Positions 1 through 43,191 of a stretch of DNA of 43,191 nucleotides are shown here, one piece after another. Numbering within the stretch: the first letter of the stretch is position 1; every line of letters starts with the position of its first letter. Made by a program: the position numbers and the translations under genes. This DNA is from a virus. The notes under the pieces were generated by a model, which did no database searches, was not told the DNA's origin, and worked only from the letters and a program-made list of their open reading frames with translations. The stretch lies in IMG/VR virus record IMGVR_UViG_3300028859_000002; one strand, written 5' to 3'.

Positions 1-127
1 TTGAGAAACTTAAGTCGGTGACAAAAATTTCTGCCGCCTCTACCAGGTCGGCTGGAACTTTTTCAATCGCTGCAATTTCAGCACCGAGTTGTCCTGCAAG
101 CGGCACAAAGGATGTCACTTGAGGAAT
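1..127. repeat. Terminal direct repeat, copy 1 of 2 (identical to 43065-43191); signature of a circularly closed contig
   Basis: Read by eye: bases 1-127 (ttgagaaacttaagtcgg...cacttgaggaat) match 43065-43191 letter for letter. Identity stops exactly at the window end. Confidence 0.95.
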
Positions 128-250
128 CGTGTTATCTAGACTGACTAAGCGTTGAAGAAGCGTTCCACTCGCTCCAAAGTCTTTTGCTACCGCACTTAAA
201 AGACCGATGAATGCGAAAAGGGCCGGATATTTTTCTTGAATCGGGTTCAT
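1..250 (-). CDS. 5' part of a junction-spanning gene. Hypothetical 117-aa hydrophobic/Ala-rich protein, possibly a membrane or holin-like protein
   Basis: ATG at 250 with AAGGAG 8 nt upstream. The frame runs off base 1 and continues in the repeat copy down to the stop at 42961. Full product is MNPIQEKYPALFAFIGLLSAVAK...ALALEAAIKS. Confidence 0.7.
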   Translation of the reverse strand, partial: MNPIQEKYPALFAFIGLLSAVAKDFGASGTLLQRLVSLDNTIPQVTSFVPLAGQLGAEIAAIEKVPADLVEAAEIFVTDLSFS

Positions 251-272
251 ATTTTATTTCTCCTTGTTTTAT

Positions 273-665
273 TTAATCATGAAAGGTCACTCGGATTTTG
301 TCCACTCCTACTTGAAGCGCCATAAACTTTTTAAAAGCATCTAAGCTCTTCATTAGCATCCTCCCAGGCTTTGCAAAGCGTGGGCCGATTTGTTCGCCTA
401 GTCCTACACACCCTTCTAATTGTTCCACAAAGTTTGCGATGTGTAACTCGATTGCCTCATGTCCGGGAATAGTATCGCACCTAAAAACTTCATAACCAAA
501 ATGTGGCGAACAGTAACGATAAAAATCCCATGTTCCGGCGGGGATAACGGTTTTACCATCAAACAAACGCTCCATTGTACAACAAACAAATGACCCTTTA
601 TCGTCACTCATTTCACCAAATGCACCGTCGGCAATCCACATTTTTCTTTGTACAAACGGGTTCAT
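273..665 (-). CDS. DUF5675-like protein (130 aa); candidate Cys/His cell-wall peptidase (endolysin candidate)
   Basis: ORF of 130 aa whose start overlaps the upstream stop (ATGA). The pattern IPAGTW..Y..SPHFG....IPGH..IELHIANF...EGCVGLG matches my memory of DUF5675. It also resembles the His...Gly-Cys catalytic pattern of YkuD-type L,D-peptidases. The function is inferred. Confidence 0.55.
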   Translation of the reverse strand: MNPFVQRKMWIADGAFGEMSDDKGSFVCCTMERLFDGKTVIPAGTWDFYRYCSPHFGYEVFRCDTIPGHEAIELHIANFVEQLEGCVGLGEQIGPRFAKPGRMLMKSLDAFKKFMALQVGVDKIRVTFHD

Positions 666-877
666 GGAAGATATCCTTTCGTAAAAAGTTGAACGACAAT
701 AGCGATTAAACCCCCGGCGATTCCTGCAAGCGCTCCATAAACTGCACGCGCTCCTGAATTTTTATCCTTAGCGTGGATAAGAATTCTCACATCTTTACGA
801 AGTTCGATCATTTGGATTTTTATCCATTTTGAATCGCTTTCTAAAGTAGCAAGTCTCTCGCCATCGGATCTTACCAT
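662..877 (-). CDS. Small membrane protein with a C-terminal TM anchor (71 aa); holin-like candidate
   Basis: AAGGAA RBS. N-terminal helical segment, then hydrophobic ARAVYGALAGIAGGLIAIVVQLF. Sits between the fibre gene and the DUF5675-like gene. Confidence 0.6.
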   Translation of the reverse strand: MVRSDGERLATLESDSKWIKIQMIELRKDVRILIHAKDKNSGARAVYGALAGIAGGLIAIVVQLFTKGYLP

Positions 878-886
878 ATTGATTCC

Positions 887-3800
887 TTACTGATAATGCT
901 CTTCCACAACTATATACCCAGACCCACCTTGCCCACCCGGTGTGGCCCCAGAACCAGACCCTGCGGACCCTGCCGTTCCTGCCGTACCTACCGAATAGTA
1001 ATAAGTGGCCGAAGGAGAATAAATATTAGCTTCTTCATAACCGCCCGCGCCGCCCCCACATCCTCCCGATAGGGCTGTAGCACTACCCGGCCCACCCGAA
1101 CCACCTGACCCCGAGTTAGGTTGTCCATAGTTAGCAGCTCCCCCTGTTGTTGCTCCTGCCGCTCCACCAAATGGAGTTGCTCCACCACCACCCCCCACGT
1201 TTGCCAATGCAACCCCATTACTTGCTTGTCCCCCACTGCCAGGAATAGACACAAGATATGTTGCTGTGTTGCCGATCCCACCCGAACCACCCAAACCTGG
1301 ACCACCCGCAGCGTATGTATACCCCCCAGTGCCACCACCACAGTAAAGCAGATCTGTACCAAAAGTGGTAGCGCCCCCAGTGCCCCCAATGCCCCCAGTT
1401 GTGGTACTACCAGAACCGGCCCCACCGCCCCCGGCGCCTACTTGTTTTGCTTTTAAATAAAGTGGAGTTCGTGGGCTTGTTGGCGTCGTGTAGGTCGCTA
1501 AAGTTTGAATATTTGATGCAGAATTCGCCACTATGGTGGAAGGGCCAGTACCGCTAGATTTGGTAAATGTGGTACCGGATGTTGTTCCGCTTCCAGAAAA
1601 GAATAGTCCCACCGTAGCAGTGGAGACGGTATTGAGTAAGGTGTAGCTATTACTATTGTTCGTATAAACCGCACCCGCTGTAGCTGTAATGGTTGTAGTG
1701 GTAAGTGTAATGAGGACCCCGGTTTGAGAAGATCCAAATCCGCCTGTACCCGTTCCGGTAGCTGTGGCTATGCTTAGGGTTGGCGCTGTAAATGCCTGTA
1801 ATGTAGTTACACCACTCGTTGAAATCCCACCCACATAATATCCCGGGGTCGGCGTGGCGGCGAGCACACCGCCAAGTGTAGAAGTGGAAGGGTTTGGTAA
1901 ATCTGCACCCACAATCGCGCGCGGAGTAACTGCCCCGCTTGATCCATTTGGGGACGCTAGAAAAAGATTTGCACTCTCACTGGTTCCTGTGACCGCAAGC
2001 GTTCCGCTCGTAGTGATTGGAGATCCCCCAACCGTAAGCCATGACGGTACTGTAAGCGATACACTTGTCACAGTACCCAACCCCGTTCCAAACTGCACTA
2101 CACCGCTCGTTGAAATGCCGGTTACGAATTGACCAGGAGTCGGAGTTGCGGCGAGCACGCCACCTAGAGTCGTAGTAGTAGGATTGGGAAGATCAGCGCC
2201 TACGATCGCTCTCGGAGTCATTGCACCACTAGAGCCATTGGGAGAAGCCAAAAATAAATTTGCACTCTCACTTGTTCCGGTAATCGCCAAAGTTCCGCTT
2301 GTGGTGATCGGAGTTCCACCAACGGTTAACCATGCAGGAGCAGTTAGCGCAACTGAAGTTACGGACCCCGTACCATAAGCCGAACCTGCATCTATGAAGT
2401 TTCCGTTTGCATCAATTTTAACTCCGTGTCCAGTGGTCAGAGTTCCCGTTGATGTTGCGAGTTCAGTGGTATTTCCCGAAAGCGTTCCGGTCGTGATTGC
2501 AGAAGTTCCAGCACCAAAGAGAGGTGCCCCACTAGAAAGCGTTGTCGCGCCCGTTCCACCATATGGAACGCCCACAGTACTGCCATTCCATGCGCCATTT
2601 GTTACTGCTCCGGCATTATTGACCGAAAACAATTTTGTGCTTAGGGCAGAATTCCAGCCATCAAATAAATCTCCCGGAGTTGTAGCATTATTTGCGACCA
2701 TGAGAGCAGCTTTATTTGATATTCCGTAAACCTCAAGAGCCGCAACATCACTTGTGTTTCCATTAAACGATACTACCCCGACGTTATCGTGAACTTCCCT
2801 GAAACCGCCAACAGCAGGATTTTCAAGAATCATTGAAGACGCTGTTACGAACCAGTCCCAAGCTTGATAACCACTCGAACCAGGACCAATCCATACTTGA
2901 TTTAAATTGGTTCCAGTATCTGAATAAACCGTAATAGAATCCGTTAGAGTATTACTCCAAGTCGCATCACCACGCCAAAATGTTGCGCTAGATGCGTTTG
3001 TGGCAGAGTTTAAATTAGCAACTGGCAAGTTTCCAGTCACGTCTGAGTTCGATAAATTTACTGGCGAAAAACTCCAAGTTCCAGAAGAGACATGTGCAAT
3101 GCCCGTACTGCTTGAACTATCAATTCCAGTTCCACCACTTGAATCTGGAAGTGCAGATCCCGAAAGAGACACGGCCAAAGTCCCACTAGACGTTATTGGC
3201 GACCCAGATACCGATAGAAATGCTGGAACAGTCATTCCAACCGAAGTGACAGTCCCAAGACCGCCACCCGTCGCAAATAAAGGCACCCCAACCGATGATA
3301 TCCCGACCATGAACTGTCCTGGCGTCGGAGTCGCAGATAAAACACCTCCTAAAGTCGTTGACGTTGGATTGGGTAAATCTGCACCAACTATCGCTCGTGG
3401 GCTTAAAACACCACTTGCGCCGTTTGGAGAAGCCAAAAATTTGTTCTCTGTGACGGTCGTAGAACTGATTGTCATCGTACCACTGGACGTTACTGGAGAG
3501 CCTGCAACGCTTAGCCACGATGGAACTGCTAGACCAACTGAAGTGACGCCCGTACTTCCGGCGTTACACGCGGCACCAGCGTCTACCAAATTCCCATTTG
3601 AATCGATATCAACGCAGTGACCGGAAGTAAGCGCACCGCTTACGGTCGCGATCTCGGTCGTATTACCTGCAAAAGTCCCATTTGTAATCGGACTAGTTCC
3701 ATTTCCGATCAAAGGCTTTCCTGATGCGAGCGTAGTATCTCCAGTTCCACCATTGGCAACCCCTAGCGCCGTTCCTGAGAGAGTAAGTCCAAAACTTCCG

Positions 3801-4264
3801 CTTGTGGTAATTGGCGAACCGCTCACGGACAAGAAGGAAGGCACCGTCATTCCGACCGATGTCACCGTACCTATTCCTGTCACTGGGCCAAAAATCGGAG
3901 CACCAGTCCCGGCAATACCGATCACATATTCGCCAGGCGTAGGAGTCGCTGCCAGTACGCCACCCAGAGTAGTTTGAGTAGGAGTTGGCAGTGGATTGAC
4001 AGTTCCAATTTGATTAAAAGTAGTTCCATTATTGGAATATTCAATCGAATTATTTGAACTGTTATATCTTAATTTTGGATTTGTCGATGCCCCTGGAGCG
4101 GTAAGATTAAACTCGAGTACCTTGTTGGTATTTCCAGTCAAACCAAGAGATAAGTCGTTGTTGGGGATGACTGCGGGCGACTGCGCAGCCATAGCAACGG
4201 CCATCGCCCCAACACCCACAAGACCACCAATTAACGCAATGTATTTTTTAATTTTATTTTTCAT
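887..4264 (-). CDS. Large modular tail fibre / receptor-binding protein (1125 aa) with a Gly-rich C-terminal domain
   Basis: Five copies of a VTSV..VP.WL.V.G.PIT.SG unit. Three carry the phage-fibre motif FLASPNG.SG..PRAIVGADLPNP. Two copies of GGTG.TTL..G.PL.G....GH.V.ID.NGN..DAG. The last ~230 aa are Gly-rich and end GGSGYIVVEEHYQ. The N-terminus MKNKIKKYIALIGGLVGVGAMAVAMA-AQ looks like a Sec signal peptide. Confidence 0.8.
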   Translation of the reverse strand: MKNKIKKYIALIGGLVGVGAMAVAMAAQSPAVIPNNDLSLGLTGNTNKVLEFNLTAPGASTNPKLRYNSSNNSIEYSNNGTTFNQIGTVNPLPTPTQTTLGGVLAATPTPGEYVIGIAGTGAPIFGPVTGIGTVTSVGMTVPSFLSVSGSPITTSGSFGLTLSGTALGVANGGTGDTTLASGKPLIGNGTSPITNGTFAGNTTEIATVSGALTSGHCVDIDSNGNLVDAGAACNAGSTGVTSVGLAVPSWLSVAGSPVTSSGTMTISSTTVTENKFLASPNGASGVLSPRAIVGADLPNPTSTTLGGVLSATPTPGQFMVGISSVGVPLFATGGGLGTVTSVGMTVPAFLSVSGSPITSSGTLAVSLSGSALPDSSGGTGIDSSSSTGIAHVSSGTWSFSPVNLSNSDVTGNLPVANLNSATNASSATFWRGDATWSNTLTDSITVYSDTGTNLNQVWIGPGSSGYQAWDWFVTASSMILENPAVGGFREVHDNVGVVSFNGNTSDVAALEVYGISNKAALMVANNATTPGDLFDGWNSALSTKLFSVNNAGAVTNGAWNGSTVGVPYGGTGATTLSSGAPLFGAGTSAITTGTLSGNTTELATSTGTLTTGHGVKIDANGNFIDAGSAYGTGSVTSVALTAPAWLTVGGTPITTSGTLAITGTSESANLFLASPNGSSGAMTPRAIVGADLPNPTTTTLGGVLAATPTPGQFVTGISTSGVVQFGTGLGTVTSVSLTVPSWLTVGGSPITTSGTLAVTGTSESANLFLASPNGSSGAVTPRAIVGADLPNPSTSTLGGVLAATPTPGYYVGGISTSGVTTLQAFTAPTLSIATATGTGTGGFGSSQTGVLITLTTTTITATAGAVYTNNSNSYTLLNTVSTATVGLFFSGSGTTSGTTFTKSSGTGPSTIVANSASNIQTLATYTTPTSPRTPLYLKAKQVGAGGGGAGSGSTTTGGIGGTGGATTFGTDLLYCGGGTGGYTYAAGGPGLGGSGGIGNTATYLVSIPGSGGQASNGVALANVGGGGGATPFGGAAGATTGGAANYGQPNSGSGGSGGPGSATALSGGCGGGAGGYEEANIYSPSATYYYSVGTAGTAGSAGSGSGATPGGQGGSGYIVVEEHYQ

Positions 4265-5218
4265 CTATGACTCCGTAATATTATTAAAGTAAATGTTATT
4301 AGGCGCACTGTTCAAATCACTAATTTGAGTTGTGCAGGCAGCAAATCTACATTCAGTAATAAAGTTGAAATTATAAGAATTGTTCACTTGAAATGCGGTA
4401 GTGAAACCGCTGAATCTTCCACCCTTAATTCTTACCCCTGATGCTTCAATCGTAAATGCTGGACCAGACAAAGACCCCTGGGAGTAAGTCACATTTGGTG
4501 CGAATTCAATTAAGATTCCACCGATAGTTACAACAAAACCAGACCCGCTGTTCATGGTCAGAGAGTCTTTAACTAAAATTCTCCAATTTGGCTGTGCCAC
4601 TGCGAGCGCTGCCGCAAGGGTGGTATAGTTGCATCCATTTTCTGCGCCGACAATTGCATCATAAATAAGAGATGCGGAAATAGACCCAACCACCGGACCC
4701 CAAACAAAACCGTCAGCGCTCGTGTTAGCAATCAGCGTTTGTCCAGGAATCGGAAGAACGGCTGGAAATTGAGGATTAAAAATATTTGGAGTTATAAAAA
4801 GTGGAAACATCGCGGATCTCGCGATTTGATCATTCAACTCCTGAATCTGCATAACAAGCGTATCGAACTCATTCTCGTGAAGCTCCGGAAAATAAGCGCC
4901 CTGATTTTTAATGTCCGTTAGTTGTGTGAGCGCAGGCAATCGGATAAGAAGAATCGACCATCCGGTGATAAGATTTCCGCCAGAAGTTAACCATGCTTGA
5001 GACGCGTTTATCAGGCTAATTGAACCACCGTTTCTAAAACCAACGCCAGTTATTGAATAGTCTGTATTTAATACAAGCGGACCATACTGATTATCCTCGG
5101 TGTCTTGGATGAAAACATAAAGGTCGGCGGCCTGAAAGAGTTTGAAATTGTAATCGTAAACTGAAACCGCACCATTTCCAACGAATAAACTTCGGCATGT
5201 CGTGGACGATATGGACAT
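4265..5218 (-). CDS. Tail fibre/tailspike protein (317 aa from ATG 5218) with an N-terminal adaptor domain and short beta-helix-like C-terminus
   Basis: The ORF is open from 5266, but ATG 5218 follows the upstream stop and a GAAGGGAAG RBS. The N-terminal pattern F.GNG....Y...F......L.V....DY...G.....I.L....Q..D......F....E...D.L.M..Q is typical of podovirus spike adaptors. The C-terminus has repetitive beta-strand-like segments. Confidence 0.65.
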   Translation of the reverse strand: MSISSTTCRSLFVGNGAVSVYDYNFKLFQAADLYVFIQDTEDNQYGPLVLNTDYSITGVGFRNGGSISLINASQAWLTSGGNLITGWSILLIRLPALTQLTDIKNQGAYFPELHENEFDTLVMQIQELNDQIARSAMFPLFITPNIFNPQFPAVLPIPGQTLIANTSADGFVWGPVVGSISASLIYDAIVGAENGCNYTTLAAALAVAQPNWRILVKDSLTMNSGSGFVVTIGGILIEFAPNVTYSQGSLSGPAFTIEASGVRIKGGRFSGFTTAFQVNNSYNFNFITECRFAACTTQISDLNSAPNNIYFNNITES

Positions 5219-5222
5219 AGTT

Positions 5223-8200
5223 TTATCTTCCCTTCTGACCCGTGATAAGTCCACGAGTAAAATCAATCGGACCAGTCGGGTGAGCGTTACCCGAATTAAC
5301 TTGGTTTAAATATGAGACAGGTTTCGCGAGAGGAGTCACCGGAACACCGGAAATTAAACTCATGAGAGTTAAACTATCCTTGATGGATTTATCGTCCCAC
5401 TTTCCAGAGTGAATGGCGTTCTTAATTTCACCTGGAGCATGAATCCCGGCATAGAGTGCATCGAGAGCAGGAGAGTTTAACCTGTCGGCCTCACCCTTGC
5501 GTTTTTCGTGAAGCATGGAATCGACCATTGAACCCACGATCGGAATTTCAGCAAGTGTATCGCGACCGATGTTTTGACCGACTTTGGAAGCGAACGCCTG
5601 CCAAGCTCCATCGCCAGACTCATCCCAAGCCTTGCCCGAAAGCGCTATTGCAGCAGTCGTCATCATCATTGCAGGAATTGCGCTTGTGTACGCGAAAATA
5701 GGAAGCGCACGAAAAGCGGCCTGTTTTATGCCTTGAAATTTTAAAGCCTTGTAATACTCACCAGCCTGAAGATTCAGTTTCAGGTTTTGGAATGAGTAAA
5801 ACCCGAGAAGCGATTTCACGAGAGGCGTCGTGTGTTCGGCGCTACTGATCGAAATCGGTTCCATATTGTGCTGAGTTTGAGAAATTACCGCATCAGCCTT
5901 TGCAATTGCCTGATCCTCCGCGTGACCCTGGGAAATCGCGTGATCATAGGACGCTTTCCACATGCCAACATCGACCACATTTTGAACTGCGTGCTGAGTA
6001 AAAAACGAGTTTGCCACGATATATTTTTTTATGTCGCTTGCCGTTCCGGTTCCATTTGCAATATCGTAAAGCGTTTTACGCATTGTTGTCGAGCGATCAT
6101 TAAACCTTGAACTCATCCAAGGTGACTTTTCGCTGATCATTTCCTGTGTGCCTTTTGCGTCCTGCATGTAACTCAAGAATCCTCGAGCAGTGTAAGACGC
6201 TGGAATTTCTTTAGACATCGCCATTGGAATTCCATGAAACATCATCAGGGTGTTTCGAGCGTTCAAAAAGAAGACCATCGCAGAGTTGTTCGTCCGCAAG
6301 TAATTCATGGCCTGATCAAGATAGCGATTCGATCCTGGCTTTCCAGTCGTTTGCTGTTTTGCGCGATCGAGAAACGGAATCAAAACTTTTTTTGTCGCTT
6401 CAGGCAGAATCGAGTCAAAACCCTTTGAAACGCCGCGATCGAGGATCAAACGGCCCACTTGATAAATCGTCGGATCCATGTGCGTGAATTTTAAAACTTC
6501 TCGGACGTGTGAACCAATCAGACCCGGATCAAGGCTCAATGGCACATTGTAATTATCGACTCGCTTTTTAGTGAATCCATTGCTAGAACCCGGTAGTAAT
6601 GAGTATCCAGAATCAGACTCTAGTATCGCTTTACCTTGACGAATTACTTGATCGGTGTATCCAGTTTTTGTTAGATCACGATCAGCGGCTGCGGGAATAT
6701 AACCCCCTTTGTAATCGCCAAAAGGAGTTTGAACAGGAGTATGCTCAACGGTATCAAAATATCGTCCATAGCGTTTGTAATGGGCTTTCTGTGCATCTGG
6801 AAGGAGAGACTCGTTCAAGTCCCACATCCCTTGGACCCAATCCATCATATCTTTGGTTACGCTACCGTCGGTCATTGCGCGTTTTAGGAATTCGTCCCAT
6901 TGACTGCGATCAAGATTTCCTTCCTCATCCATAGAACCCCAGCCGCGACCAATGAGGAGTTTCTTGAGATTACTTTCATTTCCTGAGTGAGCAATAGCCA
7001 TCATGAGATGCGCCTGATCTGGGAAAAATATGTTTTCACCTTCAGCAGTCTGACCAAGTTCTGGAGCTTCGATTCGCTCATAACTTAGTTTTTTAAAAAT
7101 CTTCTCATTCATGTCACTAATTCGATCCTGAGCAGCGTCGTTCGCAAGTCTGAATTTAGATGACGCTTCTTTGATCGGAAGCCAAAGATATTTATAAAGT
7201 GGACTATTTATATCGCCATTTGAAAGCGCATCGACGAAGTGCTCAACCCTAACAAGCATGCTGCCGATCGAGAGAGCACCCGTAGTGAGATCCTCGAGTT
7301 TTGTGGTTTTTCCACCTTCTCCGCGATACTTGCGGAAATTTCCTGGTTTCACGTCTGCAAGTTGATTTCGGGTTTCTTCTTGAGCTTGGTTTAAATCAAC
7401 TCTTTCGTTTTGGAGATCAAGCTCACGATTCATTTTTGCCAGATCCCAAAGCGCATCAAGCTGCTCACGAACCGCTTGGAATTGACCATACGGCATATCG
7501 CCATAGGCTTTTAATTGCCCGAGCGACTGGACCTGAGCGACCGATTCATTGTACTGATCGACATCGCCGTATTTTTTAAGCTTCTCTAAATAATCCTGCG
7601 CCTTTTCACCGCGCTCAACTGATCCAATTCCAAGCTGATCAAGAATCACACGACCGGCATTGATCAAATTCATGTCGCGGGTTTTCGATAGCACGTCATC
7701 TTTTTTATTGAAGTCCTTGAATCCATCGACTGATTTTTGAACGTCAGCTTGAGATTCAGAAACAGCTTTATAAAGCTCGTGATTCAGAAACTCCTGATAC
7801 TTCGCTTCAAACGCTTTATCCCACGCGCCCTTGAGCGCCTGATTCATCGCTTCGTTTGCGGCCTTGGTTTCAGCGCGCTGATACAGATAAGGTTTTAAGT
7901 CTCGAGTAGATAAAGTCGCAGTGATCGTGTCGGCTTGCTTTTGGAAAGATTCAGCGGTAATTACGCGTTTTCCGATCCTGCGCATCAGCTCCTTGTAATC
8001 ACCTAGCTTATTTTCCATGATCCATTTCAACTCGAAAGCCAAACGAGACGATTCTTTCGCGTTGTGGATGGACTTCATCGCTTCTTCTTGCATCTGACCA
8101 TTAACGGTCGGATCCTCGTAAGCGTAACGCTGCCTCATTTCGTTGTCTGTTTCCTGGCGTATCAGATCGTCTTTAGGCTGAGCATTTGCAAGCGCCATCA

Positions 8201-11200
8201 CCAATTCGTGGCCCGAATTAAACCCTAACAATTCAGCGGCCTGTTCGTAGTGAAGGCCGTCTTTGGTCAAAGTCCCACGCGGCATTTCTTTTGCGATGTC
8301 TTTTCCATAATCCGCAACGATCGTTTTTCGATCGAGTTGAAGATCGACCTTTTGACCGTTTGGAAGTTCACCAGATTTAATCGCATCAAGTGCTCGGTAT
8401 TCTGGACGCGCTTCAACTTCAGCAGTGATTTCACGTTCGACTGATTCGCGCTCAATTTTATACTGTTTCGAGCGTTCACGTTCGACTGCCTTCATATTTT
8501 TAGCGGTCAAATTGTCTTCAGCAGCAGCTCGAGCTTCTTGAACTGTTTTTGCGTATTTTGCCGCATCCTCTGGAGTCATGAACTTGTGAGGATCAGAAAA
8601 TAATGGATTTAATCCGACTGAATTCCTTGCATCTGCGATCTCATCGTCAGTCGCGATCATGCGGTCAAAAGCGTTTCTGACTTCAGGGGTGAGCGTGACA
8701 TCAGGATGCGCCATCAGTGTTTTATAAGCGTGAATCATCCAAGCTTTGAATGCGGCAAAAGCTTCTCTGAGCGCAGATGACGGGGCTTTCCCTTCCATTA
8801 GGTATTTCTCAAAACCTTCGGCGATTTTTTCGTGCTGTTCTCGAGTTAGCTCCGATCCATGTTCTGCACCGGCAAAATCGTAAAGCGCTCGGTTGATTTC
8901 TTTCGTGCGTTCTGAAGCGTCAGGACGACTTGCAAGATCATTTAAAACCTTAGTAAAAAAGTGACCAGTCTCATGTAAGAACGTCGAAAGGTTTGCGTCT
9001 TTTAAAAGTGAAATTGTGGTTTTGTCGGGGTGGAAGGTGATGCCGCCCATTGGATCGTGATCGCCATTTTGATAGTATTGATATCTATCGCGTTTTTCTT
9101 GGGCTGCAATATCTTTCGTGGAAACAGCATCTTTAGAGCCGATATACTTTACATTTTCAGCGTTTTCGTGTGGGTAAAAACTTACTACCTGGTCTTGCCA
9201 TTGTGAAAGATTTTCTAGACCGCCAGTTCGATCAGAAATGAATTTAGCGGTTTCTGCGTGTGTATCTATTCTTCTTTGTCTGGCTTGCTCTTCAGTCTCA
9301 CCAGGTCTACTATTCATCCATCCTATGCCGTGCTTTTCAAGGGTAGCAGCATGAGCTGCATCTGAAATTGGCTGACCAAAATCGTCCATTCCACGAATTA
9401 TTAAACCATCGTAACCGTTTTTCTTAAGCCATTCAACGGCCTCATCGCCATTCATTTTAAGGATTTCTCGCGGAAGGCTTTTTATGGTTTCGGGTGTGAT
9501 AAGAAGCGCTTTTTTAAAGTTGAGATCTGCCGAGTGAACTTTGTCTCCGGCGATCTGCCCACGGTATCCTCCATCACCGGCAACCCAGTTCCCACTTTCA
9601 TCGAAATAGGTGTGTTTTCCAAAGACGCCCTCACCGCCATCATAACGAATCTCATTACTGACGTGTTCAGGATTTATAAAGTGATCTGTTATTCCATGTG
9701 AAAGATGCGCTACCCCTAGAAGCTTTCCACGGAAAACTGGACCACTCTTTTTTTCAAGACCATTCGACTGCAAAAAATCAAAAAAATCCTTCGCCTGCTT
9801 CGGCGAATCCCTGTTCGTTTCGAGCGCTTTTTTGATGGATTCATTATCTGCGTTTTGGATGTCAATTCCTTGACTCCTAAGATACTTATCCATTTCAAGC
9901 ATCTGTTCTCGAGTGTCGGCTTTTTCAGGATGGCGATTTCCTTCAGCATACTGTTTCTGACCTTGAGATTCGGCTGCCACGCGCTGAAGCAATTCTGGGA
10001 TTGAATGTTCCTTCAGATATCCAGCTTCGTGCGCTTGCTCGGCTGCACGATCAAGATCCATTCCCATTTTTCTTGTAAGACCTTTTATGTCCATCGCCTG
10101 AACGTCGGACCCAGGTCCAGCAGTATTTACGCCGCCTTTTCCTTTCATGAAATCAATCAACGACTGGCCATAGGCCTCACGCTCGCTTGGGATTTTTCCC
10201 TCACGAAGCTTATTCAGGATCGGATCAAACTCATCAATGTTTTTAGATTTTAGCTGATCAGGAAGTGAACGAGTGATATCGAGATTGTACCGACTAAAAA
10301 GCTCTTCTGGAGTTGTACCTTCAGACTGCGCCATCACATTGAAGAAATTATAAATCGAAGCGTTTTTATCCGCAGTCGCTTTATCCATTCCGGTCGCCTG
10401 AAGTTTTTGGCTAACCTGCTCAATGACGCCGCGACCGAGATCATTGAATGAACCACCGTTATTTGCGACGTGGTGTTCGTTTTCTCTAGCAATGTCATTC
10501 GCTTTAGTAGCCTCAGCGACGGTTGGCTGACCTGGATCAAAGGTCACATGATCGGCCATCGCCTTATAATCTTGAGGGTCGATTTTTGTCGTCCAATCAG
10601 AGAGTGGAATTTTTACCATTCCCCCAGAATCTTTTGCCTGATCGAATTCTTTGCCGATATTGAGATCCGATAAAACCTTTGGAAGCTCATCCGGTCCTTT
10701 TGACTGGTAAAGCTGAGTCATCGCGTTTGGATCAACATAGACGTGCTCAACGGGTCCGTTTTTGGTCAGCGCATCGACGATCTCCTGAAACTTAAGAGGC
10801 AGTGTTTTTTTAACTTGAGACGCTTCTGCTGTGTCACCCAAGGACGTGTAAAAATCCTTTTGAAGCTGTGCTTGACGAATATCATGCACGCTTGAATGCG
10901 CGGACAGTACAGCAGAAGGCGAGACCATGAGAGCACCAGTCGCGCCTCCGATAATGCCACTTTCAATTGCACGTCCGAAAGTTCCTTCGAGTGCGTTTTT
11001 GTTCACCCCGGTCGCGTAGTCGGTTAAATCGTTTGCCACGCTCATCGCGGCCATCGAACCCGCGTCCCTAGTAAATGAATAGGTGAGTGCATTAGTAAAC
11101 GATTTCATCACCGTCGCCGCCGTGGCTTTGCCGTAATTCTGAACCAGGGTTTCACCCCATTTCGCCATTGGTCCAAAAGTTCCGACCTCACCCGCGCCCA

Positions 11201-12203
11201 TTGCGACCGCGCCCTGAGTGACTGCATCGAGAGTACCTGTCACCGGCCCCGCCGCTTGGTTTTCAGGCCTGTTTGCCGATTCAGCGGCCTGCTGACTGCC
11301 CATGAGCAAAAGCTTCAGCCCATGCGCCTGGGCACCCCCCACCATCAATTCTGCGAGCTGTGGAGCGCTCTGAACGAGTTTGGCGAATGCCACACGTCCG
11401 GCTCTCGAGTAATTACCCTTTGTGATCTCTGAACTTACCGAATCATTTAAGTCTGAATTTTCGTCAGTGAAGGTCTTAGCCTGCCGATCAAAGAAGTCGG
11501 CGACCATGTTGCTCGTTGGAGCACTTGCCGCCAAGTTACCGAATTGATCAGGATATTTACTCGCTAGATAATTCTGAGGCCACGCGGCCATATTGTAAGC
11601 GAAATTTGGAATCCGAGCGGTATTCGCGAAAAGCTGATTCACGCCGGAACCAAGTGCGTCATAAGCGTCTTTTAGCATTCCGTATTCCTGAAGCTGATCG
11701 GACATGCTTTTGAGATTCGGCAAATCGTTTTTAATGAGCGGATAATGCAAAGGATTTTGCGCAACCCATGCGGCGAGCTTCGGATTTGATTGAACGAATT
11801 GCTCTGGCGAGAAATTAGCCTGGTTCATTTGCTTCTCGAAACCATCTGGATCTGTCTTAATGAATTCTGGAGCAATCCCAGTTTTCATGGATAAATTTAA
11901 AACTTTAGCAGCCTGATCTGGAGTTGATCCGTCGGTCGATGCAGCTTGAACTTTCGCAACGGTTTGAGCCTCTGTTCCCTCCGCAGACAAATCAAACGCA
12001 CCAATTGGGTATGGATTTGGAGCTTGAGGCGCAGTCGAAAGAACCCTAGTTTGAACTGGCTGAGGAGTCGGTGCAGGAGCTGGAGCGACTGGTGCAGGAG
12101 TTACGGAATTTTCTATTCCAGAACTCGCCGGAGCGGGACCAGCGTTTTGAGGTGGAGTCGTTGGCGCTACGTCCATTTTCTGAACTGAAAATTCATCTGC
12201 CAT
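5223..12203 (-). CDS. Giant internal virion / ejection protein (2326 aa) of polyvalent type, with an ART-like domain and a zincin HExxH metallopeptidase-like domain
   Basis: Single uninterrupted ORF in the position of T7 gp16. HETGH is encoded at 8961-8975 and is followed by EKIAEGFEKYLMEGKAPS. A segment HLSHGITDHF...GGEGVFGKHTYFDES...GYDGLIIRG (about 9369-9740) resembles ART-PolyVal domains. The N-terminus is Pro/Ala-rich and there is a hydrophobic stretch near the C-terminus. Confidence 0.8.
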   Translation of the reverse strand: MADEFSVQKMDVAPTTPPQNAGPAPASSGIENSVTPAPVAPAPAPTPQPVQTRVLSTAPQAPNPYPIGAFDLSAEGTEAQTVAKVQAASTDGSTPDQAAKVLNLSMKTGIAPEFIKTDPDGFEKQMNQANFSPEQFVQSNPKLAAWVAQNPLHYPLIKNDLPNLKSMSDQLQEYGMLKDAYDALGSGVNQLFANTARIPNFAYNMAAWPQNYLASKYPDQFGNLAASAPTSNMVADFFDRQAKTFTDENSDLNDSVSSEITKGNYSRAGRVAFAKLVQSAPQLAELMVGGAQAHGLKLLLMGSQQAAESANRPENQAAGPVTGTLDAVTQGAVAMGAGEVGTFGPMAKWGETLVQNYGKATAATVMKSFTNALTYSFTRDAGSMAAMSVANDLTDYATGVNKNALEGTFGRAIESGIIGGATGALMVSPSAVLSAHSSVHDIRQAQLQKDFYTSLGDTAEASQVKKTLPLKFQEIVDALTKNGPVEHVYVDPNAMTQLYQSKGPDELPKVLSDLNIGKEFDQAKDSGGMVKIPLSDWTTKIDPQDYKAMADHVTFDPGQPTVAEATKANDIARENEHHVANNGGSFNDLGRGVIEQVSQKLQATGMDKATADKNASIYNFFNVMAQSEGTTPEELFSRYNLDITRSLPDQLKSKNIDEFDPILNKLREGKIPSEREAYGQSLIDFMKGKGGVNTAGPGSDVQAMDIKGLTRKMGMDLDRAAEQAHEAGYLKEHSIPELLQRVAAESQGQKQYAEGNRHPEKADTREQMLEMDKYLRSQGIDIQNADNESIKKALETNRDSPKQAKDFFDFLQSNGLEKKSGPVFRGKLLGVAHLSHGITDHFINPEHVSNEIRYDGGEGVFGKHTYFDESGNWVAGDGGYRGQIAGDKVHSADLNFKKALLITPETIKSLPREILKMNGDEAVEWLKKNGYDGLIIRGMDDFGQPISDAAHAATLEKHGIGWMNSRPGETEEQARQRRIDTHAETAKFISDRTGGLENLSQWQDQVVSFYPHENAENVKYIGSKDAVSTKDIAAQEKRDRYQYYQNGDHDPMGGITFHPDKTTISLLKDANLSTFLHETGHFFTKVLNDLASRPDASERTKEINRALYDFAGAEHGSELTREQHEKIAEGFEKYLMEGKAPSSALREAFAAFKAWMIHAYKTLMAHPDVTLTPEVRNAFDRMIATDDEIADARNSVGLNPLFSDPHKFMTPEDAAKYAKTVQEARAAAEDNLTAKNMKAVERERSKQYKIERESVEREITAEVEARPEYRALDAIKSGELPNGQKVDLQLDRKTIVADYGKDIAKEMPRGTLTKDGLHYEQAAELLGFNSGHELVMALANAQPKDDLIRQETDNEMRQRYAYEDPTVNGQMQEEAMKSIHNAKESSRLAFELKWIMENKLGDYKELMRRIGKRVITAESFQKQADTITATLSTRDLKPYLYQRAETKAANEAMNQALKGAWDKAFEAKYQEFLNHELYKAVSESQADVQKSVDGFKDFNKKDDVLSKTRDMNLINAGRVILDQLGIGSVERGEKAQDYLEKLKKYGDVDQYNESVAQVQSLGQLKAYGDMPYGQFQAVREQLDALWDLAKMNRELDLQNERVDLNQAQEETRNQLADVKPGNFRKYRGEGGKTTKLEDLTTGALSIGSMLVRVEHFVDALSNGDINSPLYKYLWLPIKEASSKFRLANDAAQDRISDMNEKIFKKLSYERIEAPELGQTAEGENIFFPDQAHLMMAIAHSGNESNLKKLLIGRGWGSMDEEGNLDRSQWDEFLKRAMTDGSVTKDMMDWVQGMWDLNESLLPDAQKAHYKRYGRYFDTVEHTPVQTPFGDYKGGYIPAAADRDLTKTGYTDQVIRQGKAILESDSGYSLLPGSSNGFTKKRVDNYNVPLSLDPGLIGSHVREVLKFTHMDPTIYQVGRLILDRGVSKGFDSILPEATKKVLIPFLDRAKQQTTGKPGSNRYLDQAMNYLRTNNSAMVFFLNARNTLMMFHGIPMAMSKEIPASYTARGFLSYMQDAKGTQEMISEKSPWMSSRFNDRSTTMRKTLYDIANGTGTASDIKKYIVANSFFTQHAVQNVVDVGMWKASYDHAISQGHAEDQAIAKADAVISQTQHNMEPISISSAEHTTPLVKSLLGFYSFQNLKLNLQAGEYYKALKFQGIKQAAFRALPIFAYTSAIPAMMMTTAAIALSGKAWDESGDGAWQAFASKVGQNIGRDTLAEIPIVGSMVDSMLHEKRKGEADRLNSPALDALYAGIHAPGEIKNAIHSGKWDDKSIKDSLTLMSLISGVPVTPLAKPVSYLNQVNSGNAHPTGPIDFTRGLITGQKGR

Positions 12204-14035
12204 TACTGGCCTCCCATGATGGCTCTAACTTGTTGAGCATTTGCACCACGGATATAAGCACCATAGGCCTTCTCGAAATTATTTTTATATTTAGAAGTTG
12301 CCACATCAAGCGGAGTATTGACTGGAATACCTCCGGCCTGAACGCCCATTTGATACAGTTGTTGAGTTTGATTTTGTGGAATATTCTGAACGCGAACTCT
12401 GATGTTTCCGCGCTGATCGGGTGGAACTTGAAACAACAGTTTGTCTTGCTCTGAATTTCCGAACATTCCAGGAGTCGAAGTAAATACCTTTTGTGTCGCA
12501 ATTTTATTTGAAATTGCTTGAACTTCATCCGGCTTGAGTGGGCGACCTTGGAGTTGTTGTTGAGTGTCGATCTCAGTTTGAACCGCACTCTTGTAATCAT
12601 CGTAAGCTTGTCTTACTGGAGCATCAAAATTATTATATTTCTGACCAGGTTGTGCGCCATTTATTCGAGTATTCGTGAAAGACTGAAGCGCTATACCGTC
12701 AATCCCAAATAACTGATTTGCTTTTGCAAGCGCTGCCTGATTTCCGCCAATACCTTCTCGAGCTTGAATCCACTGAGCTTGAACTTTTTGATAATCATAA
12801 TCGCTTAAGTTTGGACGAACTTTAAGTGCCATTTCTGCCTGAGAAACTTGTCCAAGTTGAGCAGGAGGCATGCTTGAATATTGCTGCAAAATCTTATCGT
12901 TGGTCTGAATCGGTTGAGCGCCATTCGTATTATTTGCGAGTTTCTTAATGGCATCTGAAGTCGCTGGATCAAGTTGTTGCTGAATTGACAACGGAACTTG
13001 GTCAAAATTTCCTGTTTTTGTGACAATATCTATAGCTTGCATTGCGGTTTGATCGCGCTGCGTTTGGGTTTGTTTATCCTTGATAGACATGAGGGTCTTA
13101 ACTCGTTCACGCGTTTGATCCTGTAATTTTTGATCTTTGATTCCTTCGATCTCAGATTCCGCAGAACTCATATCCGAATGATTCGCTACAATTCCTTGAG
13201 CCGTAGTTTGAGCGGTTTGCTGCAAAACTCCTTCTTGAACAAGCTTATCCATTGCGATAGAAGTTTTTGAATCGGTGATTTGATTTTTAATAGACTCGTA
13301 ATAATCTTTTCCTTGATCGGCTTGACCATTAGCAAAATATTTCTCAACCACCCCTGAATACATTTTACTTAAGGCGTTTCCTTGAGCTGCATTTATTTCA
13401 TCAGTGCTTTGACCATGAGTAAATCCGTAGGCCTGAGCGGTTTTTATGATTTCTTCTTTTGCCGCGTTTACAGCATCAGAATCGCTGTATTGTTGAACCC
13501 CACTGTTCACTGAATTTTCAAGTGAAGTGTCGTAAGTAGCTTGCTGAAAACGAGTCTGCTCTGCGCTGATATGAGTTTGAAGAACCTTGTTTTGAACATC
13601 CCAAGAATCAGACGCAGCATTTGCAAAAAATTGTTTCTGCTGAGGTGTGGGCAAGTTCGACATTTTATCAGAAACCCAGTCATTATATGACTGCTGATAC
13701 TGATCAAAAACAGCGTGTGCATTTTGTCCAGATCCCTGAATCTTTTCAAGAGCACCAGGAACGTGCTGACCTGTGGTTGGATCTGTGTAACCATACAGAC
13801 CGTTCGACTTGAACGTGTCAACCTCGTTCTTATTCTGCATGTTCGCAGCAAGTGTCGCCGTATTGAAAGATTGTTTAGCAAGTCCCTCAACTGTATTTCC
13901 AAGATTTGCGATTGCAGCCTCTGGACCAGTCTGAACGCTTCCACCGCCAAAAGCCTCGAGCGGAGCTTGCGTATTTACATTCGGAGTTGGAAAGTTAGTT
14001 TCCTGAAGTTGTGTATTGAACTCTTGATTAGGCAC
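12203..14035 (-). CDS. Internal virion protein, Gln-rich and helical (610 aa from GTG 14035; the ORF is open to 14089)
   Basis: Long ORF in the position of T7 gp15. GTG at 14035 lies 6 nt after GGGAGGAG, whereas the upstream ATGs (14077, 14089) have no RBS and overlap the preceding gene by 50-62 nt. Its stop overlaps the next start (TAATG). Confidence 0.7.
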   Translation of the reverse strand: MPNQEFNTQLQETNFPTPNVNTQAPLEAFGGGSVQTGPEAAIANLGNTVEGLAKQSFNTATLAANMQNKNEVDTFKSNGLYGYTDPTTGQHVPGALEKIQGSGQNAHAVFDQYQQSYNDWVSDKMSNLPTPQQKQFFANAASDSWDVQNKVLQTHISAEQTRFQQATYDTSLENSVNSGVQQYSDSDAVNAAKEEIIKTAQAYGFTHGQSTDEINAAQGNALSKMYSGVVEKYFANGQADQGKDYYESIKNQITDSKTSIAMDKLVQEGVLQQTAQTTAQGIVANHSDMSSAESEIEGIKDQKLQDQTRERVKTLMSIKDKQTQTQRDQTAMQAIDIVTKTGNFDQVPLSIQQQLDPATSDAIKKLANNTNGAQPIQTNDKILQQYSSMPPAQLGQVSQAEMALKVRPNLSDYDYQKVQAQWIQAREGIGGNQAALAKANQLFGIDGIALQSFTNTRINGAQPGQKYNNFDAPVRQAYDDYKSAVQTEIDTQQQLQGRPLKPDEVQAISNKIATQKVFTSTPGMFGNSEQDKLLFQVPPDQRGNIRVRVQNIPQNQTQQLYQMGVQAGGIPVNTPLDVATSKYKNNFEKAYGAYIRGANAQQVRAIMGGQ

Positions 14036-14684
14036 TGAAGGCTCCTCCCATTCCGTAGTACCCGGCTTTTGAGCCATATGCAGCCGCATTTAGACCGCCA
14101 GTGAGAAGAGTAGACGTAGATTGGCCTTGAGCTGCGATTTCGCCAATTTGCGCTTCGCCTTGTTCTTGGGTAGCGCTAACTTCATAGCCCCATGCCTGTC
14201 TTGCAGCATTATTACGAGCCGTAAGAGCATCGAGGGCGGTCATAGCCTGAGTTGAACTTTGAGTTGCGGCGGCAGAACCAGCGTTTACGTTTACGCCGCC
14301 CGCTGCTTCGCTTGTTCGCTCGGCACCAACTTGTTGCTGACCTGATCGCTCGATTTGTTCGGCTTGATGTTCTCCTTCATCTAGCGCACCCTGGGCTTGA
14401 ACCTGAGCAATCTGTGCTTTGAAGTTTAACTGCTGAGATGCATACTTCGCCTGCATTTGAAGTGCATTTGACTGAAAGATAGAAGATGCAATAGAACTGA
14501 ACGCGTTTAGAGCCATTCCGCCTGCGGCGATTCCATTGGGACTTATTCCACCACCACCGGGTTGAGGGATGCTAAGAACTGGATTAGAAATGTCAGCTCC
14601 ATAGGGATTCGTTCCAACTCCGAGAGACGGATCAACTCCCCATGAATTTCCACTTATAGGCGCGTTGTAATCAAAAGCACTCAT
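14028..14684 (-). CDS. Internal virion protein (218 aa), Gly/Ala/Gln-rich
   Basis: ORF coupled to the upstream gene (ATGA overlap at 14681-14684). Low-complexity composition typical of podovirus core proteins. Sits in the gp13/gp14-equivalent position. Confidence 0.6.
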   Translation of the reverse strand: MSAFDYNAPISGNSWGVDPSLGVGTNPYGADISNPVLSIPQPGGGGISPNGIAAGGMALNAFSSIASSIFQSNALQMQAKYASQQLNFKAQIAQVQAQGALDEGEHQAEQIERSGQQQVGAERTSEAAGGVNVNAGSAAATQSSTQAMTALDALTARNNAARQAWGYEVSATQEQGEAQIGEIAAQGQSTSTLLTGGLNAAAYGSKAGYYGMGGAFSA

Positions 14685-17569
14685 TTCTTGCTCCCTCCAC
14701 CCATCGGAATGTCGCCTGATGGAATGATCGATAAAATAGCCAAAGGAATAGGATCTACTCCACGAACGAAAACACGACCATTTCTATTGTCTGTCGTCAT
14801 GATGTTCACTTTTACAACGTCATCATGGAGACTAACCGGCTGTTCATAATTCTCTTCATTTCTAACTTTGTATTCCATCAGATTGCACAATGGATCTTCA
14901 TTTGATAAATCAATAAGTGGATCGTTTGCGGAAGCGAGCTGACCGATTCCTGCGAAAAATCCTCGTGACTGATTCAAGTTCACGGCGACCTGATTAATCC
15001 GTTTCGAGTAAAGTCTGATCGCAGAGTCACTAGGAGAATCAATATCAAGCGTTTCTAGATCGGAAATGTACGGTAGACCAACTTGAATAATTCCATAAGG
15101 ACGCGGAAGGGTTATGTAACCATTTGTCACTGTAAGCTGAGTTTCAAATTCATCATTATTTGGACTGGCAATAACATACCCATCTCCAAAAACCGAAACC
15201 GTTTGTCCTTCTAAATGCCAGAGTCCCTGTAAAATACTGATTGAAGTAGCCCACTGCCAGAGAGCAACGTCTTGCATGTCAACTGGATAGTTTGGACCGG
15301 ATGGAAATCCTTGCACTACCGTAGTGCTCACATAAGCCGTAATGTTGAACTGATAAACCTCGCCCGTTCCAGGATCTTGAAACTGAAGCCCCTGGCCCAC
15401 CATTCCCGCATTAAATAATGGAACGGATCCGGTCGCATCAAGCAAGTCTTCTGAAGTCCATCCACCCGTTGTCGTCGTAAGCGTAATTGTTGGACCACCG
15501 ATATCGGCAGGAGTTGTGTTCCAGCCATTATAAGAAATGTTAGAATCAACTCCAACGAAATTTTGAATTTCAGTCTGAGTTCTAGTATCAAGTTTTTCAA
15601 CGTAGCGCTTGGTTACTCCATTGATCACACGGCGAATAACCATGTAAACAGAATCCTCATTGATAAAAGGATCAGGAATTGAAACCACATTCTCTACGAA
15701 ACCAGCCTGATAGGTGTTCTGGAAATCGTGTCTGTGCCAGCCCCATATTTGCTGTTCTTTAACGTAGGTAAGCCCAAGCAAAATACCGTCTTCTCGAACT
15801 GCCCAGACAATTGAGTTTGGAATTTGCTGATAACACCAATCAACAATCGTGTGATTTTCAAACAAATGACTTGAGAAAATTGTCAAATCATTCCCAATGT
15901 AACCCTGCGTCTGCCACATGAACGCTAGATCTCGAACGATGTTTCCGCGAGCTTGAACATAGAGCGCTGTCTGACCAATCACGATTGGTTTTAAATCAGT
16001 GCAACCATAAGCCGTTTGTTGTTGAAGGTAAATATTTGATGGTGTGATGGCACCCTGACTTTGACTATTCACGGCCCATTCACCTTTTTCGGTAAGGATA
16101 ATCATTCCGCCAAGATCCAATATGTGCTTGATCGGATTAATCTGAGAACCAACCATATCGAATTCAACGCCATCAGACGCAATCGAAGGAATGGAGACAT
16201 TAAAATTCAAATATTTTCCCGTCTGACTCATCTCTACTCGCTCAGGAAAATTAACTAAATTCCCATAAGTAAGCCGCTGTTGAACATAGGCCACACAACC
16301 GGGATTACCGCCGATTGATGTAATGAATGGATTTCTGAAAGTTTGAGGAGGCTGTGCTTGGTCAGGATCGGCACCAGTATCGACAAAAGAATACGTTGGT
16401 CCAAATGACGTGTACCCTATCGAACTTGGTCCTGTTCCACTAACTTTTGTTAATGTGCCACTTGCCGGAGGGATTGTTGTTCCAGATACCCATAGCGTTG
16501 AGCTTGCTGTCGTAGTGTTCACAACGGTATAATTTTCTCCTCCCGTTGAGTAAATTGCTCCCGCTGTTACACTTTCGATTGCCGTTAAATTAAAAAAAGC
16601 CCCCGATGGAGTGCCCGTAGTAGATCCAATGAAACCGTAAGAATTACTTCCAGCGGCATCCATTGTTTTATAAACATTGTATAAAATATTGGTCAATTGG
16701 CCTTCAAAATAAATGGTATTTGGATTCGTCCCGGTAGCAGTACCAGGCGCAGTAAGTGCAACCGATGGCAACGACTCCTCGTAACTGACTTCATTGATCG
16801 CACTTACAACGTATGAATTTTGCGGCGTACTTGATGGGCCAGCGATTTCAAAAATTGACGGATAGAAAGTGTTCACTCCAATTACGGTCGGTGCCATTGT
16901 CCAATCGGTATTACTTACAAAATTTAACTGCTGAGCTATATAGTCACTGTGTGCAAATTCCATCACGTCGATGGATTGAGCGAATTTTACAAGCGGTAGG
17001 TCTGTATAGGCATAAGGCGTTCCGATTTCATAAATCTCAAGTGCCTTGCCACCGCTCGTATAAGCAGAAAACGTGCTCGAGTTAATGTTATTGCCAGATA
17101 GGTCTTTAATTTTAAAACTCGTACCAGTTTCGCCATAGGTTTCAAACGTCCTGTTATTCAACTGCCACATTCCACCGATTCCAGTCAAGTAAACTTGTTC
17201 GGCAATGTACACATTTGAAGTAACCGTCACGATGGTCTCACCACCAACCGATTGAATATTCGTGATCGTTTCAGACAAATCAGTAACGTATTGATCTTGA
17301 TAAATCACTCTAAAATAATTCTGACCAGCCTCAAGAACGTAATTTACGGTTTCTGATACTTCAAATGGAAATAATCTCACCGTGTCGGCAGAGTTCATGA
17401 CTTCGCCCAGGTAATTCGTTCCGGGACGATTGGCAGCGCCACCGCTCTTCATAATGAGAAAATTCCTAAGCGTCCTTAGACCTTCAGTGTATTTACTCTC
17501 ATCACAGCGAGCATAGAGCTTTGGCGATAACTCGCCACCTACGAATGATCTTTGGGCTACTGAACTCAC
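14681..17569 (-). CDS. Tail tubular protein B-like (nozzle), 962 aa
   Basis: GTG start overlapping the upstream stop (GTGA). The N-terminus FVGGELSPKLYARCDESKYTEGLRTLRNFLIMKSGGAANRPGT follows the GG.S....R.D......GL....N......G....RP pattern of T7 gp12-type proteins. Size and position fit. Confidence 0.7.
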   Translation of the reverse strand: MSSVAQRSFVGGELSPKLYARCDESKYTEGLRTLRNFLIMKSGGAANRPGTNYLGEVMNSADTVRLFPFEVSETVNYVLEAGQNYFRVIYQDQYVTDLSETITNIQSVGGETIVTVTSNVYIAEQVYLTGIGGMWQLNNRTFETYGETGTSFKIKDLSGNNINSSTFSAYTSGGKALEIYEIGTPYAYTDLPLVKFAQSIDVMEFAHSDYIAQQLNFVSNTDWTMAPTVIGVNTFYPSIFEIAGPSSTPQNSYVVSAINEVSYEESLPSVALTAPGTATGTNPNTIYFEGQLTNILYNVYKTMDAAGSNSYGFIGSTTGTPSGAFFNLTAIESVTAGAIYSTGGENYTVVNTTTASSTLWVSGTTIPPASGTLTKVSGTGPSSIGYTSFGPTYSFVDTGADPDQAQPPQTFRNPFITSIGGNPGCVAYVQQRLTYGNLVNFPERVEMSQTGKYLNFNVSIPSIASDGVEFDMVGSQINPIKHILDLGGMIILTEKGEWAVNSQSQGAITPSNIYLQQQTAYGCTDLKPIVIGQTALYVQARGNIVRDLAFMWQTQGYIGNDLTIFSSHLFENHTIVDWCYQQIPNSIVWAVREDGILLGLTYVKEQQIWGWHRHDFQNTYQAGFVENVVSIPDPFINEDSVYMVIRRVINGVTKRYVEKLDTRTQTEIQNFVGVDSNISYNGWNTTPADIGGPTITLTTTTGGWTSEDLLDATGSVPLFNAGMVGQGLQFQDPGTGEVYQFNITAYVSTTVVQGFPSGPNYPVDMQDVALWQWATSISILQGLWHLEGQTVSVFGDGYVIASPNNDEFETQLTVTNGYITLPRPYGIIQVGLPYISDLETLDIDSPSDSAIRLYSKRINQVAVNLNQSRGFFAGIGQLASANDPLIDLSNEDPLCNLMEYKVRNEENYEQPVSLHDDVVKVNIMTTDNRNGRVFVRGVDPIPLAILSIIPSGDIPMGGGSKK

Positions 17570-18330
17570 CAGTCACCATCCCAACCACCACCCCAGCCAC
17601 CGTCTCGCCCCCACCGTCCGGTTGTCATTCTAGCTCTAATCCATTCTGCCTCTGGTTCGCGGTCAACCTGTTCTTCTTGGGCAGAGTTGTCTTGGGCTTT
17701 TGCGAGTTCCATTTGATACAGACCCATCATTTTCTGAGTCAGATTAAATGGATCACCCGCAGTAATGATTGGTGCGATATTCGAAGCAAGCCTTAATGCC
17801 GCAGACATGATAAAATCAACCGTGTAAGAGCTTGAGTTTGGATTTTGAAACGTGTATTCAATTTCAGCCGCAAACCATGGTCCAGGAAGATTCGATGGCG
17901 AAGGACCAGACCCAAACGATTGACCACAATTAACGCCCCAGTCGGTATAAATCAAATTGCTGGATGGATCATTGGGATTCGAAACCACTTTAAAAGGAAC
18001 TCTGGACTCTCTGGTATCTGTCCTGCGATAGCTTAAGATCCTTCTAACCTTAAGACAGTCGGCAGGATACCCATAGGCAAATCTCCACTCACGCGTCGGG
18101 CAACGCTGAACCAGTGGCAATGTCGCGAACTTAGTCGCAAACGTCCACCAATAATCCTCGAGCGTTTGAGTGACCGTGATCGCGTAAAACTGACGACAGG
18201 CATTAGCTTCAGCCGAGCGCTCTGTCGTCAGATTCGCAATCTGCTTATTGATTCCTAGACGGGCAATCGCAATATTCGATATATTTGTCGCCGTGTCGTC
18301 AAAATTCAGAATCGTATTCTGATTCTGCAT
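17566..18330 (-). CDS. Tail tubular protein A-like (adaptor/gatekeeper), 254 aa
   Basis: N-terminus NIAIARLG...I..L....SAEANACRQFY......L....W.FA resembles T7 gp11-type proteins. It lies immediately upstream of the tubular B-like gene. Confidence 0.6.
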   Translation of the reverse strand: MQNQNTILNFDDTATNISNIAIARLGINKQIANLTTERSAEANACRQFYAITVTQTLEDYWWTFATKFATLPLVQRCPTREWRFAYGYPADCLKVRRILSYRRTDTRESRVPFKVVSNPNDPSSNLIYTDWGVNCGQSFGSGPSPSNLPGPWFAAEIEYTFQNPNSSSYTVDFIMSAALRLASNIAPIITAGDPFNLTQKMMGLYQMELAKAQDNSAQEEQVDREPEAEWIRARMTTGRWGRDGGWGGGWDGDW

Positions 18331-18656
18331 TAAGTGAAGTTCCCTACTGCTAATACCGATACGCTTGCTCCAGTATTAACCGCCCATGGACCAACTCTTG
18401 ATCTTATTCCAAGCAGAACAACAAAAGGTTTTATATCCGAAATCGTTCCACCCACAAAAATAGTGATCGCAGTTCCAGTGGAACTGTCTCGAATCTGAAC
18501 CGTACCGGGTGTGGTAGTCGCAGGAATAATAACCAATTCCGAAATAATGTCACCCTGAGATCCTGCACCGTTTGGACTCTCTAAAACTTGCCAACTGGAA
18601 GACGCAGGAACTAGTTGAAAACTTGTACTAAAAGCGCCTAATAAACCATTTCCCAT
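18330..18656 (-). CDS. Small virion-module protein (108 aa), hypothetical
   Basis: GGAGG RBS at 18662-18666. Its stop overlaps the next start (TAATG). Beta-rich composition. Confidence 0.6.
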   Translation of the reverse strand: MGNGLLGAFSTSFQLVPASSSWQVLESPNGAGSQGDIISELVIIPATTTPGTVQIRDSSTGTAITIFVGGTISDIKPFVVLLGIRSRVGPWAVNTGASVSVLAVGNFT

Positions 18657-18674
18657 CTGATCCTCCTTTTTTTA

Positions 18675-18713
18675 GAGTGAGGCCTGAGTGTCATAACTAC
18701 CCAAGCCTCACAC
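18675..18713 (-). other. Intergenic stem-loop between two late genes; possible RNA processing or stability element
   Basis: GTGAGGC (18677-18683) pairs with GCCTCAC (18705-18711) around a 21-nt loop. On the minus strand it is followed by an A-run and GGAGG, not a U-run. Confidence 0.3.
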
Positions 18714-18723
18714 TATAGGTCAT

Positions 18724-19074
18724 TTAAATAACAGCATCCGAGTCGTGACCTTCGCTCAGTTCTGTATCGTCAAGCTCCGCTTCCTGCTCGACATCATCGT
18801 CAGGATTGCTAGGTTCTTCATCCTCGTGTGGAGGTGGTGCTTTAACAGTTGGAAGTAATTTGACTACCTTTTTACCGTTCGACTTAAGCAGATTGTGCTT
18901 GTGGCGTTCCCACAATTTTGGATCTGATTGAAGCGCGGTATCGAGAGCAGAATCAAGAGACTTCATCCATACTGACGAAAATTCTTTCGCTTTCTTGATG
19001 AAGAAAACCTTTCCCTCTGTTCTGCGTTGGTCGCCATAATAACCGTCTGCTAAGGCCTTTACTTTGTACGCCAT
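18724..19074 (-). CDS. Hypothetical late protein (116 aa) with a strongly acidic C-terminal tail
   Basis: ATG at 19074. The C-terminus is PPPHEDEEPSNPDDDVEQEAELDDTELSEGHDSDAVI. Position is between the cement-like and connector genes. Confidence 0.6.
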   Translation of the reverse strand: MAYKVKALADGYYGDQRRTEGKVFFIKKAKEFSSVWMKSLDSALDTALQSDPKLWERHKHNLLKSNGKKVVKLLPTVKAPPPHEDEEPSNPDDDVEQEAELDDTELSEGHDSDAVI

Positions 19075-19086
19075 GTGATCTCCTAA

Positions 19087-19521
19087 TTAATGGCCAGCGA
19101 TTACGAATCCAGACGGATAGTCTGTGTACGCATCGATAGCTTCCTGAGGTTGCAAGTATGAACTCAGGGTGATGGTTGGTGATGTTCCACCAAGGATATA
19201 GTACAAGCGCAAGAATTCAAGCGTTGTAACTAAACCCTCTGGAAGTGGGATAAAGATTTGAGCGCCAGCCACAAGCGTCGCCGCAGGGATTGTCACGTCA
19301 AACAAGTTCACAGTACTTCCAAAACCGCTTGATGCAGACGACTGTAATTGGAACTCGTAAGTTCCACCTGACGCCGCTGTCACACTCACGGTAATTAAAA
19401 CACCGAGCTGTTCACCTTGTTGAATCTGACGAGATTCGCTCAGATCGATATAGTTAGTTGACGCCGCAGTAGCAGTGAGTGCTACATTGGAGTCGAATTG
19501 GTTTTGTGCATCTAAAATCAT
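19087..19521 (-). CDS. Bbp16-like capsid cement/decoration protein (144 aa from ATG 19521)
   Basis: AAGGAG RBS before ATG 19521. The pattern MILDAQNQFDSNVALTATAASTNYIDLS....G..L.....V...A.GGTY.F.LQSS....F.....L......PAA.L.AG matches my memory of the BPP-1 Bbp16 cement family. Directly downstream of the capsid gene. Confidence 0.6.
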   Translation of the reverse strand: MILDAQNQFDSNVALTATAASTNYIDLSESRQIQQGEQLGVLITVSVTAASGGTYEFQLQSSASSGFGSTVNLFDVTIPAATLVAGAQIFIPLPEGLVTTLEFLRLYYILGGTSPTITLSSYLQPQEAIDAYTDYPSGFVIAGH

Positions 19522-19552
19522 TTTAGTCTCCTTTAATAAGTTTTTGGTTATT

Positions 19553-19585
19553 ACAGAGGCTCCGGAAAAATTCCGGAACCCCTGT
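19553..19585 (-). terminator. Strong stem-loop just downstream of the major capsid gene; possible attenuator or mRNA stabiliser
   Basis: TCCGGAA (19561-19567) pairs with TTCCGGA (19571-19577), extended by ACAG.GG / CC.CTGT. No U-tract follows on the minus strand, so it is not a classic intrinsic terminator. Confidence 0.3.
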
Positions 19586-19596
19586 ATCAATAAAAT

Positions 19597-20619
19597 TTAG
19601 GTCACTTCTGCTTCTGCGTTTGTCAGAGCATCGACAATTCGGATTGGGATCCCACGAAACGTAGGGACGTTTTTACCGTCTACAGTTTCGTAAGTGATAC
19701 CACCACCGCCGCCTGATCCTGATGGACCACCAGCGAGGTACTCGAATCGTTGAATGTCGAGCATCTGGAACAGGGTACGGTTCATATAGAAGCATGGTTT
19801 ACCCATCTTCATGAACGGGATACGGTGAACCATTTTGATCATACCTTTGACCAAGTTCGCAGCAGAGGACTCTGTTACGAGGTTTGTGGTATCGATGTTA
19901 GCGAAACGGACGACATAACGCCAGTCACGAAGTGCGAGACCATTTTTCCATTGGAAGTGTTCGCGATACGCTTGCATCCTTGAACCAGCCACGCCTGCGG
20001 TGACTTCGATAGTCACTTCGCCATGATCGGTTTGTTTAATTCCGGCCATTGACCCTTTAGGGAAAATACCGAAACAAGTTTGCTCGCCCCAACACACAAG
20101 CCAAATGGAAGCGTTGTCCGAAGACGTTCCACCACCTTGGATGATGTTCTGACCATTAAGCGCCTCAAGAGACGAATAACGAACTGAGAAGCCATTGAAC
20201 TCTTGAGGAGTCGTGCTTACGTTTCCGTAGAACAACACACTCGCCATAGATTGGTTCATCGCTTCTAAGAACGCAACAGATTCAGAGTGACGGAATGCCG
20301 CCACGTCACCGTTAAGTTCAGCTAGGTCTTTATCCACTTCCGAATAAGCTTCCAACATGCCACAGTTCTCATCGACCTGAGCGGTTGTGCTTTTAGAAGG
20401 TGGAATACCCATGTTCAACAAACGCCAGTAAACGGTAGGCAAGCCTGTCCGAATGGTCGTTCTGTGACCTGTTTCAAGATTTCCTTCTTTGAACAACATG
20501 TCTAAAAGAATGTCATTCGCCTGGTTAAGAATCTCAACTACCTTAGCAACTTTTCCGTTCGGATCTTTCCGTTTTGCCCAGTCAGTGAGAGTAAGACAAT
20601 TTGCGCCTATAGCACCCAT
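19597..20619 (-). CDS. Major capsid protein (340 aa)
   Basis: Size and position (scaffold upstream, cement-like protein downstream). The C-terminal pattern FRGIPIRIVDALTNAEAEV is typical of HK97-fold capsid proteins of BPP-1-like podoviruses. Confidence 0.8.
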   Translation of the reverse strand: MGAIGANCLTLTDWAKRKDPNGKVAKVVEILNQANDILLDMLFKEGNLETGHRTTIRTGLPTVYWRLLNMGIPPSKSTTAQVDENCGMLEAYSEVDKDLAELNGDVAAFRHSESVAFLEAMNQSMASVLFYGNVSTTPQEFNGFSVRYSSLEALNGQNIIQGGGTSSDNASIWLVCWGEQTCFGIFPKGSMAGIKQTDHGEVTIEVTAGVAGSRMQAYREHFQWKNGLALRDWRYVVRFANIDTTNLVTESSAANLVKGMIKMVHRIPFMKMGKPCFYMNRTLFQMLDIQRFEYLAGGPSGSGGGGGITYETVDGKNVPTFRGIPIRIVDALTNAEAEVT

Positions 20620-20632
20620 TTTTTATTACCCC

Positions 20633-21382
20633 TTATTTTTTTGGTTGTTTATCATAGAGAACATCTAAAGGATTGACTTGACCTGCTCCTACGGGATTCC
20701 CGGAGTGAACAAATTTGTCGTCCTCAAACATTGCTCCAACTTTGGCAAACGCTCGAACGAACCTGGGATTATTCCCGAGTCCAGTTCTGTTTAACTCTTT
20801 GATCAATTCAGGATCTTCCATTTTGTTGACGCCGATTTGAGCAAGACGCACGGTCTTCTCGAAATTGGCACCACCCATTAATGGATCTGTTTTCACTTCA
20901 TTGATCCAAGTCTGCACTTGCCGCTCCATTGCTTGATTCACGCTGCTTTGTAACCTGGACACTGAGTCACTTTCACGAACTAACTCGCGCTGAGCTTCTT
21001 CTTGCGAGAGCTGGTTCGCCTTGGCGTAGTCAGCAACTCTTTGAATAGCTTCAGTAGTTAGGAGTGATTTTTCCGGTGCTTTTAGATCGTACTTTTCGGG
21101 TACAACCTTTTGCACTGGTGCTTCAGGTGTCACAGCCGCAACAACGGGAACTTCCGTAGGATTCGCTCCAGTCACTAGAGTTGCCGATTGCGCCGTAGTC
21201 GCGCCTGCTGGTGGCTGAGCATTCACTTGAGCCGTGCCCGGATCAATGAGAGATGCCCCTGCCGCAGGTTGAGCGGGTGGGGTAGCAACTGGGGTTCCAG
21301 TCGTCGGAGATGGTACTACAGAATTAGCAGGAGCACCTTGATTTGTATTTTGGGGTGTTCCTGTGTTTATTACATCAGACAT
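20633..21382 (-). CDS. Scaffolding / capsid assembly protein (249 aa)
   Basis: Pro/Ala/Thr-rich N-terminus, then PEKYDLKAPEKSLL...AKANQLSQEEAQRELV. Helical and charged. Located between the portal and capsid genes. Confidence 0.7.
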   Translation of the reverse strand: MSDVINTGTPQNTNQGAPANSVVPSPTTGTPVATPPAQPAAGASLIDPGTAQVNAQPPAGATTAQSATLVTGANPTEVPVVAAVTPEAPVQKVVPEKYDLKAPEKSLLTTEAIQRVADYAKANQLSQEEAQRELVRESDSVSRLQSSVNQAMERQVQTWINEVKTDPLMGGANFEKTVRLAQIGVNKMEDPELIKELNRTGLGNNPRFVRAFAKVGAMFEDDKFVHSGNPVGAGQVNPLDVLYDKQPKK

Positions 21383-21677
21383 TTTTTGCCTCTTCTTTCA
21401 GTTTAAAGAATGCTGAAGGATCTGCATCACTAATTTTTGCGATGATCATCCTACCAACATTTCCACGGCCAATATTGCTCGCCATTAAAACGGTATTTGT
21501 ATTCAATGGGTCTTCAAGTGGTGCGCAGTAAACAAGAACATTCCATATGAATCGTTTAAACTGCGGCAATTTAAGAAGCGCCCTTAAGTCTTCAAGTTCA
21601 TTACGCGCGTGTTTTTTCTCATCGCGTTCCATCTCTCTTACTTCGTCTTCATCCGCTGCATTTTTTACACTGTTCAT
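21375..21677 (-). CDS. Bbp19-like small head-module protein (100 aa)
   Basis: The pattern F.RFIWNVL..C.......NT......IGRGNVGRMII matches my memory of the Bbp19 domain found between portal and scaffold in BPP-1-like phages. Confidence 0.5.
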   Translation of the reverse strand: MNSVKNAADEDEVREMERDEKKHARNELEDLRALLKLPQFKRFIWNVLVYCAPLEDPLNTNTVLMASNIGRGNVGRMIIAKISDADPSAFFKLKEEAKNV

Positions 21678-21679
21678 AT

Positions 21680-23539
21680 TTACTGTGATGGGACCGGATT
21701 ACCGGCCTGACCTTGTTGTTGGAGTTGAGTTAATGCATTCGGTCCATCCGTAGGACTCTGCGCCAAATGCTTCGTTGCAAGTGACTGCTGAAGCTGGTTC
21801 TGAGTTTGCATCTGCTGCATTTGCATTTTCTGTTTCGTTGCTTGAATCTGAGCTGTGACTTTCGGATCACGCACAATTTTTGGCGCAATCGAAGTTTTGT
21901 CTGCGTAATCGTAAATCGCTTCGTTGATGTCGATCGAATCAACCACTTGAGGAAACACTTGAGCCACTCCTTCAACAAACTGGAAGAATCTCTCGGTACT
22001 AGCAAGTCCAAGAAGTTTTTGAGCCTCTGCCATGATCGAAGTGTATTCAATTTTTAAAGGCACTCCATGAAGAGCAATTGGAGGCGGTGGAATCTTCCCA
22101 TGTTTTAGCATGTAATGAAACGTGCCAACAATTAACGGATCAAGTACATCCTGATTCAACTGCTCAAGAACCGGACCAATCGCAAGCATCTGCTCTTGTT
22201 TCTTCTCGTTGATCTCAGTCGCGGTCGCAGGCTGGGTGCGCTCGTCGTTGATCATCATCATAAAAAGATCAACAAAGAACGCCTTTTCAATCCTACCCTG
22301 CGTCATCTCGATATCTTGCAATAACGCCGCAATATCGAATTTAACCTCGTGAACAGGCCTAAATCCTTGCTGACCTTCACGCACGTCTTGATAAGTAATA
22401 TCTCCTGGCAAGAGCGATGTCTTAGTGTTCCGAAGCGATGCAGGCCCAGTCATCGGCGGGTTAACCATTTTTTCAATGGCCTGCGCTTTACGTTTCTGCA
22501 TGATCTGAAGCGCTTTAATATCCCCTAACGCCGTTATTCCTGGACAGTCAGTCCCATATGCGTCTTCAGCCACAGTTTCCCAACGTGGAGCAAGAATCGG
22601 GAACAGATCATACCCAGAATAACGAAGAAAACGATTAGCGTCTGGTCCGTTATACATCTGCGAATCAACGGAGGTCGCACCTTGCTCGTAGTACGCTGAA
22701 ACAAATCTTTTTCCATCTGGACCAGGCTTTCCGATTTTGAAATGATCATTAGGTAAAATCATGTGAACAACGTAAATCTTTTGATTCCACTGATTTGTTT
22801 CGATTGCTGTTTTTACTTGAGTTGAAAAATTTTCCCAGTTGAAATTTTGCCAGTCCAGAGTCTTTGTGCCTGGAATCTTTTTACCGAACTTGTCCACCAG
22901 TTGAGACACGGTGAACTCCGTCTCGCGCATCCAAGTGTTTACGCGTCCCTTTTCGTCGGTCGCGATGCAATAACTACCTAATGGAAATGTATAAAATCTT
23001 ACTACCTCGTCCTCATCCTCTTCCATGAGCATCGCAGCCGTTGCAAACAACGCCAAATCTCCGTACACAATCGGAAACTGATTATATAAATTTGATTTAA
23101 GAAACACCGTAAGTATCGCTTCGGTCACGCGATACAACCAATCCTTCACGTCCGCATTTTCTTGGAGTGACGGATCAGGCGTATCAATCCGAAACCATGG
23201 ACGTGCTGGACTTGTAATGCCGCCCATCATGCCAGATTTCGTAGTCCGCAAACTCAAGGTAGGCGTCGAATCAATAATATGATGATTCCTTAAATAACCT
23301 TTGTTCGTATCCTGAACAAAAAACCGTCTGCGTCTCGGCTGAACGTTCCTCGCCAAGTCATCCCACGTCGGCCAAAACGTCGATCGTTCATTCTTAAGCT
23401 GCTGACGTAACATCTCCATCCGCTGACGTGGAGTTAGAGAGTTAATTAAGAACTGACCCTCAAGCGGTTTCTCTTTTTTAGGATTCTGTGCATTTCCTTC
23501 AATATCCGAATACGCGCTTGTTTCAATGTCTCTTGCCAT
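21680..23539 (-). CDS. Portal protein (619 aa)
   Basis: Size, position after terL, and a Gln-rich C-terminal tail (KQKMQMQQMQTQNQLQQ) like the T7 gp8-type head-tail connector. Confidence 0.8.
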   Translation of the reverse strand: MARDIETSAYSDIEGNAQNPKKEKPLEGQFLINSLTPRQRMEMLRQQLKNERSTFWPTWDDLARNVQPRRRRFFVQDTNKGYLRNHHIIDSTPTLSLRTTKSGMMGGITSPARPWFRIDTPDPSLQENADVKDWLYRVTEAILTVFLKSNLYNQFPIVYGDLALFATAAMLMEEDEDEVVRFYTFPLGSYCIATDEKGRVNTWMRETEFTVSQLVDKFGKKIPGTKTLDWQNFNWENFSTQVKTAIETNQWNQKIYVVHMILPNDHFKIGKPGPDGKRFVSAYYEQGATSVDSQMYNGPDANRFLRYSGYDLFPILAPRWETVAEDAYGTDCPGITALGDIKALQIMQKRKAQAIEKMVNPPMTGPASLRNTKTSLLPGDITYQDVREGQQGFRPVHEVKFDIAALLQDIEMTQGRIEKAFFVDLFMMMINDERTQPATATEINEKKQEQMLAIGPVLEQLNQDVLDPLIVGTFHYMLKHGKIPPPPIALHGVPLKIEYTSIMAEAQKLLGLASTERFFQFVEGVAQVFPQVVDSIDINEAIYDYADKTSIAPKIVRDPKVTAQIQATKQKMQMQQMQTQNQLQQSLATKHLAQSPTDGPNALTQLQQQGQAGNPVPSQ

Positions 23540-23872
23540 CTATTGACCCAACACCTGTTTTCCGCCAGTCGTCCCGGCGTTAGCAGAGTTTGTCGGCACT
23601 CCGAGCGGACTCGTTAGAATCGTTCCTGCCCATCCCTGCTTCCCAAGTCCCATCGATGCCAAGACTGACTCTTGATTCTTTTCTTGGTTGTTGGCATTAT
23701 TCTCGGCTTGCGTGTTGGTTTCGTTTGTCTGGGCAGTTTGGAGTTGCTGATTTTCAATATTCGTTTGATTATTCATTGCCTGATTAGCTTCATTGGATTG
23801 ATTTATTCCATTGAAAATCTGAGCAGTCAAACCAATTGCACCGATGCCAATACCTATTGCCGCAAAACTCAT
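23540..23872 (-). CDS. Membrane-anchored Asn/Gln-rich protein (110 aa)
   Basis: N-terminal TM MSFAAIGIGIGAIGLTAQIF, then an N/Q/E-rich low-complexity segment, ending GTILTSPLGV...GGKQVLGQ. ATGA coupling to the upstream gene. Confidence 0.6.
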   Translation of the reverse strand: MSFAAIGIGIGAIGLTAQIFNGINQSNEANQAMNNQTNIENQQLQTAQTNETNTQAENNANNQEKNQESVLASMGLGKQGWAGTILTSPLGVPTNSANAGTTGGKQVLGQ

Positions 23873-24384
23873 TTTTGCTCCAGTCTTGCAACTTCGTGTT
23901 CAAGCCATTCTAAATACTCGCGCTTAGATGGCGAAGTCAGAGCGTCCATCATTTTCTCTGGATCATCATCGCTTCGGCCTGCATCTGCTGCTCTAGTAGC
24001 ATTGTGTATGGTAACGAATAGTGTATCTTCATGTCCAAAGACGAGACGCTGACTCCCTGCCTTTGATTCAAGAATTGATCCTGCCTTAAGGCGAAACCAA
24101 CCGTCTTTAGAAATAACAGAGACATCGCCACGAGCAACCACAGCAATATGATCGAACTTGTGAACACGACCCAAACAAAGAGCGTTTCGAGCCAAGAAGT
24201 ATTCTCTTGCATATAAATTTCCTGAAAAGTGATGTTTTGCGGTATTTGGATATTTCGCATCTGGAAACCGATCGACGAGTTTATAGAGATTCGCTTCAAC
24301 CGTTTCGAGAGACAACCCGCGCTCAAGCGGAGTCATCTTATTAAATTCAGTCTGCATTCGTTCGAGAGGTGCCAGTTCACTCAT
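23869..24384 (-). CDS. Cupin-like beta-barrel protein (171 aa)
   Basis: HHFSGNLYAREYF......LGRVHKFDHIAVVARGDVSV....G......G.......G..R...GHEDT.F.TIH reads as a cupin fold. ATGA coupling on both sides. Confidence 0.55.
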   Translation of the reverse strand: MSELAPLERMQTEFNKMTPLERGLSLETVEANLYKLVDRFPDAKYPNTAKHHFSGNLYAREYFLARNALCLGRVHKFDHIAVVARGDVSVISKDGWFRLKAGSILESKAGSQRLVFGHEDTLFVTIHNATRAADAGRSDDDPEKMMDALTSPSKREYLEWLEHEVARLEQK

Positions 24385-24635
24385 ACCGTGATTCCCAACT
24401 GATCAATGATCTCATTCCTGGAATCGGTGACGTATGCTTCAACAAGTTCTAACGGCTTGATCGACAGAATCTCGCAAGCCTGGGTGACTCTGGAGATCGG
24501 CAAACGAACCCGACCAGTCTCGACATTGAAAATAAATTGAGGTGTAACCGGCGGGGTGAATCTCCTCCCGATTTCGCTCTTGGACAGGTACAACGCTTGT
24601 CTTTGACGTTCAAGTAATCGTCCGACCATTCGCAT
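24381..24635 (-). CDS. XRE-family helix-turn-helix regulator (84 aa)
   Basis: LSKSEIGRRFTPPVTPQFIFNVETGRVRLPISRVTQACEILSI is a typical HTH_3 pattern. There are palindromes in the 76-bp gap upstream. Confidence 0.7.
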   Translation of the reverse strand: MRMVGRLLERQRQALYLSKSEIGRRFTPPVTPQFIFNVETGRVRLPISRVTQACEILSIKPLELVEAYVTDSRNEIIDQLGITV

Positions 24636-24711
24636 TTGTAATCATGATTAAACCGATTTAAACGGTTAGCAATGAAATAATTACATGTTTAATTAACGCG
24701 CTGTATATGAA
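24636..24711 (-). promoter_or_regulatory. Operator/promoter-like gap upstream of the HTH gene
   Basis: Perfect 12-bp palindrome TAATCATGATTA (24639-24650), 3 nt from the ATG. Inverted repeat AACCG-N7-CGGTT (24651-24667). On the minus strand there is a -35-like TTGCTA (24672-24667) and an A/T-rich -10-like TAATCA. No SD is seen, so the transcript may be near-leaderless. Confidence 0.4.
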
Positions 24712-26181
24712 TCAGTCTTCTGAACTCGCAGTCTCGAATGGATCCCATTCCGTCTCAGCGTGATTTGACCGCTCGCCTAGGGTAATAATACCCGCCTGGG
24801 TGCGTGAAATTGCCTCTTCTTGCGCAAATGTAAGCGCTAACGAATCCGCCCGATCAGGTGACCTTCCCAGTTCAGCTTTGATCAATTCCTTTGGAACCAA
24901 AATAATCTTGCCATTCTTACTCGTGTATTTCGTGGCGCATAATTCTTCCATCAAACGCGAGTCGTCAGGTAACTGTGCCCCACGCCTGAACCAGTCCCGC
25001 ATCCTGAAATACATCTCAGCTCGCTTGTTGAAATACCTTGGATCGGTAGCCTTGGAGCTGAAGTTCACACCAATTGGCGAATAGCCACGTTGAACCATGG
25101 AATCGATCACCGATCCACCGAAACCACCAGTATCATCAACGAACTCTAATTCTGATCCCCATTTTTCTTTTGATGTAATCAAACGATCCGCAACCTCAGG
25201 TCCACGAGCACCTGACAGCTCCACATAGTTAAATGCTCGAAGTCCTTGCCTTGGAAACATCACCGTCATGTCATCACCCTCACGAGCCACGTCGTTTCCA
25301 ATTCGTTTCTGGGCACGCTCATAGGTGTACAGATCAAGCTTACGTTTCATTGCAACCTCAATCTCGTGAGCTGACAAGATGGCATTAATCGAAGTCTCAG
25401 GGAACTCCCCAAGCACGTTCACCATCACCCAAGGCGAATCGCGGCCATAGCGTTTGATTTGATCTCGTGCCCATTCGATGTTCTGCCTGCTTGATCGATT
25501 CGGATTGTCAGGATCTCCTGTAATCTTGATCGTGTGCCAGAGATCACGCTCACGGAAACATGCACGGTACAGCGGACCATCTCGTTTCGTCGGGTTTCCG
25601 GCTTGGATAATCTTTTGGAATCGACCTTCCTCAGTTCCGGTCAATCCTGCATCGGCGGCAGCGAATACTGAATCAGGTACATCGCCTGACTCGTCAACTA
25701 CGAATAGAAGGTATTTCGAATGGAGACCGGCCAAGGTGTTCGCCTGCTTGGTTTTGTCGCCTGACTTCGGCCACGTTCTTAAACTGAAGAACCAGGTTTC
25801 GGGGTGGTCAACGGACGTGATTCTAGTCTTCGTCCAATTGAATGAACGCTTCAAGTGTTCTGATCGACCTTGCCACTTTGAAATCTCAGGCCACAAGTTG
25901 TCTGAGATGTTGTCTTCAGTGATTGAGGTAGCGGCTCCCTTCGGATGCTCGCCACGTTCGCCCTGAGCTGCCAGGAAGTTTAAGATGCATACTGCAAGAC
26001 CTGCTGACTTTCCTACGCCTTTGCAGGCGGCAAGAGCGATACGCTTGTCTATGGGAGTTCCAGACGAGAACGCCTCAAATAGTTCGACCTGCCAGGGATC
26101 AGGTTGCATACCAAGTTCTTCAACCGCGAAGTACAAACAAGATTCGCGCCAACGCTTTATTTTTGCCTCACCTGGAGTCAT
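24712..26181 (-). CDS. terL: Terminase large subunit (489 aa)
   Basis: Walker A-like ACKGVGKSAG, Walker B-like LLFVVDESGD, and a C-terminal nuclease-like region. Its start overlaps the terS stop (TAATG). Confidence 0.9.
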   Translation of the reverse strand: MTPGEAKIKRWRESCLYFAVEELGMQPDPWQVELFEAFSSGTPIDKRIALAACKGVGKSAGLAVCILNFLAAQGERGEHPKGAATSITEDNISDNLWPEISKWQGRSEHLKRSFNWTKTRITSVDHPETWFFSLRTWPKSGDKTKQANTLAGLHSKYLLFVVDESGDVPDSVFAAADAGLTGTEEGRFQKIIQAGNPTKRDGPLYRACFRERDLWHTIKITGDPDNPNRSSRQNIEWARDQIKRYGRDSPWVMVNVLGEFPETSINAILSAHEIEVAMKRKLDLYTYERAQKRIGNDVAREGDDMTVMFPRQGLRAFNYVELSGARGPEVADRLITSKEKWGSELEFVDDTGGFGGSVIDSMVQRGYSPIGVNFSSKATDPRYFNKRAEMYFRMRDWFRRGAQLPDDSRLMEELCATKYTSKNGKIILVPKELIKAELGRSPDRADSLALTFAQEEAISRTQAGIITLGERSNHAETEWDPFETASSED

Positions 26182-26717
26182 TATTCATTCTTATCGATCG
26201 AACGCGACGCGGTCAATAGCTCTTCGTAAGTCATGCCAACCTTGATCGTTTTGTCGTCGCTCCACATTTTGAGTTGCTTGCCGTACATGTCGATTGCTTT
26301 GAGTTTGTCATGGAACTCTATGGTTTTCAGGTAGCCGGTCCAAGTTCGATCCTCACCTGCACCCTCGAAGGTTTCGACCACAACCATTTTCTTTAGGTTT
26401 GATTTAACATCATCAGGCCAACTATCGGTAGGTAGTAAAGCACCATCCTTGTCAATCACCTGTGTCATGGCCACACACGAGATCGATCTCAGTTCGGTCA
26501 ATAGCCGTTCGACAACCCACTCCTTGCGATCCGCAAGTGCTTCGTCGTATTGGCGTGAGCGAATTGGATCACCCCTTAAAAACCGAATCAGGACGCGATA
26601 GGGGACTTCCCATAGTTTGGCTAGCTCAGTCACGGAGCCGCCAGTCGTGACATGATCTGTTAGCTTCATCATGCAGTCTTCATCTTGCAGTGCGGGGTAA
26701 ACATGTTTGAATTCCAT
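26181..26717 (-). CDS. terS: Terminase small subunit (178 aa from ATG 26717; the ORF is open to 26798)
   Basis: HTH-like GGSVTELAKLWEVPYRVLIRFL and a C-terminal KLKAIDMYGKQLKMW motif typical of Terminase_2-type small subunits. GGAG RBS before 26717. Confidence 0.7.
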   Translation of the reverse strand: MEFKHVYPALQDEDCMMKLTDHVTTGGSVTELAKLWEVPYRVLIRFLRGDPIRSRQYDEALADRKEWVVERLLTELRSISCVAMTQVIDKDGALLPTDSWPDDVKSNLKKMVVVETFEGAGEDRTWTGYLKTIEFHDKLKAIDMYGKQLKMWSDDKTIKVGMTYEELLTASRSIDKNE

Positions 26718-27201
26718 GACTCGTATCTCCATCCCAGGCAGGGTAAACTCCCTTGAATTCCATACCCACAGTATTGGTTGAATCGATCGGGATTGCAAAC
26801 TTGATTCTTTCTTGGTGTTTATCGGTGCTCTGCGTCTGTAAATTGTCTAAACAATTTCTGAAGAATGTTTGTTACAAAGTTACAAAAATTACGCCACTTC
26901 TCATGGACTCTCTGGAAATGGGAAATAGGGGGGTATATATAGTTAAACTAGGGGGGGGTAATATATCATAGTATTACTAATTATTTATATATATATTTTG
27001 TAACACAGTAACATCATGTTAAATACTTTGAAACCATTGACGAAAAAAATTACAGAATATTACAGAAAATCGATTTGTTACATTACTTAAATTATCAGCT
27101 AACATGTAATTTTTACAAAAGTTTTTATTACACTATAACGCGACAATTTTCGTGCTATTTAAAAATGCTTGCGTCACAATTTCCAGTTACAATAACACGC
27201 C

Positions 27202-27215
27202 GTTACAATTGTAAC
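27202..27215. promoter_or_regulatory. Perfect 14-bp palindrome GTTACAATTGTAAC (candidate operator)
   Basis: The sequence is its own reverse complement. It lies 27 bp upstream of the early -35 box and shares the GTTACA half-site with the surrounding iterons. Confidence 0.55.
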
Positions 27216-27241
27216 ATTTTCAGAATTGCGTTATTTCATTC

Positions 27242-27270
27242 TTGACACCGTTATCGTGGCGTGTTAAACT
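27242..27270 (+). promoter_or_regulatory. Sigma70-like early promoter
   Basis: TTGACA (27242-27247), a 17-nt spacer, TAAACT (27265-27270) with an upstream TG (extended -10). First early gene starts at 27334. Confidence 0.55.
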
Positions 27271-27333
27271 CACCATATCAGGAACTAAATCCTGAAGTAA
27301 CCGCCAACCGAAATTGGCAGAGAGAAGTATAAA

Positions 27334-27483
27334 ATGAACAAATTAACCGCCTGTTTAAGTATTGTAATATGGGCCGCGTCACTGATGATCGGCCTGCGCA
27401 CGATAGCCCAGGTGTCTGCGATGAACGCACCTGTGACTCACCCTTCAGTAGTGCTCATGGCATCAGTTGGCGGTGCAGAATGA
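27334..27483 (+). CDS. Membrane micropeptide (49 aa)
   Basis: GAGAGAAG RBS. Product MNKLTACLSIVIWAASLMIGL... is hydrophobic. Its stop overlaps the next ATG (ATGA). Below the 60-aa cut-off of the ORF track. Confidence 0.45.
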   Translation: MNKLTACLSIVIWAASLMIGLRTIAQVSAMNAPVTHPSVVLMASVGGAE

Positions 27484-27818
27484 TCACCGGCAGCAGCATA
27501 AGAAAAGCACTATCTTTAATCGCAAGCTCGACACTAACCGTCACGCAGAAACACGAGCTTGAGATCCAGGTAGATTTAATCGCTGACCGCATTGCCGTTC
27601 AGGAATGCACACAAGACGACGAATTCAACTTCTCAGAGATTGAGGGGTATCTCATGATATCACAGCCGATCGACCAAACTGGAGCGAATGGCGGATGGAA
27701 AAAAACACCCAGCGAAACTGCATGCTCTGAATGCGGCGCGGTCTTGCGTCCGTATTATCTGAAAAACGGAGTGTACCTAATCGTGACTGCTGTGGTCGCT
27801 CAGGGGAGTTTATTCTAA
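27480..27818 (+). CDS. Hypothetical early protein (112 aa from ATG 27480), CxxC near the C-terminus
   Basis: In-frame ATG coupled to the upstream stop. Contains ACSECG. See the frameshift finding. Confidence 0.5.
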   Translation: MITGSSIRKALSLIASSTLTVTQKHELEIQVDLIADRIAVQECTQDDEFNFSEIEGYLMISQPIDQTGANGGWKKTPSETACSECGAVLRPYYLKNGVYLIVTAVVAQGSLF

Positions 27819-28054
27819 TGGCACGCGAACATGGAACAGAAGACCTGGTTTTAGATATCTTGGAAATAGGAAATGAAAAATACACCATTGAAGAACTAAA
27901 CGGGAATCACTTTATCGTGACATTTTGGGATAAAGAAATCTGCCTCGAATTCTATCGTGATGTGAAAGGATTTGAAACGTATAGCTGCGCACGCGCTTAC
28001 ATGTACAGGAAAGCCTTACTCAGCAATTGCCAAATGGAGGTAATCGAGTCATGA
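27818..28054 (+). CDS. Hypothetical early protein (78 aa)
   Basis: TAATG coupling at 27816-27820. Product MAREHGTEDLVLDILEIGNEKY... Confidence 0.5.
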   Translation: MAREHGTEDLVLDILEIGNEKYTIEELNGNHFIVTFWDKEICLEFYRDVKGFETYSCARAYMYRKALLSNCQMEVIES

Positions 28055-28305
28055 AAAAACGATTGCGCAAAAAGATCCAAAAGGAACGCATCGAAACCTA
28101 TCGCGGCATCACGCTATGGGAAGGATGGGCCGGGCCGTATTCATATCTACAAAAAAGATCTCAGCGCGTCATGATCATGCTGCCCACGATTGAATTTTAC
28201 GCACCTGATTTCACTCAAGCGAAACTATGCGTGGATCACTGGCACGCGTCCGCTGAGAAACAAGTGGAGATCCACAAACGGAAGACTGACGAGGCTCCGT
28301 TTTGA
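28051..28305 (+). CDS. Hypothetical basic early protein (84 aa)
   Basis: GGAGG at 28036-28040, ATGA coupling. Product MKKRLRKKIQKERIETYRG... Confidence 0.6.
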   Translation: MKKRLRKKIQKERIETYRGITLWEGWAGPYSYLQKRSQRVMIMLPTIEFYAPDFTQAKLCVDHWHASAEKQVEIHKRKTDEAPF

Positions 28306-28340
28306 ACCCCGAACCGCCGATTGATCCGCCGGAAGTTAAG

Positions 28341-28478
28341 ATGTGGTTCTGGGTTTGCCAGAATTGCGGGCATGAAACCGATGAAGAATCAGATCCCGAT
28401 ATGATCGAAAAACCTGAATGTTGTATTGAATGTAGGGCCGACGAATTTAAGATCAAGTTTGATTATTTTCAAGCTTGA
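28341..28478 (+). CDS. Zn-ribbon mini-protein (45 aa; 58 aa if TTG 28302 is used)
   Basis: CQNCG...CIEC (CxxC-x17-CxxC). GGAAG RBS. Confidence 0.5.
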   Translation: MWFWVCQNCGHETDEESDPDMIEKPECCIECRADEFKIKFDYFQA

Positions 28479-28489
28479 CACACTATAAT
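28459..28489 (+). promoter_or_regulatory. Promoter-like element with a perfect -10
   Basis: TATAAT at 28484-28489. -35 candidates are TTGATT (28459-28464, 19-nt spacer) and an overlapping TTGACAC box at 28475. Confidence 0.35.
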
Positions 28490-28526
28490 GCACACGCTGA
28501 CCGAAATTCAGCAGAAAGAAGTAACA

Positions 28527-29042
28527 ATGAAAACCATTCCCCAACTCATCAAAGAACTCCGCGAAATGCCGCTTGGAAACCTGTACCTTGAAAAAGGTCT
28601 CCTCATGAAAGAACTCTGCCAGCGTTTCGGCATGGATTTTTATACCGTTAAAACTGCCGACTTCGAAAAGAAGTGCGATGATGCGATGACGAGTGTAAGC
28701 GACGCGCCAGCAGCTCCGAAACCGTTCGCGCCAGGCGATCTTTTCGTGTGCTCCAGTGGCGCGACGATGCGCCGAAACGAGTTTTTCCAGATCATTGCAG
28801 TGAAGGGAAGTAGGGTATTTTTGTGCGCACCCGAAACCGCGCTCGAATCAGACGGATGGGATTCGGGCCGCGAATGGATCTCTTCGCGCTGCAAGGGAGC
28901 ACATGGAAAATTAAGTTACGCGAAAATTGTTCGCGGTCGCCTCAAGCTGTGCCATGACGACTCGTTTAAGGTAAAAGATCACTACTGGGATTATTTGAAA
29001 CCAACCGAAATTGGAAAAAAGGAAAGTTTTTACGGTGATTGA
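28527..29042 (+). CDS. Hypothetical early protein (171 aa from ATG 28527)
   Basis: GAAAGAAG RBS. Product MKTIPQLIKELREMPLG... No family recognised. Confidence 0.6.
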   Translation: MKTIPQLIKELREMPLGNLYLEKGLLMKELCQRFGMDFYTVKTADFEKKCDDAMTSVSDAPAAPKPFAPGDLFVCSSGATMRRNEFFQIIAVKGSRVFLCAPETALESDGWDSGREWISSRCKGAHGKLSYAKIVRGRLKLCHDDSFKVKDHYWDYLKPTEIGKKESFYGD

Positions 29043-29044
29043 TA

Positions 29045-29539
29045 ATGATTTTTATAAGTTTAAGCGCATGGAAAATAAGAGAATTCGCCACGAAAAACCC
29101 GAAACTATACGAAGAATGTCGCGTCATAAATCCAGAAATAAAGCCAATCGAAGAAGCCAATAAAAGTTATAACGGGATCGAAGGATGGGTTAACGACTTC
29201 GAAAGCATCCCTGACGGATTGTTTGAACACCTAGAGTTTAAACGCGTAAAACCATTGTGGCAGACTGATTTTAAAGGCGATGTGAAAGCGACCGATCTAA
29301 AGCAGGCGCTTTTACACCATCACGTTCACTTGCCGGGCAACGAGCTACTTACCATAAACGAAGTTTTCGTATTGAATGATGCCTGCACCGAACGCGTTCA
29401 AGAAGAAATTCAGAATGGGTTTAGGATTATCGCGATTTGCCCTCAGCATGGTCAGCGTCGCCCAGATTATGTAATGGGCCGTGGATTCGGTACTAAACAG
29501 GTATTACCGACAACGGCTAGCGAGGACGTGCCATTCTAA
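29045..29539 (+). CDS. Hypothetical early protein (164 aa; the ORF opens at TTG 29039)
   Basis: Long ORF directly after the upstream stop. No family recognised. Confidence 0.55.
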   Translation: MIFISLSAWKIREFATKNPKLYEECRVINPEIKPIEEANKSYNGIEGWVNDFESIPDGLFEHLEFKRVKPLWQTDFKGDVKATDLKQALLHHHVHLPGNELLTINEVFVLNDACTERVQEEIQNGFRIIAICPQHGQRRPDYVMGRGFGTKQVLPTTASEDVPF

Positions 29540-29615
29540 AAAAACGACACAAGGACGATTTTTAAGTGACAAGAATCAGAACACCGTATAAACAGTGTTC
29601 ATAAAGGAAATAAAT

Positions 29616-29828
29616 ATGGACACAAAAACAGTTTTAGACGCACTTAACGACACCGGAGATTCAAAACTTGTACTCGCAGCAGCTATTTTAGATGTTGCTA
29701 AAGCAATTCACAAACTAGGAACAGCAGACGCGGCAACCCCAATGGGAGCAATAGAGCTTCTTGCTAAAGAAGTTAAAGGAATCTCAAGCGTACTGCAAGA
29801 TATACATGAAAACTCGGCTAACGGTTGA
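29616..29828 (+). CDS. Hypothetical small helical protein (70 aa)
   Basis: AAAGGAAA RBS before ATG 29616. Product MDTKTVLDALNDTGDSKLVLAAAILD... Confidence 0.55.
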   Translation: MDTKTVLDALNDTGDSKLVLAAAILDVAKAIHKLGTADAATPMGAIELLAKEVKGISSVLQDIHENSANG

Positions 29829-29843
29829 TATTTTCGAATTCAA

Positions 29844-30083
29844 ATGAAAAAGACCATTGACGAACTCTTAAACGACCCGATTGTGAACGCCGCATGGCTT
29901 GCGTATGTGACAATCCCAGCACCACAAGATGCTTATAGTCTCATGCTCGCAGCGGACGGCAAACTAAAGCCTGCCCCTGTTGTTCAGAATTTTCAGCCTC
30001 ATCTTGAACCCAAAAAAGTGGTGCGACAGCCAGAACCTGCTCCCGAACCTATTGCCGCGTGCGAGACAAGTTTCTCGGAGTGA
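29844..30083 (+). CDS. Hypothetical protein (79 aa)
   Basis: ORF in the plus-strand early array. Pro-rich C-terminal half. Confidence 0.5.
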   Translation: MKKTIDELLNDPIVNAAWLAYVTIPAPQDAYSLMLAADGKLKPAPVVQNFQPHLEPKKVVRQPEPAPEPIAACETSFSE

Positions 30084-30108
30084 AACACAAGAAGAAGGAA
30101 GCGGTAGC

Positions 30109-30402
30109 ATGACCGAATCAGAACGCCTAACCAAAGCTCTGCGTTTACTTAAAACCGCAAGAGACTCGCTGTGCGCGAAGTGTTGCCGCGCTTCCGAAGG
30201 TAAAACACCCGCACACCCAGCGCACTGGTACGACTGCAAAAAGATGACTGAGTTTTTGAACGAGTGTAACGTGAGTGACATCCCTAAAGTGAACTGGCGA
30301 GAAGGATTTTGGGGAGTGAAATGCCCCTGTCACGTTTGCATGTTCAGAATGAGAACACCAACTTGCATCCACGCAATTTCGTTTTTGGAGACCGGGGAAT
30401 GA
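30109..30402 (+). CDS. Cys-rich hypothetical protein (97 aa), probable metal binding
   Basis: GAAGAAGGAAG RBS. Nine Cys, including CAKCC and CPCHVC. Confidence 0.55.
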   Translation: MTESERLTKALRLLKTARDSLCAKCCRASEGKTPAHPAHWYDCKKMTEFLNECNVSDIPKVNWREGFWGVKCPCHVCMFRMRTPTCIHAISFLETGE

Positions 30403-30695
30403 ATTCTCTCGAAACCAAATTGCGGAGGATTGAATCGAAAGCGAAAGTGGCAACACCAGGGAAGTGGGAACCTAAAACACACATACGTACTTCTCATGGT
30501 GACCCATCCGACGAAAAAAACTTAAAAGAAGTGATGGATACACTAGGAATGAACCAAACCGAATTGGCAGAAAAATCGAAACTCACACAAGCGGCCATTT
30601 CTCAGATTATTAGTGGTCATCGCGAACCATCTTTAAGTTCAATTGTTGCCATACTAGAAGTTATTCCAGTCAAATTCGAAAGGCTTTTAAAATGA
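30399..30695 (+). CDS. XRE-family HTH regulator (98 aa)
   Basis: ATGA coupling. LGMNQTELAEKSKLTQAAISQIISGHREPSLSSIVAI is a canonical HTH_3 pattern. Confidence 0.7.
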   Translation: MNSLETKLRRIESKAKVATPGKWEPKTHIRTSHGDPSDEKNLKEVMDTLGMNQTELAEKSKLTQAAISQIISGHREPSLSSIVAILEVIPVKFERLLK

Positions 30696-30820
30696 CCCCA
30701 TCAAACGAAACCGATAAAGAGCGCGCGTTTACCGAATTCAAGAAATGTTCAAACTGCGGGAGACTTTACGCTTCTATGTTTAGCGACGCATGTCCGACAT
30801 GCGGGGCGGTTAATTTATGA
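30692..30820 (+). CDS. Zn-ribbon mini-protein (42 aa)
   Basis: CSNCG...CPTCG. ATGA coupling at both ends. Confidence 0.5.
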   Translation: MTPSNETDKERAFTEFKKCSNCGRLYASMFSDACPTCGAVNL

Positions 30821-31365
30821 AACTCACTAACGAAAAGATTGAAGACGGTTGGCACTCTTACAAGGGTCATTATGTTATCGGTGAGATGAACAGACATCCT
30901 GCACTTCAATCCGCGCCAGACCCGAAAGACGCCTGGATAGCTGGCGCTCATTTCGCGATACCAATCATCAGGGCTGAGTCAAAGGCTACGATCAACAATT
31001 TAACAAATAAGCTTAGTCGTGAATCGGCAAGAAGTATTTCAGATGAGATTAAAATTCATGAACAGCAATTACAAATCGCAAGCCAAGCTGCGGAGATTGA
31101 GAAGCTGAAGAAACAAAACCATGAGGACGTGTTTCAATGTCCGGCTTGCGGTACTGAATTTTACAAAGATCAATTTCGTTCTTGTTTGGAAAATAAAATA
31201 GCAAGCTTGCAGGAGCAGGTGAAAATTTGCGAGGAGGCGCTTAAAAGAGTTTCGTTTCCATATATGCAACATGCAAACTTTGGGTGGGATTTAAACGAAC
31301 GCATAGATATTAGTACAAAAGCGCTCTCAAAACTCCACGCCCTCCGAGATCAGGGTAACCAATGA
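30817..31365 (+). CDS. Coiled-coil hypothetical protein (182 aa) with a CPACG knuckle
   Basis: Long ORF. Heptad-like central region (HEQQLQIASQAAEIEKLKKQN). Confidence 0.6.
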   Translation: MKLTNEKIEDGWHSYKGHYVIGEMNRHPALQSAPDPKDAWIAGAHFAIPIIRAESKATINNLTNKLSRESARSISDEIKIHEQQLQIASQAAEIEKLKKQNHEDVFQCPACGTEFYKDQFRSCLENKIASLQEQVKICEEALKRVSFPYMQHANFGWDLNERIDISTKALSKLHALRDQGNQ

Positions 31366-31430
31366 CCGCAATCGCAATCTGGCTCATCATTGGATATTGC
31401 TGTTACAAGTTTTGGAGAAGCATAAAATGA
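31362..31430 (+). CDS. Membrane micropeptide (22 aa)
   Basis: MTAIAIWLIIGYCCYKFWRSIK. ATGA coupling at both ends bridges the two flanking genes. Confidence 0.35.
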   Translation: MTAIAIWLIIGYCCYKFWRSIK

Positions 31431-31669
31431 ACCATCCCGAAGCATACAAAATATTAATGAAGCGCGTTCACATATTAATTATCCGCGCCGAAAACAAGAA
31501 CGACTTAAAAAGTGATTCAACTATCGAAACAGAGGAGGCGCGCGCTCTCCTATTTATTCTGCGCAGGCATTCGTATCATTATAAAGCTGCCGATGCGTTT
31601 TTTTCGAAAATAGTGGAACTTGATGAACGGTTGCAACGAGTCCTATTATCTGAAACAATTACCACATGA
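31427..31669 (+). CDS. Hypothetical protein (80 aa)
   Basis: In-frame ATG coupled to the upstream stop. Product MNHPEAYKILMKRVHILIIRAEN... Confidence 0.5.
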   Translation: MNHPEAYKILMKRVHILIIRAENKNDLKSDSTIETEEARALLFILRRHSYHYKAADAFFSKIVELDERLQRVLLSETITT

Positions 31670-31896
31670 GCAGTTGCCCACCTAACCCCACGTCTTGCAA
31701 GGTAACTTTAAACTACGCAAACCTTCACGTTTTACCCCAGTATTGGCCCATTGACTTCAGGTTTTATCCCACGAAAGAGCAGTACGATGCAATCATGGGT
31801 AAGGAAGGTTATTGGCTTTGTCAGATAGACGCCGATTGTCCACAAAATATCCAGTTTATTGAGCAACAATTCGGGGAAAATTGGGCAGATTTATAG
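31666..31896 (+). CDS. Hypothetical protein (76 aa)
   Basis: ATGA coupling. Product MSSCPPNPTSCKVTLNY... Confidence 0.5.
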   Translation: MSSCPPNPTSCKVTLNYANLHVLPQYWPIDFRFYPTKEQYDAIMGKEGYWLCQIDADCPQNIQFIEQQFGENWADL

Positions 31897-31924
31897 TTGA
31901 CACGCCACAGTACTGTGATACATA
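31897..31924 (+). promoter_or_regulatory. Sigma70-like promoter with a palindromic operator in the spacer
   Basis: TTGACA (31897-31902), a 16-nt spacer, TACATA (31919-31924). The spacer holds the perfect 12-bp palindrome CACAGTACTGTG (31906-31917). Confidence 0.45.
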
Positions 31925-31930
31925 AGGGTT

Positions 31931-32134
31931 ATGGAAAAGGCTCCTGATGCAAGAGATCTAAGATTTACGATCGAGCAATTAATGGATGGATGCGAAAAAA
32001 ATCCTAAAGCACTCGTCGCACTTCCAGCTCATCAACTTAAAGAAATGATTAATTCGGCACAATGGTTAATTAAATGCCAAGATAGCCAGAATCTACCATC
32101 AGTAAGACGCGCGATACAGGCGTTTAAGGATTAA
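31931..32134 (+). CDS. Hypothetical protein (67 aa)
   Basis: AAGGG RBS. Helical composition. Confidence 0.55.
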   Translation: MEKAPDARDLRFTIEQLMDGCEKNPKALVALPAHQLKEMINSAQWLIKCQDSQNLPSVRRAIQAFKD

Positions 32135-32135
32135 T

Positions 32136-32291
32136 ATGACACGCTTCAACAACGTAACTGATTCAATTGCCCTAACCGACTATGAACGCAAAAAGTCCTG
32201 TAAAACACGCATAGATTTTAGCTGGGGAATTGTTTTTATAATCAGCATCGCTATGATTTTCCTCTCGTTTTATTTGCTTTTTTCTGAGTGA
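32136..32291 (+). CDS. Membrane protein (51 aa)
   Basis: C-terminal TM FSWGIVFIISIAMIFLSFYLLF. Starts 2 nt after the upstream stop. Confidence 0.45.
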   Translation: MTRFNNVTDSIALTDYERKKSCKTRIDFSWGIVFIISIAMIFLSFYLLFSE

Positions 32292-32307
32292 ATATTAAAC
32301 TGGTTTC

Positions 32308-32502
32308 ATGGCTAAATCGATGAAATTAGGTGGTGGTGGTCGTTTCGCAGCTCTCGAACACAAACTCTCAGGGAAGGTTCACAATCCTGGAGCGGTGGCC
32401 GCTAAGATAGGAATGGAAAAGTACGGAAAAGCCAAAATGGAAAAAATGGCTGAACACGGAAAACAGCGGGCAGCCCATAAATCGTCTAAACGCGTAGGTT
32501 AA
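32308..32502 (+). CDS. Small basic protein (64 aa), conserved-hypothetical type
   Basis: MAKSMKLGGGGRFAALEHKLSGKVHNPGAVAAKIGMEKYGK. I have seen this pattern in phage and plasmid small proteins; function unknown. Confidence 0.55.
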   Translation: MAKSMKLGGGGRFAALEHKLSGKVHNPGAVAAKIGMEKYGKAKMEKMAEHGKQRAAHKSSKRVG

Positions 32503-32503
32503 T

Positions 32504-32716
32504 TTGACAGAATCTCAAATCAAGTCAGCAGTCGATTTCGTTGCGGACTCAGGTCCGCGCACGCATGCAATGGCAATTCTTAAAATTGATGATAAAGGCG
32601 ACGTCCAAGTAAGCTTTACGGGACCACTCCCCGCCATGTCGTACATGAAAGATATTTTCGAAAATTTCGTTCAAGCAAACCTCACAAAAACATTTGAACC
32701 TACTTCAAATGGTTGA
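32504..32716 (+). CDS. Hypothetical protein (70 aa, TTG start)
   Basis: Last ORF of the early block. The start codon is uncertain. Confidence 0.4.
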   Translation: MTESQIKSAVDFVADSGPRTHAMAILKIDDKGDVQVSFTGPLPAMSYMKDIFENFVQANLTKTFEPTSNG

Positions 32717-32741
32717 CTTTTTTAAATAATATTGATATACT
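32713..32741 (+). promoter_or_regulatory. Near-consensus sigma70 promoter pointing into the 3' end of the convergent primase gene
   Basis: TTGACT (32713-32718), a 17-nt spacer, TATACT (32736-32741) with TG at 32733-32734 (extended -10). Confidence 0.45.
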
Positions 32742-32822
32742 TTTAATGTCTCTCGCCAGGCGATTATACTTCGTCCGAAGGCGCGCATGAAACATTTCGG
32801 CCCGATACTGGGGTTTCATGGT

Positions 32823-35156
32823 TCAGACTTGGCTAGTGCTAGAGTATTCCTTGCACCAGCGCCTTTCAATTTTACCATCATGCCGAGTTGGCTTACAAAC
32901 GTATCCTTTAATTTCTAGAATATGCTTTATTCTATCTTTGTCCTGTTTTCTTTGTTGGTGAACTGGAATTTCTAATAAATCAAAAACAATGCTCATCCTA
33001 AATCTATCCTGATACCCTGCCGCTCCATATAACCAATCTTCTATTTTTTCTTCCCACGGATCAATTACGCGTTTTGTTTCTTGCATTTCTTTTGCTGCAC
33101 TTTCTGGAACCATCCACCATGATTCCTTATTCTCTCTGAATCTCCAAACCGCTTCCGCAAATAACTGATCACGATTATTGCGAACGTAATCGATGTCCAC
33201 TTTATTTACATATATAGGCCAGTATCGACGCGCGCCCGTTGGATCTGCCAGATATTCCCCGTCATTCGTGGTCCCAACAAATACACAAGTCCGATTGAAT
33301 AATATTTCATGCCTACCATAAGACGGCCTATATTTGTCAGCACGATCCGAAAGAGCGGCTTTGATGTCTTGTTGGTTGTGTGCCTTAAGTAAAGACGTTA
33401 ATTCTGGAATCTCTACGATCAAATGGCCTGACAAAAGAGATTTAAAATCTTTAGAGCCTACCGCTTCGGTACATTCCGTAAACCACTCTTTTGCGATCTC
33501 CTCAAGCAGTGTCGATTTTTGAGCACCTTGTCTTCCTTCTAGGATCACCATGTTGTCCATTTTGCAACCGGGAACAAAAACCCGCGCCGCCATCGCTACC
33601 CAAAAGTTCTTTGAGACGGTGCGTGTGTATTCATCATTTTCTGACTGACATGCATTAATAAAAAAATCGTGACACCGTTCTTTTTTGTCCCACACAAGCG
33701 AACTCATCCAGTCACGCGGCTCATTCTTTCGGTTTTTGTGCGCGTACAGCCTAACAGCTTCTCTTACGGTTCCTACTTCGAGCTTATGCATCTCAAAAAC
33801 TCGTTGAAAAATTGCCGTTAGCTCAAGATCATCACCATCGATCCACTGAACGGGCTTTTCGGTTCGCCACGTTGTAAATGTCCGAAGATGAAACTCATCA
33901 AACCAGATCCGTCCCTTTAAGTTTCTGTGATTTGAAATTAACGCAACCATGTTAGAAATATTCAAATGAAATTCACTTGATCCTATTTTTTGAATCAAAC
34001 CGCAATTGTTCAGCTCTGAGTAAATATTCCCCTGCACCCACTCCGTTTCTGCCACCTCCTCAAGCTCAGGCGGAGTAATTACGGGCGGTAACTCGTATGT
34101 TTTAACAAACGGGAGGACGGTATTTTTGAAAATCTGCGCGGTCCAGGCCATGTTTTCGGCATCAGCGGCGTCAAAACCATCTATTTCGCCGATTGCAGGA
34201 TATTCGTGCAAGGAAAAATACTTAATTTCGCAATATGGCGCGAGAATTGCAGCTATCCCCATCATGGCAGAGAACCCAGGTTGCTCATCTAAAGGAATCA
34301 TTTCACCGACCGCAAGGCCGTATTTGGCAGATTGTGTCTCGGTTTTGATCACCTTGCGGTCATTGTCAGGCCAAAGAACTATTTTACGACCACGCAGAGG
34401 CGTCCAGTCTGTCTTTTCAAAGGCCTTTGCCCCACCGGACCAGGAAACCACTGTATATGTCTTAGGATTCAGGAAACGGCGTGCAGCTTCACAGGTCTTC
34501 TCGCCTTCAACGATTAAAACCGCCTGGGACTCATCAGCGAGTTTTTCAAGCCCATACAACGGACGTGGACCGTCCCAAGCCTTCGAGACGATCCTCCCCC
34601 GGTTTGAACACCATGAGAACGGTATGAATTGCTTGCCTCCATCCTTGGATTTATATCGGGCAATCCAAAAAAGTCGTCCTCCCCCCTCATCATAGTAGCA
34701 CCAAGTTCCTTCAGGAGAACCATGTTGGGCGTGGAAAAAATTTGGCTCCTGGACTTCAAGAGGGATCGGAACAAGGTTAAAAGGGATTTCGTCGGGCTGC
34801 CGACTTGTGACTTGCGGAGTATGCGGCGTCGGAGCATGAGCCGATTTATAGTTATTTTGTTTAAACTTATACCCGATTTTTTTGGCGAGCGCTTTCATGG
34901 CATCGAGCTGGGAGCACCGATGATGAGCGGCATAAAGAGAGATGAGGTCTCCACCTTTTTCGTCGGTCGCAAAATCAGCCCATTTGCCGCTGTTCAAATT
35001 CAGGCTACAGCTATCACCTTGACCGCCAGTTACAGAACCCGCAACCCATTCATTGCCCCGCATTTTTCCACCCGGCAAAAGATCACTCGCGAGAGACCTG
35101 ATGTGTGCAAGTGCTAGACTCGAAATTTCTTTAAAATCATTTTGTTGTAAACTCAT
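32823..35156 (-). CDS. Primase/helicase: Toprim-type primase fused to a VirE/D5-like P-loop NTPase (777 aa from ATG 35156; the ORF opens at TTG 35180)
   Basis: N-terminal Zn-binding-like segment, Toprim LIVEGEKTCEAA ... LWPDND, Walker A EGRQGAQKST, and VFVGTTND. Confidence 0.8.
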   Translation of the reverse strand: MSLQQNDFKEISSLALAHIRSLASDLLPGGKMRGNEWVAGSVTGGQGDSCSLNLNSGKWADFATDEKGGDLISLYAAHHRCSQLDAMKALAKKIGYKFKQNNYKSAHAPTPHTPQVTSRQPDEIPFNLVPIPLEVQEPNFFHAQHGSPEGTWCYYDEGGGRLFWIARYKSKDGGKQFIPFSWCSNRGRIVSKAWDGPRPLYGLEKLADESQAVLIVEGEKTCEAARRFLNPKTYTVVSWSGGAKAFEKTDWTPLRGRKIVLWPDNDRKVIKTETQSAKYGLAVGEMIPLDEQPGFSAMMGIAAILAPYCEIKYFSLHEYPAIGEIDGFDAADAENMAWTAQIFKNTVLPFVKTYELPPVITPPELEEVAETEWVQGNIYSELNNCGLIQKIGSSEFHLNISNMVALISNHRNLKGRIWFDEFHLRTFTTWRTEKPVQWIDGDDLELTAIFQRVFEMHKLEVGTVREAVRLYAHKNRKNEPRDWMSSLVWDKKERCHDFFINACQSENDEYTRTVSKNFWVAMAARVFVPGCKMDNMVILEGRQGAQKSTLLEEIAKEWFTECTEAVGSKDFKSLLSGHLIVEIPELTSLLKAHNQQDIKAALSDRADKYRPSYGRHEILFNRTCVFVGTTNDGEYLADPTGARRYWPIYVNKVDIDYVRNNRDQLFAEAVWRFRENKESWWMVPESAAKEMQETKRVIDPWEEKIEDWLYGAAGYQDRFRMSIVFDLLEIPVHQQRKQDKDRIKHILEIKGYVCKPTRHDGKIERRWCKEYSSTSQV

Positions 35157-35535
35157 TGATGAAATAATCGAACTCGTCAACCGATTTCACGATAGCCGAG
35201 ATCCCCCCAGATTCAATAACTACTCTGTCAAAATTTTTTTGTTCTTCAGAAACCCTACCTCGACCGTTAGGATTTTTGCACTCACAATTTGTGAACACTG
35301 CGAATGTTTTCCCCAAGTGTGCCTCTGTAATTTTTACAGGGGTCCATCCGATCAGGTCTCCACTTCCGACCGCAAGCCCGGAATGTAATGGACGAAAATT
35401 CATTAGCTTAAGCGAGTGCGACGTTCTGTCAACTATTGAACCGACCCAGCCAACGCCCGTATTATTTCTAAATAACCGTAGTCCCATTTTAGATGCGTGG
35501 AGTTGAATCCTCCGCATCAATTCTGCTTCGTCCAT
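35137..35535 (-). CDS. VRR-NUC domain nuclease (132 aa)
   Basis: GSGDLIGW ... FTNCECK ... EEQKNF matches the D...ExK PD-(D/E)xK core of VRR-NUC. Confidence 0.75.
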   Translation of the reverse strand: MDEAELMRRIQLHASKMGLRLFRNNTGVGWVGSIVDRTSHSLKLMNFRPLHSGLAVGSGDLIGWTPVKITEAHLGKTFAVFTNCECKNPNGRGRVSEEQKNFDRVVIESGGISAIVKSVDEFDYFINEFTTK

Positions 35536-36969
35536 TTATGCCCCCTGTTTTTTGTTTGCTCTTGCGATCATCATATGTTTTGCCCATAACTCGGCACGTC
35601 GATAATTACGTTTACGACCAAGCTCAACAAGCTGTTCATATGTTCTTGCCGAACCCTGTTCTTTCGCTCTTAGTCTCCTGATCTCATTCGGATCAATTTG
35701 AACCAAATCACCGGGAACTTGCTCAATAACTCGCGCCCGAACTTGAAACGGTTCATTACAAAAAACACAAACCTTTGCAAAAGATGAATTTGCAGCCATG
35801 CATTTTTCACATAATTTTACTTTTGACTCTTCTTTTTTTCTCTTCTTTTCTCCATCTAAACTCCACTCACGAACTTCGTCAGGAAGCCCATGTCGCATGA
35901 CATTTCCAGCCTGATCTAAATAAGTTGCAAATGGCTTGTCAGAGGCAGCAATTGCAGCCAAACGCTCCTCACGAGTATCGAGAGGCATTCCTTTTTTATA
36001 ATTAGGGCGCAGACAACGACCAAAACGCTGGAGATATGCAGAAAGCGAAAGAGTCGGCGAGCAGTCAATAACCGCATCAATTGCCGGTACATCAAATCCC
36101 TCTCCGAATAACCCTACATTTGAAAGAACCGACAAATCATTTTCTTTAAATGCTCGAATTGTTCCGTCCCGTACAACCTCTTCAGAGTTTCCATCAACAT
36201 GTTTTGCGCTTACGCCCCCAACCTTAAAGGTCGAAACAAGATTTTCAGAGTGTGAGACGCCAGGACAAAACACAATTGCACGCTTTCCATCAGCGTGTTT
36301 TTTGTAAATCTTAAGAGAATCCCCTAATATTTGTGGCTTATTAAAAATTTCGCTGACTTCATGCTTTGAAAAATCTCCCATTCTAACATGGACCTCTTCC
36401 ATCGATGGGCCAGGTGGCGCAAATATAATGTATTTTGTCAGATATCCTTCTGAAATTAGCCATTCAACTTCAGGCCCACGAATCATTGACTCGAAAAATT
36501 CTCCAAGAGCTTTTCTATCCAATCTTTGAGGAGTAGCGGTTAATCCTATGTGAAACGAGTTTGGGAAGGCTTTAAATATTTTTGCCCATGAATTTGCAGC
36601 CAGGTGATGACATTCATCCCAAATAATTAACTTAGGCGCACGAATTTTATGAAGTCTATTTCCAACCGTTCCAATTGAACCAATTTGAATGTGCGGTTTC
36701 GGATCTGGAGCGAATCCTGCGGCGACAATCCCATGCCGAACCCCTACGCTTGAAAACGTCAATACAGATTGTTTAATTAATTCCCGGCGATGAACCAGGA
36801 AGAGAGAATCCATTCCCTTTGACGCCGCAGTTTGCAGCATGTGCGCGGTTAAGACGGTTTTTCCCGATCCGGTGGGCGAAGTAATCAGAAATCGCTTACA
36901 CCCTTCACGCATTTTTTGCCTAGCTTTTTCAATAATGTCTAGCTGGTAATCTCGGAGAGTAAGCGACAT
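35536..36969 (-). CDS. Superfamily-2 DEAD/DEAH-type helicase (477 aa) with a C-terminal Zn ribbon
   Basis: Motif I SPTGSGKT, motif II IIWDECHH, motif III LTATP. C-terminal CEKC...CVFC. Confidence 0.85.
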   Translation of the reverse strand: MSLTLRDYQLDIIEKARQKMREGCKRFLITSPTGSGKTVLTAHMLQTAASKGMDSLFLVHRRELIKQSVLTFSSVGVRHGIVAAGFAPDPKPHIQIGSIGTVGNRLHKIRAPKLIIWDECHHLAANSWAKIFKAFPNSFHIGLTATPQRLDRKALGEFFESMIRGPEVEWLISEGYLTKYIIFAPPGPSMEEVHVRMGDFSKHEVSEIFNKPQILGDSLKIYKKHADGKRAIVFCPGVSHSENLVSTFKVGGVSAKHVDGNSEEVVRDGTIRAFKENDLSVLSNVGLFGEGFDVPAIDAVIDCSPTLSLSAYLQRFGRCLRPNYKKGMPLDTREERLAAIAASDKPFATYLDQAGNVMRHGLPDEVREWSLDGEKKRKKEESKVKLCEKCMAANSSFAKVCVFCNEPFQVRARVIEQVPGDLVQIDPNEIRRLRAKEQGSARTYEQLVELGRKRNYRRAELWAKHMMIARANKKQGA

Positions 36970-36974
36970 TCAGC

Positions 36975-37172
36975 TTACATAAGCCGATTCAAATTAAGAG
37001 TCAATCCATTTCGTTTTGCACCCCTTAAAACCGACGGCATGGCCAGTCTTGGAATCCTGCCGTTCACCCGCCATCTATGTACTCCGCTCGGCGCCCTGTT
37101 CACACCGCGAGCAGTCGCGCGTAATCCACCAAACTTTTTAATAAGATACTCTACTGAATTTTTCTTTTGCAT
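36975..37172 (-). CDS. Cro/YdaS-like DNA-binding protein (65 aa from ATG 37172)
   Basis: AAGGAA RBS. YLIKKFGGLRATARGVNRAPSGVHRWRVNGRIP resembles the YdaS/Cro HTH family. First gene of the minus-strand replication block. Confidence 0.5.
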   Translation of the reverse strand: MQKKNSVEYLIKKFGGLRATARGVNRAPSGVHRWRVNGRIPRLAMPSVLRGAKRNGLTLNLNRLM

Positions 37173-37207
37173 TTTAATTCCTTGTGGTTTAATGTTCACA
37201 TCATAGC

Positions 37208-38122
37208 ATGAAAACAATTAGTGTAGTACCAAAAAATGAGCAGGAATGGCTAGCGCTCAGAGCGAAAAATCTGAACTCAACTGAAATCCCTGCTTTATTC
37301 GACCTTTCACCTTACATGACAAAATTCGAGTTATGGCATCGGCACAAGGAAAACGTAGTCGTAGATTTCCAGGAGAACCCCCGGACTTTATGGGGTAAAC
37401 GACTTCAGAACTCGATTGCCGAAGGCATTGCAAAAGATCAAGGCTGGATCGTTTCTGAAATGAAACAATACATTTACGATGAGCAGCTCAGGATTGGATC
37501 CAGCTTTGATTTTTGTGTTGAAGGAGATCCTAATGGAATACTCGAGATCAAAAACGTGGACTTTATCCAATTCCGCGACAAGTGGACCAAAAACGAAGAC
37601 GGAACTTTCGAAGCGCCAGCTCACATTGAGCTTCAAGTGCAGCACCAAATGTTACTTGCAGATGTCTCATACTGCTATATCGGCGCACTAATCTCTGGTA
37701 ACGACATTAAGCTAATTCGCAGGGAAGCAGATAAAGAAATCCACGCAGTAATCCTAGACAAGTGCGCAGGATTCTGGCATTCAATCGATACGAACGAAGC
37801 ACCACAACCGGACTTCTTAAAAGACGCTGATATCATCGGGAAATTATATGGCTACGCAGAACCAGGCAAAACGCTCACGACCGATTCACAAGAACTCCTC
37901 GCGCTCGCAGAACAGTATAAAGTCTGCGGGAAACAAGCGACAGAATACGAAAATGCTAGAAAAGCGATCAAAGCGCAGATCCTCAGTCTTATTGGAGATG
38001 TCGAGCGAGTTGAACACCCATTGTTTTCAATCTCTGCTAAGTGCAGTCCACCCACTTTTGTTAAAGCTTTTGAACGAGCTGGTGTCAGAAATTTCAGAAT
38101 CACTGAACGAAAGGTAAAATAA
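37208..38122 (+). CDS. YqaJ-type (lambda Exo-like) recombination exonuclease (304 aa)
   Basis: WLALRAKNLNSTEIPALFDLSPYMTKFELWH, plus the D...LEIKN PD-(D/E)xK core. Confidence 0.8.
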   Translation: MKTISVVPKNEQEWLALRAKNLNSTEIPALFDLSPYMTKFELWHRHKENVVVDFQENPRTLWGKRLQNSIAEGIAKDQGWIVSEMKQYIYDEQLRIGSSFDFCVEGDPNGILEIKNVDFIQFRDKWTKNEDGTFEAPAHIELQVQHQMLLADVSYCYIGALISGNDIKLIRREADKEIHAVILDKCAGFWHSIDTNEAPQPDFLKDADIIGKLYGYAEPGKTLTTDSQELLALAEQYKVCGKQATEYENARKAIKAQILSLIGDVERVEHPLFSISAKCSPPTFVKAFERAGVRNFRITERKVK

Positions 38123-38445
38123 TGGAAATAAAAAACAGAGAAGAACGTCAAGCAGACAGTCTGATTGATACCCTCGCAAACGCAAAAGTCATGATGGAGG
38201 CCGTTGCAAAAAAAATGCAAGGGTCACTCAAGAAAACGATTGAGCTTGAAAATGATTTTGTTAGAATCATGGAAGTTCAAACTCAGTTCGATAAACGACT
38301 TTCGGCTATTGAAGAAGCGTTTCACCGTGGAGGAATTCCTGGATTTAGAACACACTGGCTAAAGCGTGTTTTTAAAATCAAAGACCATCTATCTCACCTG
38401 GAGTTAAAAGATAATGCAGACAGAACAAGCCAAAACGCTTCCTAG
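38122..38445 (+). CDS. Hypothetical coiled-coil protein (107 aa)
   Basis: TAATG coupling to the exonuclease gene. Helical composition. Confidence 0.55.
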   Translation: MEIKNREERQADSLIDTLANAKVMMEAVAKKMQGSLKKTIELENDFVRIMEVQTQFDKRLSAIEEAFHRGGIPGFRTHWLKRVFKIKDHLSHLELKDNADRTSQNAS

Positions 38446-38827
38446 GCAAGTTATTCTTAAAAAACAATCGCCCGAACCGTCAGACCAGCAAACACGCACC
38501 GATTCGGCGAGATCCGTTTTTATTTTTAATACCCCATCCGATCAACAGAATATTCAAAACGCTCGCAAGTTTAAAGCTCAATTCGGCATGCGAAAGGCCA
38601 GATTTAATCTTCCAGTCAATCCACAGACATTCTCGTTCCTTTATCTTTTAACTGAAGCGATGCCTGCGAACTTCTCGCATCCACGCGTTTATAACTATAG
38701 TGAGGTTCCAAATGAATCAGCCAAACCAGCCAGCCCAACCCCAGCAGTCAAACCAAGTCGCCCGAACAGGATTTCAGGGCCAACCGCCAGCAGCGCAGCC
38801 GCAGTCAAGAGCAATAAGCCCGATTGA
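38414..38827 (+). CDS. Questionable ORF (137 aa) overlapping both neighbours
   Basis: TGGAG lies 10 nt before ATG 38414. It overlaps the previous gene by 32 nt and recT by 116 nt. Its 3' end is an alternative-frame reading of the Gln/Pro-rich RecT leader. Confidence 0.3.
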   Translation: MQTEQAKTLPRQVILKKQSPEPSDQQTRTDSARSVFIFNTPSDQQNIQNARKFKAQFGMRKARFNLPVNPQTFSFLYLLTEAMPANFSHPRVYNYSEVPNESAKPASPTPAVKPSRPNRISGPTASSAAAVKSNKPD

Positions 38828-39701
38828 GGACTTCGCTAGATCCCTAAAGGTATCTGAAGGACAGTTCAAGCCACTGCTTCCGGCACACGTTCCGTTTGAG
38901 AAATTCACTCAGATTGTTTGCTCGGCACTAGCTAAAAATCCAGGCCTTCTGCAATACGATCGCGCATCGCTTTTCACCGCTTGCGTGGACGCCGCAAAAG
39001 ACGGACTCATGCCAGATGGCAAGGAAGGCGCTCTCGTTCCATTTAAAGGCAAGGTCGTTTATCAGCCCATGGTCGGAGGGATTTTAAAGAAAATTCGGAA
39101 CAGCGGTGAACTTAGTTCGATAAATCCGCAAATTATTCGGTCAAACGATACATTCGATTATTATATTGACGAAAAAGGTCCGCATCTAATGCACAGACCT
39201 AACTTCCAAAACCCAGGCGAAATGACAGGGACATATACGCTTGCTGTAATGAAAGACGGTGGAATTTACCTAGAGGTGATGACAAAGGAACAAGTGGACA
39301 AGATTCGTGCGCGATCACCTTCAGGAACGTCAGGACCATGGGTTTCTGACTATGAAGAGATGGCTAAAAAAACTGGACTCAAGAGACTATCAAAGCGCCT
39401 GCCGATGAGTACCGACATTGAGTCGTTTTTTGGTCAGGATGACGAGGTTGATGCTATCACCGAACAGACCCAAGCAGTTCATCAGGTAGCTTCAACGGCT
39501 GAAACCGCAACGCCAGTACAAGCTGCCTCAGCGAGCGCTCCTGGAGTCGTACAAGGCCCATCAAAATTAAAATCAGCACTGAAGGCAAAAGAACCGCTTC
39601 CACCAGCTCAAGAAATAATCCAAACCACGGCGACGCCGATTTTAACGAATCGAGAAGACCCAGGGCCGATGGATTTTAACGATCCGAACTTACCACTATG
39701 A
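38712..39701 (+). CDS. recT: RecT-family single-strand annealing protein (329 aa)
   Basis: GTGAGG RBS. A Gln/Pro-rich N-terminal extension, then LPAHVPFEKFTQIV...NPGLL...CVDAAKDGLMPDGKEGALVPFKGKVVYQPMVGGILKK, which is typical RecT. Confidence 0.85.
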   Translation: MNQPNQPAQPQQSNQVARTGFQGQPPAAQPQSRAISPIEDFARSLKVSEGQFKPLLPAHVPFEKFTQIVCSALAKNPGLLQYDRASLFTACVDAAKDGLMPDGKEGALVPFKGKVVYQPMVGGILKKIRNSGELSSINPQIIRSNDTFDYYIDEKGPHLMHRPNFQNPGEMTGTYTLAVMKDGGIYLEVMTKEQVDKIRARSPSGTSGPWVSDYEEMAKKTGLKRLSKRLPMSTDIESFFGQDDEVDAITEQTQAVHQVASTAETATPVQAASASAPGVVQGPSKLKSALKAKEPLPPAQEIIQTTATPILTNREDPGPMDFNDPNLPL

Positions 39702-40012
39702 AAGGAAGAAAAATGACCGCAAAAACAAAAAAACCATACGTTATCGTTCGTTCACATACAGCAGGAGTCCATGCAGGATATCTTGAATCTCGAAAAGGAG
39801 ATACCGTCACACTCACAAAATCTCGCCGTCTTTGGAAGTGGTTCGGAGCAAGTCTATCTCAGGTGGCGACAAGCGGATTAGCAGCAGGCGATAATAAAAT
39901 CGGCGCGCCTGTTCCGAAAACAGAAATCGTAAGCCCACAAGGTTTTGAAATTTCACACTGTACCAAAGAAGCGGAGAGAAACATCGTGGAGTTTTCTCAA
40001 TGGAAAGTGTAA
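39698..40012 (+). CDS. Conserved hypothetical phage protein (104 aa; alternative ATG 39713 after AAGGAAG)
   Basis: YVIVRSHTAGVHAGYL....GDTV.L..SRRLWKW.GA.LSQVA..G is a pattern I recall from a widespread phage family of unknown function. Confidence 0.6.
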   Translation: MKGRKMTAKTKKPYVIVRSHTAGVHAGYLESRKGDTVTLTKSRRLWKWFGASLSQVATSGLAAGDNKIGAPVPKTEIVSPQGFEISHCTKEAERNIVEFSQWKV

Positions 40013-40329
40013 AAGAGAACATAGGCGACGGCTACGGCGACGGCTCCGGCGACGGCTACGGCTCCGGCTCCGGCTACGGCGACGGCTCCGGCGACGGCTC
40101 CGGCGACGGCGACGGCTCCGGCTACGGCGACGGCTACGGCTACGGCTCCGGCTACGGCGACGGCTACGGCGACGGCTCCGGCGACGGCTACGGCTCCGGC
40201 TCCGGCTACGGCGACGGCTACGGCGACGGCTCCGGCGACGGCGACGGCTCCGGCTACGGCGACGGCTACGGCTACGGCTCCGGCTACGGCGACGGCTACG
40301 GCGACGGCTCCGGCGACGGCGACGGCTGA
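40000..40329 (+). CDS. Acidic (Gly-Asp/Tyr/Ser)50 dipeptide-repeat protein (109 aa)
   Basis: ATG 40000 overlaps the upstream stop. MESVKENI is followed by 50 uninterrupted G-X dipeptides (X = D, Y or S) and a final Gly, using a single codon per residue. Which frame is translated is not proven. Confidence 0.5.
   Translation: MESVKENIGDGYGDGSGDGYGSGSGYGDGSGDGSGDGDGSGYGDGYGYGSGYGDGYGDGSGDGYGSGSGYGDGYGDGSGDGDGSGYGDGYGYGSGYGDGYGDGSGDGDG
40024..40326. repeat. Hexanucleotide (GGC-GAC/TAC/TCC) array with a 132-bp higher-order tandem unit, about 2.3 copies
   Basis: 40024-40155 and 40156-40287 differ at one base (TCC vs TAC), followed by a 36-bp partial copy. About 75-80 percent GC by codon composition. 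Confidence 0.9.
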
Positions 40330-40375
40330 ATAAACTTTAACAATAAACTAGGAGGTTTTTATTTTCACAACCCAT

Positions 40376-40573
40376 ATGCTAAACCCAGAAGGCAAAAAAC
40401 AGATGGACGCTTTTAAAACAGCGGCATCTAATTTCGTAACCGAAGTCACTCAATCCATGGAAGAATCAAGAGAGAAGTCTATTTTCTTGACGAAAATCGA
40501 TGAAGCTGTTTTCTTTGGAGCTAAGGCAATCGCTCAAATGGACGATAACCACGAGAGTAAGAAAGATTACTAA
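40376..40573 (+). CDS. Small helical protein (65 aa), possibly of the Acb2/Tad1-hairpin-like sponge type
   Basis: SREKSIFLTKIDEAVFFGAKAIAQ fits the sRe.SlalTklEEA.mWa.kAI pattern I associate with that family. GGAGG sits unusually far (20 nt) from the ATG. Confidence 0.5.
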   Translation: MLNPEGKKQMDAFKTAASNFVTEVTQSMEESREKSIFLTKIDEAVFFGAKAIAQMDDNHESKKDY

Positions 40574-40767
40574 ATTTCACCCTGAATTCTGATAACCTAA
40601 TCGAACCAGGACTCAGGGGGAAAGTTTCGATGAGCGCTCATCGAACGAACGTTGCACGGTAGTCGTTAATATGACCGTGTCGGACTGGGGTGGACTTGCC
40701 GTAATGTGTGTGCCACAAAACTTCGAGCGGTGTTTCAGCGACCGACGGACAGGCTGGAGGGAGTAGC
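40574..40767 (+). ncRNA. Candidate structured untranslated RNA (3' UTR or sRNA), GC-rich
   Basis: No ORF of 60 aa or more on either strand. 18-bp perfect palindrome TCGATGAGCGCTCATCGA (40627-40644). Hairpins CACGGT/ACCGTG (40655-40679) and TTCAGC/GCTGGA (40734-40758). A terminator follows. Confidence 0.3.
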
Positions 40768-40800
40768 GCCGCACCATACGCGGCCAAACTTTATTCTTTT
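40768..40800 (+). terminator. Intrinsic terminator of the recombination/accessory operon
   Basis: GCCGC-accatac-GCGGC hairpin (40768-40784) followed by the T-rich caaactttattctttt. Confidence 0.5.
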
Positions 40801-40865
40801 AAATATATCAATCAAACTGTAAACTTTAACCAAGCCACTAAACAAAAAAAGAAAGCGATACTAAA

Positions 40866-41051
40866 ATGACAGTAGCAGAAGTGTTAGCATGGTTTGCAGC
40901 AAGTGAAATTTTGAGCACCGACAACGTAGTAATTATCGATGCAGCGGGAGTTTCCCGTACCATCGTTGGATTCGTGAGAATCGGAAACGAACAGAACATC
41001 CTTCCAGCAGGAAGTGACACTGCTCCTTACGTTAAAATCACCTTAGAGTAA
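40866..41051 (+). CDS. Hypothetical protein (61 aa)
   Basis: ORF after the terminator. Weak GAAAG RBS. Confidence 0.45.
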   Translation: MTVAEVLAWFAASEILSTDNVVIIDAAGVSRTIVGFVRIGNEQNILPAGSDTAPYVKITLE

Positions 41052-41141
41052 GCTCATCGGCCAATTTTGTACACATGGTCCTGCTAACAACGACGCCATG
41101 CAACCGATTTAAAGTGTAGGATAATAATCGGCATTAATATT

Positions 41142-41342
41142 ATGAGAGTTTTACTTCCAAAAAAAGGTTATTCCATCAATCCAATGCGCGATTTCCCGCG
41201 CAACGACGCATGCCCATGTAAGTCGGACAAAAAATTCAAAAAGTGTTGCTACCAAAAACAGCCTTTATTTATCGACTCGACAGTAGCTGAAGGCCTTGAG
41301 ATCGCGATGAAACAGTACAAATCGAAACAAGTAAATCGCTAA
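41142..41342 (+). CDS. SEC-C-motif mini-protein (66 aa)
   Basis: NDACPCKSDKKFKKCCY matches the SecA C-terminal zinc motif CPCGSGKKYKKCC. Confidence 0.6.
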   Translation: MRVLLPKKGYSINPMRDFPRNDACPCKSDKKFKKCCYQKQPLFIDSTVAEGLEIAMKQYKSKQVNR

Positions 41343-41851
41343 TTAAGCCAAACTTTAGGCGCGCACGATTCGTAAATCGCATTCATTCCGTAAGGTTCAC
41401 TTGTACTCTTGACGTGATAGTGAGTGAAACCGAGCGAGTGCCCTTCCCCCTCATGAATCAAATTGTCTCCGACCATGTACGCACCCTTAACGTAGTACCG
41501 ATTCATGTAAACGGTGGAAGGTTCATTCTCATCTCCAATTGTGTGTGAAATATGATTCGCCCACCACGATCCGGTATACATCACGACTTTTACTGTTGTG
41601 ACTTTTGAATTTTGTAACGCATAGATTTGAGCGCCTGAGAGATTCTGATTTTCTGTGAAATTTGAAGCAAGAACTGCATTTTTAAAACAATCCGATTGCA
41701 GTACCGTATTTACGTGATCAAGCCCTGATCGGATAAAAACGATCTCGTTCGGCAATGCGCCCGAAATATCACTGACTTGCATTTGAGGGAAAGCAAGCAC
41801 CGGAGAGTACGAAGAAAAGAATAAAAAGACAAGCGCATAAATGCCTTTCAT
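41339..41851 (-). CDS. Secreted His-rich putative metallohydrolase (170 aa); endolysin or envelope-enzyme candidate
   Basis: Signal peptide MKGIYALVFLFFSSYSPVLA-FP. Motifs HISHTIGD (HxxxD) and HEGEGHSLGFTHYH (metzincin-like with one extra residue, and HxH). Confidence 0.55.
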   Translation of the reverse strand: MKGIYALVFLFFSSYSPVLAFPQMQVSDISGALPNEIVFIRSGLDHVNTVLQSDCFKNAVLASNFTENQNLSGAQIYALQNSKVTTVKVVMYTGSWWANHISHTIGDENEPSTVYMNRYYVKGAYMVGDNLIHEGEGHSLGFTHYHVKSTSEPYGMNAIYESCAPKVWLN

Positions 41852-42288
41852 TGATCCACCAACGCTATGTTTCCGCTGTTTAATAACGTACCCTCGTCGG
41901 TAGAAGAAAGAGCAACGTAATTTAAAGAATCACTAAACGCTAAAAAAGAACCGTTTCCTTTTACACAATTTGCGCCGTTAAGATTCTGATTGATGCTACA
42001 TATTTCTTGCACGCACGCAAAGCCCGTTTGTCCGTTTGAGGTACAGAGAATAAAATTAGGCGGAGTAGCCCCCGTATTTCTTTTCTCAATATAGTCAACT
42101 AGGTTTACGTCATCCACGGGAGATACCGCTTTGTAACCGGCAGACGCAGTGAAAAGCAAAGTACTCTTTTGGCCTTTCGCGTTTCCGCAATTAAATTTAG
42201 TTTGTGCATCCGATAGACACACGTTCAGATTTAAGTGAGCACAATTACTTAAGCTTAGAAAGAACAGAGGCAAGATTAGACGCCGCAT
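41848..42288 (-). CDS. Lipoprotein (146 aa from ATG 42288); o-spanin-like by arrangement
   Basis: GAGGA RBS. MRRLILPLFFLSLSNC is lipobox-like. The 5' end overlaps the upstream gene by 44 nt in another frame. Confidence 0.55.
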   Translation of the reverse strand: MRRLILPLFFLSLSNCAHLNLNVCLSDAQTKFNCGNAKGQKSTLLFTASAGYKAVSPVDDVNLVDYIEKRNTGATPPNFILCTSNGQTGFACVQEICSINQNLNGANCVKGNGSFLAFSDSLNYVALSSTDEGTLLNSGNIALVDQ

Positions 42289-42553
42289 TTTGTTTATCCT
42301 CATCAGTTTTAGCGTTTTGGATTTGCGTCCACGCATCCCCAACTTTCGCTATGGTTTGTTGAATTCCGTTATTTTTGAATAGATCAATCATCGCTTTAAA
42401 AACTCCCATGATCATAGGAAGTGCGGTCATGAAACCCAAAAAAGCGGTCCACAAGGTAGGCTCTGCAAGGGTTGCGATAGTCGAAGTTACGTTTTCGATC
42501 GACGTTGCAATCTCTTCTCCCGTTGTAGTCTGCGGCGGCGTTGTAGTCGTCAT
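42245..42553 (-). CDS. Single-TM protein with a helical C-terminal domain (102 aa); holin or i-spanin candidate
   Basis: ATGA coupling at 42550-42553. TM LWTAFLGFMTALPMIMGVF, then a helical tail ending ASNLASVLSKLK. Confidence 0.55.
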   Translation of the reverse strand: MTTTTPPQTTTGEEIATSIENVTSTIATLAEPTLWTAFLGFMTALPMIMGVFKAMIDLFKNNGIQQTIAKVGDAWTQIQNAKTDEDKQNAASNLASVLSKLK

Positions 42554-42786
42554 ACTTTTTCTTCGCTCGGGGTAACTACTTTCCCAAGTTTTCTTAAAAG
42601 GTTTTGAGTCATGGAAACACAATGCTTGCGCCCGCTCGCATCTACACACGCAAAATCCACAGTCTCGCGGTCAGTGACGTGAACTTCATCGAGTAATAAA
42701 ATCTCTACGTCTCCGGCAAGTCTTGGGCTATGGGAAGAATTTCCATCGATAGTAACTTTAATTGAATCAGGAATCATGAAGCTCAT
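42550..42786 (-). CDS. Hypothetical protein (78 aa)
   Basis: First ORF after the two terminators. A GAGAGG RBS lies about 9 nt upstream. Confidence 0.5.
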   Translation of the reverse strand: MSFMIPDSIKVTIDGNSSHSPRLAGDVEILLLDEVHVTDRETVDFACVDASGRKHCVSMTQNLLRKLGKVVTPSEEKV

Positions 42787-42882
42787 TAGATATTGCCTCT
42801 CAGTAAATAGAATATCTTGTTCATTTAGTATCTCTCTTTTGTAAAATTTTAGGCTGCGGCATCGACAAACCGTGAAGCCACG

Positions 42883-42921
42883 CTAAAACAAGAGCGGGCA
42901 CCCAATGCGATGCGCCGCTCT
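42883..42921 (-). terminator. Intrinsic terminator (minus strand)
   Basis: AGAGCGG (42891-42897) pairs with CCGCTCT (42915-42921). On the minus strand it is followed by TGTTTTAG. Confidence 0.5.
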
Positions 42922-42935
42922 CGTGTAAAAACTTT

Positions 42936-42955
42936 AAAGTGAAGTCACTCACTTT
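42936..42955 (-). terminator. Hairpin directly after the junction gene stop; possible first terminator
   Basis: AAAGTGA (42936-42942) pairs with TCACTTT (42949-42955). On the minus strand it is followed by AAAGTTTTT. Confidence 0.4.
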
Positions 42956-42960
42956 ATGGA

Positions 42961-43191
42961 TCATGACTTAATGGCAGCCTCAAGAGCGAGCGCTTCGGGC
43001 ACAACACCAACGAGTGAATTCGCGAGCGGAAAAGCGGCAGCTAAAATAGCTTGGGCTTTTGCACTTGAGAAACTTAAGTCGGTGACAAAAATTTCTGCCG
43101 CCTCTACCAGGTCGGCTGGAACTTTTTCAATCGCTGCAATTTCAGCACCGAGTTGTCCTGCAAGCGGCACAAAGGATGTCACTTGAGGAAT
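42961..43191 (-). CDS. 3' part of the junction-spanning gene (same gene as 1-250)
   Basis: The frame enters from the window end, which is the repeat copy of 1-127, and stops at 42961-42963. Confidence 0.7.
   Translation of the reverse strand: MPQVTSFVPLAGQLGAEIAAIEKVPADLVEAAEIFVTDLSFSSAKAQAILAAAFPLANSLVGVVPEALALEAAIKS
43065..43191. repeat. Terminal direct repeat, copy 2 of 2
   Basis: Identical to bases 1-127. Confidence 0.95.

Follow-up and report, generated by a model that had tools for sequence, protein, structure and literature searches.

The window analysed here is a stretch of 43,191 nt of viral DNA (IMG/VR record IMGVR_UViG_3300028859_000002). A gene encoding a strictly alternating Gly-X protein was located at positions 40000-40329 (+), directly downstream of a gene at 39698-40012 (+) assigned to DUF6948 (PF22253; Pfam E = 5.8e-21), for which JGI calls a start at 39713 (99 aa). 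Further upstream, we identified a gene for a RecT-family single-strand annealing protein (38700-39701, +; Pfam E = 3.1e-35) and one for a YqaJ-type exonuclease (37208-38122, +; Pfam E = 7.1e-15). Downstream, a 65-aa ORF (40376-40573, +) matched the Acb2/Tad1 hairpin domain of the anti-CBASS/anti-Thoeris sponge family (Pfam, 33.3 bits against a cutoff of 27) and PHROG 1454, of unknown function.

Structure of the repeat gene

The ORF at 40000-40329, hereafter the tract gene, encodes 109 amino acids: an 8-aa leader, MESVKENI (40000-40023), 50 Gly-X dipeptides and a final Gly (40024-40326, as (GGC-NNC)50 plus GGC), followed immediately by a TGA stop codon. Only four sense codons were used in the array (51 GGC, 20 GAC, 16 TAC and 14 TCC), which had a GC content of 0.782, compared with 0.455 for the whole window. 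The predicted product is strongly acidic (net charge about -21), with 20 Asp and 2 Glu against 1 Lys, and without Lys or Arg in the tract itself. Tandem Repeats Finder reported the array as the only tandem repeat in the window. It is made of two higher-order units of 132 nt (40024-40155 and 40156-40287), which differ at one base only (C at 40088, A at 40220), and of a partial third unit (40288-40326) of 39 nt with one mismatch to the start of unit 1. The longest exact internal repeat was 100 nt, at a shift of 132. All three forward frames and two of the three reverse frames were open across the array.

The ATG at 40000 lies inside the DUF6948 ORF, with an overlap of 13 nt (40000-40012; ATGGAAAGTGTAA). 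It uses the TG of the conserved C-terminal Trp codon of DUF6948, and the tract frame is +2 relative to DUF6948. A Shine-Dalgarno-like GGAG motif was found 8 nt upstream of the ATG (39988-39991).

The 303-nt array was identical in seven independently assembled contigs, made by different pipelines, and the exact 109-aa product is on record on 19 contigs. However, two short contigs carried the same array minus exactly one 132-nt unit (a putative 65-aa allele), with identical flanks, and three others ended inside the array, one of these with a partial array that differed from that of the window. The copy number therefore rests on short-read assemblies.

The observation on which the original prediction was based, a single-codon Gly-X array behind an 8-aa leader, was thus confirmed, with small corrections. 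The partial third copy is 39 nt long rather than 36 nt, the gene immediately upstream is a DUF6948 gene, with recT one gene further up, and the open alternative frames are a by-product of the GGC/NNC codon choice, since relatives that use GGT-GAC (for example locus L319) have TGA in the +2 frame.

Distribution and sequence constraints of the tract family

To determine whether the array was unique, we performed pattern scans, including one without codon bias. Gly-[Tyr/Asp/Ser/Asn] tracts were found in more than 120 viral contigs and more than 120 bacterial genomes from many phyla, the locus sets being pattern-selected. Members of the family have Gly at every second position over at least 8 repeats, with X almost only Tyr, Asp, Ser or Asn and no Lys or Arg in the tract, as in the window array. 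A blastn search of 37000-41200 against 50,697 deposited phage records gave no match, but tract genes were present in cultured phages, such as Ralstonia phage NK-7 (gene pair XCO36016.1 and XCO36015.1), in which the tract gene is annotated as "fibroin heavy chain-like protein", and Vibrio phage IKEMa6-1. Some phages carried up to five tract genes in tandem. Of 276 tract ORFs, 150 were stand-alone genes consisting of almost nothing but the tract.

The same residues were encoded with different codon sets in different lineages (GGC + TAT/GAT/TCT, GGG + TAC/GAC/TCC, GGT + TAC/TCC/GAC and GGA + GAT/TAT/AAT), although each array used one codon per residue. A universal GGC/NNC codon rule, which would have implied a constraint at the DNA or RNA level, was therefore rejected. 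Close relatives with 60-80% identical DUF6948 proteins kept the leader (MESIKENI, MDGVKEN) but differed in tract length (17, 27 or 50 repeats) and in codons. Among 3,642 unconstrained NNC positions, Tyr, Asp, Ser and Asn codons accounted for 95%; Val and Leu codons never occurred, and Ala, Ile, Arg, Thr and Pro were each below 0.3% (GCC, 0.27%), although several of these codons are a single mutation away from an abundant codon. This means that selection acts on the protein, while slippage or unequal recombination homogenises each array. Exact internal repeats of at least 48 nt were more frequent than expected after shuffling (62 versus 15 arrays, respectively).

Family-wide, the tracts were composed of Gly (0.485), Tyr (0.18), Ser (0.13) and Asp (0.13), with Lys + Arg below 1%. 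Overall, 97% of tracts were net negative, and Tyr or Phe was present in every one of 75 stand-alone tracts. Some members nevertheless had very few Asp, for example 3 of 44 X positions in locus L018 and none of 19 X positions in the 3'-truncated tract of locus L017.

Association with DUF6948

The conserved neighbour of the tract genes was DUF6948 rather than exo/recT. By BLAST clustering, DUF6948 was the same-strand upstream neighbour in 132 loci, and an HMM hit was found within 700 nt upstream on the same strand in 74-93% of tract loci (81/87, 24/28 and 48/65 in three locus sets). Conversely, a tract gene was found downstream in 12/12 DUF6948-anchored loci and in 6/6 deposited phage records. 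In 119 of 130 junctions, the tract start lay inside the DUF6948 ORF, the commonest overlap being 13 nt (44 cases), as in the window; in 81 junctions the start overlapped a TGG codon, and in 101 the tract was in the +2 frame. In-frame fusions were also observed (loci L038, P0046, P0094 and P0099). By contrast, recombination genes lay within 3 kb, on either side, in only 47 of 253 loci. The tract was also fused, at its N- or C-terminal side, to unrelated domains, namely DUF7666, a ~156-aa C-terminal domain and a ~55-aa "GAC" motif domain; hhalign comparisons of DUF6948 with DUF7666 and with the ~156-aa domain showed no relation. The tract may therefore have a role that does not depend on its partner.

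DUF6948 comprises about 2,457 clusters at 50% identity, and residues R44, W46 and W48 were found to be invariant. The AlphaFold2 model of the window protein, built with a 40-sequence alignment, had a pLDDT of 91.6. All of the top 50 Foldseek matches in the PDB were Sm/LSm chains, with a probability of about 0.99 and TM of 0.45-0.65, but with weak E-values (0.025-0.2), and sequence and profile searches of the PDB detected no similarity to Sm/Hfq. The resemblance of this predicted small beta-barrel to Sm/LSm proteins is at the fold level only, and the N-terminal helix is lacking. The tract protein, modelled from its single sequence, gave only a low-confidence coil without secondary structure (pLDDT 37.8); it is predicted to be disordered, although such a run on a low-complexity protein cannot exclude ordered assembly, for example beta-sheet formation with cations.

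Family libraries gave little further information. For the tract, Pfam returned only a sub-threshold low-complexity match to TrAA12 (26.7 bits against a cutoff of 30.9), which was dismissed. DUF6948 had one weak hit to a PHROG of unknown function, and PADLOC and NCBIfam returned nothing for either protein. A PDB search with the class-B C-terminal domain found nothing meaningful. Full-text literature searches on the tract motifs, on DUF6948, DUF7666, PF22253 and PF24703, on fibroin-like proteins of phages, including Ralstonia phages, and on Sm-like or glycine-rich prophage proteins found nothing relevant.

Proposed role of the gene pair

The interpretation given in the original prediction was only partly supported. 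The tract is a genuine protein-coding gene read in the Gly-X frame, as relatives keep the start, the frame and the residue classes while changing codons. That the array is recently expanded or homogenised was also supported, by the near-identical 132-nt units, the single codon per residue and the length differences between close relatives. By contrast, the claim that no phage family of this kind had been described needs changing: we found no paper, but the gene belongs to a very large family in public data. The proposed analogy with Gam rested on adjacency to exo/recT, which is loose, and the DUF6948 partner had not been recognised. The silk-like character is compositional only. The proposals of a nucleic-acid mimic and of a condensate scaffold both fit the family-wide features (acidity, aromatic residues and near absence of Lys/Arg), but a folded mimic of the Ocr/Gam type is not supported.

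We consider, with moderate confidence, that the tract gene is the second gene of a conserved two-gene phage cassette, in which it encodes an intrinsically disordered (as predicted), acidic-aromatic low-complexity tail for a predicted Sm/LSm-like protein, and that the two proteins probably act together. The position of the start within the last codons of DUF6948 suggests that they are translated together. In this view, the repeat protein would be the detachable tail of the barrel protein, a flexible, multivalent strip of carboxylates, tyrosines and hydroxyls without positive charges, which could compete for, or bridge, basic nucleic-acid-binding surfaces. Its job would be to tune what the barrel protein, or a target of the pair, binds during early infection. 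The array would change by slippage or unequal recombination of 6-nt and longer units, which explains the single codon per residue and the near-identical 132-nt units, while selection keeps the residue classes. The gene pairing, the overlap, the fusions, the protein-level selection and the predictions of fold and disorder are results of our analysis, whereas joint translation, physical interaction of the two proteins, ring formation and RNA binding by DUF6948, competition with nucleic acids and the biological role are inferred. A simple model in which an acidic tail binds a basic ring is not general: charges were complementary in the window (+8 for DUF6948 and -20 for the tract), but only 61% of DUF6948 proteins were net positive, with a median of +1, and the idea was dropped as a general rule.

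A programmed -1 frameshift fusing DUF6948 to the tract was also considered, given the prevalence of the +2 frame. However, the overlap (caATGGAAAGTGTAA; CAA TGG AAA GTG TAA in the DUF6948 frame) lacks a canonical slippery heptamer, a GGAG precedes the ATG, and 28 junctions use the other frame; coupled reinitiation is the simpler reading.

Comparison with related systems

Eukaryotic Sm/LSm proteins such as SmD1, SmD3 and SmB, with Gly-Arg repeats, and LSm4 combine a small Sm-type beta-barrel with a C-terminal Gly-X dipeptide or low-complexity tail, as a single polypeptide, which is also the arrangement in some relatives of the present locus (L038, P0099). Here, the tail is acidic and aromatic (Asp/Tyr/Ser) rather than basic, is phage-encoded and is usually a separate, overlapping gene, as in the window, and there is no detectable sequence homology. 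In bacterial Hfq, an Sm core carries a Gly-rich and/or acidic disordered tail that competes with nucleic acid and tunes binding, and the repeat number matters for function; examples are the acidic C-terminal domain of Escherichia coli and Caulobacter Hfq, which acts as a nucleic-acid mimic (PMC5606850, PMC6561178), and the GGFGGQ repeats of Acinetobacter baumannii Hfq (PMC11617691). The present tail differs from these in being split off as its own gene, in its strictly dipeptide alternation and in its richness in Tyr.

Silk fibroin heavy chain (GAGAGS/GAGAGY crystalline repeats) shares strict Gly-X alternation, with Ser and Tyr among the X residues. However, the tract contains no Ala and about 18-20% Asp (18% in the window protein), is about 100 aa rather than about 5,000 aa long, has neither a secretion signal nor terminal domains, and is a cytoplasmic phage early gene predicted to be disordered. 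FUS-family prion-like low-complexity domains share a Gly/Ser/Tyr-rich composition and [G/S]Y[G/S] motifs, all 16 Tyr of the window protein being flanked by Gly, but they are near-neutral and Gln/Ser-rich, whereas the tract is highly acidic, contains no Gln, has a perfectly periodic dipeptide register and is far shorter. The phage DNA mimics Ocr, ArdA, Gam and Arn are, like the tract, acidic phage early proteins, but they are folded and rigid, with carboxylates in B-DNA geometry, and no match to these families was found in Pfam, PHROG or PADLOC. The dipeptide-repeat proteins from the C9orf72 GGGGCC expansion (poly-GA, poly-GR and poly-GP) are likewise Gly-X polymers encoded by an expansion-prone hexanucleotide repeat, but they are pathological products of non-ATG translation, while the tract is a normal ATG-initiated gene in a single selected frame, with mixed X residues, conserved and presumably beneficial.

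Alternative explanations

A condensate scaffold is possible but unlikely. In this hypothesis, GYG "stickers" in a Gly/Ser/Asp spacer would drive phase separation, with the putative Sm-like DUF6948 as an oligomeric hub, by analogy with LSm proteins with low-complexity tails in eukaryotic RNA granules, and the condensate would concentrate recombination or replication factors or sequester host factors. The 16 GYG motifs, the constant presence of Tyr or Phe, the variable and tolerated length, which fits a property that depends on valency, the predicted fold of the partner and the tandem tract genes are consistent with it. However, the high net negative charge and the absence of Arg/Lys disfavour homotypic condensation; a cationic partner would be needed, and DUF6948 is not consistently basic.

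A stand-alone anti-nuclease or anti-restriction decoy, as originally proposed, seems somewhat less likely still. The acidic strip would imitate DNA or ssDNA and block RecBCD/AddAB, restriction enzymes or another DNA-sensing defence, in functional analogy with Gam or Ocr, DUF6948 being only a chaperone or irrelevant. The regularly spaced Asp and aromatic residues, the location in the early, recombination region and the adjacent Acb2/Tad1-like gene, which in L319 lies directly upstream of DUF6948, are in favour of this reading. Against it, no similarity to any known mimic and no PADLOC or anti-defence family hit was found, the protein is predicted to be disordered rather than a rigid phosphate-mimicking fold, some members have very few Asp, linkage to recombination genes is loose, and the near-obligate pairing with DUF6948 is left unexplained.

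A neutral, expansion-prone microsatellite, tolerated as a floppy linker or tail, is improbable. It would account for the single codon per residue, the variable copy number with recent duplications and the occurrence of the tract beside unrelated domains, but not for the strong purifying selection on residue class, the many genes that consist of little else, the conserved start codon with a stop immediately after the array, or the persistence of the family across many phyla.

A DNA- or RNA-level element (origin iterons, a structured RNA or a recombination hotspot), suggested by the GC-rich repeat, the five open frames and the nearby recombination genes, is largely refuted: the amino-acid pattern but not the nucleotide sequence is conserved between lineages, alternative frames close in relatives using GGT-GAC, the RNA folds much less stably than composition-matched shuffles (z = +7.6), and structured RNA, tRNA and Rfam elements were rejected, with no Rfam hit. 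An assembly artefact is very improbable despite the broken and shortened contigs, given the identical assemblies and the hundreds of analogous arrays elsewhere, including in cultured-phage genomes.

Three further identities were rejected. A RiPP precursor was not supported, as the leader is only 8 aa long and no maturase (radical SAM, YcaO or similar) was found among the Pfam-annotated genes within 10 kb on either side. A phase-variable locus was rejected because the 6-nt and 132-nt units change length and not frame upon slippage. For a diversity-generating retroelement target, no reverse transcriptase was found among the neighbouring Pfam hits, the window contained no second copy, and the array was identical in seven assemblies.

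More speculatively, and doubtful on present evidence, the pair could be a previously unrecognised, widespread class of phage effector, in which an Sm-like ring would carry or deploy a disordered polypeptide imitating single-stranded nucleic acid, with Asp standing in for phosphate and Tyr for the base. It would jam host ssDNA/RNA-binding nucleases, SSB-dependent machinery or nucleic-acid-sensing defence systems, or would nucleate a protective condensate; either would be a disordered decoy mechanism distinct from all folded DNA-mimic proteins and a new mechanism in phage-host conflict.

Whatever its role, a strictly alternating Gly-X protein with only three or four allowed side chains is one of the simplest protein designs seen in nature. 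Here, it is under clear purifying selection, spread through phages and prophages of many bacterial phyla and locked to one partner gene of unknown function. Sm-like cores with low-complexity tails are already known; the pair adds a putative example from prokaryotic viruses, with the tail usually encoded separately. It also gives a testable handle on two uncharacterised families at once, including in cultured phages (NK-7 and IKEMa6-1) that could be used for genetics. Moreover, the arrays were found to be systematically misannotated, as gene callers often pick the wrong frame within them, and assemblies break or collapse there.

The (Gly-X)n array

Examination of the window sequence confirmed the observation. 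The region 40000-40329 (+) is an ORF of 109 codons, which encodes the leader MESVKENI, followed by 50 Gly-X dipeptides, a final Gly and a TGA stop. The array (40024-40326) uses only four codons, GGC (51), GAC (20), TAC (16) and TCC (14), and has a GC content of 0.782, against 0.455 for the window as a whole. It contains two 132-nt units (40024-40155 and 40156-40287), which differ at a single base and are followed by a 39-nt partial third copy. Tandem Repeats Finder reported this array as the only tandem repeat in the window. The ATG overlaps the upstream ORF by 13 nt, with a GGAG located 8 nt upstream, and all three forward frames are open across the array.

The same 303-nt array was present, base for base, in seven independently assembled contigs of ~43 kb that we examined, and the exact 109-aa product is on record on 19 contigs. 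The feature is therefore real, although its exact copy number rests on short reads. Indeed, two short contigs (L011, 2773-2943; L012, 1948-2118) carried a 65-aa allele corresponding to the window array minus exactly one 132-nt unit at offset 66, with identical flanks. Three other contigs (L008-L010) ended inside the array, and the partial array of L010 (5864-6067) was arranged differently from that of the window. These differences reflect either real copy-number polymorphism or short-read collapse.

Distribution of Gly-X tracts in viral and bacterial sequences

To determine if the array is unique, we scanned IMG/VR viral contigs for (GGCNNC)x10 and found at least 120 matching loci. In these loci, the X codons were almost only TAC and GAC, plus either TCC or AAC, in contigs whose overall GC content ranged from 0.36 to 0.73. 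About half of the tract ORFs (150 of 276) were stand-alone genes like the one studied here, with a leader of 10-30 aa, 25-60 repeats and a stop within 0-2 codons after the array. In others, the tract was fused to a globular domain: DUF6948; DUF7666; a ~156-aa C-terminal domain with an 'AHGETL...WHHRLTGSC..GR' signature; or a ~55-aa N-terminal 'GAC.DGV' domain. Some phages carried several tract genes in tandem: contig L173 had five arrays in a row at a spacing of about 260 nt (1720-2923), L014 had four paralogues whose tracts also contain Arg (2379-3397 on the reverse-complemented locus), L095 had three, and MW202898 had two (L340, about 2779-3300).

A scan of one genome per bacterial species likewise gave at least 120 hits, including Streptomyces, Sphingomonas, cyanobacteria (among them Trichodesmium erythraeum IMS101), Acidobacteriota, Oscillospiraceae, Myxococcota and Prevotella. 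Moreover, these arrays were frequently mis-framed by gene callers. Gene_25 of Chlorobiaceae phage CV-1-33 (GenBank MT192033; L338, 2780-3025) is annotated as 'MAMAMALAMA...', a JGI call on L323 (4313-4534) reads 'LALALAMAMA...', and two contig-end calls, on L009 (10300-10506, -) and L010 (5837-6067, -), are on the opposite strand. The Gly-X frame, with its overlapping start, is the conserved one.

Selection at the protein level

Because the first pattern imposed GGC/NNC, we repeated the scan with the Gly and X codons left free, as (GGNDMY)x12. Other lineages were found to encode the same Gly-[Tyr/Asp/Ser/Asn] pattern with different codon sets, namely GGC+TAT/GAT/TCT in low-GC contigs, GGG+TAC/GAC/TCC, GGT+TAC/TCC/GAC, GGA+GAT/TAT/AAT, and GGT+TCT/TAT/GAT, whereas each individual array still used essentially one codon per residue. 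Close relatives of this phage, with 60-80% identical DUF6948, kept the leader (MESIKENI, MDGVKEN) but differed in tract length (17, 27 or 50 repeats), in composition and in codons. Among 3,642 X positions at which the first two bases were unconstrained, Tyr, Asp, Ser and Asn codons made up 95%; Val and Leu codons never occurred, and Ala, Ile, Arg, Thr and Pro were each below 0.3%, although several of these codons are one mutation from an abundant codon. The dominant X residues Tyr, Asp, Asn and, less often, His are exactly the four amino acids decoded by GUN-anticodon (queuosine-modified) tRNAs, with Ser as the one frequent exception; this is a compositional observation only.

The alternative frames are open only because of the GGC/NNC choice, as relatives using GGT-GAC have TGA in the +2 frame. 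As RNA, the array was predicted to fold far less stably than composition-matched shuffles (z = +7.6), and searches for Rfam families and tRNAs returned no hit. We conclude that selection acts on the protein in the Gly-X frame, and that codon monotony and near-identical long units reflect slippage or unequal recombination within arrays. Exact internal repeats of 48 nt or more were observed in 62 of 162 arrays, against 15 after shuffling of the hexamer order.

Association with DUF6948

To identify conserved neighbors, we clustered all ORFs within 3 kb of tract genes in about 300 loci. One dominant cluster emerged, corresponding to the DUF6948 family, to which the window ORF 39698-40012 belongs, and which lay upstream on the same strand in 132 loci. 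Using an HMM, a DUF6948 hit was found within 700 nt upstream in 81/87, 24/28 and 48/65 tract loci with enough upstream sequence, in the two viral scans and the genome scan, respectively; these locus sets were selected by pattern and limited to 120 rows per scan, and the proportions depend on the thresholds used. In the other direction, 12 of 12 DUF6948-anchored viral loci had a tract gene downstream, as did all 6 deposited phage records with DUF6948: Ralstonia phage NK-7, in which the gene is annotated 'fibroin heavy chain-like protein'; phage CV-1-33, in which it is annotated in the wrong frame; Vibrio phage IKEMa6-1; and three uncultured-virus records.

The junction between the two genes was also conserved. 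DUF6948 ends ...W-x-x-x-stop, and the tract start overlaps that Trp codon. In 119/130 junctions the start lay inside the DUF6948 ORF, with a commonest overlap of 13 nt (44 cases), exactly as in the window, and 101/130 tracts were in the +2 frame. In-frame fusions of DUF6948 to a tract were also observed (L038, P0046, P0094 and P0099). Among the DUF6948 relatives, we found other variant architectures: DUF6948 fused to a Gly-[Met/Leu] repeat (P0283), a tandem double DUF6948 (P0251), and DUF6948 with a fused acidic Gly/Ser/Asn-rich tail ending ...DDDGF (P0304).

Recombination genes recurred nearby, but only loosely: ERF, RecT, YqaJ, SSB and PD-(D/E)XK genes, all Pfam-confirmed, were located on either side in 47 of 253 loci. 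The position right after exo/recT, emphasized in the original prediction, is therefore true here but is not the defining context.

Predicted structure of DUF6948 and properties of the tract protein

DUF6948 had no annotated function in Pfam or PHROGs and no match in PADLOC or NCBIfam, and sequence searches of the PDB found nothing. A profile search of 1.84 billion representative proteins identified 2,457 DUF6948 clusters at E <= 1e-3. AlphaFold2 with a 40-sequence alignment gave a confident model (pLDDT 91.6) of a small beta-barrel. All 50 best Foldseek matches in the PDB were Sm/LSm chains, with a probability of about 0.99 and a TM of 0.45-0.65, but with weak E-values of 0.025-0.2, and the Sm assignment is at fold level only. 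In the viral structure library, the best matches were other DUF6948 proteins, followed, with weak E-values, by several phage proteins named 'Sm-like' or 'Hfq-like'.

The tract protein itself was predicted to be disordered (pLDDT 37.8, from a single sequence). Across 75 stand-alone tracts, the composition was Gly 0.485, Tyr 0.18, Ser 0.13, Asp 0.13 and Asn 0.035, with Lys+Arg below 1%; 97% of the tracts were net negative, with a median of -10, and none lacked Tyr/Phe. DUF6948 was only inconsistently basic, so simple charge complementarity is not general.

Interpretation and comparison with other systems

The analysis itself establishes the overlapping gene layout, which suggests translational coupling, the occasional fusion of the two genes and the selection at the protein level, together with an Sm-like fold prediction for one partner and a disorder prediction for the other. 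That the tract protein is the detachable low-complexity tail of the predicted Sm-like protein is inferred, as are its translation, oligomerization of DUF6948, any interaction between the two and any biological role. Gly-Arg dipeptide tails are found on SmD1/D3/B. Other Sm-family cores with functional disordered tails include Hfq, whose acidic C-terminal domain mimics nucleic acid and autoregulates RNA binding (PMC5606850, PMC6561178), and Acinetobacter baumannii Hfq, in which the number of GGFGGQ repeats matters for function (PMC11617691). In this view, a flexible strip of carboxylates, tyrosines and hydroxyls with no positive charge would be well suited to occupy basic, aromatic-lined nucleic-acid-binding surfaces, either on DUF6948 or on a target. 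We consider it very likely that the gene encodes a translated partner protein of DUF6948, whereas the nucleic-acid-competitor mechanism specifically is only a tentative possibility.

Overall, the interpretation given in the original prediction was partly supported. Among the alternatives, a condensate scaffold finds some echo in the GYG motif that the tract shares with FUS-like domains, although it does not share their neutral, Gln-rich composition. A stand-alone anti-nuclease decoy ranks next, but the protein, as predicted from its single sequence, did not have the features tested for folded DNA mimics. A neutral linker and a DNA or RNA element both run against the selection on the protein, and an artefact is the least likely, given the identical array in seven assemblies.

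The gene likewise did not fulfil the criteria examined for silk fibroin, RiPP precursors, phase-variable loci or diversity-generating retroelement targets. The closest functional analogy is that of an Sm-like core with a low-complexity tail, from which the present case differs by the acidic-aromatic strict dipeptide repeat, the split, overlapping gene arrangement, and the phage setting. We found no publication on this family; cultured phages that carry the pair could serve for experiments.

Neighboring genes in the window

A 65-aa ORF directly downstream of the tract gene (40376-40573, +) matched the Acb2/Tad1 hairpin domain, an anti-CBASS/anti-Thoeris sponge family (33.3 bits against a cutoff of 27), although the nearest AGGAGG is 21 nt from the called ATG, so its true start is uncertain. 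In the relative L319, a 114-aa Acb2/Tad1-like gene (3642-3986) was instead located directly upstream of DUF6948, and the cassette may therefore lie in an anti-defence neighborhood. The stretch of about 290 nt between the Acb2-like ORF and the next called gene (40574-40865) contained no convincing ORF and gave no Rfam or tRNA hit, whereas a 66-aa ORF further downstream (41142-41342, +) carried a SEC-C zinc-binding motif. Finally, the RecT protein (38700-39701, +) ends ...EDPGPMDFNDPNLPL, which resembles the acidic C-terminal tip of bacterial SSB (...DFDDDIPF) and may be a motif for docking onto SSB-interaction partners.
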